This document shows, one piece after another, positions 1-64,000 of a stretch of 64,000 bases of DNA (within the stretch, counting starts at the first letter, position 1; each line of letters starts with the position of its first letter). The DNA is from an uncultured Gemmatimonadaceae bacterium (GTDB taxonomy: Bacteria; Gemmatimonadota; Gemmatimonadetes; Gemmatimonadales; Gemmatimonadaceae), in assembly GCA_963751275.1 (NCBI GenBank), contig CAVVTZ010000007.1, positions 768,001 to 832,000 on the forward strand, written 5' to 3'. The translations under genes and the position numbers were made by a program. Below the pieces are notes generated by a model. It was not told the DNA's origin. It did not search any database and saw nothing but the letters and a program-made list of their open reading frames with translations.

Positions 1-1057
1 GCTCCTCGAAGTGGCAGGCCTCGGCGAGGCGTCGCACCGAACGCTCGCGCGCGTCGCCGGGGCCGCCGATGGACGGCGCGATGCGCGCGTTCTCGAGCAG
101 CAGCCCCTCGCGAATGCCGTAGCCGGACACGACGAGGCGGGGCGTGTCGAGGCGCGCCATCACTTCGGCGATCACCGCGAGGCCGGCGACGATGATGTCG
201 GCGCGTCCGGCGTTGAGGCCGGGCACCGCGAGCCGCTCCTCGAGCGACATCCCCTGCAGCGCGTCCAGGATGTGCTCCAGCTCCACGCGGCTCACCGTGG
301 TGCCGTGCACGGTGGGGAAGCCGGTGATCCCCTGACGGTAGAGCGCCATGCCGGCGAGGTTGGTGAACGTGCCGCCGGAGCCGATCACGGTGGCGCTGCG
401 CCACTCGCGCGCGGGCAGATGCTGCTGCAGCTCGTGGCGCACGTGCCGCCGCAGCTTCTTGACCGCTTTGCGCGTGGTGTGCGGCGTGAGGAAGCGCTCG
501 GTCATGCGCAGCACGCCGAACGGGAGCGAGACGAGCCGGTCCACGAGGCCCGCGGCGCTGAGCGCGAGTTCGAGCGATCCGCCGCCGATGTCCACGACGG
601 CCGCGCGGCCGCCGCCAAGGTCGAAATGCGCGAGCGCGCTGCGGAAGCCGAGGCGCGCTTCATCGTCGCCGCGCAGGATGCGCACCTTGAGCTTGGCGGA
701 CTGCTGCACGCGGCCGAGGAATTCGCGCGCGTTCTGCGCATCGCGCACCGCGCTGGTGGCCACGGCTTCGATGCGGCTCGCGCCGAGCTGCCGCGCGAGG
801 GTGGCCATGCGCGTGATCGCCTCGGTGGCGCGCTCCATCGCGGCGTCGCTCAGATGTCCCGCATCGTCGAGTCCCGCGCCGAGGCGCGGCGCCGCCTTCA
901 TTTCCCCCACCACCCGGATGTTCCCGTCGGGCGCCACATCGGCGACGATCTGCCGGATCGAGTTGGATCCGATGTCGATCGCGGCGACGCGCTCGTGCCC
1001 CGTTTCGGGCGTGCCGCCCGACAGGCGGGCGACGGATTCGGCGGTGGCGGATGTCAT
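1..1057 (-). CDS. ppx: Ppx/GppA exopolyphosphatase, 3' end runs off the window
   Basis: Hand translation from ATG 1057 gives AAIDIGSNSIR, ATSAVRDA, DIGGGSLE, GSGGT, RADII and GIREG. Lies directly after phoU. Absent from the ORF track because there is no stop in the window. Confidence 0.9.
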   Translation of the reverse strand, partial: MTSATAESVARLSGGTPETGHERVAAIDIGSNSIRQIVADVAPDGNIRVVGEMKAAPRLGAGLDDAGHLSDAAMERATEAITRMATLARQLGASRIEAVATSAVRDAQNAREFLGRVQQSAKLKVRILRGDDEARLGFRSALAHFDLGGGRAAVVDIGGGSLELALSAAGLVDRLVSLPFGVLRMTERFLTPHTTRKAVKKLRRHVRHELQQHLPAREWRSATVIGSGGTFTNLAGMALYRQGITGFPTVHGTTVSRVELEHILDALQGMSLEERLAVPGLNAGRADIIVAGLAVIAEVMARLDTPRLVVSGYGIREGLLLENARIAPSIGGPGDARERSVRRLAEACHFEE

Positions 1058-1060
1058 GCG

Positions 1061-1765
1061 CTAGGGCGAAGGGGCTGGGGTCTGGAGTTCGCGGCGGTGC
1101 TTGATCGATTTCCCTTCCGCAAGATACACCGCGTCCTCGGCGATGTTGGTCGCGAGGTCCGCGACCCGCTCGAGATTGCGGCTCACGAGGAACAGTTCGA
1201 GCGCGGCCGAGATCGTGGTCGGGTCCTCCAGCATGTGCGTGAGCAGGATCCGGAAGAGCGAGTCGTGCAGCGCATCCACCTGGTCGTCGCGCCGCGTGAC
1301 CTCGCGGCCGAGCGTGCCATCGGCGCGCACGAAGGCATCCAGCGCATCGGCGAGCATCGCGCGCGCGCGGCGCGCCATGTCCTCGATCTCGGGATCGGGG
1401 GTGATGTCCGATCGCATCTCGACCAGCCGGAGCGCCGACTGCGCGATGTTCACGGCGTGATCACCGACCCGTTCCAGGTCGCTCGAAATCTTCATGGCGC
1501 TGATGATGAAGCGCAAGTCCTTCGCCATCGGCTGCTGCAGCGCGAGCAGCGACACGGCGAGCTGCTCGATGTCCACCTCGAGCGTGTCCACCTCGTGGTC
1601 GGCGGCGATGACGGTCTCCGCCTTCGCGGTGTCGCGCTTGAGGAGCGCATCCACGGCGAGCTCGACGAGCGCTTCCGCGCGCGCCGACATGTCGAAGAGG
1701 CGCTGCTTGAGTTGGTCGAGCTCGTCGTGGAAATGACGGAACCCGGTGCTGGCATCGATGCTCAT
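1061..1765 (-). CDS. phoU: Phosphate signalling complex protein PhoU
   Basis: Two PhoU repeats (QQPMAKDLR...[27 protein letters not shown]); pst context. Confidence 0.95.
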
Positions 1766-2580
1766 CCGAATCTCCCGGTGACGTACGCTTCGGTGCGCTC
1801 TTCGCGCGGGCTGGTGAAGAGGCGGCTGGTCTCGCCGGTCTCGATCAGCCGGCCGAGGTAGAAGAACGCGGTGACCTCCGAGACGCGCGCCGCCTGCTGG
1901 AGGTTGTGCGTGACGATGACGATGGTGAGTTCGCGCTTCAATTCATAGAGCAGCTCCTCCACCTTCTGCGTCGCGATCGGGTCGAGCGCGCTCGCCGGCT
2001 CGTCGAGCAGGAGCACCTCGGGCTCGTTGGCGAGCGCGCGCGCGATGCAGAGGCGCTGCTGCTGGCCGCCGGAGAGGCCCAGGGCGTTCTGCCGCAGGCG
2101 GTCCTTCACCTCGTCCCAGAGCGCGGCGCGGCGCAGGGCGAGCTCCACGAGGCCATCGAGATCGGCGCGCGCGCGCGTGCCGTTGAGCTGCGGACCGAAG
2201 GCCACGTTCTCGTAGATCGACTTGGGGAAGGGGTTCGACCGCTGGAAGACCATCCCCACGCGCTGGCGGAGCGACACGGCATCGAATCCGGGCGCGTAGA
2301 TGTCGCGGCCGTCGAGCTCGATCGCGCCCGTGTGGCGCACGCCGGGGATGAGCTCCTGCAGCCGGTTCATCGAGCGCAGCAGCGTGGACTTGCCGCAGCC
2401 GGACGGTCCGATGAACGCCGTGACCGACCGCGGCTTGATCGCGAGATCGATGTCGTGCAGCGCCTGCTTCTTCCCGTACCAGAACGAATATCGCCGCGCG
2501 GCGATCGCGCCGGCGCGGGGCGCGACCGCCGGCGCCGCGCCATCGGGGCGCGGTCCGGCGAGCGACGGCGCCGCGGTCAT
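1762..2580 (-). CDS. pstB: Phosphate ABC transporter ATPase, second copy
   Basis: [42 protein letters not shown]. Start ATG 2580 overlaps the upstream stop. Confidence 0.93.
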
Positions 2581-3416
2581 CCGAACCGTCCGGTGAGATA
2601 GCTCTCCGTGCGCGAGTCCTTCGGCGCCGTGAAGAGCTGTTCCGTCGGGCCGGTCTCGATCAGCTCGCCCAGCAGGAAGAAGGCCGTCGTGTCCGAGACG
2701 CGCGCGGCCTGCTGCATGTTGTGCGTGACGATCAGCACGGTGAAGTCCTTCCGCAGCTCCCACACGAGCTCCTCGACCTTCTGCGTGCTGATCGGATCGA
2801 GCGAGGCGGTCGGCTCGTCGAGCAGCAGCACTTCCGGCTCGGTCGCGAGCGCGCGCGCGATGCACAGCCGCTGCTGCTGGCCGCCGGACAGGCCGACCGC
2901 GCTCCCGTTCAGGCGGTCCTTCACTTCGTCCCACAGGGCCGCGCGGCGGAGCGCCTTCTCGACGATCGCCTCGGTCTCCGCCTTGCCGGGCTTGTCCGAC
3001 CCGAGCACGCGCAGCCCCGCGCTCACGTTCTCGCGAATGGTCATCGTCGGGAAGGGGGTGGGCCGCTGGAAGACCATGCCGACGTGCCGCCGCACCTGCA
3101 CGGGGTTCACGCCCTTGCCGTACACGTCGCGCCCGTCGAGCAGCACGCTGCCGGTCGCGCGCGCGCCGCTCACGGTCTCGTGCATGCGGTTGAGACAGCG
3201 CAGGAAGGTGGACTTGCCGCACCCCGACGGTCCGATCATCGCCGTCACCCGGCGCTCGGCGACGCTGAGGGATACGTTGCGCACCGCGTGCACCGAACCG
3301 AACCACGCATTCAGGTTCGAGACCGTGATGCGATCGCGCGCCGGCGCCTCCGCGCCGCGTTCCTGCCGCGCGGGGACGACGAAGGTGCTGCGACGCGGCT
3401 CGCTAATCGCCGCCAC
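2577..3416 (-). CDS. pstB: Phosphate ABC transporter ATPase, first copy
   Basis: [51 protein letters not shown] start is estimated. Confidence 0.93.
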
Positions 3417-4332
3417 CGGAACCGTGGCCTCGAGTGGCGAATCGGGCGAGTACGCTGATGACGAGGACGAGCGTGATGAGGACGAGGGCTCCGGCCCAGG
3501 CGAGTGAGTGCCATTCATCATAGGGACTGATCCCGTAGTTGTAGATCTGCAGCGGGAGCGCCGAGATCGGCTCCCGCAGGGACGTTGACCAGAATTGGTT
3601 CCCGAAGGCGGAGAAGAGCAGCGGCGCCGTCTCACCGGCGATGCGCGCGACCGCGACCAGCGCACCGGTGACGATCCCGGCGCCGGCGGTGCGCAGGACG
3701 ATCGTGAGCGATGTGCGCCAGCGCGCGTAGCCGAGCGCCAGCGCCGCCTCGCGCAGGGTGTTCGGCACGGTGAGCACCATCTCTTCCGTCGTGCGCGCCA
3801 CCATCGGGATCATCATCGCCGCGAGCGCGATCCCGCCGGCGAGGGCCGAGAAATGGTGCACCGGCCGCACCAGCACCTGCCACGCGAAGATGCCCATGAC
3901 GATCGACGGCATCCCGTTCAGCACGTCGGAGAGGAAGCGCACGACGTTCGCGAGGCGGCCCGCCTTGTGCTCGGCACAATAGAGTCCGGCGCCGATGCCG
4001 AGCGGCAGGCCGAGCGCCGCGCCGACGGCGATCAGGATCACCGTGCCCACGATGCCGTTCGCGAGGCCGCCGCCCGTCTCCCCCACCGGCTTGGGCATCT
4101 TCGTGAAGAAGTCCCAGCTGAGCGAGGCCGCGCCCGTGCGCACCAGGTGCCAGAGGATCACGAGCAGCGGCAGCGTCGCCGCGAGGGCGGCCGCGGTGAT
4201 GAGGGCGAGCATCACGGCGTTGCTCACCTTGCGCCGCCGCACAGTGCGCGACGCGCGTTCGGCGAATGCGCGCTGGCGCTGCGTCGGCCGGGGCGCGGGC
4301 GGATCGATGGTGGCGATCGCGGGCGCGGTCAC
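3403..4332 (-). CDS. pstA: Phosphate ABC transporter permease PstA
   Basis: C-terminal half of ORF 3403..5310: [32 protein letters not shown] 4332 overlaps the pstC stop. Confidence 0.92.
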
Positions 4333-5310
4333 GCGGCCTTCCCGGTGGCGCGCTTCGACACCGACCAGATCATCCAGCGCGCCATCATGTTCACGACGAG
4401 CGTGACCAGCAACAGCACGAAGCCCACCGCCATCAGGGCGCTCAGGTGCAGGTCGCTCGTCGCTTCGCTGAACTCGTTCGCGATGAGCGATGCCATCGTG
4501 TAGCCCGGCGCGAAGAGCGACATCGAGATCTCGTGGCGGTTCCCGATGAGCATCGTGACGGCCATCGTCTCGCCAAGCGCCCGGCCGAGGCCCGAGGATG
4601 ATGCCGCCGAAGATCCCCGAGCGCGCGAAGGGGAGCACCGCGTGGCGGATCATCTCCCACCGTGTCGCGCCGAGCGCGAGCGCCGCTTCGCGCTGCGAGC
4701 GCGGCACGGCGTACAGCACCTCGCGGGAGACGGACGCGATGTAGGGCAGCACCATCACCGAGAGGATCAGGCCCGCGCCGAGCATGCTCGGCCCGTACAT
4801 CGGACCCGAGAAGAGTCCGGTGGCGCCCAGGTGCAGCGTGTCTCGCAGGAAGGGCATGATCGGATCGCGCAGCAAGGGCAGGAGCACGAAGATCCCCCAG
4901 AGGCCGTACACGACGCTAGGGATCGCGGCCAGCAGGTCCACCAGGAAGGCGACGGGCTGGCGCAGCCAGAGCGGCGCGAACTCGGAGAGGAAGAGCGACA
5001 CGCCGAGCGCGAGGGGCGTCGCGATGACGAGCGCGATGATCGACGAAACGATCGTGCCGTAGATCGCGGGGGCGGCGCCGAACTGGGAGTTCACCGGATC
5101 CCAGGCGCTGGAGGTCAGGAACGAGAAGCCGAAGTGCCGCAGGGCGGGCCAGCCGGCCACCGCCACGGCGACCGCGATCGAGATGAGCAGCGCGGGCACG
5201 GCGAGCGCGAAGATCGTGATCGTGCCCTGGTACACGGCGTCGCCGCGCGACACGCCGTGGATGGCGATCTCGGCGGGGGCCTCGCCAGCGGGCGTTCGGT
5301 CGAGCGTCAT
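4329..5310 (-). CDS. pstC: Phosphate ABC transporter permease PstC, +1 frameshift near 4590
   Basis: LLAAIPSVVYGLWG and [13 protein letters not shown], then GRALGETMAVTM continues in the 4329..4565 frame. Confidence 0.9.
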
Positions 5311-5380
5311 GCGCGGGAGGGCGGGTTCATGGATGACCTGAAAGATGGCCCCACCCCGGGCTGATTTCGTGCCCGCGCCC

Positions 5381-5405
5381 GTAACGAGAATGTCACGGAC
5401 CTAAC
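5381..5405. promoter_or_regulatory. Pho-box-like direct repeat upstream of pstC
   Basis: GTAAC at 5381 and GTCAC at 5392 (11-bp period); same pattern at 7858 and 8250. Confidence 0.6.
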
Positions 5406-5416
5406 GGCAGAAGCGC

Positions 5417-5456
5417 ATGTGGTCGTTGACAGGTGGAACCACACGTCAACGACCAC
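5417..5456 (-). terminator. Stem-loop after the porin gene
   Basis: tgtggtcgttgac ... gtcaacgaccaca, 13-bp inverted repeat. Confidence 0.55.
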
Positions 5457-5473
5457 ACGCGCCCCTGCAGTTG

Positions 5474-6700
5474 TCAGAACGTGATCTGGTAATTCAGCTG
5501 ATAGAACGTCTTCTTGGCGGCCTCGGTGTTCGGCGAGCTCTGCGTCTGCCCCTGGTATGAGAGACCGAGCGACGACGACTTCGCCACATCGTAGAACACC
5601 GTGAAGATGAGCAGATTCTGCTTCAGGCTGACGTTCGTGTTGGGCTGGTAATTGTCGTAGCGCAAGATGATGCCGAGCGGCGCGCCCTTCGGATCGCCGA
5701 ACAGGAATGGCCGGACGATCACGAATCCATCGGTGAGCTTGGCCGTGTTGTCCACGATCGAAGAATCGGACGCCAACACCGACTGCGTCAGGCGCGCCGC
5801 GTACTCGAGTCCGAACGAGAAACGCGGATCGGCGTTGCCGAGGTACACACCGTATGCGTTGTTGTCGAGGCCGGGCTTGTAACCCGGGGCGGTCCCCGGG
5901 CCCTGGGTGCGGCCTGCCTGGTACCAGCCGCTGAGCTCGAAGGTCTTGAGCAGTCCGCTGCCCTTGGCCATCGGCGTGAGGGAGAGCCGGAGCGCCGCGT
6001 CCTTATAGCGGTCCGCGTCGCTGGCCACCGTGTAGCCGCCGCCGTTATCGAGGACGCCGACCACCGCACCCCACTTACCCGGCAGGTTCACCTGCGCACC
6101 GATGCCGAGGTCGGACGACGCCGGCTGGATGCCCCAGAACTCGACGGCGGTCTTCTGGATCCAACGCGCCCAGTAGTGTTCCTCGTCATCGATCACGACG
6201 GTCGTGATCTGGCCGATGCGGGCGAACGCGGACATGTCGTTCGGCTCCGCGGCGTGCGCGAAGTCCCACTGCATCCATGCGTACTTGAGGCGAATCGCGA
6301 GTCCGGTGTAGGTGCCAGCGCCGCCGACGGTGAAGACGTCGGTCGTCACGCGAAAGCCCCAATCGGGCGCGACCTGGCCGCGGAAGGTCAGGTAGGCACG
6401 GTCCACGGTGAACTTGGAGGTCGGGTCGCCGTTGTTCGCCGCCTTCGTCGTGCTGTCGGTCTGGTACGTGTACCCACCGAAGATCCACGTGCTGAAGTTC
6501 CAGCTCGGCTTGAACTCCGGCTTCGGCGGCACGGAATCCTTGGCGGCCGGCTTCGCGTCCGGCTTCGATGGCGTGCTGTCCTTCGCGACGACGACCGGAG
6601 CGCGGCGCCGAAGGACAGCGTCCTGCGCCGCGGCCGGCACGGCGACGCTCGCGACGGACGCGAGCACCAGCGTGAGCGAACTCAAGAATGGGCGGTTCAT
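5474..6700 (-). CDS. Outer-membrane beta-barrel, putative phosphate-related porin
   Basis: Signal peptide, amphipathic strands (DRAYLTF, RLKYAW), C-terminal YQITF; lies between pstS and pstC. Confidence 0.7.
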   Translation of the reverse strand: MNRPFLSSLTLVLASVASVAVPAAAQDAVLRRRAPVVVAKDSTPSKPDAKPAAKDSVPPKPEFKPSWNFSTWIFGGYTYQTDSTTKAANNGDPTSKFTVDRAYLTFRGQVAPDWGFRVTTDVFTVGGAGTYTGLAIRLKYAWMQWDFAHAAEPNDMSAFARIGQITTVVIDDEEHYWARWIQKTAVEFWGIQPASSDLGIGAQVNLPGKWGAVVGVLDNGGGYTVASDADRYKDAALRLSLTPMAKGSGLLKTFELSGWYQAGRTQGPGTAPGYKPGLDNNAYGVYLGNADPRFSFGLEYAARLTQSVLASDSSIVDNTAKLTDGFVIVRPFLFGDPKGAPLGIILRYDNYQPNTNVSLKQNLLIFTVFYDVAKSSSLGLSYQGQTQSSPNTEAAKKTFYQLNYQITF

Positions 6701-6765
6701 GTCTCTCTCTGAATGGAGGGAAGAGGCCGGGCGCCGGATCACATCCGGCGCCCGGTGGAGCAGTC

Positions 6766-7800
6766 TTACATTCCCGCGATCTTGATCTCGGCGACCTGCT
6801 TGTCGAGGCGCTTCACGAGCACGCTGGGCAGCGGTGCGTAGTCGAGCTTCGACGTCTCCTTCTCGCCATCGTGCAGATACCACTTGAGGAACGCGACCAG
6901 CTTCTTCCCCTTCGTCGCGTCGTGCTGGGTCTTGTAGACCAGCAGCCAGGTGAACGACGAGATCGGATACGACTTCTTGCCCGGCGCGTTCACGATCGAG
7001 ATGCGGTAGTCGCTGTTCTCGGGGAGCTTGGAGACCGCGCCGGCCGCCGCTTCGGTGACCGACTCGATCGTCGCCTTCACCCACTCACCGCTCGCGTTCT
7101 GCAGCTCCGCCGCCGGCATGTGGTTCTGGTTGGCGTACGCGATCTCGACATAGCCGATCGCGCCCGGTGTCTGCTTCACGAGGCCGGCGACGCCTTCGTT
7201 GCCTTTGCCGCCCAGGCCGACGGGCCAGGCGAGCTCCTTGCCCGTGCCGGGCGCCGTCTTCCAATCGGCGCTCACGTTGGTGAGATAGTCGCTGAAGATG
7301 TAGGTCGTACCGCTGCCATCGGAGCGGTGCACCACGAGGATGTCGGTGTTGGGCAGGTTCACGCCCTTGTTGAGCGACGCGATGCGCGTGTCGTTCCACT
7401 TGGTGATCTTGCCGGAGAAGATCTCGGCGATCACCGGCCCGGTGAACTTCAGGGTGCTCGAGACGGTCGGCAGGTTGTACGTGATGACGACGGCGCCGAG
7501 CACGGTCGGGAAATGGAACGCCGGCGAGGGGAGCTTGGCCATCTCGCCGTCCGACATCGGCGCATCGGACGCGCCGAAGTCCACGGTGCCGGCGGTGAAC
7601 TGATTGATGCCGCCGCCGGAGCCGATCGACTGGTAGTTGATCTTCACGCCCGTCGACGTGGCGTAGTCCGAGAACCACTTGCTATAGATCGGGAACGGGA
7701 ACGTGGCGCCGGCGCCGTTCAGGTCCTGCGCGCTGGCCGCTCCGGCGACGAGCATCGCCGCCAGCAGTACGAGGGATCGCTTCGACACGGTTGACTCCAT
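6766..7800 (-). CDS. pstS: Phosphate-binding protein PstS
   Basis: GAGATFPFP, YQSIGSGGG, DFGASD, RSDGSGTT, GKGNEGV. Confidence 0.96.
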   Translation of the reverse strand: MESTVSKRSLVLLAAMLVAGAASAQDLNGAGATFPFPIYSKWFSDYATSTGVKINYQSIGSGGGINQFTAGTVDFGASDAPMSDGEMAKLPSPAFHFPTVLGAVVITYNLPTVSSTLKFTGPVIAEIFSGKITKWNDTRIASLNKGVNLPNTDILVVHRSDGSGTTYIFSDYLTNVSADWKTAPGTGKELAWPVGLGGKGNEGVAGLVKQTPGAIGYVEIAYANQNHMPAAELQNASGEWVKATIESVTEAAAGAVSKLPENSDYRISIVNAPGKKSYPISSFTWLLVYKTQHDATKGKKLVAFLKWYLHDGEKETSKLDYAPLPSVLVKRLDKQVAEIKIAGM

Positions 7801-7857
7801 GAGGTTGGAATGCGCTGTGAAGGTCTCATGGATTCGTATCGGCGGTGCGACCAATGC

Positions 7858-7873
7858 GTAACGGCTGGGTCAC
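7858..7873. promoter_or_regulatory. Pho-box-like direct repeat upstream of pstS
   Basis: GTAAC 7858 and GTCAC 7869, 11-bp period. Confidence 0.6.
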
Positions 7874-7924
7874 GAGCGATCCGCGCGCGCCGTGTGCGGC
7901 GATCGGCGCGCCGCATGCCCCGAA

Positions 7925-8182
7925 CTACCGGGGCAAGTCAATGCGGGTGCGGCCTGAACGGACGTCCCGCCACCGGCGCGTCGTGAACGCGAGCGCTTCG
8001 TGCGCGCTCGGCTCGGCGCCGCGGGTGCCGCGCAGGTCCACGCGCAGGCTGCGCACCTGGTCGGGGAGGGCGTCGCAACAGTGCATCGCGGCGATCACGC
8101 CGTGCGTCGACAGCGTGCCGGTCACGTAGAGCGTGGCGGATTCGCCGTGGGCTTCGAGGTCATAGTGCAAGTCGCAACTCAT
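7925..8182 (-). CDS. Small STAS-like hypothetical protein (85 aa)
   Basis: GAAGG RBS; LYVTGTL...LRVDLRGT pattern resembles STAS domains; fills the phoR-pstS gap. Confidence 0.6.
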   Translation of the reverse strand: MSCDLHYDLEAHGESATLYVTGTLSTHGVIAAMHCCDALPDQVRSLRVDLRGTRGAEPSAHEALAFTTRRWRDVRSGRTRIDLPR

Positions 8183-8226
8183 ACCTTCACTCCGCTAATG
8201 GTGTGAAGGAACGATCGCGGACGGGT

Positions 8227-8265
8227 GTCACATCGCGGTGCGCGGGGACGTCACGAGGATGTAAC
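8227..8265. promoter_or_regulatory. Pho-box-like repeats upstream of the small ORF
   Basis: GTCAC 8227, GTCAC 8250, GTAAC 8261. Confidence 0.55.
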
Positions 8266-8283
8266 CGGTGAACGATGCGCGCC

Positions 8284-9987
8284 TCACGCGATCGGGAACA
8301 CGGCGCGGATCTCGGCCCCGCGTCCCTGCGCGCTCGTCGCGGTGACGCGGCCCCCGTGCGCCTCCACGAGATGTTTCACGATCGCCAGCCCCAGCCCGGT
8401 GCCGCCCGCCTCGCGCGAGCGCGCCGGATCCACGCGGTAGAAGCGTTCGAAGATCCGGGCCAGGTGCTCCGGCGGGATCCCGGTGCCGCTGTCGCGCACG
8501 CCGAGCGCGACGCCGTCCGGCGCGGGCTCGGAGAAGATCGTCACGCGGCCGCCGGGCGGCGTGTGGCGCAGCGCGTTGTCCACCAGGTTGCTCAGGATCT
8601 GGCGCAGCGCGGTCGCATCGGCGCGGAGCGCGAAGGCGCGATGGTCGATATTGATGTCGAGGCGCACGCCGCGCTCCTTCGCGGCGGACGCGAACGAGGT
8701 CGTGATCTCGCTCGCGGCCGTGCGCAGATCGATCCGCTCGGGTTTCGGCACCCAGCCGCCCGACTCGATGCGCGACAGGTCGAGCAGGTCATCGACGAGG
8801 CGCTGCATGCGGCGCGCGTTGCCCCGGATCGCCTCCACGAACCGCCGCCGCTCCTCGGGAGACGGCTCGTCGGTGGCGAGCGTCTCGGCGAAGCCGCCGA
8901 TGACGGTGATGGGTGTCTTCAACTCGTGGGAGACGTTCGCGACGAAATCGCGGCGCACCGCCTCGAGGCGGCGCGTGTTGGTGAGGTCGAAGAAGGCGAG
9001 CAATCCGCCGCGGTCGTGGAGCGGGCGCGCGGTGAGCATCACCGTGCGCCCGCCCAGCGAGATCTCGGACGGGTCCGACGGCTGGCCCGCGAGCGCGCCG
9101 GCGAGCGCATCGCGCAGCTCCGGGTCGCGCGGCAGCAGATCGGCGGAGAAGGGCACGGTGTCGGCGATGCCGAGCAACCGGCGCGCCGGCGCGTTCAGCA
9201 GGATCACCTGCCGTTGCGCGTTCACGGCGGCGACGCCTTCCTGCAGGAGGTCGATCATCGCCGCCAGGAGCGCGTCATCATCTTGCAGCGCGGCGAGGCG
9301 CGTCTCGAGCTGCTCGGCCATGCGGTGCACGGCGTCGGCGAGGTCGCCCACCTCGCCGGGCGCGGACAGCGCGGGGCGCCGTGAGAGATCGCCGGCCGCG
9401 AGCGCCTGGGCCACATCGCGCAATTCGACCACCGGACGCGACACGCTGCGCGCGAACAGGGCGGCGAGCGCGAGCGCGGCGACGAGCGCGATGAGACCGG
9501 TGGCGAACACATCGCGGCGCGCGCGCGCGATCGCGTCGTCGAGCTGGCCCGCGTCGAGCGACACGCGCGCCACGCCGTGCGGCGCACCCACGGCCACATA
9601 GACGCGCCGGTCACCGATCGACGGGCTGTCGCGATGCGATACCCCCACCTCGCCATGCATGGCGGCGATGACTTCCGGACGGTTCGAATGGTTCTGCAGC
9701 GTGTTCAGCGCATCGCCTTCGAACTCGGAATCGCCGAGCACCTTGCCCGCGCTGTCGATGAGCGTGACGCGATGCCCGAGCGCGGCGCCCGCGATGTGCG
9801 CGAGCGCGGGCGCGCCGGCGGAGACCTTCCACTGTGTCGCGACGAAGCGCGCCTCGCGCAGCAGCTCGTCCTGCTGCCAGCCTTCGAGCTCGCGCGACAT
9901 GCGCGCGCCGCCGAGCGCGGTGATGAGCACGACGAGCACGCCGATCACGACGGCGGTGCCGAGCACGAGACGCTGGACGAGCTTCAT
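8284..9987 (-). CDS. phoR: Sensor histidine kinase, PhoR-type (TM-HAMP-PAS-HisKA-HATPase)
   Basis: FVANVSHELKTP, NLVDNA, DSGTGI, FERFYRVD, GGTGLGLAI. Confidence 0.9.
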   Translation of the reverse strand: MKLVQRLVLGTAVVIGVLVVLITALGGARMSRELEGWQQDELLREARFVATQWKVSAGAPALAHIAGAALGHRVTLIDSAGKVLGDSEFEGDALNTLQNHSNRPEVIAAMHGEVGVSHRDSPSIGDRRVYVAVGAPHGVARVSLDAGQLDDAIARARRDVFATGLIALVAALALAALFARSVSRPVVELRDVAQALAAGDLSRRPALSAPGEVGDLADAVHRMAEQLETRLAALQDDDALLAAMIDLLQEGVAAVNAQRQVILLNAPARRLLGIADTVPFSADLLPRDPELRDALAGALAGQPSDPSEISLGGRTVMLTARPLHDRGGLLAFFDLTNTRRLEAVRRDFVANVSHELKTPITVIGGFAETLATDEPSPEERRRFVEAIRGNARRMQRLVDDLLDLSRIESGGWVPKPERIDLRTAASEITTSFASAAKERGVRLDINIDHRAFALRADATALRQILSNLVDNALRHTPPGGRVTIFSEPAPDGVALGVRDSGTGIPPEHLARIFERFYRVDPARSREAGGTGLGLAIVKHLVEAHGGRVTATSAQGRGAEIRAVFPIA

Positions 9988-10676
9988 CCGCCCTTGAGGC
10001 GGTAGCCGAAGCCGCGCACGGTCTCGATCAGGTCGCCGGCGGGGCCGAGCTTCGTGCGCAGCCGCTGCACGTGCATGTCCACGGTGCGCGTCTGGATGTC
10101 CGGGGCCGCGTCCCACACCGTCTGCAGGAGTTGCGTGCGCGCCTGCACGCGTCCGCGGCGCTCGGCGAGCGTGAGGAGCAGCTTGTACTCGGTGGCCGTG
10201 AGATCGAGCGCGCGGCCATCCACGGCCACGGTGTGCGCGGCGCGATCGATGACGAGCGGGCCGACGACGAGCGTGTCGGCGCCGCCGCCGCCGATGCGCC
10301 GGAGGATCGCGCCGACGCGCAGGATCAGCTCCGCGGGGCTGAACGGTTTCGTGAGATAATCGTCGGCGCCGAGAGTGAGCCCCCGGATCCGGTCGGGCTC
10401 GTCCTTGCGGGCGGTGAGCATGAGCACGGCCACGTCGCGCGTCGCGTCGTGCGCGCGGAGCTTCTCGAGCACGTCGAAGCCGGACATGCCGGGGAGCATG
10501 AGGTCGAGCACGATGAGCGCCGGCCGCTCCTCGCGCGCGGCGCGCAGCGCGTCGGGGCCCGTCGCGGCCGTGCTCACGCGATACCCCGCCTTGGCGAGAT
10601 GGTACGCGACGAGCGCGACGATGTCGGGCTCATCGTCCACGACGAGCACGCGCTCGCCGCCGGCCGCCTGGGTCAC
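9984..10676 (-). CDS. phoB: OmpR/PhoB-family response regulator
   Basis: VVDDE, LDLMLP, GADDYLTKPF, RTVDMHVQRLR, TVRGFGY. Confidence 0.9.
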   Translation of the reverse strand: MTQAAGGERVLVVDDEPDIVALVAYHLAKAGYRVSTAATGPDALRAAREERPALIVLDLMLPGMSGFDVLEKLRAHDATRDVAVLMLTARKDEPDRIRGLTLGADDYLTKPFSPAELILRVGAILRRIGGGGADTLVVGPLVIDRAAHTVAVDGRALDLTATEYKLLLTLAERRGRVQARTQLLQTVWDAAPDIQTRTVDMHVQRLRTKLGPAGDLIETVRGFGYRLKGG

Positions 10677-11299
10677 GGGTGCGCGCCCCTCAGGCGGTCG
10701 TGGATGCGCGCGACGAGCATTTCGATGCCCATGTCGTTGTGGCCGCCGCGCGGGATGATCACATCGGCGAACTGTTTCGTGGGTTCGACGAATTCCAGGT
10801 GCATCGGCCGCACGGTGGTGAGATACTGATCGAGGATCTCATCCAGCGGCCGCCCGCGCGTGCGCATGTCGCGTCGGATGCGGCGCACGAGACGGATGTC
10901 CGCATCCGTGTCGACGTAGGCCGTCACGTCGCACCGCGCGCGCACGCGCGGGTCGACGAAGAGGAGGATGCCGTCGATGACCACGACGTCCGCGGGCTCC
11001 ACGCGCACATGCCGGTCGCTGCGCAAGTGCGCCACGAAGTCATACACCGGCTTGTCGATCGCCTGTCGCGCGGCGAGCGCCTCGAGGTGCGAGAGCAGGA
11101 GATCGAAGTCGAACGCATCGGGATGGTCCCAATTGACGTGGCGCCGCTGCTCGAGCGTGAGGTCCGTGAGGTTCCGATAGTACGCATCCATGTCCACCGC
11201 GATCGCCGACGCGCCCCGCACCCCCTCGGCCACGCGGCGCGCGACCGTGCTCTTGCCGGATCCGGTGCCGCCGGCGATCCCAACGAGCAGTGGCTTCAT
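10673..11299 (-). CDS. udk: Uridine kinase
   Basis: GIAGGTGSGKST, DAYY, NWDHPDAFD, RRIRRD, FVEPTK. Confidence 0.93.
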   Translation of the reverse strand: MKPLLVGIAGGTGSGKSTVARRVAEGVRGASAIAVDMDAYYRNLTDLTLEQRRHVNWDHPDAFDFDLLLSHLEALAARQAIDKPVYDFVAHLRSDRHVRVEPADVVVIDGILLFVDPRVRARCDVTAYVDTDADIRLVRRIRRDMRTRGRPLDEILDQYLTTVRPMHLEFVEPTKQFADVIIPRGGHNDMGIEMLVARIHDRLRGAHP

Positions 11300-11492
11300 G
11301 GATCCGTGACGGAGGGGAATCTTGGCGCGCGCACGGCGCGGCGGAGGCGGCGTCCGGTCACGATCACGTACCAGACAGTACGCGGCCGCACCGGATGCGA
11401 AATTCGCCCCTGCCGCGCGCCGGGTCAACCGTAAGCGGGCCGGTTTCTTGCGCGCCCTCCCTGAGCGCGCGGGCGGCCGCTACCTTTTGCGC

Positions 11493-11732
11493 ATGCGAAT
11501 GGTGCCGGTGTACGTGAATGGCGGGCGCGTGGAGGTCCCGGACGCAGCGCCGGTGCTCGACGCCGTCCGCTCCTGGGACGCCGAGGCCGCGCGCGACGTG
11601 GAGCGTGGCGCTCGCGCCCTCACCGACAGCCGCGGCCTGCCGCTGGATCCGGCGACGCTCGCCGTGGCCGGCACCATCGTGCGGGTGGTGGCCGCGCGCG
11701 AGCGGGATGCGAACGACGAGGAAGAGGCGTAG
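11493..11732 (+). CDS. Small hypothetical protein, possibly beta-grasp fold
   Basis: VYVNGGRVEVP...VLDAV...GTIVRVV; ends 3 nt before add. Confidence 0.6.
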   Translation: MRMVPVYVNGGRVEVPDAAPVLDAVRSWDAEAARDVERGARALTDSRGLPLDPATLAVAGTIVRVVAARERDANDEEEA

Positions 11733-11735
11733 CGC

Positions 11736-12773
11736 GTGACGAGCCCCATCCCGCGCGAGTGGCTGCTCGCGCTCCCGAAGGCCGAGCTCCATTGCCACCT
11801 CGATGGTTCGCTGCGGCCGGCCACGCTGCTCGAACTCGGGCGCGAATACGGCCAGCCGATGCCTGGCGACACTGCCCGGGACGTGGCGGCGCACATGGTG
11901 GTGAGCGATGCGCGCGATCTCGAGGACTATCTGAATCGCTTCGTGATCACCCTCAGCGTAATGCAGCGCGCGGAAGCGCTCGAGCGCATCGCGTACGAGC
12001 TCGTGGTGGATGCGGCGCGCGACGGCGTGCGCTACATCGAGATGCGCTACGCGCCGGTGCTCTGCGTGCGCGAAGGACTCACGCTCGGCCAGGCGGTGGA
12101 GGCGCCGCTGCGCGGCATCGCGCGCGCCGAGCGGGAGACCGGGACGATCGGGCGCGTCATCATCTGCGGACTCCGCCATCTCGATCCGCGGATCTCGCTC
12201 GAACTCGCCGAGCTCGCGGTGGCCTTCCGCGACCAGGGCGTCGTGGGCTTCGATCTGGCCGGCGGCGAGCGGGATCATCCGGCGCGCGCGCACGCGGCGG
12301 CCTTCGAGTTCGCGCGGCGCCACGATCTGGCGGTCACGGTGCACGCCGGCGAGGGCGACGGGGCCGATTCGGTGCGGCAGGCGGTGCACGATTGCGGCGC
12401 GAACCGCCTCGGCCACGCCACGCGGCTCGGCGAGGATGAGCGCCTCACGCATTATGTGAACGACCGGCGCATCGCGCTCGAGATCTGCCTCACCAGCAAC
12501 GTGCAGACGCACGCCGCCGCGAATTACGCGGTGCATCCGCTGCGCACCTATTTCGACCGTGGCATGAACGTGGTGCTCAACACCGACAACCGGTTGATGA
12601 GCGGCGTGACGCTCACCGATGAGTACGCGCACGCGGCGGCGTCGCTCGCGTTCACCAAGAGCGAGCTCGCGACGATCGCGATCAACGGATTCGAGAGCGC
12701 CTTCCTGCCGTGGGAAGTGCGCGAGGCGCTGGTGGCGCGCGCGCGGCGGGACATCCTGGCGCTCGGGACGTGA
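11736..12773 (+). CDS. add: Adenosine deaminase
   Basis: PKAELHCHLDGS, GFDLAGGE, HAGE, RLGH, CLTSN, NTD. Confidence 0.93.
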   Translation: MTSPIPREWLLALPKAELHCHLDGSLRPATLLELGREYGQPMPGDTARDVAAHMVVSDARDLEDYLNRFVITLSVMQRAEALERIAYELVVDAARDGVRYIEMRYAPVLCVREGLTLGQAVEAPLRGIARAERETGTIGRVIICGLRHLDPRISLELAELAVAFRDQGVVGFDLAGGERDHPARAHAAAFEFARRHDLAVTVHAGEGDGADSVRQAVHDCGANRLGHATRLGEDERLTHYVNDRRIALEICLTSNVQTHAAANYAVHPLRTYFDRGMNVVLNTDNRLMSGVTLTDEYAHAAASLAFTKSELATIAINGFESAFLPWEVREALVARARRDILALGT

Positions 12774-13603
12774 GCGGCTCGCCGGCCGGCGACGTCGGGA
12801 CCGCGGCGCGCGCGATCGCGGCGCGCAGCGCGGGAGCCGCGCCGCGGATCGCGCTCATCCTGGGGTCCGGACTCGGCGGGCTCGCCGCGGAACTCGACGG
12901 GCGCGTGGAGATCCCCTTTCGCGACATCCCCGGTTTCCCCGCCGCGTCGGTGAGCGGACACGCGGGCGTCGTCGCGGCCGGCACGCTCGAAGGCGTGCCG
13001 GTGCTGGCGTTCGCGGGCCGCTTCCACATGTACGAGGGGCATTCCGCGGATACCGCCGCGCTGCCGGTGCGCGTGGCGCATGCACTGGGCGCGCGCAGCC
13101 TCTTCGTGTCGAACGCCGCCGGCGGGATCAACGCCGCGTACGGGCCCGGCGACCTCATGCTCATCCGGGATCACATCAACATGATGTTCCGCAATCCGCT
13201 CATCGGCGCCGTGCGCGGCGGCGAGACGCGCTTTCCCGACATGTCGGATCCGTACGACCCCGCGCTGCTGGAGCATTTGCGCGGCGCCGCGCAGGCGCTC
13301 GGCATCGCCGTGCGCGAAGGCGTGTACGCCGGATTGCTCGGCCCGAGCTACGAGACGCTCGCTGAAGTGCGGATGCTCCGCGTGCTCGGCGCCGACGCGG
13401 TCGGGATGTCCACCGTGCCGGAGGTGATCGCCGCGCGCGCGCTCGGGATGCGCGTGGCGGGCGTGAGCTGCATCACGAACGCCGCGGCGGGACTCGGCGA
13501 TGCGCCGCTGGATCACGCGGAAGTGCTCGAGGTCACGGCGCGGGGCGCGGAGCGGTTCAAGTCGCTGGTGCGCGAGTTCGTGCGCCGCGCCGGCGGGGCC
13601 TAG
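12770..13603 (+). CDS. punA: Purine-nucleoside phosphorylase, trimeric type
   Basis: ILGSGLG, GRFHMYEG, NAAGG, GPSYET, VGMSTVPE; GTG overlaps the add stop. Confidence 0.92.
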   Translation: MSGSPAGDVGTAARAIAARSAGAAPRIALILGSGLGGLAAELDGRVEIPFRDIPGFPAASVSGHAGVVAAGTLEGVPVLAFAGRFHMYEGHSADTAALPVRVAHALGARSLFVSNAAGGINAAYGPGDLMLIRDHINMMFRNPLIGAVRGGETRFPDMSDPYDPALLEHLRGAAQALGIAVREGVYAGLLGPSYETLAEVRMLRVLGADAVGMSTVPEVIAARALGMRVAGVSCITNAAAGLGDAPLDHAEVLEVTARGAERFKSLVREFVRRAGGA

Positions 13604-14382
13604 TAGTCCGCGAAGAAATCGAGCGGGCCGTGCCCGGCGCCGAGTCCGGGCGCACCGGCGATCGCGGCATCGACGAATGCGATCGCGGTCTCCACCGCCT
13701 CACGGAGTGGGCGGCCGAGCGCGAGCTGCGCGGTGATCGCCGCCGAGAGCGTGCAGCCGGTGCCGTGCGTGCTGGTGGAGTCGATGCGGCGGCGCGTGAA
13801 CACGAAAACGTCGGCGCCATCGAAGAGCACGTCCGTGATGGCGGGCCCGCCGAGGTGTCCGCCTTTCACGAGCGCGGCTTTGGCGCCGCGCGCTACGAGT
13901 TCCCGCGCGCAGGCGGACATCGCGTCCACATCGCGCACGGCGAGTGCCGTGAGCCGCTCGGCCTCGTCGAGGTTCGGCGTCACGAGCGTCGCGAGCGGCA
14001 GGAGCAGTTCGAGGATCGCCGGAACGACCTTGTCATGCGCGAGCGAGTCGCCCGACGTCGCGATGAGCACGGGGTCGAGCACGTACGGCGCGAGCGCGTG
14101 GCGGCGGAGGCCCGCGGCGACGGTCTCGATGATCGCGCGGTCCGCGAGCATGCCGCTCTTCACCGCGGCGGGGCGGAGGTCCGAGGCCACGGCGTCGAGC
14201 TGCGCCGCCACGAGATCGGGTGTCATCGCGCTCCACGCGGAGACACCGCGCGTGTTCTGCGCCGTCACCGCGGTCACGACCGAGGTGCCGAAGACGCCGA
14301 ACCGGTGGAAGGTTTTCAGGTCGGCCTGGATGCCGGCGCCGCCTCCGGAATCCGAGCCGGCAATGGTGAGCGCGATGCGCAT
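13600..14382 (-). CDS. thiD: Hydroxymethylpyrimidine/phosphomethylpyrimidine kinase
   Basis: IAGSDSGGGAGIQADLKT, TPNLDEA, KGGH, HGTGCTLS. Confidence 0.95.
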   Translation of the reverse strand: MRIALTIAGSDSGGGAGIQADLKTFHRFGVFGTSVVTAVTAQNTRGVSAWSAMTPDLVAAQLDAVASDLRPAAVKSGMLADRAIIETVAAGLRRHALAPYVLDPVLIATSGDSLAHDKVVPAILELLLPLATLVTPNLDEAERLTALAVRDVDAMSACARELVARGAKAALVKGGHLGGPAITDVLFDGADVFVFTRRRIDSTSTHGTGCTLSAAITAQLALGRPLREAVETAIAFVDAAIAGAPGLGAGHGPLDFFADY

Positions 14383-14488
14383 GCCGAATGATGCGGCGCC
14401 GCGCGCGGGCCTTCAACGGCGTGACGGGCGCCGCCGCCGCCGCGTCAAACAGGGCAGGCTCACGCCCTCACCGGATGGGATCCGCCAC

Positions 14489-15364
14489 ATGGAACCGCTC
14501 GCCACCAACGTCCTGTACATCGGCGTCGACACGTCCACCGCGGTGCTTCGCGCCGCGCTGGAGCTCGTGTCGCGCAGCGGCGACGCGCGATTCGCGCTGA
14601 CGCACGCGGCGGTGGACAGCGCCGATGGCCTCGAGCGGCTCGCGGCGGGCGGCGTGGATGTGGTGATCGTCGATGCGGCGGCGTCGCCCGAAGGCGCGAT
14701 GGACGCGCTCGTGCGTTCGCGCATCGAGGCGCCCGATGTGCCGGTGGTCGTCCTCGGCGCCGGCGACGAGAACGGCGCCGGCGCGGCCGCGCTGCAGGCC
14801 GGCGCGCAGGATTGGGTGGCGCGCGATCCGCTCGACGGGCCGCTGCTCGCGCGCGTGCTGCGCTACGCGATCGAGCGCGAGCGGCTGCAGTCCACGCTCC
14901 GCCAGCTCGCGCTGACCGATCCGCTCACCGGCCTCTACAACCGACGCGGCTTCCTCACGCTCGCGGACCATCATCTCCGTCTCGCGCCGCGCACGCGCGG
15001 CGTGCTGCTCGCGTCGGCCGACGTGCCGGCGCTCAAGCAGATCAACGAGCAGCACGGGCGCGATGAGGGCGACCGGTCGCTGCTCGGCGCCGCCGAGGTG
15101 CTGCGCGACACCTTCCGCGCCTCGGATGTGGTGGCGCGGCTTGGCGCCGACGATTTCGCGGTGCTCGTCCTGGATGCCGCGGAGGAGACCGAGGATGTGA
15201 TCGGCCCGCGCCTGCGCGCGCACATGAAGCGCCATCGCGAGCAGCATCCGGATGCGCGCGTGCCGCTCTCGCTGTCGCTGGGGATCGTGCGCTACGACAG
15301 CGCGGCGCCGCCGATCGCCGCGGACCTGCTCGCGCGCGCCGCGTCCGCGCGCGCGCCGGCCTGA
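14489..15364 (+). CDS. REC plus degenerate GGDEF protein
   Basis: Receiver-like N-terminus; TDPLTGLYNRRG; active-site motif reads GADDF; RxxD retained. Confidence 0.85.
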   Translation: MEPLATNVLYIGVDTSTAVLRAALELVSRSGDARFALTHAAVDSADGLERLAAGGVDVVIVDAAASPEGAMDALVRSRIEAPDVPVVVLGAGDENGAGAAALQAGAQDWVARDPLDGPLLARVLRYAIERERLQSTLRQLALTDPLTGLYNRRGFLTLADHHLRLAPRTRGVLLASADVPALKQINEQHGRDEGDRSLLGAAEVLRDTFRASDVVARLGADDFAVLVLDAAEETEDVIGPRLRAHMKRHREQHPDARVPLSLSLGIVRYDSAAPPIAADLLARAASARAPA

Positions 15365-15376
15365 ACGCGCCCCCGC

Positions 15377-16223
15377 TCAGTTCGCGGGCTGCGGCGGGTA
15401 GGGCGGGAGCGCGTCGAAGCGCTTCTTGAATTTCCGGAAGTTCGGCGTGTCGCGCGTGAGCGACTCGAGCTGCTTGCGATCCATCTTGTCGATGGCATCG
15501 AGCGTGAACCCGATGCGGTCCTCCTCGATCGGGTGGTTGATGAACCAGCGCCTCGAGCTTCTCCGGGCTCCGTTTCCGCTCCTCCAGCAGCTTCTCGAAC
15601 ATCGACGTCATCCCGCGCGGATCGATCCCCGCCCGCACCACGTAGATCATCCCGACGGAGTCGGCCTCGTGCTCCGCATCGCGGCTGAACTTGGCGAACA
15701 TCGCGCCCTCGCCGGCGTTGATCCCGACGCCCGCGGCCTGCGAGCACGCGCGCGTGAGGACGCACGCGAGCCCCGTGCCGATCTCCGCGATCTCCCCCTT
15801 CTGCTGCAGCTTCACCGAGTGCCGCTGCGTGACGTGGCCGATCTCGTGACCGATCACGCCCGCGAGCTCATCCAGGCTGTCCGTGCGCTCGATGAGCCCG
15901 CGGTTCACGAACACGTACCCGCCCGGCAGCGCGAAGGCGTTGATCTCGGGGCTGTCCACGACGTAGAAATGCCATTCGAGATCGCGCGTATCCGCCACGG
16001 AGGCGAGCGAATCGCCGAGCACCGTGATGTAGCGGTTGATGTCGGGGTCGGTGACCATCGGCAGGGAGTGCGTCACCTGTGCGGCCTCCTGCTGGCCCTG
16101 CTTCACTTCGCCCGCCGTGGAGGTGGCGCAGCCCGCGGCCGCGCCGGCGGCGATGATCGCCGCGGCCGGGAGTAGGCGGCGCGCACCGCGAGTGATACTG
16201 TTCAGCACCGTGACTCGACGCAT
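15377..16223 (-). CDS. M48-family metallopeptidase lipoprotein, +1 frameshift near 15550
   Basis: INAFALPGG, GHEIGH, EHEAD; C-terminus (WFINHP...PAN*) in another frame; exact start uncertain. Confidence 0.85.
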
Positions 16224-16226
16224 ATC

Positions 16227-16991
16227 GTGAAATTACTGACCCTGGCGCGCGATCTGCAACGGCGCCGCGCGCGCGAACGCGAGGAACTTTTCGTCTGCGA
16301 AGGGGTGCGCGCGGTGGAGGAATTGCTGCGCTCGCCGCTCGTGGTGACGGGCGCGCTGATCGCGCCCGCGCTCGCCGGCGCGCCACGCGGCGCCGCGCTC
16401 CGCGAGCAGCTCGAGGCGAAGGGCGTGCCCGTGCTGGCCGTGACCGACCGCGAATTCGCGAGCGCCGCGGGCACCGAGTCGCCGCAGGGCGTGCTCGCCG
16501 TCGCCGGCGTGCCGCGCCGCTCGCTGGCCGAGCTCGGCGCCGCGCTCCCGGCGCGCGCGCGGCTCCTCGTGCTCGATGCCATCCAGGATCCCGGCAATGT
16601 CGGCGCACTCCTGCGCACCGCGGCCGCGCTCGGCGCGACGGCCGTCTTCGCGATGCCGGGCACCGTTGACCTCTGGAACGGGAAGGTCGTCCGTAGCGCG
16701 ATGGGTGCGCTCTTCCACCGGCCGGCTCTCTCCTGCGATTGGGATGCGCTCGACGCGCTCCTGACGGCGCGCGCCATCCCGCTCTGGGGCGCCGATGCGG
16801 GCGGCGATCCGCTGGACGGCATGCGGGCGCCGGCGTCGCTCGCGCTCGCGATGGGCAACGAAGGCGCGGGGCTGAGCGACGCGGCGCGGTCGCGCGTCAT
16901 CCGGCGCGTCGCGGTCCCGATCGCGTCGGACATCGAATCACTCAACGTCGCGGTCGCGGCGGGGATCATCCTCTACCAACTCCGCGCGTGA
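16227..16991 (+). CDS. TrmH/SpoU-family RNA methyltransferase
   Basis: QDPGNVGALLRTA, GNEGAG, ESLNVAVAAGI. Confidence 0.92.
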   Translation: MKLLTLARDLQRRRAREREELFVCEGVRAVEELLRSPLVVTGALIAPALAGAPRGAALREQLEAKGVPVLAVTDREFASAAGTESPQGVLAVAGVPRRSLAELGAALPARARLLVLDAIQDPGNVGALLRTAAALGATAVFAMPGTVDLWNGKVVRSAMGALFHRPALSCDWDALDALLTARAIPLWGADAGGDPLDGMRAPASLALAMGNEGAGLSDAARSRVIRRVAVPIASDIESLNVAVAAGIILYQLRA

Positions 16992-17837
16992 ACGCTGACC
17001 TCGCCGCTCTTCCCCATTGGTTCGTGTACGCCGTGGCCGCCTTCTTCGGTGCGCTGCTTCGGCTCGTTCCTCAACGTGTGCGTGGCGCGCTGGCCGAAAG
17101 AGCTTTCGGTGTCCGGCCGCCGTCGCGCTGCCCGCGCTGCGGCGCCGGCATCGCGTGGTACGACAACATCCCGGTGCTCAGCTGGTTCGCGCTCCGCGGC
17201 GAAGTGCCGCGGCTGCGGGCTGCCGATCTCGCCGGTGTATCCGCTCGTCGAGCTCGTGGTGGCGATGATCTGGGTCGCGGCGGCGATGCACTTCGGGCCA
17301 TCGCTCACGGCGCTCCGCTTCGCGATGTTCTGCACCGTGCTGCTCGGCGTGATGCTCACCGACGCGACGCACTACGTGATCCCCGACGGCTTCACCGTGT
17401 TCGGCCTCGTGTGGGCGATCGCGATGTCGATGTTCGCCTATGTGCGCGACGATGTGTCGGTGTTCGCGGGTCCGGGCGATGCCGTGCTCGGCGCCTGCGT
17501 CGGCGCGGGCGCGATCACGATCATCGGGTGGTTCGGCGAGATGCTCCTGAAGAAGGAGGCGATGGGGTTCGGGGACGTCACGCTCATGGCGATGGTCGGC
17601 GCGCAGCTCGGGCCGGGTCGCTCGCTGCTCACCATCTTCCTCGGCGCCGCGGTCGGCGCCGTGATCTTCATCGTGGTCGTGCTCCCCATCGCCTGGCTGC
17701 GCAGCAAGCGCACCGGCACGGCGTACGATCCCCCGCTCGTTCCCTTCGGCATCTTCCTCGCCCCCGGCGCCGTGATCGCGCTGCTCTGGGGCACCGATCT
17801 CATTCGCTGGTACCGCTCAGGAGTGATGGGACTATGA
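16988..17837 (+). CDS. pilD: Prepilin peptidase (A24), three apparent indels between about 17055 and 17200
   Basis: GSFLNV, PPSRCPRCG, WYDNIPVLSW, KCRGC, AMGFGDV and PFGIFLA are spread over alternating frames. Confidence 0.88.
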
Positions 17838-19081
17838 GAAAGCCGAGCCGCTGGTTGGCGCCGCTCGTCGCGGCGGTCGCACTCGCCGCGTGCGCCCGCG
17901 CGCAGCGCGCGCAGGATCCGTACGGCGCGCAGGTCGCCGATGCCGTGCCGATGATCGAGAAGGCCACCGGCCTGCGATTCAAGACGCAGCCGCGCTACGA
18001 GATCCGCAGCAAGGCGGACGTGCACGCGTTCCTCGACAAGGCGTTCAACGAGGAGAAATCGGCGCGCGACATCGCGGCACAGCAGACCGTGCTGCGGCGC
18101 CTCGGCATCATCCCCGACACCCTCGACCTGCGAAAGCTGATGCTCGACCTGCTCACCGAGCAGGTGGTCGGCTTCTACGATCCGAAGACCAAGGTGCTGT
18201 ACATCGTGCAGGGCTCGCCCGCCGATCAGGTCGGCTTCGTCATCCAGCACGAGCTGGTGCACGCGCTGCAGGACCAGTACATGAACCTCGATTCCATCCA
18301 GAACGTGAAGGGCGAGGACGACCGCGTGCTCGCGGCGCAGGCGGTGTTCGAGGGGCAAGCGACGCTCGTGCCCTTGCAGGCGATGATGGGCCCGGGCGTG
18401 GACATGCCCGCCGGCTGGGACCGCATCCGCGACATGATCCGCGAGCAGCAATCGTCGATGCCCGTGTTCGCGCGGACCCCCGAGTTCCTGCAGGAGCAGC
18501 TGATCTTTCCGTACATCAACGGCATGGAGTTCATGCGGCGGTTCAATCGTGAACGGCCGGGCGAGATGCCATACGGGAAGGACCTCCCCGCTTCGAGCGC
18601 GCAGATCGTGCACCCCAGCGAGTACTTCGCCTCGCCGCGCGAGATGCCGATCACCATCACGTTCCCCGCGCCACGCAGCGGCACGCTGACGTACGACAAC
18701 GTGATGGGCGAATTCTCAACGAAAATGTTGATCTATCAGATGCTGCGGGATCAGAATCAGGCGACGCAGGCCGCCGCCGGCTGGACCGGCGACCGCTACG
18801 TGCTCGTGCACACGCCGCAGGGCGACGCCTTCGCCTGGCTCATGTTGTTCGAGACCCCCGTGGACGCCGTGGAATTCGCCACCGCGATGCAACACCTCGC
18901 CGCCACGCGCTACAACGCGACCGGCACGAAGATCCCGACCGGCATGACCTTCTCGACCTCGGGCCGCTCGGTGATGGTCTGGGGCGGAGCGGTGGCGGGG
19001 CACCCCGCGGTGCTGTATGTCGATGTGCCGGCCGGCGTGGCGACGAATCTCTTCGATCTGGGGAAAGTCCGAGTCAATTAA
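17834..19081 (+). CDS. Lipoprotein with zincin HExxH motif
   Basis: Lipobox LAAC; GFYDP; HELVHALQDQ...EGQA. Confidence 0.75.
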   Translation: MRKPSRWLAPLVAAVALAACARAQRAQDPYGAQVADAVPMIEKATGLRFKTQPRYEIRSKADVHAFLDKAFNEEKSARDIAAQQTVLRRLGIIPDTLDLRKLMLDLLTEQVVGFYDPKTKVLYIVQGSPADQVGFVIQHELVHALQDQYMNLDSIQNVKGEDDRVLAAQAVFEGQATLVPLQAMMGPGVDMPAGWDRIRDMIREQQSSMPVFARTPEFLQEQLIFPYINGMEFMRRFNRERPGEMPYGKDLPASSAQIVHPSEYFASPREMPITITFPAPRSGTLTYDNVMGEFSTKMLIYQMLRDQNQATQAAAGWTGDRYVLVHTPQGDAFAWLMLFETPVDAVEFATAMQHLAATRYNATGTKIPTGMTFSTSGRSVMVWGGAVAGHPAVLYVDVPAGVATNLFDLGKVRVN

Positions 19082-19164
19082 TGCAGACTTGGACTTTAGA
19101 CTTAGACGTCAGAATGCGACTCTGGACTGCAGTCTAACGTCCAAGTCTATAATCTAAGTCTGCA
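19082..19164. repeat. Imperfect 32-bp inverted repeat built from TAGAC/TGGAC units; probable bidirectional terminator
   Basis: tgcagacttggactttagacttagacgtcaga against the reverse complement of 19133-19164; between convergent genes. Confidence 0.8.
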
Positions 19165-19172
19165 GTTCCGAC

Positions 19173-20435
19173 TCAGAGCAGCTTCGCGACGTAGTAGATC
19201 AAGAGCCCCGCAAGGCCTCCGACCAGGGTGCCGTTGATCCGGATGAACTGCAGATCCTTCCCGATCGCGAGTTCGATCCGCTGCGAGGTGGCGTCGGGGT
19301 CCCAGCCGGCCACGGTCTGCGCGATGAGGGCCGATACCTCGCCCTGATAGCGCTCCACCACCGCGAGCGCGATGTCGGCGATGGAGCCGTTCAACTTCGC
19401 CACCAATTGCGGATCGCTCTTCGCGGTCTCGCCGAACGCGACGAGACCGCGCTCGATCGCACCCGGACTGAACGAATCGGGGCGGTCGGCATAGCGGAAC
19501 AGCGCGTTCTTCGCCTCCTCCCAGATCGCGGCCGAGAACTTCCGCACCGCCGCGTCATCGAGCAGCTCCAGCTTGAGCGCCTCGGCGCGCGCCTGCAGCT
19601 CCGGTGAACCGTTGAGCTTCGCGATGAAATCCTCGAGCGCCGCGTCGAAGCGCTGGCGCAGCGGGTGCCCCGGGTCGGCGCGCACCTCCTGCAGCGTGCG
19701 GTCCACGCCGGTCACGATCTTCTTGTGGATCTTGTCGTCCACCGCTTCGGGGATCCACCACGGGCTTTCCTTCTCGATGCGGTCGCGGATCGCGTCGGCG
19801 TTCTCGTGCACGGCGCGCGCGAGCAGCGCGATCGCCTGGTCGAGGATCTCCTGGTGCCGGCCGCCCTCGGTGACCACGCTCAACAGCTTGCCCGCGAGCG
19901 GCGCCACCTGCGTGCGCCGGATCCGCTCCTTGAGCACGCCGTCGATCAGTTCCTGCACATCCTCGTCGCGCAGCACGCGCACGCCGCCCGCCACCGCCGT
20001 CGCCGCATGCCGCGCCACGGCGCGCGCATTCGCCGGCTCGCTCAGCCACGCCGCCAGATGCTCGCCCACCTGCGCGTGCGCCAGCTTCTCGGCCAGCACC
20101 TCGCGGCTCAGGAAATGGCGCTGCACGAAGTTGCCGAGCGAGCGGCCGATCTGGTCCTTCCGCGCGGCGATGATCGCCGTGTGCGGGATCGGCAGACCGA
20201 GCGGATGCTTGAAGAGCGCCGTCACGGCGAACCAATCGGCGAGCCCGCCCACCATCGCCGCGCCGGCCGCGGCCTTTACCGGGTCGAGCCATTGGTGCGC
20301 GTGCACGAGCAACGCGGCCGCGAAGAAGATCGCGGTCGAGAGCACGAGCAATCCAGTGGCGCGACGTTTCATGCGCGCGAGCTGCACGCGCTTCGTCGCT
20401 TCGTCCGGCGGCGGCAGGAGTTGCGCTGGTGTCAC
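19173..20435 (-). CDS. DUF445-family membrane protein
   Basis: VGGLADWFAVTALF, IPHTAII, GKDLQFIRINGTLVGG. Confidence 0.92.
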   Translation of the reverse strand: MTPAQLLPPPDEATKRVQLARMKRRATGLLVLSTAIFFAAALLVHAHQWLDPVKAAAGAAMVGGLADWFAVTALFKHPLGLPIPHTAIIAARKDQIGRSLGNFVQRHFLSREVLAEKLAHAQVGEHLAAWLSEPANARAVARHAATAVAGGVRVLRDEDVQELIDGVLKERIRRTQVAPLAGKLLSVVTEGGRHQEILDQAIALLARAVHENADAIRDRIEKESPWWIPEAVDDKIHKKIVTGVDRTLQEVRADPGHPLRQRFDAALEDFIAKLNGSPELQARAEALKLELLDDAAVRKFSAAIWEEAKNALFRYADRPDSFSPGAIERGLVAFGETAKSDPQLVAKLNGSIADIALAVVERYQGEVSALIAQTVAGWDPDATSQRIELAIGKDLQFIRINGTLVGGLAGLLIYYVAKLL

Positions 20436-20472
20436 GGCGTTCCCCGCTGACTCGTGAGGAGCGGCGAAGCGC

Positions 20473-22933
<2,461 letters not shown>

Positions 22934-22990
22934 GAAGCTCCCGAGGGGGAGAGTTGCCCTAAATGATAATCGCGTCTACGTTTAAAGGCT

Positions 22991-24317
22991 ATGTTCGGTG
23001 AGCTTTCCGAGAAACTCGACGGGGTCCTTTCCCGCCTCCGCGGGCGGGGCGTGCTGTCCGACGCGGACGTCCGCGAAGGGCTGCGCGAGGTCCGCCGCGT
23101 CCTCCTGGAAGCCGACGTCAGCTTCGCGCTGACCCGCGAGTTCCTCGAGCGCGTCGAACGGCGCGCGACCGGCATCGCCACGCTGAACACGGTGTCGCCG
23201 GGGCAGCACCTGGTGAAGATCGTGCACGACGAGCTCGCCACGATGCTCGGCGAGCGGCGCGAGGCGCTGCGCCTCGGCACCGATCCCGCCGGGGGTGATC
23301 CTCGTGGTGGGGCTGCAGGGCTCGGGCAAGACGACCACCGCCGCGAAGCTCGCGAAGGTGCTGCTGAAGGAAGGGCGGGCGGTGCGGCTCGTCGCGGCGG
23401 ATGTGTATCGCCCTGCGGCGATCGACCAGCTCGAGACGCTCGGCGCCAAGATCAACGTGCCGGTATACGCGGACCGCGAATCGAAGGACGTGATCAAGAT
23501 CGCCCGGCACGGCGTCGAAGCGGCGAAGAAGGCGCGCGACCGGGTGGTGATCATCGATACCGCCGGCCGCCTGCAGATCGATGAAGCGATGATGGACGAA
23601 TTGCGCCGGCTGAAGGAGGCCGTCCACCCGGACGAGATCCTCCTTGTGGCCGACGGCATGACGGGGCAGGACGCGGTGAAGATCGCCCAGGGCTTCAACG
23701 ACGCGCTGGGCGTGACGGGCGTGATCCTCACCAAGATGGACGGCGATGCGCGCGGCGGCGCGGCGCTCTCGATCTACGGGATCACGAAGAAGCCGATCAA
23801 GTACATCGGTGTGGGCGAAGGGCTCGACGCGCTCGAGGAGTTCCACCCCGACCGCATGGCGGGCCGGATCCTGCAGATGGGCGACGTGGTGTCGCTCGTC
23901 GAGAAGGCGCAGGAGGCGTTCGACACCGAGGAGACGAAGAAGCTCGAGAAGAAGGTGCGGCGCGAAGGGATGGATCTGCAGGATTTCCTGCAGTCGCTCA
24001 AGCAGATCCAGCGCATGGGACCGCTCGAAGGCGTGTTGAAGATGCTGCCGGGCGTGAACACGAAGATGCTGAAGCAGGCGAAGATCGATCCGGACCGCAT
24101 GCGCCACATCGAGGCGATCGTGCTCTCGATGACGCCGGCGGAGCGGAAGGACCCGAAGGTGATCGACGGTTCGCGCCGTTTGCGGATCGCGAAGGGGAGC
24201 GGGCGGCCGATGAGCGAGGTGAACCGCCTGCTCGAGCAGTTCCGCGACATGCAGAAGATGATGAAGAAAATGGGGCAGGGACGAATGCCCATGCCGGGGA
24301 TGATGCCTCGTCGATGA
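22991..24317 (+). CDS. ffh: Signal recognition particle protein, +1 frameshift near 23282
   Basis: LLEADV, GLQGSGKTT, DTAGR, TKMDGDARGG, Met-rich M domain. Confidence 0.95.
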
Positions 24318-24442
24318 CGGCAGGGGCGCGTCTAGTAGTTAGCGTGTAGTACGACCAAGCACTACCGGGTGCGACGCCGGAATCGCCGGCTTTCGCGATG
24401 AGCCCGGGGCAGGTTGAGACCTTCAGGCAGCGAGGATACACC

Positions 24443-24751
24443 ATGGTTCGCATCAGACTCCGCCGCGTCGGCCGCAAGAAGACGCCGATCTACCGCATCG
24501 TCATCGCCGACCAGCGCAGCCCGCGCGACGGCCGCTTCATCGAGACGATCGGCCAGTACAATCCCCGCCTCGCCGAAGGGGGCCTCAACATCGAGATCGA
24601 CCGCGCCAACTACTGGCTCGATGTCGGCGCCCAGCCGAGCGACACGGTGCGCTCGCTGCTCCGCCGGGCCGGCGTGCTCAAGACGCGCCACACGGCGCGC
24701 GTCGCGGCCAAGAAGGTCGCGGGCGCGACGCCGGTGAAGGAATCGAGGTAG
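24443..24751 (+). CDS. rpsP: 30S ribosomal protein S16
   Basis: [33 protein letters not shown]. Confidence 0.97.
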
Positions 24752-24752
24752 C

Positions 24753-25289
24753 ATGAGCGCGCGCGACGCCCGCGATCTCGTGATCGTCGGGCGGCTGCGC
24801 CGCGCGCACGGCGTGAAGGGCGACATGATCGTCGAAGTGATCACCGACGCGCCGGCCGCGGTCTTCGTGGCCGGCCGTCGTTTTGTCATGGGCACGGACA
24901 AGGGCGATCCCAGCCCAAAGGGCGAGACGCTCACGCTCGCACGCGCCACGGCGCGCTTCAATGGATCATGGCTCCTCGGCTTTTCCGAGGTCCCGGGCCG
25001 CGACGAGACGGCGCGCTGGCGGCTGCACTATCTCCTCGTACCGCGCGGCCAACTCCCCGCTCCGGCCGAAGACGATGTGTACCTGCACGAACTCCCCGGC
25101 ATGCGCGTGGTGCTCGAGAGCGGCGCCGAGCTCGGGCCGGTGAAGGACATCTTCGAACTCCCCGCGGGGCTCGCGCTCGACGTTCAGTGGAAGTCGGGCA
25201 CGGTGCTGCTGCCATATCGTTTCGTGAGCCAGGTGGACCGCGCGGCACGCACGATCGTCGCCGCGCCCCCCGACGGATTGTTCGAATGA
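24753..25289 (+). CDS. rimM: Ribosome maturation factor RimM
   Basis: VGRLRRAHGVKG, YLHELPGM, PPDGL; synteny. Confidence 0.92.
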   Translation: MSARDARDLVIVGRLRRAHGVKGDMIVEVITDAPAAVFVAGRRFVMGTDKGDPSPKGETLTLARATARFNGSWLLGFSEVPGRDETARWRLHYLLVPRGQLPAPAEDDVYLHELPGMRVVLESGAELGPVKDIFELPAGLALDVQWKSGTVLLPYRFVSQVDRAARTIVAAPPDGLFE

Positions 25290-25954
25290 CGCTGCGCATC
25301 AACATCGTCACCATCTTCCCCGAGTTCTTCGCGGGGCCGCTCGGCATCTCGATCCCGTCGCGCGCCGCGGCGGCGGGCGCGGTGGAGTTCCGCGTGATCG
25401 ATCTGCGCGACTTCACCCACGACAAGCACCGCACTGTGGACGACGCCCCCTTCGGCGGCGGCGCGGGCATGGTCATGAAGCCCGATCCATTCTTCGAAGC
25501 GGCGGAATCGCTCGGCGCCCGCGCGCCGATCGTGCTCGTCTCGGCGCGCGGCAAGCAATTCACGCAGCCCGATGCCGTGCGCTTCGCCGCTGGCGAGGAG
25601 CTCACGATCCTCTGCGGCCATTACAAGGACGTGGACCAGCGCGTCGCGGACCATCTCGCCACGGAAGAGATCTCGCTCGGCGATTTCATCCTGAGCGGCG
25701 GCGAACCGGCCGCGCTCGCGATCGTCGACGCCGTCGCGCGCCTCATGCCCGGCGCAATGTCCGACGCCGAGAGCGCGCGCACCGATTCATTCGGCGAACA
25801 CGGCACCGACGGCATCAGCGCCCCCAGCTACACGCGCCCCGCCGACTTCCGCGGCTTCAAGGTGCCCGACGTCCTCCTGTCCGGCGATCATGCGAAGATC
25901 GCCGCCTGGCGCACCGAGCAAGGGCGCCTTCGGACCAAGGATCGTCAGGGATAG
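25286..25954 (+). CDS. trmD: tRNA (guanine37-N1)-methyltransferase
   Basis: TIFPE, VDDAPFGGGAGMVM, SLGDFILSGGE, YTRP, LLSGDH. Confidence 0.96.
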   Translation: MTLRINIVTIFPEFFAGPLGISIPSRAAAAGAVEFRVIDLRDFTHDKHRTVDDAPFGGGAGMVMKPDPFFEAAESLGARAPIVLVSARGKQFTQPDAVRFAAGEELTILCGHYKDVDQRVADHLATEEISLGDFILSGGEPAALAIVDAVARLMPGAMSDAESARTDSFGEHGTDGISAPSYTRPADFRGFKVPDVLLSGDHAKIAAWRTEQGRLRTKDRQG

Positions 25955-25964
25955 AGAGGCCATT

Positions 25965-26191
25965 CCAGTATCACGATAGAGGTTTCGGCCGGATCAACCG
26001 GATGATTCGGATCGATCGGATTGCTCCGCGAAGGGACTGTACGCCCTGAGCGGAGGCCGACACTGTGTTCTTGTTGTTAACAACAAATGCACTCACTTGA
26101 CCGGCCTCGAGGGCATCCGGATGCTCACAGTACGATCCGGCTGATCCGAATCATCCGGTTGATCCGGTCGAAACTTCTATCGTGATGCCGG
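25965..26191. repeat. MITE/REP-like element: about 57-bp inverted arms of 9-bp CGGATnnnn units around a 16-bp palindrome
   Basis: Arms 25965-26021 and about 26135-26191; ttgttgttaacaacaa at 26071-26086. Confidence 0.8.
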
Positions 26192-26323
26192 CCGAGTATC
26201 GCGGAGGGGGGACGTCTGCGGAGCCTTGGGGCCGTTGACTGGCGTAAACCCCATCGCACTACTAGCTTTAACGACTCCCCAAGTCCGACCCTGACCCCGG
26301 CGGAATGCCGCCCGGAGCCTGAT

Positions 26324-26707
26324 ATGCACGTATTTTCCGAGACCGAAAAAGAGTACATGCGGAGCGACATCCCGCCCTTCCGTGCCGGCGACACCGTTCG
26401 CGTGAACGTCCGCGTGAAGGAAGGGGACAAGGAACGTCTCCAGGCCTTCGAAGGCGTCTGCATCGCGCGCCGCGGCGCCGGTGTCAGCGAGACGTTCACC
26501 GTCCGGAAGGTCTCCAACGGCGTCGGCGTCGAGCGCATCTTCCCGGTGCACAGCCCGATGATCGGCAGCCTCACCGTCATGCGCCGTGGCCGCGTGCGCC
26601 GCGCCAAGCTCTTCTTCCTCCGCGAAGCGACCGGCAAGTCGGGCCGCATCCGCGAGAAGAAGGCCCGCCTGATCGCCGAGATCGGCACCAAGGAACCGGC
26701 GGAGTAA
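26324..26707 (+). CDS. rplS: 50S ribosomal protein L19
   Basis: [42 protein letters not shown]. Confidence 0.97.
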
Positions 26708-26769
26708 GTCCCACGTCCCCCCGGCGCTGGTCGGAGATCGAATCGGAACTCCGCCGCACGGGCGGACCG

Positions 26770-27378
26770 TTGATCGCCGGGTTGGACGAAGTCGGACGGG
26801 GCTCCCTCGCGGGCCCCGTCGTCGCATGCGCGATCATCATGCGGCCCGGTGAGCGCGCCATCGCCGGCGTGGACGACTCGAAGCTGCTCACGGCCATCGA
26901 GCGCCGCCGCCTCGCGCAGCTCATTCGCGCCCGCGCACTGTGCATTGCACTCGGCGCCGCCTCCGCGCGCGAGATCGACCGCATCAACATCTACCAGGCC
27001 ACCGCGCTCGCCATGCGCCGCGCGATCCGGCGCCTCACGATGCGGCCGGACCACGTCCTGCTCGATGGCCTCCCGATGCGCGCGCTCGCGATCGAGCACA
27101 CCGCCGTCGTGGGAGGCGACGGACGCTGCTTCCACATCGCGTGCGCGTCGATCATCGCCAAGGTCACGCGCGACCGTCTGCTCACGGCGCTCGCGCAGCG
27201 TCACCCCGCGTACGCTTGGGACCGCAACGCCGGATACGGCACTCCCGAGCACGTGAGCGCCCTGCGCGACGTCGGCTTCACCGCGCACCACCGGCGGTCG
27301 TTCAGTGTGCAGGGTCTCGAGTCGAGTCCCGCGGCACCCCGCCGGCTTGCGGCGGACGCTTCCGCCACGCGTCAGTGA
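26770..27378 (+). CDS. rnhB: Ribonuclease HII; true start probably further upstream
   Basis: AGLDEVGRGSLAGPV, DSK, ASIIAKVTRD, GYGT, HRRSF. Confidence 0.93.
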   Translation: MIAGLDEVGRGSLAGPVVACAIIMRPGERAIAGVDDSKLLTAIERRRLAQLIRARALCIALGAASAREIDRINIYQATALAMRRAIRRLTMRPDHVLLDGLPMRALAIEHTAVVGGDGRCFHIACASIIAKVTRDRLLTALAQRHPAYAWDRNAGYGTPEHVSALRDVGFTAHHRRSFSVQGLESSPAAPRRLAADASATRQ

Positions 27379-27880
27379 GGCATCTCACCGCTGTGTCGCG
27401 GTAGGTCGCCGCACACGCGATCATCGCCTTCGACCACGCGTTCGGCATGCCAGCGTAGTCCGCGCCCCTGATCGCCTTCAGGATCTCGTTGATGCGCCGA
27501 TCGAGATCGTCCCGCTGCGCGGTCAACCCATGAACGTAAGCCGCTGAGTCAGGATCGCTGAGCAGGCTCGGGATGTATTGGTTGACCCCGCTGCACGGTT
27601 GGCCCGGGACCTCGTTGGGATCATCGATCGTGCAGCCGATAAGGTCGATCGAGTTCGCCTGCATCGTGGCGACGAACATCTTTTGGTGGTCGGCCTCGTC
27701 GCGGAGCGAACGCTCTATGCCGCGCGCCGCGTCGAGCGCCTCCGCGGCGCTGTCGATCAGGGCTGCGAACTGGTCGATCGTCGCCGGGCCCCGCTGTTGT
27801 GCGGATACTGCCCCGGCCGTCGCTGCCAGTGCCAACCATACCATCGAAATCGATGGACCAAGCAAGCGGCATCGGCTCAT
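27302..27880 (-). CDS. Hypothetical secreted, Cys-containing protein
   Basis: Open frame with signal-peptide-like N-terminus and GGAGG RBS; no family recognised. Confidence 0.55.
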   Translation of the reverse strand: MSRCRLLGPSISMVWLALAATAGAVSAQQRGPATIDQFAALIDSAAEALDAARGIERSLRDEADHQKMFVATMQANSIDLIGCTIDDPNEVPGQPCSGVNQYIPSLLSDPDSAAYVHGLTAQRDDLDRRINEILKAIRGADYAGMPNAWSKAMIACAATYRDTAVRCLTDAWRKRPPQAGGVPRDSTRDPAH

Positions 27881-28027
27881 TCATCCCTCCTTGGTACGGG
27901 CTCCGCGTGGCCAGCCATCTGAGCTACGGCGGAGTGTCCAGCACCGTTGCGCATCGGTGTGGCGCTTCATGGCGCATGTCGCCAATTTCATCTTCCCCGT
28001 ACGCCTCACTTCTACCCTCGCCGACCA

Positions 28028-30808
28028 ATGCGCGCTCTCCGCCTCGCTGTCTCGCTCTTCATCGCCGCCACGCTGTCAGCGCAGGCCGCCAAGCCCACGG
28101 GTAAGCCTGCCACACCGGCGCCGAAGGCGGTCAGGATCACGAGCGTCGAAGGGATCACGGAGTACCAGCTCCCCAACGGGCTCCGCGTCCTGCTCTTTCC
28201 GGACCAGTCGAAGGCCACGGTGACGGTGAACATCACCTACATGGTGGGCTCGCGCTTCGAAGGCTACGGCGAAACGGGAATGGCGCATCTCCTCGAGCAT
28301 CTCCAATTCAAGGGCACGCCCAAGCACCCGAACATCAACAGCGAGTCCGACAAGCACGGCGCGCGCAACAACGCCAGCACCTGGGACGACCGCACGAACT
28401 ACTTCGAGACGCTCCCCGCCACCACCGAGAATCTCGACTGGGCGCTCGCGTTGGAGGCGGACCGCATGACGAACAGCTACATCGCCGAGAAGGACCGGCG
28501 TTCGGAGATGACGGTGGTGCGCAATGAGTTCGAGGCCGGCGAGAACGATCCCTTCTCGATCCTCCTCGAGCGCACGCTCTCCACCGCGTACCTCTGGCAC
28601 AACTACGGCCACTCCACGATCGGCGCGCGCTCCGATATCGAGAACGCGCCCATCGAGCGGCTGCAGGCGTTCTATCACAAGTACTACCAGCCGGACAACG
28701 CGGTGCTGCTCGTCGCCGGCAAGTTCGATCCCGCCGCCGCGCTCAAGGAGATCGAGAAGACATTCGGCATGATCCCGAGGCCCGTGCGCTCCGAGGCGAG
28801 GGGGAACATTCTCTTCCCCACGTACACGGTGGAGCCCACGCAGGACGGCGAACGCTCGGTCACGCTCCGCCGCGTGGGCGACGTGCAGGCGGTGCTCGCG
28901 GTCTACCACATCCCCGCGCTCTCGCACCCCGACTACGCCGCGATCAACGTGCTCGCCTCCATACTCGGCGACGAACCGTCGGGCCGTCTCTATCAGGCGC
29001 TCGTCGTGACCAAGCTCGCCGCGAGCGCCGGCGCGTTCGACTTCGGCCGCAAGGAACCCGGCACGCTCATCGCCTACGCGCAGGTGCGGCAAGAGAGCTC
29101 GCTCGACTCCGCGCGCCTCGCCCTGCTCCGCACGATCGACAGCGTGGTCACCCATCCGCCCACGGTGCAGGAAGTCGATCGCGCGAAGACGTCGCTCCTC
29201 AAGGGCATCGATCTGCTGCTCAACAACAGCGCGCAGGTCGGCTTGCAGATCAGCGAGTGGCAGGCGGCCGGCGACTGGCGGCTCCTGTTCGTGAATCGCG
29301 ATCGCATCAAGAAGGTGACGCCGGCCGACGTGCAGCGCGTGGCCGCCGCGTACCTCAAGCCGTCGAACGTCACGGTCGGCTTGTTCTATCCCACCGCGAA
29401 GCCCGACCGCGCCGAGATCCCCGGCCCGGTGGACATCGCGGCGCTGGTGCGCGACTACCATGGCGACTCGTCCTTCGTCGCCGGCGAAGCGTTCGACGCC
29501 ACGCCGCAGAACATCGACGCGCGCACGGATTTCACCACGCTCCCGAACGGGATGCGCGTGAGCCTCCTCGCCAAGAAGACCCGCGGTTCGCAGGTGGTGG
29601 GGCGCCTCGTGCTGCGGCTCGGCACGCAGCAGACGCTCACCGGCCGCGCCGAGGCGGGCGACATGGCCGCCGACATGCTCGACCGCGGCACCGCGACGCT
29701 CACGCGCCAGCAGCTCAAGGATAGTCTCGACCGTCTCAAAGCCCGCGTCGGTGTCGGCGGATCCGCGCGGAGCGTGACCTTCACGATCCAGACAGTGTCG
29801 GCGTCGGTGCCCGCGGTGCTCGCGCTCGTGAGCGAGATGGCCCGCCAGCCGCGCTTCGACAGCGTGGAGTTCGAGCAGCTGCGGCAGGAACAGCTGGCCG
29901 ATCTCGAGCAGAACAAGTCCGACCCGGAGGCGCTCGCGAGCACGGCGTTCAACCGCAAACTGCGGCCGAAGCCGGTGGGCGACCCGCTGTACACGCCCAC
30001 CATCGAAGAAGACATCGCGATGACGAAGGGCGTCACGCTCGCGCAGGCGCAGGCGTTCCACACGGAGTTCTACGGCGCCGCCGCGGCGGACCTCGTGCTC
30101 ATCGGCGACATCGACACGGCCGCCGTGCGCAAATGGGCGGCGAGCGACCTCGGGAACTGGAAGTCCGCGACCGCCTGGGTGCGCCTCCCGAATCCGTACG
30201 AGCGCGTCGATTCGTCGTCGCTCTCCATCGAAACGCCCGACAAGGCGAACGCGCTCTTCCTCTCCGGGCTCAACGTGAAGATGAACGACACCGCGTCCGA
30301 TTACGCGGCGCTCCTGATCGGCAACACGATCCTCGGCGGCTCAGAGAGCTCGCGGCTCTGGACGCGGATCCGCGAGCACGACGGATTGAGCTACGGCGTC
30401 GGCTCGCAGCTCGGCATCCCGTCGGCCGACGACGGCGGCACGTGGACCGTGTACGCGATCTACGCCCCGCAGAATGCGGCGCACCTTGCGAGCGATTACC
30501 AGGAGGAGCTGGCGCGCATCCTGAAGGACGGAGTGACCGCCGAGGAACTCGCGACCGCGAAGGCCCGGTTCCTGCAGCTCCGCCAGCAGTCGCGTTCGAA
30601 CGACAACGAGCTGGCCGCGACGCTCGTCGCGCGCCGCGATGTCGGCCGCACGCTCGCGTACGATGCGAAGCTGGAGGCGCAGGTGCAGGCGCTCACCGTG
30701 CAGCAGGTGAACGACGCGCTGCGGGAATACATCGTGCCCGCCGACCTGACCAACGTGAAGGCGGGCGACTTCGCGAAGCCCGCCCCGCCCGCGCCGGCGA
30801 AACCGTAG
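28028..30808 (+). CDS. M16 (pitrilysin/PqqL-like) zinc protease
   Basis: Signal peptide, LPNGL, GMAHLLEHL (HxxEH), second inactive half with IREHDGLSYG. Confidence 0.93.
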   Translation: MRALRLAVSLFIAATLSAQAAKPTGKPATPAPKAVRITSVEGITEYQLPNGLRVLLFPDQSKATVTVNITYMVGSRFEGYGETGMAHLLEHLQFKGTPKHPNINSESDKHGARNNASTWDDRTNYFETLPATTENLDWALALEADRMTNSYIAEKDRRSEMTVVRNEFEAGENDPFSILLERTLSTAYLWHNYGHSTIGARSDIENAPIERLQAFYHKYYQPDNAVLLVAGKFDPAAALKEIEKTFGMIPRPVRSEARGNILFPTYTVEPTQDGERSVTLRRVGDVQAVLAVYHIPALSHPDYAAINVLASILGDEPSGRLYQALVVTKLAASAGAFDFGRKEPGTLIAYAQVRQESSLDSARLALLRTIDSVVTHPPTVQEVDRAKTSLLKGIDLLLNNSAQVGLQISEWQAAGDWRLLFVNRDRIKKVTPADVQRVAAAYLKPSNVTVGLFYPTAKPDRAEIPGPVDIAALVRDYHGDSSFVAGEAFDATPQNIDARTDFTTLPNGMRVSLLAKKTRGSQVVGRLVLRLGTQQTLTGRAEAGDMAADMLDRGTATLTRQQLKDSLDRLKARVGVGGSARSVTFTIQTVSASVPAVLALVSEMARQPRFDSVEFEQLRQEQLADLEQNKSDPEALASTAFNRKLRPKPVGDPLYTPTIEEDIAMTKGVTLAQAQAFHTEFYGAAAADLVLIGDIDTAAVRKWAASDLGNWKSATAWVRLPNPYERVDSSSLSIETPDKANALFLSGLNVKMNDTASDYAALLIGNTILGGSESSRLWTRIREHDGLSYGVGSQLGIPSADDGGTWTVYAIYAPQNAAHLASDYQEELARILKDGVTAEELATAKARFLQLRQQSRSNDNELAATLVARRDVGRTLAYDAKLEAQVQALTVQQVNDALREYIVPADLTNVKAGDFAKPAPPAPAKP

Positions 30809-30814
30809 CGCGCG

Positions 30815-32014
30815 CTACTGCAGCAGGGCCAAAGCCGCCTCGCGGATCGTGCGGAACGCGAGCGGCTTGGGCCCGCCCTCGGATTCGCTCGCGGTGTTGA
30901 AGGCCGCGACGACGCCGGCGCCGGTGGCGGGATCGAAATAGAGGAACGCAAGGAAGCCGGCCTGGCTGCCCGTGTGCCCGATGATGGTGCGCCCGCCGCG
31001 GTGCAGCACGAAGAACGACATCCCCATCCACTCGCGCTGCTCAGTCGTGTCGGCCGAGGTGGGGTAGCGCGGCTTCCACATCTCCTCGAGACTCGCGCGC
31101 GGCAGCACCACATCGTACAACCGGCGCGCCACGCTGTCGCCGCGCGTCGCGTTCGTGAGGTAACCGATGTACGTCGCGAGATCCGTGAGCGGCGCGTTCC
31201 AGCCGCCGTTCGGGATGGTGATGCCCGGATCGAAGTCCGCGCCGTTGTCGCGCACGGTCGTGTGTCCCGCCGAGTCTCGGAGCACCGAGTAATTGTGCGA
31301 GCGGTCCGCGGCGAGATAGTACGGCGTGGCGCCGAACGAGCTCCGCGTGAGCGCCAGCGGTGACAGGATGTTCTTCTGCACGTACGTCTCCCACGGATCG
31401 CCGGAGAGCTGCTCGATGATGCGCGCGAGGTAGATGAATCCGGGATTCGAGTAGCTGAACTGCGAACCCGGTTTGAAGAGCAGCTGCTGGTACGGCATCA
31501 TCGCGACAAGCTGGTTCCATGTTGTGGGCTCGAAGGGCTCCCAGGGCTCGCCGGTCCCATAGGGCCAGGTGGGATTCTGGAAACCCGCCGAGTGCGACAG
31601 GAGCATCCGGATCGTGACGCTGTCCATCGAGCCGTACGGGTCGTGCACGAAGCGCAATTCGGGGATGTAGCTCGTCACGCGGTCATCCAATGAGAGCTTG
31701 CCGCGATCGCGCAGCTGCATGATCGAGATCGCGGTGAGCGTCTTGGTGATCGAGCCGTAATGGAAGAGCGTGCGCTCGGTGACGGGTCTCTTGTTCGAGC
31801 GATCCGCCCAGCCGTGTTCGTGATGCGCGACGATCGCGCCGTTCTTCACGAGCACGATCGCGGAGCCGACGATGCTGTCGTGTGTCACGGCGCTGTCGAA
31901 CGTGCGGGTGAAGGCGCTCCATCCGGCTGGCGCGGAGGCATGCTGCGCTGCGAGCGGCGCGCTGGCCAACAGTGTGGCGAGCGCGATCGGAAGTGCGCGG
32001 TGTGTGCGTGGCAT
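30815..32014 (-). CDS. Serine hydrolase, class C beta-lactamase-like
   Basis: SITK, LLSHSAG, YSN, GHTG. Confidence 0.9.
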   Translation of the reverse strand: MPRTHRALPIALATLLASAPLAAQHASAPAGWSAFTRTFDSAVTHDSIVGSAIVLVKNGAIVAHHEHGWADRSNKRPVTERTLFHYGSITKTLTAISIMQLRDRGKLSLDDRVTSYIPELRFVHDPYGSMDSVTIRMLLSHSAGFQNPTWPYGTGEPWEPFEPTTWNQLVAMMPYQQLLFKPGSQFSYSNPGFIYLARIIEQLSGDPWETYVQKNILSPLALTRSSFGATPYYLAADRSHNYSVLRDSAGHTTVRDNGADFDPGITIPNGGWNAPLTDLATYIGYLTNATRGDSVARRLYDVVLPRASLEEMWKPRYPTSADTTEQREWMGMSFFVLHRGGRTIIGHTGSQAGFLAFLYFDPATGAGVVAAFNTASESEGGPKPLAFRTIREAALALLQ

Positions 32015-32174
32015 GTCCGATTCTACGGAGACGGTGATGCCGCCGCCACCCGCTCCCCGCGCCGCGTGCGCTGGGGGCCTCTCCATCGGGCCTGGGAGCC
32101 CTCCTGGCGGCTGAACGCAGGCGCCCCAAGGAAATGGGGCCTCCGACCGCCGCCTTGAGTGGCATAAACGACGA

Positions 32175-32263
32175 CCCCCCGGCGCGAATGCACCGGGGGG
32201 TCACCATCAAACACTGCAAGAACTCTCCGTCCTTGCTCCCGGCCAACGTGCCCGGGAGCAAGG
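32175..32263 (-). terminator. Two GC-rich hairpins after the FN3 gene
   Basis: gaccccccgg...ccggggggtc and ccttgctcccgg...ccgggagcaagg. Confidence 0.6.
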
Positions 32264-32272
32264 CGTTCGGAG

Positions 32273-34357
32273 TTACGGAGTAGCCGACACCTGACCAGAG
32301 GGGGCCGACTCGCCGCTCGCGTTCACCGCCGTCACAATGTAGTAGTACGTCGTTCCGGTGGTCAGGCCAGTATGGACGTACGGGTTAGCCGCACCCGAAA
32401 TCTTGGTGCCCGTGGCGGTAGTCACACCCGTGGTCGTGGACCAGTAGATGTTGTACGACGCTGCGCCGGCTTCCGGCGTCCAGCCCACCGTCACCTTATT
32501 CGCTCCTGCCGTCGCCGTCACACCACTCGGCGACGTCAGCGGCGTAGCACTCACCTCCGCGGACGCCGGTGAAGAGACGCCCTGATTGCTCGTGGACGGC
32601 GACACGACGGTGTCGACGACAATGTAGTAGTACGTGGTGCCGTTGGTCCGACCCGTGTGCGAGTACGGGCTCACCGCGCCGTTGATCTTCGTGCCGGTGG
32701 CGACGGTCACACCCGGGCTCGTGGACCAGTAGATGTTGTACCCAGCCGCGCCGGTCACCGCCGGCCAGCTGATCGTGTTCTTCGTGTCGCCGAGCACTGC
32801 CGTAGCAACCGGAGCTGCTGCAGCGGCCGCCGGCGTGGCGGTCACCTGCCCCGAGGCCGGGCCTTCGCCCGCGCTATTCACTGCCGTCACGATGAAGTAG
32901 TACGGCACACCATTCGTGAGCGGGCCGAGCGCGTACGGCTTGGCGGCGCCGGCGATCTTCGTGCCGTTCGCCGTCGTCACGCCGGTCGTCGCCGACCAGT
33001 AAATGTTGTACGACGTCGCGTTCGCCACGGCGGTCCACGTGATCGTGTCAGAGACCACGGCGGGCTTGGCCGTCACGCCGGTCGGTGCGACCGGTACCGC
33101 GTTCGGGATCACGCTCACCGTGGACGAAGCCTTCGACTCAATGCCCTGTCCCGTGACCGCCGGGCTGAGGATCGTGTCGGTGACGATGAAGTAGTACGTG
33201 GTCCCGGTCGTCAAGCCGCTGATAGTCGCCGGACTGGCCGCAACCGCGACTTTGTTTACCGGGTTCGTGTCGTTCGCCACGGTCAAGCCCGGGTTCGTGC
33301 TCCAGTAAACATTGTACCCGGCAGCGCCGGTCACGGCCGTCCAGCTGATCGTCGCCGACGTGGGCGACGCGATCGCGCCGGCGACACCTGCCGGAGCGGC
33401 CAGCGGCGCCGCTGGCGTCGCGTTCACCTCAGGCGAGGCGGTCGCGGACTGCACGCCACCCTTCACCGCCGTGACAATGTAGTAGTACGTCTTCCCGTTG
33501 GTCGCGGTATCGACGTACGGCGTCTGCGCAGCGGCGTTCTTCGTGCCGGTAGTCGTCGTCACGCCAGTCGCCGTGCCCCGGTAGACGAAGTAGCTGCCAC
33601 CGTGGTTCGTGAAGGAGGTGTCCTTCGTCCACGTGACCGTATCCGAGGCATTCCCGGGCTTGGCCTTGACGTTCAAGGGCAAGGCAGGGCTCGCTCCCGG
33701 CGTCGCGCTCACTTCCGCCGACTGATCCGACTCGCCATTCGCGTTGACGGCGGTCACCACGTAGTAGTACGTCGTGCCGTTGGTCAGGAGCGCGTGGATG
33801 TAGGTCGGCGACGGATTGCTGATCTTGAACGCGTACGACGCAGCGCTGTCAATATTGATGCCGGCCGTGTTCGACCAGTACACGTTGTAACTGGTCGCGC
33901 CCGGAACGGCCGACCACTTGACGGTGTCCATCATCGGGCCAGGCGCAGCCTTCACGCCGAGCGGCGCCGCCGTCTTCAGCGTCGTTGCGGGCGTCGCGGA
34001 GACCTCCGTCGACGGACCCGACTCGCCGTTCACGTTCGTCGACGTCACCACGTAGTAGTACGTGGAGCCGTTGGCCAGCCCGGTCTGGATGAACGGATCC
34101 GACGCACCCGTGACCTTCGTGCCCGTCTGGGGCGTCACGCCCGCGGTCGTCGACCAATACACATTATTCGTCACGGCTCCGGCGTTCTCATCCCACGACA
34201 CGGTGACCTGGCCCCATAGCGCAGAGGCGCTGACGCCCAATGGGACCGGCGGCAGCGTCGTTGGCGCCGTCCCGACATCGTTCGTCGAGCAATTGATGAC
34301 GGTCAAGGCCGCCGCGGCGGCGACAAGACCCCTGCGTAGAACAAAACTGTTTCGCAT
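32273..34357 (-). CDS. Fibronectin type III repeat lipoprotein (seven repeats)
   Basis: Lipobox-like VINC; seven units resembling W..V.GA.SYN(I/V)YWST..GVT...GTK...GLTNGTTYY(Y/F)..TAVN..GES..S..VSATP; GAGGAG RBS. Confidence 0.88.
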   Translation of the reverse strand: MRNSFVLRRGLVAAAAALTVINCSTNDVGTAPTTLPPVPLGVSASALWGQVTVSWDENAGAVTNNVYWSTTAGVTPQTGTKVTGASDPFIQTGLANGSTYYYVVTSTNVNGESGPSTEVSATPATTLKTAAPLGVKAAPGPMMDTVKWSAVPGATSYNVYWSNTAGINIDSAASYAFKISNPSPTYIHALLTNGTTYYYVVTAVNANGESDQSAEVSATPGASPALPLNVKAKPGNASDTVTWTKDTSFTNHGGSYFVYRGTATGVTTTTGTKNAAAQTPYVDTATNGKTYYYIVTAVKGGVQSATASPEVNATPAAPLAAPAGVAGAIASPTSATISWTAVTGAAGYNVYWSTNPGLTVANDTNPVNKVAVAASPATISGLTTGTTYYFIVTDTILSPAVTGQGIESKASSTVSVIPNAVPVAPTGVTAKPAVVSDTITWTAVANATSYNIYWSATTGVTTANGTKIAGAAKPYALGPLTNGVPYYFIVTAVNSAGEGPASGQVTATPAAAAAAPVATAVLGDTKNTISWPAVTGAAGYNIYWSTSPGVTVATGTKINGAVSPYSHTGRTNGTTYYYIVVDTVVSPSTSNQGVSSPASAEVSATPLTSPSGVTATAGANKVTVGWTPEAGAASYNIYWSTTTGVTTATGTKISGAANPYVHTGLTTGTTYYYIVTAVNASGESAPSGQVSATP

Positions 34358-34800
34358 GTCAAGCTCCTCTTGGCGGTTGGGACTACCGTGCCCTGGCCCA
34401 CGTGGCCCTTTTGGCCGCAAACTGGTACGCCTACAATAACACTACGACACGCCCCCCGTTAGGGGCGATTGGCACCCTAGCGTAGGTTCCTCCCGCCCGG
34501 ATGTCAAGCCTCTCAGACATACCCGCTTAGCCGAGATATTAGTTTCGGTTAACGGGGGGTCTTCGGCTTATTCCCGACGCGTGGTAAGAGATCACGACCG
34601 AGCCAACTCGAGAGTACCACGAATGAGCGGTCGTGTCCAGTCGAGTCGCTCAGCGAGGCGAGAGTTTGCGCACGCGCCGCGTACTGCGCAAGTACCCGCT
34701 CCTGCTTCACGCTGGTCGCCGGGATCGCTATCTTGAAAGCGCGCGAGACGACGGTTCACGTGCCTGCGCGCAGGACGGTTCGCCTCGCTGATCCAAGTGC

Positions 34801-34873
<73 letters not shown>

Positions 34874-35104
34874 TCCTTCGCTCCACCCACGGAAATCTCT
34901 TCTCGCTGCCGGTGTGTGTTCGCAGCTCGAGTTGCGGGAGTCGAGCACGCACCCGCATCGATCGACCGTGCGCGGGGTGGTCCTCCGCCGCTTCGGCGCG
35001 ATCTCGTTCCGCTCGAAGCGGTGCCGCTCCCGGCTTGCCAGGCCGGATGGAACCTGCGTTCTTTCGAGGCATAGCGATACTGCGCCACGCGGAAGGTGCT
35101 CGTG

Positions 35105-36244
35105 ATGTACTCCACCTGTCTCTTTTGCCACACCGACCTCGGCGCGAACGATGACATCGCGCCGTGCCCCGTTGGCCGTCGCCTGGCGTTCGATCCGGAG
35201 AGGGGGCGCCTCTGGGTGGTGTGCACCTACTGCGGCCGGTGGAACCTCACGCCGCTCGAAGAGCGCTGGGAAGCGATCGAGCGGTGTGAACAGCTCTTCC
35301 GCGACACGTGGCAGCGCTATTCCGTCGAGAACATCGGACTCGCGAAGACGCGCTCGCGCCTCGAGCTGATCCGCATCGGCCCCGCGCTCTTCCCCGAGAT
35401 CGCGTCGTGGCGCTACGGCGCGCGGCTCCAGCGCCGCCTCAACGATCCGCACGGTCCGCGCGGCATGTGGCGCCGCGGCGCCCGCTACCTCGCGCGGCGC
35501 GCGGCCGCCGGCGTCGCGCGCGTTTCCTCGCTCGTGGGGCTCAGCGACGAGACGGTGCTCCACCTCAGCACGTTCCGCCGCGCCGGCTCCGTGCTCGCGC
35601 GCTCCGAAGATGAGAGCCACCGGCGCGTGACCATCCGCTACGCGCATCTCGCGCAGGCCGAGCTCATCCGCCCCGCGCGCGGAGAGCCGTGGCGCATCCG
35701 CGTCGCGCACGACGACGGCGTTTCCACGCTCGCCGAGCAGCCCGCGATCCTCGCCTCCGGCCGGCTGCTCGCGGTGCTGAATTTCGCTACGGCGAGCAAG
35801 CACGAGGTCCGCTGGGCCCTCGCCAAACTCGGCGACGCGGCCGATCCCACCGGTTTCTTCGGCCGCATCGGGAACCTCGCGATGCGCACGGAGTGGGGCC
35901 GGCATCCCGAGGCCGCGCCCGACGCGGCCGCCGCACCGGTCGCACACTCGGAAGCCGAGCGTCTCGCGCTCCCGCTCGCGACCCGTTCGTTCTGGGGGCA
36001 CGGTGGGATCGGGAGCGAGAGCCGTACGCCGCTCTATCGGCTGCCGCCGGAGGACCGCCTCGCCATGGAGATGGCGGCGAACGAGGACGTGGAGCGGCGC
36101 GCGCTCGCGGGCGAACTGGACGAGTTGCGCGAGGCGTGGAAGGAGGCCGAAGAGATCGCCGCGATCGCCGACGACCTCCTCGTCGGCGATGCGCTCGACG
36201 AATTCAAGCGGCAGTACTACTTGCGGCTCGAGGCGGGAATATAG
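35105..36244 (+). CDS. Hypothetical protein with N-terminal Zn ribbon
   Basis: CLFC...CTYC, GRWNLTP. Confidence 0.75.
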   Translation: MYSTCLFCHTDLGANDDIAPCPVGRRLAFDPERGRLWVVCTYCGRWNLTPLEERWEAIERCEQLFRDTWQRYSVENIGLAKTRSRLELIRIGPALFPEIASWRYGARLQRRLNDPHGPRGMWRRGARYLARRAAAGVARVSSLVGLSDETVLHLSTFRRAGSVLARSEDESHRRVTIRYAHLAQAELIRPARGEPWRIRVAHDDGVSTLAEQPAILASGRLLAVLNFATASKHEVRWALAKLGDAADPTGFFGRIGNLAMRTEWGRHPEAAPDAAAAPVAHSEAERLALPLATRSFWGHGGIGSESRTPLYRLPPEDRLAMEMAANEDVERRALAGELDELREAWKEAEEIAAIADDLLVGDALDEFKRQYYLRLEAGI

Positions 36245-36260
36245 GCGCGAGTTGCCGCGA

Positions 36261-36581
36261 TCACCCTGGCTGATTGTACCACATCGCCTGGATGCTCGGC
36301 TCGCAGCGCAACCCATTCAGCACAGACTGGGGCTGCGGCGCCGGGATGGTCGCGATGTGCTGCGCGGGGAGCTCGCTCACCGGGGTGAATCCGTAGCGGG
36401 CAGCGAGCGTATCCGTGGTCGCGGCGACGTCCACGTTCGTGTGGAAGAGCAGCACCAGCTGCGGGGTCTCGCCGTGGTAGACGCCCCCGATCGGCACGCA
36501 CTCCACGGGGTTCGACGCGCCGCAGGCCGCCAGCGCTGAGAGCAACGCGGCGGCGACGAGCACCGACAAGCGAGAGCGCAT
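36261..36581 (-). CDS. Small lipoprotein
   Basis: Lipobox LAAC, GGAGG RBS. Confidence 0.7.
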   Translation of the reverse strand: MRSRLSVLVAAALLSALAACGASNPVECVPIGGVYHGETPQLVLLFHTNVDVAATTDTLAARYGFTPVSELPAQHIATIPAPQPQSVLNGLRCEPSIQAMWYNQPG

Positions 36582-36748
36582 GCGTAGTTGCCTCCCTGAG
36601 GACTTCCGATGTGCGCTGTACCCCGGGCTCGAGTGCCCGTTCCTGCGAGATCCGCACTGAACCCGCTCGCGACTTCGATTATCTTTATGCCCGCGCGATC
36701 CCGTCCGCGCCGCGGACGGCCAACCACCTCTCCACCAATTCCAATCCG

Positions 36749-37858
36749 ATGCGTTCCTCGCTTGCTGTGCTCCTCGCTCTCGCCGCGTCGCCGCTCGCCG
36801 CGCAATCCGCGCCGGGCGCGCCCACCACGGTCAAGATCACCGTGGATTCCGTGCACAAGAAGGTCGTGATCGTCGCCGGCCCCTTCGATCTCGTCGGCCA
36901 CGGCAACATGCCCGGCATGGGCGCCGGCGTGATGCACCATACGTCCGAAAGCAAGATGATGCGCTTCGACTGGCCGGTGGACGGCGCGCTCAATGGCGTG
37001 AACGTCACGCTCACGGATCCGCACGGCGCGCCGGTGCCCGGCAACGTGATCCACCATCTCGTGATGTACAATTTCGACCGGCGCCAGTTGATCTTCGAAT
37101 CGGTGGAGCGCTTGTTCGCCTGGGGCCAGGACACGCAGGAGGTCACGCTGCCGGCCGGCGTCGGCGTCCCGCTCCCGCTCGGCGACCACCTCGGCTTCCT
37201 CATCGCGTGGCATAACGACAGTGGCCATGACATCAAGGGCGCGGTCGTGACGATCACCATGCCCTACGAGCTGCCCAAGGACATGAAGGTCGCCGTGTAC
37301 CCGTGGTACCTCGACGTGAGCAACGTGAATGGCGGCGACAACTCGTACGATCTGCCGGTCGGCAAGTCGACCAAGACGTTCGATTTCACCATCCCGGTGA
37401 GCGGTCGCATGATCGCCGTCGGCGGGCACATGCATCCGTACGGCAAGAATGTGCAGCTCGTGGACGTGGCGAGCGGCAAAGTCTTGATCAAGCTCAACGC
37501 CACGAAGAGCAAGGATGGCCTGGTGCGCGGCGTCGAGCGGTTCGTCTATGGCTTCCACGAGGATGCGCTTCCCCTCGAGGCGAACCATCCGTACCGCCTC
37601 GTGGCTCTCTATGACAACACGTCCGGCAAGCCGATCGTGAAGGGCGGGATGGCGCAGCTCAACGGCATCTTCGAGCCATCCGATTTCGCGCTTTGGCCCA
37701 AGCTCGACCTGACCGATCCCGAGACGAAGAAGGACATCGCCTCGATGCCGCCGGATCTGGGCGATGAGCACGCCGGCATGGAGATGGACCCGAGCATGAA
37801 GATGGACATGCCCATGCCGCCCAAGCCCGACACCGCGAAGAAGCCGCCGCGGCAGTAG
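36749..37858 (+). CDS. Secreted PHM/DbM-like copper type II monooxygenase-fold protein
   Basis: IHHLV, LFAWG...LPAGVG, GGHMHPYG, YDNT...GGM; Met/His-rich termini. Confidence 0.7.
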   Translation: MRSSLAVLLALAASPLAAQSAPGAPTTVKITVDSVHKKVVIVAGPFDLVGHGNMPGMGAGVMHHTSESKMMRFDWPVDGALNGVNVTLTDPHGAPVPGNVIHHLVMYNFDRRQLIFESVERLFAWGQDTQEVTLPAGVGVPLPLGDHLGFLIAWHNDSGHDIKGAVVTITMPYELPKDMKVAVYPWYLDVSNVNGGDNSYDLPVGKSTKTFDFTIPVSGRMIAVGGHMHPYGKNVQLVDVASGKVLIKLNATKSKDGLVRGVERFVYGFHEDALPLEANHPYRLVALYDNTSGKPIVKGGMAQLNGIFEPSDFALWPKLDLTDPETKKDIASMPPDLGDEHAGMEMDPSMKMDMPMPPKPDTAKKPPRQ

Positions 37859-37865
37859 AGCACAG

Positions 37866-37894
37866 CGGGCGCCGCCGTTCCGGCGGCGCCCGCG
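37866..37894 (+). terminator. GC hairpin
   Basis: gcgggcgccgccg-ttc-cggcggcgcccgc just after the stop. Confidence 0.55.
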
Positions 37895-37934
37895 CGCTCG
37901 CGCGGCCCTTCTCCGCGCGATAGATTCACGGTCG

Positions 37935-40900
37935 ATGTCCGACCTCCAAACTCGACTTCAGACCGCGCTCGGCGACGCCTATCGCATCGAGCGCGAGCTT
38001 GGTGGCGGCGGCATGTCGCACGTGTACCTCGCGCAGGAGACGGCGCTGGGCCGCCGCGTCGTGATCAAGGTGCTGCCCCCGGAGATGGCGGCGGGCGTGA
38101 ACATCGAGCGCTTCCGCCGCGAGATCCAACTTGCCGCCTCGCTCCAGCATCCGCACATCGTGCCGCTGCACGCCGCGGCGCAGGTCGGCGACCTCTTCTA
38201 CTACACGATGCCGCTCGTGGACGGGGAATCGCTGCGCGCGAAGCTCGCGCGCGAGGGCGAACTCCCGGTGGGCGACACGATCCGCATCATCCGCAATGTG
38301 GTCGATGCCCTCGCCTACGCCCACGCGCACGGTGTGGTGCACCGCGACATCAAACCCGACAACATCCTGATCTCGGGCAATCACGCCGTCGTGACCGACT
38401 TCGGCGTCGCCAAGGCCGTGAGCGCGTCCACCGGCGGCACGTCGCTGACGTCGATGGGCTTGGCGCTGGGCACGCCGGCGTACATGGCGCCGGAGCAGGC
38501 GGCGGCCGATCCGCACGTGGACCATCGCGCCGATCTCTACGCCGTGGGCGCCACCGCGTACGAGATGCTCTGCGGGCACCCGCCGTTCAGCGGCATGTCG
38601 CCGCAGCAAGTGCTCGCGGCGCACGTGACGCTCGCGCCGGCGCCGCTCAGTTCGCAGCGCGCATCAGTGCCGCCGGCGCTCAACGAATTGATCATGCGCT
38701 GCCTCGAGAAGAAGCCCGCCGACCGCGTGCAGCGCGCCGAGGATCTGCTCACCCAGCTCCAGGCGATGGCGACACCCAGCGGCGGCATGGCGCCCACTGG
38801 CGCGACGCCCGCCCTCACGAGCGGAGCGAAGGCCGCGATCCGGCGCACGAACCCGATGCGCGTCACGATGATGTTCGCGGCCGCTTCGGTGGCGGTGCTC
38901 GGGATCGTCTTCCTGCTGCGCAACGTGCTCGGCCTGCCCAACTGGGTGCTCGGCGCCGCCGGCGTGCTGCTCCTCGCCGGACTTCCGATCATGATCATGA
39001 CCGGCCGCCGCGAGCGCGCGCGGCTCGAGGCGGCGCACACCGGCACATTCATGGTGCCGCCCGTGGGCGTCGAGAAGCTGTTCACCTGGCGGCGTGCCAT
39101 CCTCGGCGGCGTCGCGGCGTTCGCGCTGCTCGCGGTGATCGTGATCGGCTACACCGTGATGCGCGTCATGGGCATCGGTTCCGTCGGCACGCTGCAGGCG
39201 AAGGGCCTGCTCAAGGCACGTCAGCCGATCCTGCTGGCGGAATTCGAGAATCGCTCCACCGATTCCACACTGGGCCCCACGCTCACCGAGGCGTTCCGCG
39301 TCGACCTCTCGCAGTCGCAAACGGTGAAGCTGCTCGACGCGCAGGCGGTCAGCGACGCGCTCAATCGCATGCAAAAGCCACCGGGCTCGGTGCTGATCCC
39401 GGCGCTCGCGCGCGAGGTCGCCGAGCGCGAGGGCGTGCCGGCGATCGTCGAGGGGCAGATCGATCCGGTGGGCAAGAGTTTCGTCGTCTCGGCGAAGATC
39501 GTTTCCGCGAAGGATGGCGCGGTGCTCACCGCCGTGCGCGAGACCGCCGCCGCCGACGCCGACTTGATCCCCGCGCTCGACAAGCTGTCGCGCGCACTGC
39601 GCGAGCGCATCGGCGAATCGCTCGTGAGCATTCGCGCCGACGAGCCGCTCGCGCACGTCACCACCGGTTCGCTCGATGCGCTGAAGAAATACACGCAGGC
39701 GCTGCGGCTCTCGGACGTGGGGCAGGAAGAGCAGTCGGTCCCGCTCTACGAGGAAGCCGTCGCGATGGACAGCGGCTTCGCGATGGCCTGGCGCAAGCTC
39801 GGCGCGATCTACCAGAACATGGGCGCGTCCAACGTGAAGGTGATCAACGCGATCAAGAATGCGTACAAGTACCGTGACCGGCTCCCTGAACTCGAGCGGC
39901 AGGCGACGATCGCGTACTACTACAACGCGGTGGACAACGAGCCGACGAAGGTGGAGGCGGCGTATCGCGCGATGCTCGCGATCGACCCGGACAATACGAT
40001 CCCGCTCAATAATCTCTCGATCGTACTCTTTGACATGCGGCGGTACGCCGAAGCCGAGAGCCTGGCCGTGCGCTGCATGGACAACGGCGTCTTCTCCAAT
40101 TGCCCGTTCCACGCGATCCGCGCGCAGATGGCGCAAGGGAAGATGGCCGCCGCCGACACGTCGCTCGCGCGCTGGCAGCGGGCACTGCCGACCGATCCCA
40201 ACCTGGGCTTCAGCCGCTCCGGCATGGCGGCGGTCCGCGGCGACTATGCTGCGGCGGAACGGATCTCCCGCGAGAACAAGGCGGCGCATCCCGCCTCGCT
40301 CTACGTGCAGGAGATCTCCGACCAGTCGCTCGCCGCGTTCGCCGCGGATCAGGGCCAGCTGAACCGGGCGTTGCAATCGCTGCGCGCCGCGCAGGCGTCG
40401 GCGGAGGCGCGGGCGCTGCCGGGCGACTACCTGAGCCTCGCCGCGAACTACGCCCTGGTCGAGATCCGTGACCTCAATCGCTCCGCCGAAGCGATCGCCA
40501 GGGTGAACGCCGCGATGGCGAAACACCCGCTCTCGACCATGGATGCCGTCGATCGACCATATACCATCCTCGCCAGCGCGTACGCGGCGGGCGGCCGCAT
40601 CGAGGACGCCCAGCGCCTGATGGCCGAGTACGCGAACGAAGTGCCCAAGGATCTGCAGAAAGGCGATTTCAACGCGTCGGCCGCCGCCGGCGACATCGCC
40701 GCCGCGCAGGGCCGTCCGGCCGATGCGATCGCGGCGTACCGCCGCATGCGCACACAGTTCGGCTGTCCCCAGTGCGGACTGTTCGAGATCGCCACCCAGT
40801 TCCAGAAGCTCGGCGAACCCGACTCGGCGCTCGTGTACTATGAGGCCGGGCTCGCGAACTCCGGACCGCAGCGGGCGATCTTCACGGACCCCGTCACGCT

Positions 40901-41072
40901 CGCGGCCACCTATCAGCGCCTGGGCGAACTGTACGAGGCCAAGGGCGACCGGAAGAAGGCGATGGAGTATTATCTCAAGCTCGCCGACCTGTGGAAGAAC
41001 GCCGATCCCGAGCTCCAGCCGATCGTGAAGGACGCCCACGCGCGCGTCGCGCGCCTCTCGGCCGAACACTAG
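37935..41072 (+). CDS. Hanks-type Ser/Thr kinase with TM segments and TPR C-terminus
   Basis: LGGGGMS, VIK, HRDIKPDN, DFG, GTPAYMAPE; three hydrophobic stretches; helical repeats. Confidence 0.93.
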   Translation: MSDLQTRLQTALGDAYRIERELGGGGMSHVYLAQETALGRRVVIKVLPPEMAAGVNIERFRREIQLAASLQHPHIVPLHAAAQVGDLFYYTMPLVDGESLRAKLAREGELPVGDTIRIIRNVVDALAYAHAHGVVHRDIKPDNILISGNHAVVTDFGVAKAVSASTGGTSLTSMGLALGTPAYMAPEQAAADPHVDHRADLYAVGATAYEMLCGHPPFSGMSPQQVLAAHVTLAPAPLSSQRASVPPALNELIMRCLEKKPADRVQRAEDLLTQLQAMATPSGGMAPTGATPALTSGAKAAIRRTNPMRVTMMFAAASVAVLGIVFLLRNVLGLPNWVLGAAGVLLLAGLPIMIMTGRRERARLEAAHTGTFMVPPVGVEKLFTWRRAILGGVAAFALLAVIVIGYTVMRVMGIGSVGTLQAKGLLKARQPILLAEFENRSTDSTLGPTLTEAFRVDLSQSQTVKLLDAQAVSDALNRMQKPPGSVLIPALAREVAEREGVPAIVEGQIDPVGKSFVVSAKIVSAKDGAVLTAVRETAAADADLIPALDKLSRALRERIGESLVSIRADEPLAHVTTGSLDALKKYTQALRLSDVGQEEQSVPLYEEAVAMDSGFAMAWRKLGAIYQNMGASNVKVINAIKNAYKYRDRLPELERQATIAYYYNAVDNEPTKVEAAYRAMLAIDPDNTIPLNNLSIVLFDMRRYAEAESLAVRCMDNGVFSNCPFHAIRAQMAQGKMAAADTSLARWQRALPTDPNLGFSRSGMAAVRGDYAAAERISRENKAAHPASLYVQEISDQSLAAFAADQGQLNRALQSLRAAQASAEARALPGDYLSLAANYALVEIRDLNRSAEAIARVNAAMAKHPLSTMDAVDRPYTILASAYAAGGRIEDAQRLMAEYANEVPKDLQKGDFNASAAAGDIAAAQGRPADAIAAYRRMRTQFGCPQCGLFEIATQFQKLGEPDSALVYYEAGLANSGPQRAIFTDPVTLAATYQRLGELYEAKGDRKKAMEYYLKLADLWKNADPELQPIVKDAHARVARLSAEH

Positions 41073-41187
41073 CCGAACTCCCGGCACCTTCGTCGGGGAA
41101 AAGGGTTATATTGTAGGCTGTCCGCCGCGGTTTGTTATCTGTTCGGCCGGCGGCTCAGCACCCGAGAACCCGAAGCCAGGAGACACC

Positions 41188-42090
41188 ATGCGACGCATAT
41201 CCGCCATTCTGTTGGTCGTGGGCCTCATGGCCTGCGAGAAGATCGGCTCCGGCGGCGGCACCAGCGCCTCGAAGCCCGATTCGATCACCGTACTGAACAC
41301 CCAGCTCGCGCAGGCGAAGGCCGTGGCCGCGCAGCAGGATTCGCTCCTGCAGGGCTTCCAGCAGACCACGCAGCTCTTGGCCGACATCGACAAGGATCTG
41401 TCGAGCGTGAAGGGCCTCAAGAGCCACGTGGCGGTCGACACCAAGGGTGAGAACCCGAACGACCCGCAGGCCGCGTACCGCGCGAGCCTCCAGGGCAAGG
41501 TGGCCGAAGTGACCTCGCTGCTGAAGCAGAGCCGCGCCCGCGTCGCCGCGCTGAACGAGAAGAACGAGGCGCTCGGCGGCAAGGTGGCGACCTATGAGGC
41601 GAGCATCGCGAGCCTCCAGCAGATCGTGGAGCAGGACAAGGAACAGATGGCCGCGCTGCACATCCAGGTCGACAGCCTCACGCTGGCGAACGCGACCGTG
41701 ACCACCGAGAAGGTGGCCGTGACGGACACGATGCTCACCCTGCGCAAGCAGGAGAACACGGTGTTCGTGGTGGTCGGCACGAAGGATGAGCTGATGAAGA
41801 AGGGGATCATCACGGAAGAGGGCTCCAAGTTCCTCTTCTTCGGCAGCAAGGCGATGGTGCCCGCGCGCAAGCTGGACAAGACGCAGTTCACCGCCATCAA
41901 TAAGTGGGACGATGTGCCGGTGGTGCTGCACATCACGGACAAGCCGTACAAGGTCGTGTCGCGCCAGGATCCCTCGCTGATCGAAGCGGGCAAGGATTCG
42001 GCGGGCAAGTTCAACGGCGAACTCCACATCACGCAGCCGGCCGAGTTCTGGTCGACGAGCAAGTACCTCATCATCGTAGAAGGCGCCTAA
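41188..42090 (+). CDS. Coiled-coil lipoprotein
   Basis: Lipobox LMAC, long coiled coil, GTKDEL..KGI, FWSTSKYLII. Confidence 0.75.
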   Translation: MRRISAILLVVGLMACEKIGSGGGTSASKPDSITVLNTQLAQAKAVAAQQDSLLQGFQQTTQLLADIDKDLSSVKGLKSHVAVDTKGENPNDPQAAYRASLQGKVAEVTSLLKQSRARVAALNEKNEALGGKVATYEASIASLQQIVEQDKEQMAALHIQVDSLTLANATVTTEKVAVTDTMLTLRKQENTVFVVVGTKDELMKKGIITEEGSKFLFFGSKAMVPARKLDKTQFTAINKWDDVPVVLHITDKPYKVVSRQDPSLIEAGKDSAGKFNGELHITQPAEFWSTSKYLIIVEGA

Positions 42091-42107
42091 ACTTCCTCGT
42101 GAAGGCC

Positions 42108-42144
42108 GAACGGCCGGCTGATCCTTCGGGATCAGCCGGCCGTT
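42108..42144 (+). terminator. Intrinsic terminator hairpin
   Basis: aacggccggctgatcc-TTCG-ggatcagccggccgtt. Confidence 0.8.
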
Positions 42145-42154
42145 TCCACATCCT

Positions 42155-42352
42155 ACAGGCGCGTGTAGGCACTAGTACCGCTTGAGACGCGCGTCTGGGA
42201 GGCAGCGTGTGGTACGAGCAGGGCGGGAGTTGTACTGCGGCTGCGCTTGTGGGGCGTGGGCGGATTGGGTCGTGCGACTCCCGCCGAGCCGTACCACACG
42301 CCGCCTCCTAGACGCGCATCCTCAAGCGGTACTAGTCCCCACACGCGCCTGT
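42155..42352. repeat. Long palindromic element, family A
   Basis: acaggcgcgtgt..actagtaccgcttgag ... ctcaagcggtactagt..acacgcgcctgt; homologous to 55152 and 58165. Confidence 0.85.
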
Positions 42353-42359
42353 GCGCCGG

Positions 42360-43316
42360 TCAGTCGACCCGCGACGACAGCTGCGCCGGGAACGGCTGCG
42401 AGGGAGTTGGCAGCATCACCCCGTTCACGGGCGAGAGCCGCTTCGCGCGTTTCTCCTCGTACATGAGACGGTCGGCGCGCGCGAGCAGGTCGTCCAGGTC
42501 GCGCGGCGCGTCGGGATCGTAGTAGGCGATGCCGATGCTCAGCGAGAGCAGATAGCGGCGGTCGGCGCGCGCGTTGCGGGCGCGGAGGTTCTCCTGCAGG
42601 CGCGCGGTCCACAGCTCGGCGTCGGCGCCCGCGTTCTCCATGGCGAGCACCACGAACTCGTCGCCGCCCATGCGCGCGATGATGTCCGAATCGCGGAACG
42701 TCTCCTTCAGCAGCTCCGTCGTCTCGAGCAGCGCCTGGTCGCCCACGCTGTGGCCCAGCGTGTCGTTGATCACCTTCAGCCCGTCGAGGTCCACGAAGAT
42801 GTGCGACACGCGGCGGCGCATCCGGTCCGCGACCTTGAACAGCTGGCGCGCGAGCGCGAGCAGGCCGCGCCGGTTGTAGAGCAGCGTCAGCGGATCCACC
42901 AGCGACATCTCGCGCAGCGCGGCGTGCAGCTGCTGGCGCTCGATCGCGTAGCGGATCGCGCGCACGAGCAAATGGCCGTCCACCTGGCCCTTCACGAGCG
43001 AGTCCTGCGCGCCCACCTTCAGCGCGCGCATCGCCAGCGCCTCATCGTCCACGCTGCTCAGCACGATGATCGGCAGGTCGGGCTGCTGCTCGTGGAGCAG
43101 CTTGAGCGGATGCAGGTCGTGCCCGTCGCTCAGCGAGAGGTCGAGCAGCACGGCGTCGAACTTCCGGTCGCTCATGCGGTGCAGCGCATCGCTCACCTGC
43201 GTCACGTGCACGAGGTCGAACTGCGCGGCCGCGCGGCCCGCCACCGCGCCGTTGAGGCGCCGGACGTCCCGCTCGCTGTCTGCGATCACCAATACCCGGA
43301 TCGGACCGCCGCTCAA
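42360..43316 (-). CDS. REC-GGDEF diguanylate cyclase
   Basis: LLDLSL receiver; DPLT, DLDGLK, RDSD I-site, intact GGDEF; TTG start overlaps the upstream TGA. Confidence 0.9.
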   Translation of the reverse strand: MSGGPIRVLVIADSERDVRRLNGAVAGRAAAQFDLVHVTQVSDALHRMSDRKFDAVLLDLSLSDGHDLHPLKLLHEQQPDLPIIVLSSVDDEALAMRALKVGAQDSLVKGQVDGHLLVRAIRYAIERQQLHAALREMSLVDPLTLLYNRRGLLALARQLFKVADRMRRRVSHIFVDLDGLKVINDTLGHSVGDQALLETTELLKETFRDSDIIARMGGDEFVVLAMENAGADAELWTARLQENLRARNARADRRYLLSLSIGIAYYDPDAPRDLDDLLARADRLMYEEKRAKRLSPVNGVMLPTPSQPFPAQLSSRVD

Positions 43317-44962
43317 ACCGCCACCCGCTCGTGCTGCGGCACCGCGACGGGCCGCGGCGGCGGCGCCAACGTGGCGCTCCGCTGGTCCAGGATCCCCATG
43401 AACAGCTTGAACAGGGCGGGGTCGAACGCGGCGCCGACGTCCGCCTGCATGATCTCGCGCGCGCGCTCGCGCGTGAACGCGGTGCGGTACGGCCGGTCGG
43501 TCACCAGCGCGTCCCACACATCGGCAATGCAAAGGATGCGCGCCGAGAGCGGGATCGCCTCGCCCGCGATCCTGTCGGGATAGCCGGTGCCGTCCCAACG
43601 CTCGTGGTGGTGCCGGATCATCGGCTTCACGTCCCACGGGAATTCGATGCCCGCGAGCATCTTCTCGCCGGCCGCCGGATGGCGCTCCATGAGCGCGCGC
43701 TCCTCCGCGGTGAGCGGGCCCGGCTTGTTCAGGATGCTCGACGGCACGATCAGCTTGCCCACGTCGTGCAGCAGCGCGCCGGCGCGGAACCAGAACAGCG
43801 TCTCGTGGTCCAGCCCCGCCATGCGCGCGAGCGCGCACGCGTAGTCGGCCACGCGGTCGCAGTGGCCGCTCGTGTAGTTGTCCTTCGACTCGATGGACGC
43901 GCCCCACTCGGCCACGATCTCCAGGAACTTCGCTTCCAGCTCGCCCAGGCGCCGCCGCGTCTCCACCACGTCGCGCCGCGCGCGCAGTTGCGAGAACAGC
44001 CGGTGCGCCGTGTTCAGCTCGCGCAGCGTGTCGCGATTGCGGTCCTGCCGCCGGTAGAGTTCGGCGCGCTCCTTGGCCGTGTGCGCCGCGAGCAGCAGCT
44101 CGTGCCGCTGCTCGGCGATCTGCCAGGCCTGGCCGAAGAACTCCTCCGCCCCGCCGAAATCGCCCGTCTCGCGCGCGATCACGCCGTAATGCTTGTACGC
44201 ATCGCCCAGCCCGCGGTGGTCGCCGGTCTGCTCCGCCAGCGTGAGCGCGGTGTCGCACCACTCGCGCGCCTTCACGTATTCCCGGCGCGCGATCCACAGT
44301 TCCGCCCGGTTCACCGCCACCGCGATCTGCGTGCCCACGTCGCCCGTGCGCACCGCCGTGTCGAACGCCTCGAGGTACATCTCCTCGGCCGAGCGCCACC
44401 GGCGCATCTGCGAGTAGAGCATCCCGATGTTGTTCAGCAGGCCGCAGAGCGGCCCGTCGAGGCCGAGGCGGCGATAACCGGCGAGCGCCGCGCGGTAGTG
44501 GGTGAGTGCCTTCGGCTGGTCGCCGCGGATCCCGGCGATCGTGCCCAGGTTCTGCTCGATCATCGCGACCAGCTGCGTCTCGCCGGCGAGCGTCGCGTAC
44601 TTCACCGCGCGGCCGTACAGGCGCGCGGCCTCGTCCAGATCGCCGCGCTGCTGGTGCGCGATCGCCATCAGATTGACCACGCTCGCCACGCCGGGCCGGT
44701 CGCTGTTGGCCATCGCCACCGCGAGCGCCGCGGCGTAGCAGTCGAAGGCCGACTCGGTGTCGGCATCGTCGGCGTAGGTGCGCCCCGTCCAGCGCAAGAG
44801 CGCCGAGGCGGTGGACGCGTGCTCGCGCTGGTCCAGGTCGTACAGCGCTTGCTCGTACATCGCGCGCGCGGCCGCCCGCTGCCCCGCGCGCTCCAGGCGC
44901 AGCGCCTCCGAGATGCGCGCCGCCAGCTCCGGCGCGAGCCCTTTCAGCTCGCGCGGCGTCAT
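43313..44962 (-). CDS. TPR plus HD-GYP phosphodiesterase
   Basis: TPR repeats (NLGTI, NNIGML); [36 protein letters not shown]. Confidence 0.92.
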
Positions 44963-46095
44963 TCCGGGGGCTCCGTACTGCCGCTCATCACGCCGTATTC
45001 GCGCAGTTTCCGCGCGAGCGTCGGACGCGAGATCCCGAGAATGCGCGCCGCCGCGCTGCGGTTTCCCCCGGTGATCTCCAGCATCGCCAGCACCGCCTCG
45101 CGCTCCACCAGCGCGAGCGCCTTCCCCTCCGGCGGGATCACGATCTCATGGTGCGCGCCCTGCGCCGCGTGGGTCGCGGGCATCGACATGCGCTGCTGGA
45201 TCATCATGTGCTCGGCGCCGATCGACTGTCCCTCGGACAGGATCGCCGCGTGCTCGATCACGTTCTTCAGCTCGCGGATGTTGCCGGGCCACATGTGCCC
45301 GCGCAGCGCCGCGGCCGCCGCGGGCTCGAGCGTCTTCGGCTCCAGGTCCTGCTGGCGCGCGATCTCGGCCAGGAAATGCTGCGCGAGCAGCTCGACATCC
45401 CCCGCGCGCGTGCGCAGCGGGGGCAGCACGATCCGGAAGACGTTGAGGCGGTAGTAGAGATCCTCGCGGAACTCGAGCCGCGCCACCGCATCGTGCAGCG
45501 ACGTATTGGCCGCCGTGATGATCCGGCAGCTGATCTCGATCTCCTGCAAGCCCCCGAGCCGGCGCACGCGGCGCTCCTCGAGCGCGCGGAGCAGCTTGGG
45601 CTGCAACCGCGGGGGCAGCTCGCCGATCTCGTCCAGGAAGAGCGTGCCGTTGCCGGCGAGCTCCATCAGGCCGCGCTTCTGCGCGCGCGCGTCGGTGAAC
45701 GCGCCCCGCTCGTGCCCGAACAGCTCGGACTCCAACAGCGTCTCGGGGATCGCGGCGCAGTTCACTGCGACGAACGGCTCGCCGCGCGATGCGCCTTCGT
45801 AGTGGATGCCGCGCGCGAAGAGCTCCTTGCCGGTGCCCGTCTCGCCCACGACCAGCACCGTCGTCAGGCGGCTGGACGCCACCTTGCGCGCGCGCTCCAG
45901 GGCGTCCCGGATCGCATCGCTCTCACCGACGATATTCTCGAGGCCGAATTGCAACGCTCCCCCGGGTCGTGACTCCAAGCAAGGGACTTCAGCGGGCGCT
46001 CCAAAGTAACCGGGCTCGGCGGCGTCCGGCACCTCCGGCGCGCGCAGCCGCGGAGCCGGCGGATGCGCGGTGGGATCCGCGCGCATCTTGCTCAT
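44959..46095 (-). CDS. Sigma54-dependent activator lacking an N-terminal sensor domain
   Basis: [48 protein letters not shown], Fis-type HTH. Confidence 0.92.
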
Positions 46096-47144
46096 GCGGC
46101 GAGCGCCGACAGGCGCCGTTCGACGTCGCCCACCTGGCGCGCCGCGCCGAGCGCGCGGAAGCGCGTGAGCGCCTGCTCCCACGCGAGCCGTGCCGCCGCG
46201 GGCTCGCCGCGACGCAGCCACAACTCGCCCGCGTCGCGCTCCACTTCCGCCTCGAGCAGGGCATCCTCGGTCTCGCGCGCCATCGCGCGCGCCGCGTCCA
46301 GCGACCGTGTCGCGCTCTCCAGCTCGCCGCGCTCCCGGCCCACCAGTGCGAGCAGGCGCAGCGACTCGGCGTGACGTGCCCGGTCCCCCCGGTGCTCGGC
46401 CATCGCGAGGCCATGCCGGCACACGGTCTCCGCGTCGGCCAGCAGCCCCCGTGCGACGAGCAGTTCCACGCGGCTCAGCTCCACCGCCTCCGTCAGCGGC
46501 ACGTCCCCGATCCGCTTGGCGAGCGCGAGCGCCTCCTGCGACGCGCGCTCCGCTTCGTCGAGTTCCCCCGCCAGCGTGTGCAACCGCCCCACGTTGCAGA
46601 GCACCCAGCACGCGCCCTCCTCGTCGCCCGCATCGCGGAATCCGCGGAGGCTCAGCCGGAAGCGCGCGAGCGCGTCCTTGTCCTCGCCCTGCACCATGGC
46701 GAGCGCGCCAAGGTTCTGTTCGATCATCCCGAACAGCCGGCGCTCGCCCGCGTGCACCGCGTTCAGCCCCGCCTCGGCGTACAGACGCCGCGCCTGCTTC
46801 ACGTCGCCGCGCCGCTGCGCCACGATGGCGAGGCAATTGAGCGCGTTCGCAATGCCGCCGGCGTACGGGAGCGTGCGCGAAAGGGTGAGACTCCGCGCGT
46901 ACAGCGGCTCGGCCCCCGCCAAGTCGCCGAGCTCGCGCCGCAGGGTGCCCTTCCAGCGCAGGATGTCCGCGAGCTGCGCGGTCGGGCGGTGCGTCTCCAA
47001 CAGCGTGATCGCGAGGTCGTAGGCCGCAAGCGCTTCGCGCGCGCTGCCCTCACGTTCGAGACGCTGCGCACGGTCCGCGATGCGATGCGCCTCGGCCGCC
47101 GGCGGTGTCCGCTCCGCCGAGGAGTGCGTGATCGACTTGTTCAC
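46092..47144 (-). CDS. Stand-alone TPR protein
   Basis: All-helical repeats similar to the TPR region of the HD-GYP protein (both contain MIEQNLG). Confidence 0.85.
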
Positions 47145-47174
47145 GGGATGTCCCCCCGGGTTCCCGCGCCGGCC

Positions 47175-47840
47175 CTAGTGCCGCCCCCCGATCACGCCGC
47201 AGCACGTCGGCTGGTACTGCGAGGCCAGGATCACCACCGAGAAGTGCGGCACCGGGAAGGACGCGGAAGTCAACGCATCGTTGACCGTCGCTGTCAGGTC
47301 CTGATACGTCGTGACCCCATCGTCCGCGCCGATCAGGAGCCGCGACACGATGTATCCGCCGCTCAACTGCTTCGCGATCGCCTGACTCTTGTACGCGTTG
47401 GTGAAGCTCAGATCGAGCGTCAGCGTCGCCGGCGTCGCGAACTGCAGCCCGCTCGGTGACATCTCGAACACCACGTTGCGGCCGGCGTCGGCACGCATCG
47501 TGATCTTCGTCCGCTTGGTGAGTGCGCCGGCCGGCACCGTGAAGACCGCGCCGACCGATGGGATCCGGATCGCGCCGCCCTGCGCCCCGATCGCCGCGCT
47601 CGCCGACACATTGTGCTTGAGACGCGGCACCCAGCGCAGCACCCGCACCTTGTGGCCGTGATTCCCGTCGGCAGCGGCCACCCGGTCCGCTGCAGCGAGC
47701 GGTACCGCGCTCGTCATGTTCGCGGACGGCGTAGCGGTCGAGGCGCTGCGCGTCGCCAGCGGCGACGTCGTGTCGCCGCAGGCATACATCGCGCCGATGC
47801 CGGCCAACAGGGCGCCGGTCGCAGCAAGGCGGACGTTCAT
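47175..47840 (-). CDS. Lipoprotein with ZU5-like domain and HFS motif
   Basis: Lipobox MYAC; IGAQGGAI.IP...F.VPAGAL; SPSGLQFATPATL; PHFS. Confidence 0.75.
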   Translation of the reverse strand: MNVRLAATGALLAGIGAMYACGDTTSPLATRSASTATPSANMTSAVPLAAADRVAAADGNHGHKVRVLRWVPRLKHNVSASAAIGAQGGAIRIPSVGAVFTVPAGALTKRTKITMRADAGRNVVFEMSPSGLQFATPATLTLDLSFTNAYKSQAIAKQLSGGYIVSRLLIGADDGVTTYQDLTATVNDALTSASFPVPHFSVVILASQYQPTCCGVIGGRH

Positions 47841-47900
47841 GGGGACTTCTCCGTTCGAAGGGCGGGGGAACAGCGGCATGGCGGACGAGTGTCTATCTAT

Positions 47901-47916
47901 AGCAACTGCTGTGCCT
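47901..47916 (-). promoter_or_regulatory. Sigma54 (-24/-12) promoter
   Basis: Minus strand reads AGGCACAGCAGTTGCT (GG-N10-GC), close to TGGCAC-N5-TTGCW; the operon encodes a sigma54 activator. Confidence 0.8.
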
Positions 47917-47956
47917 CACGTAACTCGTTGCCATTGCACGTTCTTTTTCAGCAGGT

Positions 47957-48041
47957 GGAACGCATCGTTCCGGGGTATCAGAACGTTACGTTACAACAGC
48001 GGAACGTTTCTTACCGTCACGCAACGGGACGTTACCGTCAC
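47957..48041. promoter_or_regulatory. Candidate upstream activator sites
   Basis: ggaacg-cat-cgttcc palindrome at 47957; gaacgtt at 47981/48002; ttaccgtcac at 48011/48032 (21-bp spacing). Confidence 0.5.
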
Positions 48042-48048
48042 CGTGGAC

Positions 48049-48933
48049 CTATTGACCGATTCCCGCTCCGCTCGCATGCGCCCAAACCAGCCGCGAAACA
48101 TCGGCTGTGAGACGCCGAGTGACCGAGTCGCCGGCGCTCCCTTGATGCAGCACCACGAGCACGTACGGCGTGGCGGATAGCGGGTAGACGATCGCCGCAT
48201 CATGGTCGACCAGGCCATCGACCCACCCGGTCTTGTGCGCCACCGGTGTATGCGGCGGCAGGCCCGCGGGAATGCCGTCGTCGAACTCCTGCTTGAGGAG
48301 GATCGCGAGCATCGCCTTGCAGCTCGCCGGCGAGGCGGCCTTGTCCTGGGCGATCGCCGCCATCACCACGGCGAGATCGTGCGCGGTCACCGTGTTGATG
48401 AGTCCCGCGCGATACGCCGGGATGTCTTCCACGCCGCGCAGCACGCGAATATGCGGTGCGCCCAGTTCATGCATCGTCTGGGTGACCTGCGCCGGACCCG
48501 CGAGATCGATCAGCACGTTCGTCGCGAGATTGCTCGAGCGCGTGATCATGAGAAAGATCAGCTCGCTCACCGTGACCGGCTGTCCGACGCGCGCATACAG
48601 CGAGCTGTCGGAGTCATCGGCCATGTCGAGCGCGTACGGCGAGCCGTCGACGATCGACTTGAACTCGTTCTGCAGCGTGATCTTCGTGTCGAGCGAGAGC
48701 GTGCCCGCGTCCACCATGCGGTAGAGCTGGATCATCACCGGCACCTTCATCGTGCTCGCCGCGTGGTAGGTCCAATTGTCGTGGATGAGCAGCGAGTCCG
48801 CGTTCGCCGCGAGCGGCCAGTAGGCCACGGCGGTGCGCGTCGTGGAATCGACGGCGATCCGCGCGCGTACTTCCGCTTCGAGCGTGGTGGGTGGCTGGAG
48901 CGCGATGATCAGCGCCAGGATGATCTGCATCAT
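48049..48933 (-). CDS. Serine hydrolase, class A beta-lactamase-like
   Basis: STMK, SSN, HKTG. Confidence 0.88.
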   Translation of the reverse strand: MMQIILALIIALQPPTTLEAEVRARIAVDSTTRTAVAYWPLAANADSLLIHDNWTYHAASTMKVPVMIQLYRMVDAGTLSLDTKITLQNEFKSIVDGSPYALDMADDSDSSLYARVGQPVTVSELIFLMITRSSNLATNVLIDLAGPAQVTQTMHELGAPHIRVLRGVEDIPAYRAGLINTVTAHDLAVVMAAIAQDKAASPASCKAMLAILLKQEFDDGIPAGLPPHTPVAHKTGWVDGLVDHDAAIVYPLSATPYVLVVLHQGSAGDSVTRRLTADVSRLVWAHASGAGIGQ

Positions 48934-49283
48934 GCGGACACCGTCCCCCGGAAAACGAAGTACACCGCCCCGACCAGGCAGAGCGCGGCCCAGAGGAAAT
49001 CGAGCTTGAGCGGCTGTTTCATGTAGAAGATCGCGAACGGTACGAAGACGCTCACGGAGATCACTTCCTGCATGATCTTCAGCTGGCCGAGTGACAGCTG
49101 CGTGTAGCCGATGCGGTTCGCCGGCACCTGGAGCAGATACTCGAACAGCGCGATCCCCCAGCTGGCCAGTGCCGCCACATACCATGGGCGCGCGCTGAGG
49201 TTCTTGAGATGCGCATACCACGCGAACGTCATGAAGAGGTTCGAGAGAATGAGCAATCCGGATGTCTTGAGGATCACGGGCAT
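48930..49283 (-). CDS. DMT-family (DUF486-like) membrane protein
   Basis: SNLFMTFAWYAHLK, FEYLLQVPANRIG, QLKIMQEVI. Confidence 0.9.
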   Translation of the reverse strand: MPVILKTSGLLILSNLFMTFAWYAHLKNLSARPWYVAALASWGIALFEYLLQVPANRIGYTQLSLGQLKIMQEVISVSVFVPFAIFYMKQPLKLDFLWAALCLVGAVYFVFRGTVSA

Positions 49284-49429
49284 GAGCGGTCCTGAGGTGA
49301 GTGATCACACCGGGGCGCCGAATATACGCGCGGCGCGCGCGCTCCGACACCGCGCGGGTTGCCGAATGCGCGCTGGCTCGTTTGTCGTGTACCCCGCGTC
49401 ATGCACCGATCCGCTTTCCGCGCTCTCGA

Positions 49430-49888
49430 ATGCCTTCGCTCACGCCGCACGCCGCCATGCCCCCGATCCCCGTGCCCGCGGACGTTTCGCGGCGCGAGCG
49501 GCTGCGGTTCACGGACTTCCGCTTCAAGCGCGCCGCCGACGGCCGCTGCAGCGCCGAGGTGGAGCTGGAATGGATGGAGGGGGTGCGCGTGCGCGGCGAT
49601 GCGGAGGGCCAATCGAGCCAGACGGTGGATCTGCGCGTCGCGGCCGAGGCGGCCCTCCGCGCGCTCGAACGCTTCTCGGATGGCTCGCTCCGCTTCGAGC
49701 TGGTGGGCGTGAAATCGGTGCGCGTCTTCGATGCGAACGTGATCATCGTGTCGGTGACGAACCACGGCGGCGGCCCATCGAAATTGCTCGGCTCGTGCCT
49801 GGTGGAAACGGATCCGGTGCGCGGCGCCGTGATCGCCGTGCTGAACGCGACGAATCGCGTCCTCGGCAATTTCATCGCGACGCGCTGA
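49430..49888 (+). CDS. Hypothetical protein
   Basis: Typical codon usage; ends AVIAVLNATNR; start uncertain (49430 or 49457). Confidence 0.7.
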   Translation: MPSLTPHAAMPPIPVPADVSRRERLRFTDFRFKRAADGRCSAEVELEWMEGVRVRGDAEGQSSQTVDLRVAAEAALRALERFSDGSLRFELVGVKSVRVFDANVIIVSVTNHGGGPSKLLGSCLVETDPVRGAVIAVLNATNRVLGNFIATR

Positions 49889-49898
49889 CCGCGCGTCG

Positions 49899-51422
49899 AT
49901 GACCAGGTCCCTCGCGCGGTGCGCGCTGGCTGCGCTCTTCGCGGCCGCCGCGTGCCACTCCGCTCCTCCGGCCACCGCGCCGGCGCCGGGCACCGTCGTG
50001 CCTGGTGCGGCGCCACGCGACTCGATGCAGGCCGCGAGCGCACGCCCGGACACCATGCGTCGCGACAGCACCCCGATCCCGGTGCCCGAGGTGACTCACG
50101 AGGCGGTGAGCCTCTTTGGCGACTCCATCTCGGCGCCGACCATGGTAGCCGACAGCATCGCGGATTCGAGCGCGGCGCAACCGGCTCCCGTGGCCGCCGC
50201 GGCCGCACCCGCCGCCGCGACGTGGGACATCGATGTCCGCTCCTACGAAACGCGGCAGCGCGTCGCGTTCTACGTCGCGCGCTTCCAGGGTGAGGCGCGG
50301 CCCCGGTTCAGCGCGTGGCTGCAGCGCGGCGGACGGTATGAACCAATGATCCGCGCGAAGCTCAAGAAGGCTGGACTGCCCGAAGACCTCACCTATCTCG
50401 CCCTCATCGAGAGCGGCTACGATCCCAACGCGTACTCGAGCGCAGCCGCGATCGGCATCTGGCAGCTCATGACCGGCACCGCCCAGGGGACCGGCCTCCG
50501 TGTGGACTGGTGGATCGACGAGCGCCGCGATCCCGTGCGCTCCACCGACGGCGCGATCAAGTTCCTCGGCTGGCTCAACGGGCAGTTCGGCTCGCTCTAT
50601 CTCGCCGCCGCCGCATACAATGGCGGCCCCGGTCGCGTCGCACGCGGGCTTACGCGCTACGCCGATTCGCTCGAAGGGCGCACCGGCGACGACCGGTTCT
50701 TCGCGTTGGCGGAGACCGACTATCTGCGCGCCGAGACGCGGGATTATGTGCCGAAGCTGATCGCCGCGGCGCTCGTTGCGAAAGAGCCCGCGAAGTACGG
50801 ACTCGCGATCACGCTCGATCCGCCGCTCGCGTACGACTCGGCGCTGCTGGGTCCCGCGACGCCGCTGGCGTTGGTCGCGAAAGCGGCGGGTGCGCCGCTG
50901 CCGAAGATCATGGAGCTGAACAACGGGATCCTGCGCGGGATGACGCCGCCGGCCGGACAGTGGTGGGTACGGATTCCGGCTGGAAGCGGCATCGCGTTCG
51001 ACTCGGCGTTCGCACTGGTCCCAGCGAGCAAAAGATCAGGAATCCAGCGCTATACGGTGAAAAACAACAGCAGTATCACGACAGTAAGCCATAAATTCAA
51101 GCTATCATCGCGACAGTTCATCTGGTTCAACCCGCAATACAAGAAGAGCAAGAGCGGCGTGGTCGGAGCGGGGAAGGTCGTGCTCATCCCCACGGCCGCT
51201 ACCCTCTCTGCCGCGCGCGACGTGCCGGACCCCGCGATCGAGAAATACGGTTCATCGCGCCAGCATTCGGTGACGCACGTGGTGAAGAAGGGCGAGACGC
51301 TCACGTCGATCGCGACGCGGTACGGGACTACCGCGGCATCGCTTCGAAAGCTGAACGGGTTGAAGACGAACGCGATATACCCGGGTCAGGTCCTGCTCAT
51401 CAAGAAGGGCAAGAGGCGATAG
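49899..51422 (+). CDS. MltD-like lytic transglycosylase with LysM
   Basis: Lipobox; LALIESG, GIWQLM, DERRDP, AAYNGG, ETRDYVPK; LysM HVVKKGETL. Confidence 0.92.
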   Translation: MTRSLARCALAALFAAAACHSAPPATAPAPGTVVPGAAPRDSMQAASARPDTMRRDSTPIPVPEVTHEAVSLFGDSISAPTMVADSIADSSAAQPAPVAAAAAPAAATWDIDVRSYETRQRVAFYVARFQGEARPRFSAWLQRGGRYEPMIRAKLKKAGLPEDLTYLALIESGYDPNAYSSAAAIGIWQLMTGTAQGTGLRVDWWIDERRDPVRSTDGAIKFLGWLNGQFGSLYLAAAAYNGGPGRVARGLTRYADSLEGRTGDDRFFALAETDYLRAETRDYVPKLIAAALVAKEPAKYGLAITLDPPLAYDSALLGPATPLALVAKAAGAPLPKIMELNNGILRGMTPPAGQWWVRIPAGSGIAFDSAFALVPASKRSGIQRYTVKNNSSITTVSHKFKLSSRQFIWFNPQYKKSKSGVVGAGKVVLIPTAATLSAARDVPDPAIEKYGSSRQHSVTHVVKKGETLTSIATRYGTTAASLRKLNGLKTNAIYPGQVLLIKKGKRR

Positions 51423-51449
51423 TAGCACCACTCCCTGACTCCGTGAGAC

Positions 51450-51606
51450 GCACCCCCAACGCCGTGAGGCGTGAGGCGTGCGCCGAACAGACTGCACCGC
51501 GTGCGACGAGACCCGAACTCCGTGAGTCACTCACGAAGCTCGGGTCTCGCCGCACGCCTCACAATCAGTTCGGCGCACGCCTCACGCCTCACGGCGTTCG
51601 GGGTGC
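51450..51606. repeat. Nested palindrome, family B-related, with GTGAGGC heptamers
   Basis: gcacccccaacgccgtgaggcgtgaggcgtgcgccgaac ... gttcggcgcacgcctcacgcctcacggcgttcggggtgc; inner cccgaactccgtga. Confidence 0.8.
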
Positions 51607-51620
51607 CAATACCGCCGTTC

Positions 51621-52313
51621 TTAGTCGACCGTGCCCCGTCCTTTATAGCCTCTCATCACCGCCAACTCGTACCCATTCCGCGGATCCTGCCCCAGCATCC
51701 GCATGGACTCCACGGTCTGCGAGCCGCGGTTATACACCAGCAGCGCGATCTGCACGTCCCCGCGGTACTGCGTGATCAGCGTCCGCAGGTAGCGGAATCC
51801 CACCCGCAGATTCGTGTGAACCTCGGTGAGGTTCTCACGGGTGGTGTCGCGCTCGAAGTACTTCGCCGTCGCCGGCATGATCTGCGTGAGCCCCACGGCG
51901 CCCGCCGAACTCACGGCGCGCTCGTTGAACTGGCTTTCGACCTTCACGAGGCGGAACGCCAGGTCCGGGTCGATCCCCTCCTCGAGCGCCACGTCGTACA
52001 CCGGCGCCGCGACATCCGCGCCCACCCTATACCGCGCCGAGTAGTCCAGGATCGCGTTCGCCCGGCTCAGCTGGGCGCGCGCGATGTCCAGATCGCTGCG
52101 GGTCGCGGCCAGATCAGCCGCCAGGCGGTGCGACTGCGCCACCAGTCCAAAAGCAAATCCACCGTTGGAAGAGGCTTCCGCCTCCCGGGGCTGCTCCGCT
52201 GGGATGAGCGCGATCGCCGCGATCAACCCGCCCACCAGCAACCCCTTCCTGATCCGCGCATTGCGGCGGATCCGGTCGCCACGGTGCGAATACGTCACTT
52301 TGGAAAATTTCAT
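51621..52313 (-). CDS. SLT-domain lytic transglycosylase
   Basis: VESQF, AVSSAGAVGLTQIMPATA, NLRVG, YNRG. Confidence 0.9.
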   Translation of the reverse strand: MKFSKVTYSHRGDRIRRNARIRKGLLVGGLIAAIALIPAEQPREAEASSNGGFAFGLVAQSHRLAADLAATRSDLDIARAQLSRANAILDYSARYRVGADVAAPVYDVALEEGIDPDLAFRLVKVESQFNERAVSSAGAVGLTQIMPATAKYFERDTTRENLTEVHTNLRVGFRYLRTLITQYRGDVQIALLVYNRGSQTVESMRMLGQDPRNGYELAVMRGYKGRGTVD

Positions 52314-52395
52314 GGTCCCCTCCAGAAGGCGGGTTCCAGACACACGAACGGGGCGACGAATCGCCCCGCAGCCCTTACGGGCAATACCACAACGG

Positions 52396-52890
52396 TTAGA
52401 GCCTACGGCCTCTTCGTTGCCAGTGTCCGCTCCTGCCTCCAGCCTTTTCGAGTAAGCAGATGTCGTTGATGCTCATGTCTTTATCGATTGCCTTGGCCAT
52501 GTCGTACACGGTGATCAAACTGACGGCCACTGCAGTGATCGCTTCCATTTCGACCCCGGTCTTTCCCGTCGTTCGGACGGTCGCCTCACAGCGTATCCCG
52601 GGGAGCTTCTTGTCGGACGTTAGAACAACTTTAACGTTAGCCAAATTCAGGGGGTGGCACAAGGGAATCAGGTCCGAAGTCCGCTTGGCTGCCATGATCC
52701 CTGCCACTTTGGCTACAGATAATACGTCTCCCTTGGCCAAAGAGTTCCGCTGAATGGCCATCAAAGTTTCGGCTTTCATTCGGATGCTCCCGCTGGCGGT
52801 CGCCACGCGGTCGGTATCCGGCTTGCCGGAGACATCCACCATCCGCGCCGACCCGTCGGGCGCAGCGTGCGAGAGCTTCTTCGCGGTCAT
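52396..52890 (-). CDS. moaC: Cyclic pyranopterin monophosphate synthase
   Basis: ARMVDVS, KGDVL, LIPLCHP, TGVEMEA, YDMAKA. Confidence 0.96.
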   Translation of the reverse strand: MTAKKLSHAAPDGSARMVDVSGKPDTDRVATASGSIRMKAETLMAIQRNSLAKGDVLSVAKVAGIMAAKRTSDLIPLCHPLNLANVKVVLTSDKKLPGIRCEATVRTTGKTGVEMEAITAVAVSLITVYDMAKAIDKDMSINDICLLEKAGGRSGHWQRRGRRL

Positions 52891-53963
52891 CCGAGTGTCC
52901 GCTCCAGCCGGCGCACGAGGGCGGCGCCGAGCAGGTGCGGATTGATGTTGTTCCCCGCGCTCTCGCGCGCCTCCTGCACCGCGTCGATCGCGCGGCTGGC
53001 AGCGACGGCGGCGTGGGGGTCGTTGTGCAGCACCGCCTCGCGCGCGCGTTGGTGTAGCAGCGACGTCATGGCGTCGAGCATGTCGGAGAAGAACCCGCGG
53101 GCCTTCGATCCACCGAGCGAGAGAATGGTGCGGGCCTGGGTCGCGCGGTCGCCGACGGCCGCGGCCAGCAGTTGGCGGGCGGCGGCGACGGCTTCCTCCC
53201 GCGACGATGAGGCGAGCAGCGTCCCCGGCGCTCCGGCGGCGAGCTCGGCGCGCGCGTCGTCCCCCTTGGGCGCGCCGGCCGCATCGAGCGCGGCGCGCAC
53301 CTGGGCATTGGCGAGCCAGGCGCGCACCTCGCGCTCCGGGAGAGGCGGCACGCGCATCGCCACGATGCGGGACCGGATCGTCGGCAGGAGGGCGCCGGGT
53401 TCGCTGGTCGTGATGATCACGGTCGTGTCCGTTGGCGGCTCCTCGAGCAGTTTCAAGAACGCGTTCGCCGCCGCCTCGGCGCCCGTCTGCGCGACCATGC
53501 GCTCGGCGTCGCCGACGATGATCACCTTACGCTGCGCGACCGTGGGCGTGTACGCGGCGTGCTGGACGAGGCCGCGCACGGAGGCGACGAAGATCGCCTC
53601 GAGTCCCGAGGGCGGCGGATAGAGTCCACCGTTCGCCGCGCGTTCGGCCGCGGCTTCGGCATATTCATCGAGTACTTCCTGCGGCGAGGGGTCGTCGGAG
53701 CCGTCGGCTTTGAGGCGCGGGAAGAACCAGCGCAGATCGGGGTGCACGAGTTGCAGCACGTACTTGCACTGCGTGCACGTGCCGCACGGGCGTTCGCCGG
53801 TGCCGTCGCAGAGCAGGAGCTGGCCGAGCCAGAGCGCGAGTCGCTGCTTGCCGGCGCCGCGCGGTCCGTGCAGGAGCAGGCTCGCCGGGAGGGCACCGCG
53901 CGCGACGGTCTCGCTGAGGCGGCGGCGGAGCGCATTGTGGCCGTAGAGCGGAAGGAGAGGCAC
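52887..53963 (-). CDS. holB: DNA polymerase III delta' subunit-like
   Basis: LLHGPRGAGK, PCGTCTQC, HPDL, ANAFLKLLEEPP, LPTIRSR. Confidence 0.88.
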   Translation of the reverse strand: MPLLPLYGHNALRRRLSETVARGALPASLLLHGPRGAGKQRLALWLGQLLLCDGTGERPCGTCTQCKYVLQLVHPDLRWFFPRLKADGSDDPSPQEVLDEYAEAAAERAANGGLYPPPSGLEAIFVASVRGLVQHAAYTPTVAQRKVIIVGDAERMVAQTGAEAAANAFLKLLEEPPTDTTVIITTSEPGALLPTIRSRIVAMRVPPLPEREVRAWLANAQVRAALDAAGAPKGDDARAELAAGAPGTLLASSSREEAVAAARQLLAAAVGDRATQARTILSLGGSKARGFFSDMLDAMTSLLHQRAREAVLHNDPHAAVAASRAIDAVQEARESAGNNINPHLLGAALVRRLERTLG

Positions 53964-53991
53964 GAATGGGAATATGGGGGGTTCAACATTG

Positions 53992-54073
53992 CAACGACAG
54001 ACGGTGGACGGCAGGACGCAGTACTACATGGGCGCCAACGACAGACGGCAGGCGGGAGGGCGCTGTACTACAT
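53992..54073. repeat. Imperfect 38-bp tandem direct repeat
   Basis: caacgacagacgg...gtactacat twice, period 44. Confidence 0.75.
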
Positions 54074-54106
54074 TCGGGGCGAAATTCCACCGAGCACGGA
54101 GGCGCA

Positions 54107-55151
54107 ATGCGGGTAGGGACAGGGATCGTCGCGGCTGGTTGCTTCATCCTCGCCGCCGCGGCGCGTGCGCAGTCGGGGACGATCATCGTCGTGAACAAGG
54201 CGGGATCCACGGTGTCGCTCGTGGATCTCAAGACACACGCGCTCACGGCGACGGTGCCGACCGGCGAGGGGCCGCACGAGACCGCGGTCTCGCCGGACGG
54301 CCGGCTGGCGCTCGTGACGGACTATGGGCCGGCGCGTTCCGCCGGCTCGACGATCACGGTGATCGACATTGCGCAGGGCGCGCTCGACAAGACGATCTCG
54401 ATCGCCCCGCACCGCCGCCCGCACGGGATCGTGTGGCTCCCCGACGGGAAGCGCGCGCTCGTGACGTCCGAATCCGACAGCGCACTGCTCGTCGTGGATG
54501 TGGACAGCGGCGCCGTGACGTCGGTGATCCGCACCGGGCAGGCGGGCTCGCAGCTCATTGCGCTCACGCCGGACGGCGAACGCGTGTACGTCACGAATCT
54601 CATCTCGGGCAGCGTGACGCTCCTCGACTTGGCGACGCACGCGGCGCTGCGCACGGCCGTGGTCCCGGGGGGCGCCGAGGGGCTGGCGCTCCGTCCCGAC
54701 GGAAAGGAGGTGTGGGTGACCAGCCGCGCGTCGGACCGGATCACCGTGCTGTCGGCCGATGATCTGTCGGTGCTGGCGACGATCGAGACCGGCAAGTATC
54801 CGAATGCGCCTGCGCTTCACGCCCGACGGGAAGCTGGCGCTGGTCACGTGCGCGAAGTCATCGGAGTTGCGATTGATCGACGTGGAGCGCCGGAAGGAGG
54901 CGGCCTCGATCAAGATGGAGGTGTCGAAGGCCGCGCTGCACGGCGCGACGTCGGCGGAGGGCTACGAGACGAACACGGTGCCGCTGGGGATCGCGATGTC
55001 GCCGGACGGGGCGTGGGCGTTCGTGGCGCTGGGAGGGACGGATGCGGTGGCGGCGGTGTCGATCAGCAAGCGGGACATCGTGTGGGTGGGATTCGTTGGG
55101 CGGGAACCGGAAGGGATCGCGTATTCATCCATCGTGCGGCGGCCGGCTGAA

Positions 55152-55154
<3 letters not shown>
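54107..55154 (+). CDS. YVTN/YncE beta-propeller protein, +1 frameshift near 54803
   Basis: Repeated SPDG/TPDG..YVTN blades; signal peptide. Confidence 0.85.
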
Positions 55155-55962
<808 letters not shown>

Positions 55963-56028
55963 CTACGCTCCTGTGAGTGTCATCGAGCGGCGAAGATGCG
56001 TCGCGCCGGCGGATCCGCTAGAGTGTGG

Positions 56029-56163
56029 CGCCCCGAACGCCGTCATTGGTCCCCCGAACTCCGTGAATCGCGAGTGGTTCGTCGTACCACGAACGACTCG
56101 TCATTCACGGAGTTCGGGGTACCAATGACGTGCGTCGAGGTTCGACAAACGGAGTTCGGGGTG
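56029..56163. repeat. Palindromic element, family B
   Basis: cgtcattggtcccccgaactccgtgaat ... attcacggagttcggggtaccaatgacg, plus an outer ccccgaacgccgt/acggagttcgggg pair. Confidence 0.85.
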
Positions 56164-56221
56164 TGACGAGTGGAACCACTGGCGAGTGGAGCGTATAGTA
56201 TCGTCTAACCCAACCGGCGAG

Positions 56222-56936
56222 TTGCGAGTGGTCAGCAGGCATCATTGGATCGTGAGGCTCACCCACTGGATCAACGTGGTCGCGCTGACCGTGATGGTCG
56301 GGAGCGGGCTGCGCATCTTCAACGCGTATCCGGCGTTCGCGCGGCGCGGCGATTCGTTCTGCTGCTATCCCTTCGCCGGCGATCCGATCCCGGCGAAGCT
56401 CACCTTCGGCGCCTGGCTTGGCGGGGCGCGGCACTGGCACTTCGCGATGATGTGGGTGCTGGCCCTGAACGGGCTCGTGTATCTCACCTTCGTCTATCTG
56501 CACGGCGAATGGCGCGATCTCGTCCCGCGGCGCGGCGACATCCGTGATGCGTGGGAGATGGTCAAGTTCTACACGTTCCGCGCGAAAGGATCATCCGCAC
56601 GGCGGCAAGCACAACGCGCTGCAGAAGGCGACGTACTTCGCGATGCCGATCCTCGGCGCGCTCGCGGTGATCACCGGGCTCGCGATCTGGAAGCCGGTGC
56701 AGTTGGGCTGGCTCACGAACCTCATGGGCGGCTACGTGTGGGCGCGCTATTGGCACTTCCTCGTGATGATCGCGCTCGTCGTGCTCTCGGTGGGGCACGT
56801 GTTCATGGTGTTCGCGGTGGATCCGTATTCATTGCGCTCGATGCTCACCGGCGGCTACAACGAGAAGAATTCGCCCGAGGCGCGCAACGCGCGGCCGTTC
56901 TACCATCTGCTGCCGAGGAAGACCGATGACGGTTGA
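56222..56936 (+). CDS. Cytochrome b membrane subunit (Ni/Fe-hydrogenase cyt b-like), +1 frameshift near 56580
   Basis: RLTHWIN, SGLRIFNAYP, RHWHF, KHNALQK.TY, WKPVQ, RYWHF, HVFM; start approximate. Confidence 0.85.
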
Positions 56937-57640
56937 CCGGCGGGACTTCCTGCGCACCGGCGCGTTCGCGCTCGCGGCGGCGGTGCTGGAGGCGTGCGAC
57001 AGCCGGGGGCCGGCCGCGGCGAAGCCGCTGCTGCAGTTCGCGGAGCAGAAGAACGCCGTGGTGGAGGCGGGACTCTTCCGCCACCGGTCCATCGACCGCG
57101 CGAGCGCGCGGGCGGCGTCGGCGGGACACTCGTTCCCGTCGTACTTCATCTCGGAGCACGTCCCGATGTGGGACGAGAAGGTGCGCGGCCCCTGGTCGCT
57201 CGAGGTGAGCGGCGCGGTGAAGACGCCGCTGAAGCTGTCGCTCGACGATCTGATGAAGCTGCCCGCGATCCAGCAGCGCGTGGACCACTTCTGCGTGGAG
57301 GGCTGGACCGCGGTGGCGGTCTGGCGCGGCGTACGCGTGAGCGAGCTCGCGCGGCTCGCCGGCATCACGCCCGACGCCGGCTTCGTCGACTTCCAGAGCT
57401 TCGACGACGGCTATCACGAGTCGTGGGACCTCGCGAGCGCGATGCATCCGCAGACGCTCGTCGCCTACGCGATGGATGATCACATGCTCGGCGTCGACCA
57501 CGGCGCGCCGGCGCGCATCCATTCGCCGGTGAAGCTCGGCTACAAGAACACGAAGTACCTCACGAAGATCGTGTTCCTGCCAGAGCGCGAACGGGGGGTA
57601 CTGGAGTGACGAGGGGTACGAGTGGTTCGGAGGTACCTGA
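56926..57640 (+). CDS. Molybdopterin oxidoreductase (sulfite oxidase/MsrP-like), +1 frameshift near 57589
   Basis: Tat motif RRDFL, HFCVEGW, HPQTL, HGAPAR, KLGYKNTK; GGYWSDEGYEWFGG in the shifted frame. Confidence 0.88.
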
Positions 57641-57666
57641 AGCGAACGACGTAAGACGTTAGACGC

Positions 57667-58122
57667 TCAGCGCGCATTCTGGCGCCGAGCTGAACGTCTC
57701 CCGGTCGATTCTTGGACCGCGATGCGGAAGACGATGTCGCGGAAGGGGACGGGGTCGTCTTCGCGGAAGGTCGCGGGCAGGAGACGGCGCAGGATCGTGA
57801 GGGCATCGGCCCATTCGTTCTTGGCGCCGGGCGGGACCTCGGGCTCGAGGATGTAGATGCCGCCGTGCACGACGACGCTCTGCCAGTCGAAGAACGACTT
57901 CACCTCATCGACCTCGAACGCCACCCACTTGTTCTTCTCGAGTGTCGCGAGCTTCGTGCCCAGCGATGTGCGCCCGTACAGCCAGCCGCCGGAATGCACG
58001 TAGCTGATCGGCTCGATGTTCACGCGGTCGTGCATCGAGTAGGCGAGGCGGCCGACATGATTGCGCTCGAGGAGCGCGGTGATCTCCTCGGGAGTCAGAT
58101 CACTGATATGCGGGCTGTCCAT
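57667..58122 (-). CDS. Pyridoxamine 5'-phosphate oxidase-like flavin-binding protein
   Basis: VGRLA, GTK, VAFEVDE, WQSVVVHG, TGR. Confidence 0.88.
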   Translation of the reverse strand: MDSPHISDLTPEEITALLERNHVGRLAYSMHDRVNIEPISYVHSGGWLYGRTSLGTKLATLEKNKWVAFEVDEVKSFFDWQSVVVHGGIYILEPEVPPGAKNEWADALTILRRLLPATFREDDPVPFRDIVFRIAVQESTGRRSARRQNAR

Positions 58123-58164
58123 GCCTTTAGTCTGGGGCCATGGAACGGGAAGCTCAAGGTGAAC

Positions 58165-58314
58165 GGCGCGCCTAGTTCCTAGTACCGCTGAAGAAGCGCG
58201 TGTAGCAACTGAGCGTATAGTACTCCTCGGCGGGAGTAGCTACCCACGCAGAGGTGTACCATACGCTCAGTTGCCAGACGCGCTCTTCCAGCGGTACTAG
58301 TAGCTAGACACGCC
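58165..58314. repeat. Palindromic element, family A (diverged)
   Basis: ctagtaccgctg...gcaactgagcgtat / atacgctcagttgc...cagcggtactag. Confidence 0.82.
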
Positions 58315-58319
58315 CTTGT

Positions 58320-59351
58320 TCAATTCGCCTTTACGAGCCGCACCTCCCCCGACCCGCTCTCGATCTTGATCGTGCCCTTGCCGTCGCCGATCTTGCCGAC
58401 GAGGCGGTCGCTCTCGTAGTGGCTGACCTGGATCTCCATCTCGGCCTTCACGCCGCCGCTGCCGGCGTCGATGTCGAGCTGGGCGCCGAGCGTGGACGGG
58501 ATGTGCAGGGTGACGGTTCCGGACCCGCTATCGATGTCCAGGCGGTCCACGTCGCCCGTGAGGGCGATGTCCACGTCGCCGCTGCCGGAGTCGAGTGAGA
58601 TCGAGCGCGCGCCGAGTCCGGTGATCGTGACCTCGCCCGAACCGCTGTCGAGGTCGGCCTTGTCCACCGTGATCGCGTCGGCGCGGATGTCGCCGGAGCC
58701 GGAATCGAGCTTGAGGATCGAGCCCGTCACCTTCGAGATCGTGACCTCGCCCGATCCGCTGTCGATCGTGAGGTCGCCGTCGGCGTTGGCGATCTTCGCG
58801 GTGCCGGAGCCGGTGTCGAGCGACAGGCTGCCCTTGGTGTTCTCGGTGGTGACGTCGGCGCCGGCGGCATCGACGCTGATGTTGCCGTTCACGTTCGAAA
58901 TGCTCACGCTGCCGACGCCGAGGTTGAGCGTCACGGTCTTGCCCGCGGGAATGCTCACGACGAGGTTCGCCGCGGCCTCGAGGCCGCTGCCGTCGCCGGT
59001 GATCCGCACGCGGTGGCCGCCGCTGCGGCCATTGAACGTGCCGTCATCGTACACGTCGAGCGTGGTGGTCGAGTGGCGGCCGAGCTTGGGGTAGATGATG
59101 TGCGTGTCGGGGAAGATGACGCGCAGGGTGTTCTTGGAGCCGATCATGCCGGTCTCGATCGTGAGCTTGGAGGCGTCGGGGCCGGTGCGCGACACGGCGA
59201 CGGACACATCGCTGCCCGTGCCCGCGACGGCGCGGATCTCACCGACGAGGTCGTAGATCGCGATGCTCGAGCCGCTCAAGGAGCGTTGATCGGACTGGGC
59301 GACGAGGATGGTCGGGGCGAGCAATAAGGCGGCAACGAGATGCGGGCGCAT
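58320..59351 (-). CDS. DUF4097-like beta-strand repeat protein
   Basis: Signal peptide; repeated (L/I)DSGSG(D/E)V units. Confidence 0.85.
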   Translation of the reverse strand: MRPHLVAALLLAPTILVAQSDQRSLSGSSIAIYDLVGEIRAVAGTGSDVSVAVSRTGPDASKLTIETGMIGSKNTLRVIFPDTHIIYPKLGRHSTTTLDVYDDGTFNGRSGGHRVRITGDGSGLEAAANLVVSIPAGKTVTLNLGVGSVSISNVNGNISVDAAGADVTTENTKGSLSLDTGSGTAKIANADGDLTIDSGSGEVTISKVTGSILKLDSGSGDIRADAITVDKADLDSGSGEVTITGLGARSISLDSGSGDVDIALTGDVDRLDIDSGSGTVTLHIPSTLGAQLDIDAGSGGVKAEMEIQVSHYESDRLVGKIGDGKGTIKIESGSGEVRLVKAN

Positions 59352-59422
59352 GGGGGGCTCAATGGGGTAGAGGACTTAGCTTCGACAGCCCCTACGCGCG
59401 CTTGGTTGGAAGAGATTCTCCA

Positions 59423-59591
59423 ACTACTAACGGCGTTGCTGGAACCCCTCACCACGTACTTGGTCCCCCGAACTCCGTTGATGGGAGCTGAGGCGTGGTC
59501 ACGGCTAGTGCGTTCCTAGCAACGCCCTAGCCGTGACCACGCCTCAGTTGCTATCAACGGAGTTCGGGGGACCAGCAACGCCGTGTCTAGT
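59423..59591. repeat. Palindromic element, family B
   Basis: tggtcccccgaactccgttgat...atcaacggagttcgggggacca; near-identical to the 61349 copy. Confidence 0.9.
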
Positions 59592-59593
59592 CG

Positions 59594-60409
59594 TCAGGAC
59601 GGGATCAACACTCCGGCATCAAGGAGCGCATTGGCGATCTCGAGTCCTTCCCGCGGCGCCATTGATGCGGCATTGATCGCGTCGGAGAGTGGCCGCTCGC
59701 CGTCCAGGTAAGCCGTGAGCGACTCGATCGTCTCGGTCCAGCGGAGCACCGTGACGCGTCCGCGGGGGGAGCGCGCGAACACGAGGGTGGTCTCGGACTT
59801 CTCCGTCGCGGGCGGATCGGCGGGCGCGTCATCGTTCGCGGCCAGCGCCAGTAGCGGCTGGAAGATCGCGGGCAGGTCCCACGCGAAGCGCAGCACCGAC
59901 GCATCCGGATTGACGACGACGGCCAGCTGCGGGCGCGCGCGCAGCGGCGCGCCGCTCACCACGCGCGGCCCGCTCTCGGCGATGAGCTGCGCGTTCTCGT
60001 AGCGCACGAGGTCGGCCGCGTAGGGGGGCGCGCCGCGCGCGTCGGCGAGATAGGCCTGGACGAGGCGCGCGATGTCGCGCGCGGTGGTGCGGCTGCCCAG
60101 GATGATCGTGGGCATGAGGTTCGCGAATTCGGGGGTGTTGAGCAGCCCCGTGGGCGACCGGCCCGTGAAGCGCGAGAGCGCCCGCGAATACTTGTGATAG
60201 TGCGTGATGCGCCGGAGGTAGAACTCGCGCGCGAGGAATCGCGCGTAGCGGTCGATGCGCCGCGCCTCGCCGGCGCGGATCTTGTCCACCTGCGCGGCGG
60301 AGAGGCCGCCATACGCGGTGCCGCCATCCACGTGCGTCAGCGCGTGACGGAAGGGGGCGTCCGCCAAGAGCCGGATCAGCGAATCCTGGAGCGCGCGGTC
60401 GGCGTCCAT
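59594..60409 (-). CDS. DUF692 partner protein (DUF2063/RRE-like)
   Basis: ADLVRYE, LRFAWDL, C-terminal wHTH-like LDGERPL...LLDAGVL; starts 2 nt after the DUF692 stop. Confidence 0.65.
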   Translation of the reverse strand: MDADRALQDSLIRLLADAPFRHALTHVDGGTAYGGLSAAQVDKIRAGEARRIDRYARFLAREFYLRRITHYHKYSRALSRFTGRSPTGLLNTPEFANLMPTIILGSRTTARDIARLVQAYLADARGAPPYAADLVRYENAQLIAESGPRVVSGAPLRARPQLAVVVNPDASVLRFAWDLPAIFQPLLALAANDDAPADPPATEKSETTLVFARSPRGRVTVLRWTETIESLTAYLDGERPLSDAINAASMAPREGLEIANALLDAGVLIPS

Positions 60410-60411
60410 GC

Positions 60412-61281
60412 TCAGCGCGCCAGCCGTTCGCGGAGCTGCGTGACGGCGCCGATCACCAGGCGCGCCTCGAGCGCGGGGCTGGTGGCGTCGAAGGTCACGG
60501 CGCGCACGCCCCGGCAGCAATCCACCGCGTACTGCGTGAACTCCATCATCTCCTCGCTCGGCGCGGCGGGCGCCATCCACGGGCCCTCGAGATCGGCGTC
60601 CTCGCTCATGCCGCCCGTGTGGATCACCGACACGCGCTCCAGCGGATATTCATGGAGCAGTCCGTACGGATCGGTGTTGCGCAGCTCGGCGCTCACCCAC
60701 AGGTGAGCGAGGTTGAGCAACAGCGCGCCGCGGCTCGTCTCGAGCAGGCGCGTCACGAAGCGACCTTCGCTCACGGCGCTGCCCGGGAGCGTGAAGGCCG
60801 ACGGCACGTTCTCGATGAGCAGCGGGCGGCCGAGCGCGGCGGCGAGCGTGAGGATGTTCGCGGTGAAGCGCTCGCGCATCTCGTCGGTGTAGAGCGGCGG
60901 GAAGACGGAATCGAGATCGTATTTCCCGTCGAGCGTGCGCATGCATTGCACGCGCTCGGTGACCCACGGCGCATTGCAGATGGCGGCGAGTTGCTTGAGG
61001 ACTTCGGTGGCGCGTTCGTCGAACGGGTCGGCGAGCTGGCCGTGCAGGTCGTGCACCGGAAGGGCGAGGCGCTCGCGCAGGGCGGGGAAGTGCGGATCGC
61101 TCTGGCGTGGCGGCTCGGTGATGACGAGATGGTCGAAGAGCTCGGCGGCGGAGAGGAGCTCGCGTCCGATGTGCGGATTGTAGCAGGCGCCGATCCAGAG
61201 GCCCGCGGAGCGCGGTTTGGCCGGCGGCGGAGGAGCGCCGGCCGGCGCGGGAGGAGCGGAAGGAGGCGATTCGTCGGCCAT
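60412..61281 (-). CDS. DUF692/MNIO-family protein with degenerate metal site
   Basis: PVH, APWVTE, FPPLYT, LGRPLLIENVP, SEGRFV, LLLNLAHLWVSA, PLERVSVIHTGG. Confidence 0.8.
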   Translation of the reverse strand: MADESPPSAPPAPAGAPPPPAKPRSAGLWIGACYNPHIGRELLSAAELFDHLVITEPPRQSDPHFPALRERLALPVHDLHGQLADPFDERATEVLKQLAAICNAPWVTERVQCMRTLDGKYDLDSVFPPLYTDEMRERFTANILTLAAALGRPLLIENVPSAFTLPGSAVSEGRFVTRLLETSRGALLLNLAHLWVSAELRNTDPYGLLHEYPLERVSVIHTGGMSEDADLEGPWMAPAAPSEEMMEFTQYAVDCCRGVRAVTFDATSPALEARLVIGAVTQLRERLAR

Positions 61282-61348
61282 GCGGGTGAACAAGAGTTAT
61301 CGGGGTCCACGTGGCGGGGCAAGACCACGAACGTTTCAACGGCGTGAG

Positions 61349-61504
61349 TGGCGACCCAAACCACGTTCTTGGTCCCCCGACCTCCGTTGATAGCAATTGA
61401 GGGGTGGCCACGGCGAATGCGTTCCTAGCAACGCTCTAGCCGTGACCACGCCTCAGTTGCTATCAACGGAGGTCGGGGGACCAAGGACGACGTTCGGGTC
61501 GCCA
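61349..61504. repeat. Palindromic element, family B
   Basis: tggcgaccc...ttggtcccccgacctccgttgatagcaa / ttgctatcaacggaggtcgggggaccaa...gggtcgcca. Confidence 0.9.
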
Positions 61505-61563
61505 TTCTCTCGTCGCCGGCATCTCCTGATTGCGCGAGGTCGAGTGCGTTCATAGCGTTCGGC

Positions 61564-62079
61564 ATGAGCAAGAGTGCCCGTTCTCCCTACGCAAAGCTGC
61601 GCGACATGTGGCTGCGTCTGAGTCCGCTGCCGGGTGGGAAATGGATGTTCATCAAGGCGCTGGGGTACACGGCGCCTTATACGCGCACCATTGGCGCGCG
61701 CGTGGTGGAGCTGCGCGAAGGGTACGCGAAGGTGACGATGCGCGACCGGTGGACCGTGCGGAACCATTTGCGGTCCGTGCACGCGATCGCGCTCATGAAC
61801 ATGGGCGAGCTGACCACCGGACTCGCGGGGACGTTCGGCCTGCCGGATGATTCGCGCGGGATCCCCGTGCGGCTCGAGATCCAGTTCCTGAAGAAGGCGC
61901 GCGGGCTGCTGACGGCGGAGTGCACGACGGGGCCGGTGGATGCGCGGACCGAGAAAGAGTACGACTTCGTCGCGGTGATCCGGAACGCGGCGGGCGAGGA
62001 TGTGGCGCGCTGCACGGCGCGCTGGCGGATCGGACCGGCGGCCCCGTCCGCCGCGACTGCCGCGGCGGCCGCGCGGTGA
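61564..62079 (+). CDS. Hotdog-fold (PaaI/DUF4442-like) protein
   Basis: APYTRTIG, NHLRSVHAIAL, GE, FLKKARG. Confidence 0.85.
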   Translation: MSKSARSPYAKLRDMWLRLSPLPGGKWMFIKALGYTAPYTRTIGARVVELREGYAKVTMRDRWTVRNHLRSVHAIALMNMGELTTGLAGTFGLPDDSRGIPVRLEIQFLKKARGLLTAECTTGPVDARTEKEYDFVAVIRNAAGEDVARCTARWRIGPAAPSAATAAAAAR

Positions 62080-63063
62080 GCTTCGCGTCGCTGCTGGACA
62101 CGCCGTTCACGCGGCAGGCGCAGCATCGAGGTGCCGCTCATCGGCGGCGCGATGTACCCGTGCGGGAATCCGGAGCTCATCGCGGCGGTGTCGGAGGCGG
62201 GCGGGATCGGCATCGTCCAGCCGATCTCGCTCACGTACGTGCACGGGCACGAGTATCGCGAGGGGCTGCAGTTCATCAAGTCGCTGACGAAGAAGCCGGT
62301 GGGGATGAACGCGCTCATCGAGCAGTCATCGAAGACGTACCACGAGAAGATGGTGCGATGGGTGAACATCGCGGTGGAGGAAGGGATCCGGTTCTTCGTG
62401 ACGTCGCTGGGAAATCCGCGCTGGGTGGTGGACGCGGTGCGCGGCGCCGGGGGGGTGGTCTACCACGACGTGACCGAGCGGAAGTGGGCGCAGAAGGGGC
62501 TCGACGGCGGCGTGCAGGGGCTGATCGCGGTGAACAACCGCGCGGGCGGCCATGCCGGGCCGAAGAGCGCGCAGCAGTTGATCGACGAGCTGGGCGATCT
62601 GGGCGTGCCGATGATCTGCGCCGGCGGCGTGGGCGACGCGCCCGACTTCGTGGCGGCACTCAGGATGGGTTACGCCGGCGTGCAGATGGGCACGCGATTC
62701 ATCGCGACGCCGGAGTGCCGGGCGTCGGATGCGTACAAACGGGCGATCGTGGACAGCGACGCGTCGCGGATCGTGCTCACCGAGCGGATCACGGGCGTGC
62801 CGGTGGCGGTGATCGATACGCCGACGATCGAGAAGATGGGGCTGAAGGCGGGGCCGCTCGCGCGCTGGATGCTCCGCGGGCGGAAGCGGAAGCACTGGAT
62901 GCGGATGATCTACGCGCTCAAATCGCTGCACTCCTTGAAGAAGGCGTCGCTGAGCGAGACCGCTGACTATTGGCAGGCCGGAAAATCGGTGGACGGGATC
63001 ACGGCGATCGAGCCGGCGGGCAGCATCGTGCGCAGATTCGCGAACGCGGCGAGAACTGCCTAG
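62076..63063 (+). CDS. Nitronate monooxygenase/FabK-family flavoprotein, +1 frameshift near 62120
   Basis: PLIGGAM, AVSEAGGIG, AGGHAG, AGGVG, GVQMGTRFIAT.E, WQAG. Confidence 0.88.
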
Positions 63064-63082
63064 AACGGCGAACCCCTAGATC

Positions 63083-63221
63083 CGTACTTGGTCCCCCGAA
63101 CTCCGCTGGTGGTCTTAGCGTCTGGTAACTGCTGAGGCGTCCTTCGTGTTGCGCATACCAGCAACGCCTGAGCCGTGGCCACGCGCCAAGGCCACATCCG
63201 GAGTTCGGGGGACCAAGTACG
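63083..63221. repeat. Family B element with conserved ends and diverged interior
   Basis: Perfect 23-bp inverted repeat cgtacttggtcccccgaactccg / cggagttcgggggaccaagtacg. Confidence 0.88.
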
Positions 63222-63235
63222 TAGTTAGGGAGTGT

Positions 63236-63904
63236 TCAGTTCTGCGCGAGTGCCTCGGCGACGCGAGCCGCTCTCCAGCCTCTCAATTTCTCTCTCAATT
63301 CCGGCCGTTTGAGCGACAGGATCGCCGTCGCGAGGAGCGCCGCATTGGCGGCGCCCGGCTTTCCGATGGCGAGCGTGCCGACCGGCACGCCTTTCGGCAT
63401 CTGCACGATCGAGAGCAGCGCGTCGAGTCCGTTGAGCGAGGTCGCGTCCACCGGCACGCCGAGCACGGGGAGCACCGTCTGCGCGGCGATGACACCGGGG
63501 AGATGCGCCGCGCCGCCGGCCGCGGCGATGATCACCTCGAGGCCGCGCGCCTCCGCGCCCTTGGCCCAGGCGGCGGTCTCGTCGGGCGTGCGGTGCGCGG
63601 AGAGGATGCGCATCTCGTAAGGGATCTGCAGCGCGTCGAGCAGTTCCGTGCCGGCCGCGAGGGTGTCGAGATCGGTGCGGCTGCCCATCACGATGCCGAC
63701 GAGGGGCGCGGGGCGCGCGGCGGGAGCGCGCGACGGGCGCGGGATGGGCTGGATGGCGCGCGGGATGGGCTTGGGCGCCGGCTTCGCGGCGGCCTTCGGC
63801 GCCGGCTTCTTGGGCGGCCCGCGGCGCTTCTTGGCGACCGGCCGCTTGGGCGCCGTTCTCTTGGGGGTCTTCTTGGCGGCGGGCTTCTTCTTGGATGGGC
63901 TCAT
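63236..63904 (-). CDS. purE: N5-CAIR mutase with Lys/Pro/Ala-rich N-terminal extension
   Basis: [41 protein letters not shown]. Confidence 0.95.
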
Positions 63905-64000
63905 TTCGCGTTCGACCACCACGCGAAGCTGCGCCCCGCGAGGATCATGTCGTCGTTGGGGTAGGTCTTCCAGACGCCATCGTAGCGCCGGAGCGTGATG
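63901..64000 (-). CDS. 3' end of an unidentified gene
   Basis: Frame [32 protein letters not shown] whose TGA overlaps the purE ATG. Confidence 0.5.
   Translation of the reverse strand, partial: ITLRRYDGVWKTYPNDDMILAGRSFAWWSNAK

Follow-up and report, generated by a model that had tools for sequence, protein, structure and literature searches.

What common task could join a lipoprotein, a TPR protein, a sigma-54 activator and two c-di-GMP enzymes? The question is raised by five co-directional minus-strand genes (g1 to g5) in the 42360..48041 region of the 64,000-nt stretch of DNA analysed here (the window; Table 1). We think it rather probable that they form a peptide signal-receptor circuit, in which g1 would cut itself and release its C-terminal strand, which an Opp-type transporter would bring into the cell for binding in Asn-lined TPR grooves.

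Table 1. Coordinates of the operon's genes and of the sequence features discussed in the text.
Feature	Positions	Strand	Description or basis
g1	47175..47840	-	predicted lipoprotein of 221 aa, made up of a signal peptide, Cys21, a low-confidence linker, a ZU5/GAIN(MAIN)-fold domain and a C-terminal strand
g2	46092..47144	-	350 aa, stand-alone TPR protein, predicted peptide receptor
g3	44959..46095	-	sigma-54 activator, AAA+ (GAFTDA) and Fis-HTH, without sensor domain
g4	43313..44962	-	TPR-HD-GYP, predicted peptide-gated c-di-GMP phosphodiesterase
g5	42360..43316	-	REC-GGDEF diguanylate cyclase, RxxD site; accessory, outside the conserved core
Lipobox cysteine codon (Cys21)	47778..47780	-	invariant in homologue alignment
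Predicted HF|S autoproteolysis site (His199-Phe200-Ser201)	47238..47246	-	conserved motif, MAIN homology
Predicted released peptide (residues 201-221)	47178..47240	-	21 aa; co-divergence with TPR groove, G001 mini-gene
Sigma-54 -24/-12 promoter element	47901..47916	-	1 mismatch; comparative conservation upstream of ZU5 genes
Candidate upstream activator sites	47956..48036	-	three AAC-N5-GTT palindromes and one imperfect site
AAC-N5-GTT palindromes	48036-48020, 47995-47979, 47972-47956	-	sequence motif
Imperfect AAC-N5-GTT-type site	48015-48000	-	sequence motif

Operon layout and conserved core

The initial annotation described five co-directional genes of which the last four are coupled by 4-nt overlaps, and this description stands: the overlaps of g2/g3, g3/g4 and g4/g5 are ATGA, ATGA and TTGA (the TTG start of g5 being inferred), and 30 nt separate g1 from g2. 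Conservation of the g2/g3 overlap is incomplete: in genome G005 a 9-nt gap takes its place. The g1 start at ATG 47840 agrees with the alignment of homologues and is preceded by GGAG; a second in-frame ATG lies at 47879. Equally sound were the earlier readings of g2, the activator's upstream neighbour, as a pure TPR protein, of g3 as an activator with AAA+ and HTH but no sensor domain (some 50 residues precede AAA+), of a related TPR array fused to HD-GYP in g4, and of intact catalytic motifs in g4 and g5. The motifs found intact are Walker A/B, GAFTDA, R-finger and sensor II in g3, those of HD-GYP in g4, and GGDEF with an RxxD site in g5.

The g2 protein consists of eight 40-residue repeats and a cap helix, with no signal or membrane segment by hydropathy. 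Its Asn103, Asn144 and Asn184 are kept in 94-98% of 98 homologues, and groove-facing Asn/Arg/Glu are conserved. The TPR regions of g2 and g4 are paralogous along their full length, with 33% identity across 332 aa. The HD-GYP motifs HxxR, HD, HHE, GYP, D-x-x-DA and RxY(R/K) are present in g4, for which phosphodiesterase activity is predicted; all five checked motifs occur in 133 of 150 TPR-fused homologues.

Comparison across the phylum shows that the core kept there is a pair and not all five genes: a ZU5/GAIN-fold lipoprotein that stops a few residues past an HF|S motif, and an 8-repeat Asn-groove TPR module. The ZU5 gene is found in 99/151 phylum genomes, and 75 of 93 ZU5 matches, in 61 genomes, have a TPR match within 1.5 kb, with ZU5 upstream on the same strand in 67 of the 75. 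Pairing was seen in 17 of 20 new genomes picked by ZU5 only, a TPR gene in 69/73 loci chosen by DNA motif that had downstream room, and ZU5 in 60/70 loci chosen by TPR. Gemmatimonadota account for 75 of the 80 titled loci of the motif scan, and likewise for the Atlas clusters. The commonest ZU5 partner is TPR-HD-GYP, in its plain form in 103/194 pairs; in one genome, G017, TPR-HD-GYP is present with no ZU5 match. The conserved neighbourhood that the initial annotation had anticipated holds phylum-wide for ZU5 and TPR, but the complete set of five occurs in this genus only: most cassettes lack an activator, REC-GGDEF was found in just 9 fetched loci, 6 of them from this genus, and g5 is a local, lineage-specific add-on. 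This local character of g5, and the widely varying genes that flank the cassettes, would suit a loose cluster of signalling genes with no common mechanism. We regard such a cluster as very improbable, since the core pairing spans families and classes in four differently selected sets.

Predicted self-cleavage and recognition of the C-terminal strand

The g1 protein matches Pfam ZU5 (PF00791, E 6e-6), and its structure model has a ZU5/GAIN beta-sandwich fold that matches the ZU5 domains of ankyrin, UNC5b and ZO-1 (E down to 3e-6) and, more weakly, GAIN domains. A basic N-region, a hydrophobic stretch and an invariant Cys point to a lipoprotein signal, and by pattern match a lipobox-like motif is present in 254/279 ZU5 homologues. 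Cys21, Phe134 and His199-Phe200-Ser201 are invariant across 16 g1 homologues, the last three residues forming an H-x-(S/T) motif just ahead of the last model strand (202-208). Among 141 domains, 137 could be matched at this site, and there the nucleophile is always Ser (128), Thr (7) or Cys (2), while Gly replaces His in 7; the tail past the cut site is exactly 7 aa in 79 of the 137. A Bacillus subtilis MAIN domain has been shown to cleave at HF|S (bioRxiv 10.64898/2026.05.12.724683), and by homology to MAIN/GAIN domains g1 is likely to be self-cleaving at the same motif. The cut MAIN strand is reported to stay bound and to be released only by SDS or heat (bioRxiv 10.64898/2026.05.12.724683), so a release trigger would still be needed.

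In the circuit that we favour, g1 would be lipidated and exported and would cut itself at HF|S, as its MAIN/GAIN homology suggests; envelope damage, unfolding or turnover would release the C-terminal strand, and an Opp-type transporter would import it. Strand binding to the g4 TPR would then switch HD-GYP, shifting c-di-GMP against the g5 cyclase. Three lines of evidence suggest that the TPR ligand is the cut-off strand: co-divergence, an enrichment of OppA-like genes and a mini-gene in G001. Strand and groove residues co-diverge (partial r 0.42, p 2e-5, n=97 independent pairs), with groove positions fixed by the TPR register and not by model contacts. This value was reached by 0/200 random TPR column sets and 0/40 other ZU5 6-mers, and it is similar in 55 TPR-HD-GYP-only pairs (r 0.41) and in the 49 closest pairs (r 0.43); no significant co-divergence signal came from other helix-A positions, from helix-B positions or from the strand that precedes HF. 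Column-level mutual information is dominated by relatedness, and its top 100 contain 6 peptide-groove pairs vs 0.88 expected at 70% weighting and 2 vs 0.88 at 50%. The strand consensus is also structural, because a similar strand is seen in ZU5 domains that form part of large proteins and have no TPR neighbours (L094, L097, L099, L101). On the basis of pairing and groove co-divergence, the initial annotation was probably right that the product of the first gene is sensed through the TPR modules, and to that proposal, which named neither, we add HF|S self-cleavage and the Opp link.

With two cassette OppA-like genes serving as search seeds, an OppA-like gene was found in 33/234 unique loci, vs about 1.9 expected from 201 matches in 61 genomes, and 25 of 26 cassette-linked OppA-like genes fall in a single clade (support 99). 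The only SBP_bac_5 of the source genome belongs to this clade and is followed by two permease genes, on contig C9; no Opp gene adjoins the operon at 42360..48041. The G001 genome, from the same genus, keeps the promoter and g2-g5 and has g1 reduced to a 39-codon mini-gene, in which a signal region continues directly into the strand at the position of the cut and the first 8 residues of the strand are the only mature part left. It is one case from one study, and may be a relic. G001 retains a complete ZU5 gene elsewhere in its genome, and groove conservation is 28/36 in its g2 vs 221/299 elsewhere (little extra) and 33/36 in its g4.

The same pairing and co-divergence would be accounted for if the TPR grooves bound, in the cytoplasm, the strand of unexported or misfolded g1 precursor and so sensed export stress without release or import. 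Such a sensor would sidestep the two-membrane problem, and many g1 homologues terminate in a free aromatic C-terminus. We nevertheless judge it unlikely: it leaves both the OppA-like enrichment and the strict Ser/Thr/Cys nucleophile unexplained, and tails past the strand range from 7 to 48 residues.

The TPR module resembles MalT domain III and LGN/Pins more closely than it does RRNPP receptors. LGN/Pins give the best g2 matches by E-value and MalT domain III the best TM-score (0.76), compared with 0.65 for a Rap-peptide complex, and g2 exceeds the TPR_MalT cut-off. Neither g2 nor g4 has an NTPase domain, and hence neither is a single-chain STAND NTPase with TPRs. The MalT likeness would fit TPR modules that, like MalT domain III, sense a small molecule or oligosaccharide, with g1 only a co-regulated surface protein, a reading that we find improbable given the negative controls of the co-divergence, the near-obligate ZU5 adjacency and a mini-gene that retains the strand alone.

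The sensor-less activator and its promoter

The g3 protein matches PF00158 (220 bits) and PF02954, with AAA+ starting near residue 52, and its Walker A/B, GAFTDA loop, R-finger and sensor II segments are intact, as in a bEBP; the GAFTDA loop is found in 22/36 cassette activators. Sensor-less sigma-54 activators such as PspF and HrpR/S are controlled in trans, by PspA and HrpV. Like these, g3 lacks a sensor domain and is presumably controlled in trans, and PspF is among its matches, but g3 scores 247 bits vs the PspF cut-off of 444, and the protein controlling it would be a peptide receptor of the TPR type. In the weakest step of the circuit, g2 would hold g3 off by PspA/PspF logic and peptide binding would free it. 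The freed g3 would act through the AAC-N5-GTT sites on the sigma-54 promoter of its own operon, in a positive feedback loop.

Eighteen sensor-less activators form a clade (support 99/96) in which g3 was placed via its 97%-identical G005 orthologue. Of the 18, 14 come immediately after a stand-alone TPR gene and another has such a gene two genes away, whereas the loci in G008, G223 and G243 have none (nor was one found elsewhere in the 91% complete G223 genome). These three weaken the case that the TPR protein controls the activator. It is conceivable, though we doubt it, that peptide sensing holds and g3 is not under g2 but constitutive or responsive to c-di-GMP from g4/g5, with g2 buffering peptide or acting on g4 by TPR-TPR contact. 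The closest activators outside the genus have TPR-HD-GYP and no stand-alone TPR, many stand-alone TPR loci lack an activator, and RcbA/RcbB are described as interacting through their TPR domains (PMC12282931). Against this reading stand the 14 activators directly behind a stand-alone TPR gene, with the one two genes away, and another group of activators, extended at the N-terminus, that is also usually grouped with ZU5 and a stand-alone TPR.

The near-consensus -24/-12 promoter named in the initial annotation is real. A lone match with 1 mismatch is at chance level (1.26 expected per window), and we accept the element because of its comparative conservation: matches with up to 2 mismatches lie upstream of ZU5 genes in 33/122 cases in sense vs 2/122 in antisense. 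A relaxed motif, defined only after viewing the matches of the stricter search, precedes 43/87 first genes, vs 1 in antisense and 40/5000 random 200-mers. The site is kept by 22 of 88 ZU5 genes without a nearby activator, and the genome carries an RpoN-box sequence, on contig C11. Further upstream, AAC-N5-GTT, a motif picked after viewing the sequences, occurs in 8/12 promoters of sensor-less-activator loci (4 of the 12 from this genus), mostly 76-78 nt ahead of the -24 motif, vs 3/33 activator-free promoters. When spacers of 2-9 were scanned, spacer 5 gave 9 sites, spacer 8 gave 3 and the others 0. We infer from these sequences that AAC-N5-GTT marks candidate activator-binding sites.

Relation to known systems and significance

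The closest parallel is RRNPP/Rap-Phr signalling, in which, as described, an exported precursor gene adjoins that of a 250-500 aa cytoplasmic TPR protein (PMC10075063, PMC9765709), and a short hydrophobic mature peptide is re-imported and acts through protein contact of the receptor, features that are predicted here. In size and distance g2 agrees (350 aa, 30 nt from g1, within the 250-500 aa with TPRs and -60 to 400 bp used for RRNPP receptors). RRNPP precursors, by contrast, are described as protease-cut propeptides of 10-100 aa, a range that includes the 39-aa G001 mini-gene product and excludes g1, a folded lipoprotein of 221 aa for which self-cleavage is predicted. Unlike RRNPP receptors, g2 has no N-terminal DNA-binding or effector domain, the outputs being an HD-GYP fusion and a sigma-54 activator, and RRNPP systems are described from Firmicutes or their mobile elements, whereas this operon type belongs to Gemmatimonadota. 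The operon proteins gave no RRNPP-specific match in Pfam at E 0.1 or in NCBIfam, no RRNPP receptor appears among the best 60 of 256 PDB sequence matches, and one Rap structure ranks 45 in Foldseek. Precursor size, receptor homology and host phylum all lead us to reject RRNPP membership.

MAIN domains share with g1 the ZU5/GAIN-type beta-sandwich and the HF|S ahead of the last strand, but the proteins described are large (mean 158 kDa) and non-signalling, have a C-terminal wall anchor and release N-terminal cargo (bioRxiv 10.64898/2026.05.12.724683). Their surface-release architecture is absent from g1, which is anchored N-terminally, has no cargo and ends 21 residues past the cut site, so that the last strand is the only part able to leave; the main text of that preprint mentions neither lipoprotein, TPR, ZU5 nor Gemmati-. 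In adhesion GPCRs the GAIN-derived Stachel, a strand made by self-cleavage, is itself the signal (according to the same preprint) and stays fused to a membrane receptor, whereas the g1 strand would be free and its receptor a separate cytoplasmic protein. Self-cleavage in the bacterial ZU5 superfamily is described for polymorphic toxins and surface proteins (PMC3482391), as domains of large RHS or surface proteins, whereas the ZU5 of g1 stands alone beside signalling genes. RcbA/RcbB of Vibrio vulnificus likewise place a TPR protein beside a TPR-fused c-di-GMP enzyme, but RcbB is a cyclase and the description mentions no lipoprotein, peptide or activator (PMC12282931). Our literature search, like the initial annotation, found no described system of this kind or composition, and the operon is likely to represent an undescribed kind of peptide signalling.

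Intracellular TPR peptide signalling has been described in Firmicutes (PMC10075063), and the role proposed up to now for microbial GAIN-like domains is cargo release, not signalling (bioRxiv 10.64898/2026.05.12.724683). More tentatively, and with slightly less than even confidence, we suggest a phylum-wide peptide communication of two-membrane bacteria, in which a GAIN-like lipoprotein would store its pre-cut last strand, a free Stachel peptide, until envelope or mechanical stress or turnover freed it; a dedicated Opp clade would then deliver it to TPR receptors that are connected with c-di-GMP turnover and with sigma-54 feedback. On this view the mini-gene of G001 would be a conventional RRNPP-like propeptide that arose from such a system by one deletion. 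If this is true, peptide signalling based on a self-cleaving domain exists in a phylum that is widespread and mostly uncultured, its paralogous cassettes carry different peptide codes, and tethered agonists in the style of adhesion GPCRs are linked to bacterial c-di-GMP and sigma-54 control.

A ZU5-TPR pair as the conserved core

The layout reported in the initial annotation agrees with our sequence and domain scans, which recover five minus-strand genes in the same order (g1, ZU5 lipoprotein; g2, stand-alone TPR protein; g3, sigma-54 activator; g4, TPR-HD-GYP; g5, REC-GGDEF), the three 4-nt overlaps and the same domain content. The expectation that the set recurs in related genomes held in part: the pair of ZU5 lipoprotein gene and TPR gene, here called the cassette, is widespread, but the full five-gene set is found in this genus only, and REC-GGDEF was detected in 9 loci. 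In 61 related genomes, searched with g2 and a g1 alignment, a listed TPR match lay within 1.5 kb of 75 of the 93 strongest ZU5 matches (in 67 of these cases the ZU5 match was the upstream one, on the same strand), and a ZU5 match lay within 3 kb of 60 of the 66 strongest TPR matches. Three other selections agree with this pairing. Loci chosen in new genomes by ZU5 only had a TPR partner in 17 of 20 cases; a scan with a DNA motif that represents the final strand of the ZU5 protein gave at least 128 loci, with a TPR gene in 69 of the 73 having at least 1.2 kb downstream, among the matches listed; and loci chosen by TPR carried a ZU5 gene in 60 of 70 cases, a count that takes in one locus each from the unpublished genomes G190 and G270. 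These two and four other unpublished genomes (G012, G098, G136 and G191) are included in several of the genome-search tallies and excluded from the pair, tree and enrichment tests, and the frameshift-rich loci L032 and L036 are omitted from most counts.

The ZU5 alignment had matches in 99 of 151 genomes of the phylum and the TPR alignment in 144 of 201 genomes of the family, and 3216 clusters of the protein library matched at E 1e-10. Placement in Gemmatimonadota comes from the titles of related loci and from Atlas clusters; among the DNA-motif matches listed, 75 of 80 titled rows belong to this phylum and the other five are three contigs of 1.6–4.4 kb, and since the scan is biased to Gemmatimonadota, a wider range is possible. 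The outputs vary, with 194 non-redundant pairs comprising 103 TPR-HD-GYP proteins, 64 TPR proteins alone (some truncated at locus boundaries), 14 tandem TPR proteins and 13 longer fusions.

Several variant loci were also seen. The window's genome has a second cassette (L110) with a stand-alone TPR gene, an activator whose N-terminal extension has no Pfam match, and a ZU5 lipoprotein that ends in GF|T plus six residues and is frameshifted in the present assembly. L039, L046, L079 and L093 encode proteins of about 1600 aa that join TPR, HD-GYP and GGDEF regions to a long unassigned region and a second TPR, often behind two ZU5 genes, which belong to two subtypes; L066, L073, L186–L188 and L361 have three or four ZU5 lipoprotein genes with alike last strands, followed by a single TPR gene.

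The last strand and the TPR groove

The g1 protein has a lipoprotein-type signal, and both Cys21 and the triad His199-Phe200-Ser201 (HF|S, the predicted self-cleavage site) are invariant in the homologue alignment. Its model matches the ZU5 domains of ankyrin, UNC5b and ZO-1, and then GAIN domains. The site was matched in 137 of 141 domains, in which the nucleophile is Ser (128), Thr (7) or Cys (2), the His position is His (130) or Gly (7), and the tail is exactly seven residues in 79; in the protein library set, the motif falls inside the last 45 residues of 144 of 146 proteins. In the proteins P0028–P0032, P0042 and P0046, two ZU5 domains follow each other in a single chain, which has two HFS sites. 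A preprint on microbial GAIN-like (MAIN) domains shows that bacterial domains are cut at HFS, after the Phe and before the Ser, and that the two pieces remain associated, in proteins that have large N-terminal cargo and C-terminal anchors (10.64898/2026.05.12.724683). Set against that account, g1 is inverted, having an N-terminal lipid anchor, no cargo and a chain that ends soon past the site, and the last strand would be the sole part of g1 that cleavage could free.

The TPR arrays of g2 and g4, proposed earlier to be related, indeed arose by duplication of a single module, with 33% identity across 332 aa; the module is modeled with eight repeats of 40 residues each and a cap (pLDDT 98). The conserved polar residues of g2 (Arg63, Asn103, Asn144, Asn184, Glu227, Arg263 and Arg303) are at positions expected, by the TPR register, to face the groove. 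Among the matches listed, LGN/Pins peptide complexes were the closest structures by E-value, and the highest TM-score was to MalT domain III (0.76); a Rap-peptide complex also matched (TM 0.65). A hydrophobic N-flank is rare among the TPR proteins (2 of 247), and they are therefore predicted to be cytoplasmic.

The strand was examined as a candidate ligand of the groove in 97 non-overlapping pairs, on a tree built from the ZU5 core and non-groove TPR columns, and strand divergence followed groove divergence after both overall distances were removed (partial r 0.42, p 2e-5). As controls, random TPR column sets from outside the groove gave a mean of 0.02 and other ZU5 6-mers a mean of 0.00, with 0 of 200 and 0 of 40, respectively, reaching 0.42. 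The relationship was also present within subsets (0.41 in 55 pairs with TPR-HD-GYP only; 0.43 in the 49 closest pairs). In the same pair test, no significant value was obtained for other helix positions (-0.13 to 0.17) or for the strand preceding HF (0.14 to 0.25). This independent-pair test supersedes an all-pairs Mantel test (partial r 0.225). Column-level mutual information, in which relatedness dominates the signal, added no support. A complex prediction for g2 and the C-terminal 30 residues of g1 scored 0.03 against a mark of 0.32, and is weighed neither for nor against the pairing.

Promoter, activator and flanking features

The -24/-12 element proposed upstream of g1 is by itself at chance level, but such a site is conserved upstream of ZU5 genes, with a match on the sense strand before 33 of 122 genes and on the antisense strand before 2 of 122. 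A relaxed motif, set after the first promoter matches had been viewed, precedes 43 of 87 first genes versus 1 antisense, and the window's genome contains an RpoN-box sequence. Neither a sigma-70-type promoter nor a minus-strand terminator-like site was found in 41900–48200 of the window, and an Rfam scan of the window returned one tRNA and nothing else. The hairpin after g5, also without an Rfam match, is a MITE/REP-like element with 42 loci in the genome and, being such a repeat, was ruled out as part of the system.

A single clade (99/96) unites the 18 sensor-less activators; those that could be placed all come from the window's family, and one is from a metagenome contig. A stand-alone TPR gene lies directly before 14 of them and two genes away from one more, and is absent at the locus of three (G008, G223 and G243), with none found in a search of the G223 genome. 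That g2 controls g3 is plausible, and is the least supported step of the scheme. An AAC-N5-GTT palindrome, mostly 76–78 nt upstream of the -24 motif, is present in 8 of 12 sensor-less-activator promoters versus 3 of 33 promoters without the activator, and occurs three times in the window's promoter region. Its presence in the activator-group promoters makes it likely, on sequence grounds, that the activator autoregulates the operon.

Coordinates of features within and outside the window
Feature	Location	Strand	Remarks
39-codon mini-gene in place of g1	G001:C7 6076-6195	minus	L034
Sole OppA-like gene of the window's genome, with two permease genes	G000:C9 637384-640932		L398; away from operon
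Near-perfect hairpin, ~200 nt	window 42155-42352		-152.6 kcal/mol, z -15.9; dispersed repeat
Second cassette of the window's genome	G000:C7 58382-55422		L110
Class A beta-lactamase-family gene (PF13354)	window 48049-49350	minus	adjoins promoter upstream; retained across genus
Ser/Thr kinase containing a membrane segment and a TPR region	window 37935-41072	plus	convergent neighbor
Coiled-coil lipoprotein	window 41188-42090	plus	convergent neighbor; score slightly below Cbp1 adhesin cut-off
Two lytic-transglycosylase-like ORFs	window 49899-52343	minus	one ending LysM-like, judged by eye
AraC-type or LytTR regulators	L077:4158-4925; L149:6296-7111; L150:6821-7642		replace activator upstream of ZU5 + TPR

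OppA-like genes, a mini-gene and relation to known systems

Of 234 unique TPR loci, 33 contain an OppA-like (SBP_bac_5) gene (two of these genes being the search seeds), compared with about 1.9 expected from 201 matches in 61 genomes. These genes lie downstream of, divergent from or convergent with the cassette, and so do not go back to a single inherited junction. Of the 26 cassette-linked ones placed on a tree, 25 group with the sole SBP_bac_5 protein of the window's genome in a single clade (support 99).

In G001, a genome of the same genus, the promoter and g2–g5 are intact and g1 is reduced to a 39-codon frame, which encodes the signal region without its Cys, the same eight residues after HF| as in the window, and then a short tail. 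The mini-gene falls within the propeptide size published for RRNPP, the TPR-based peptide quorum sensing of Firmicutes. The G001 g2 groove is little more conserved than the remainder (28 of 36 positions versus 74%; 33 of 36 in the g4 groove), and another full ZU5 gene is present at a separate locus. The mini-gene protein is recorded on three contigs, and the G001 stretch is a single contig in two runs at a depth of about 18, these contigs and runs all being from one study and possibly from the same source DNA; runs X1 and X4 have zero cover over the mini-gene, and no RNA data set is listed as containing the G001 stretch. No further mini-genes were found among 10 TPR loci lacking ZU5 (two of them cut by contig ends), upstream of three more orphan loci, or among seven metagenome matches to the strand (six full ZU5 genes and one unrelated). 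The mini-gene is a single case and could be a relic.

A literature search with little coverage of subscription papers listed no description of the cassette. The system lacks three features of RRNPP membership and does not have the MAIN architecture (10.64898/2026.05.12.724683). It nonetheless likely works like RRNPP signaling.
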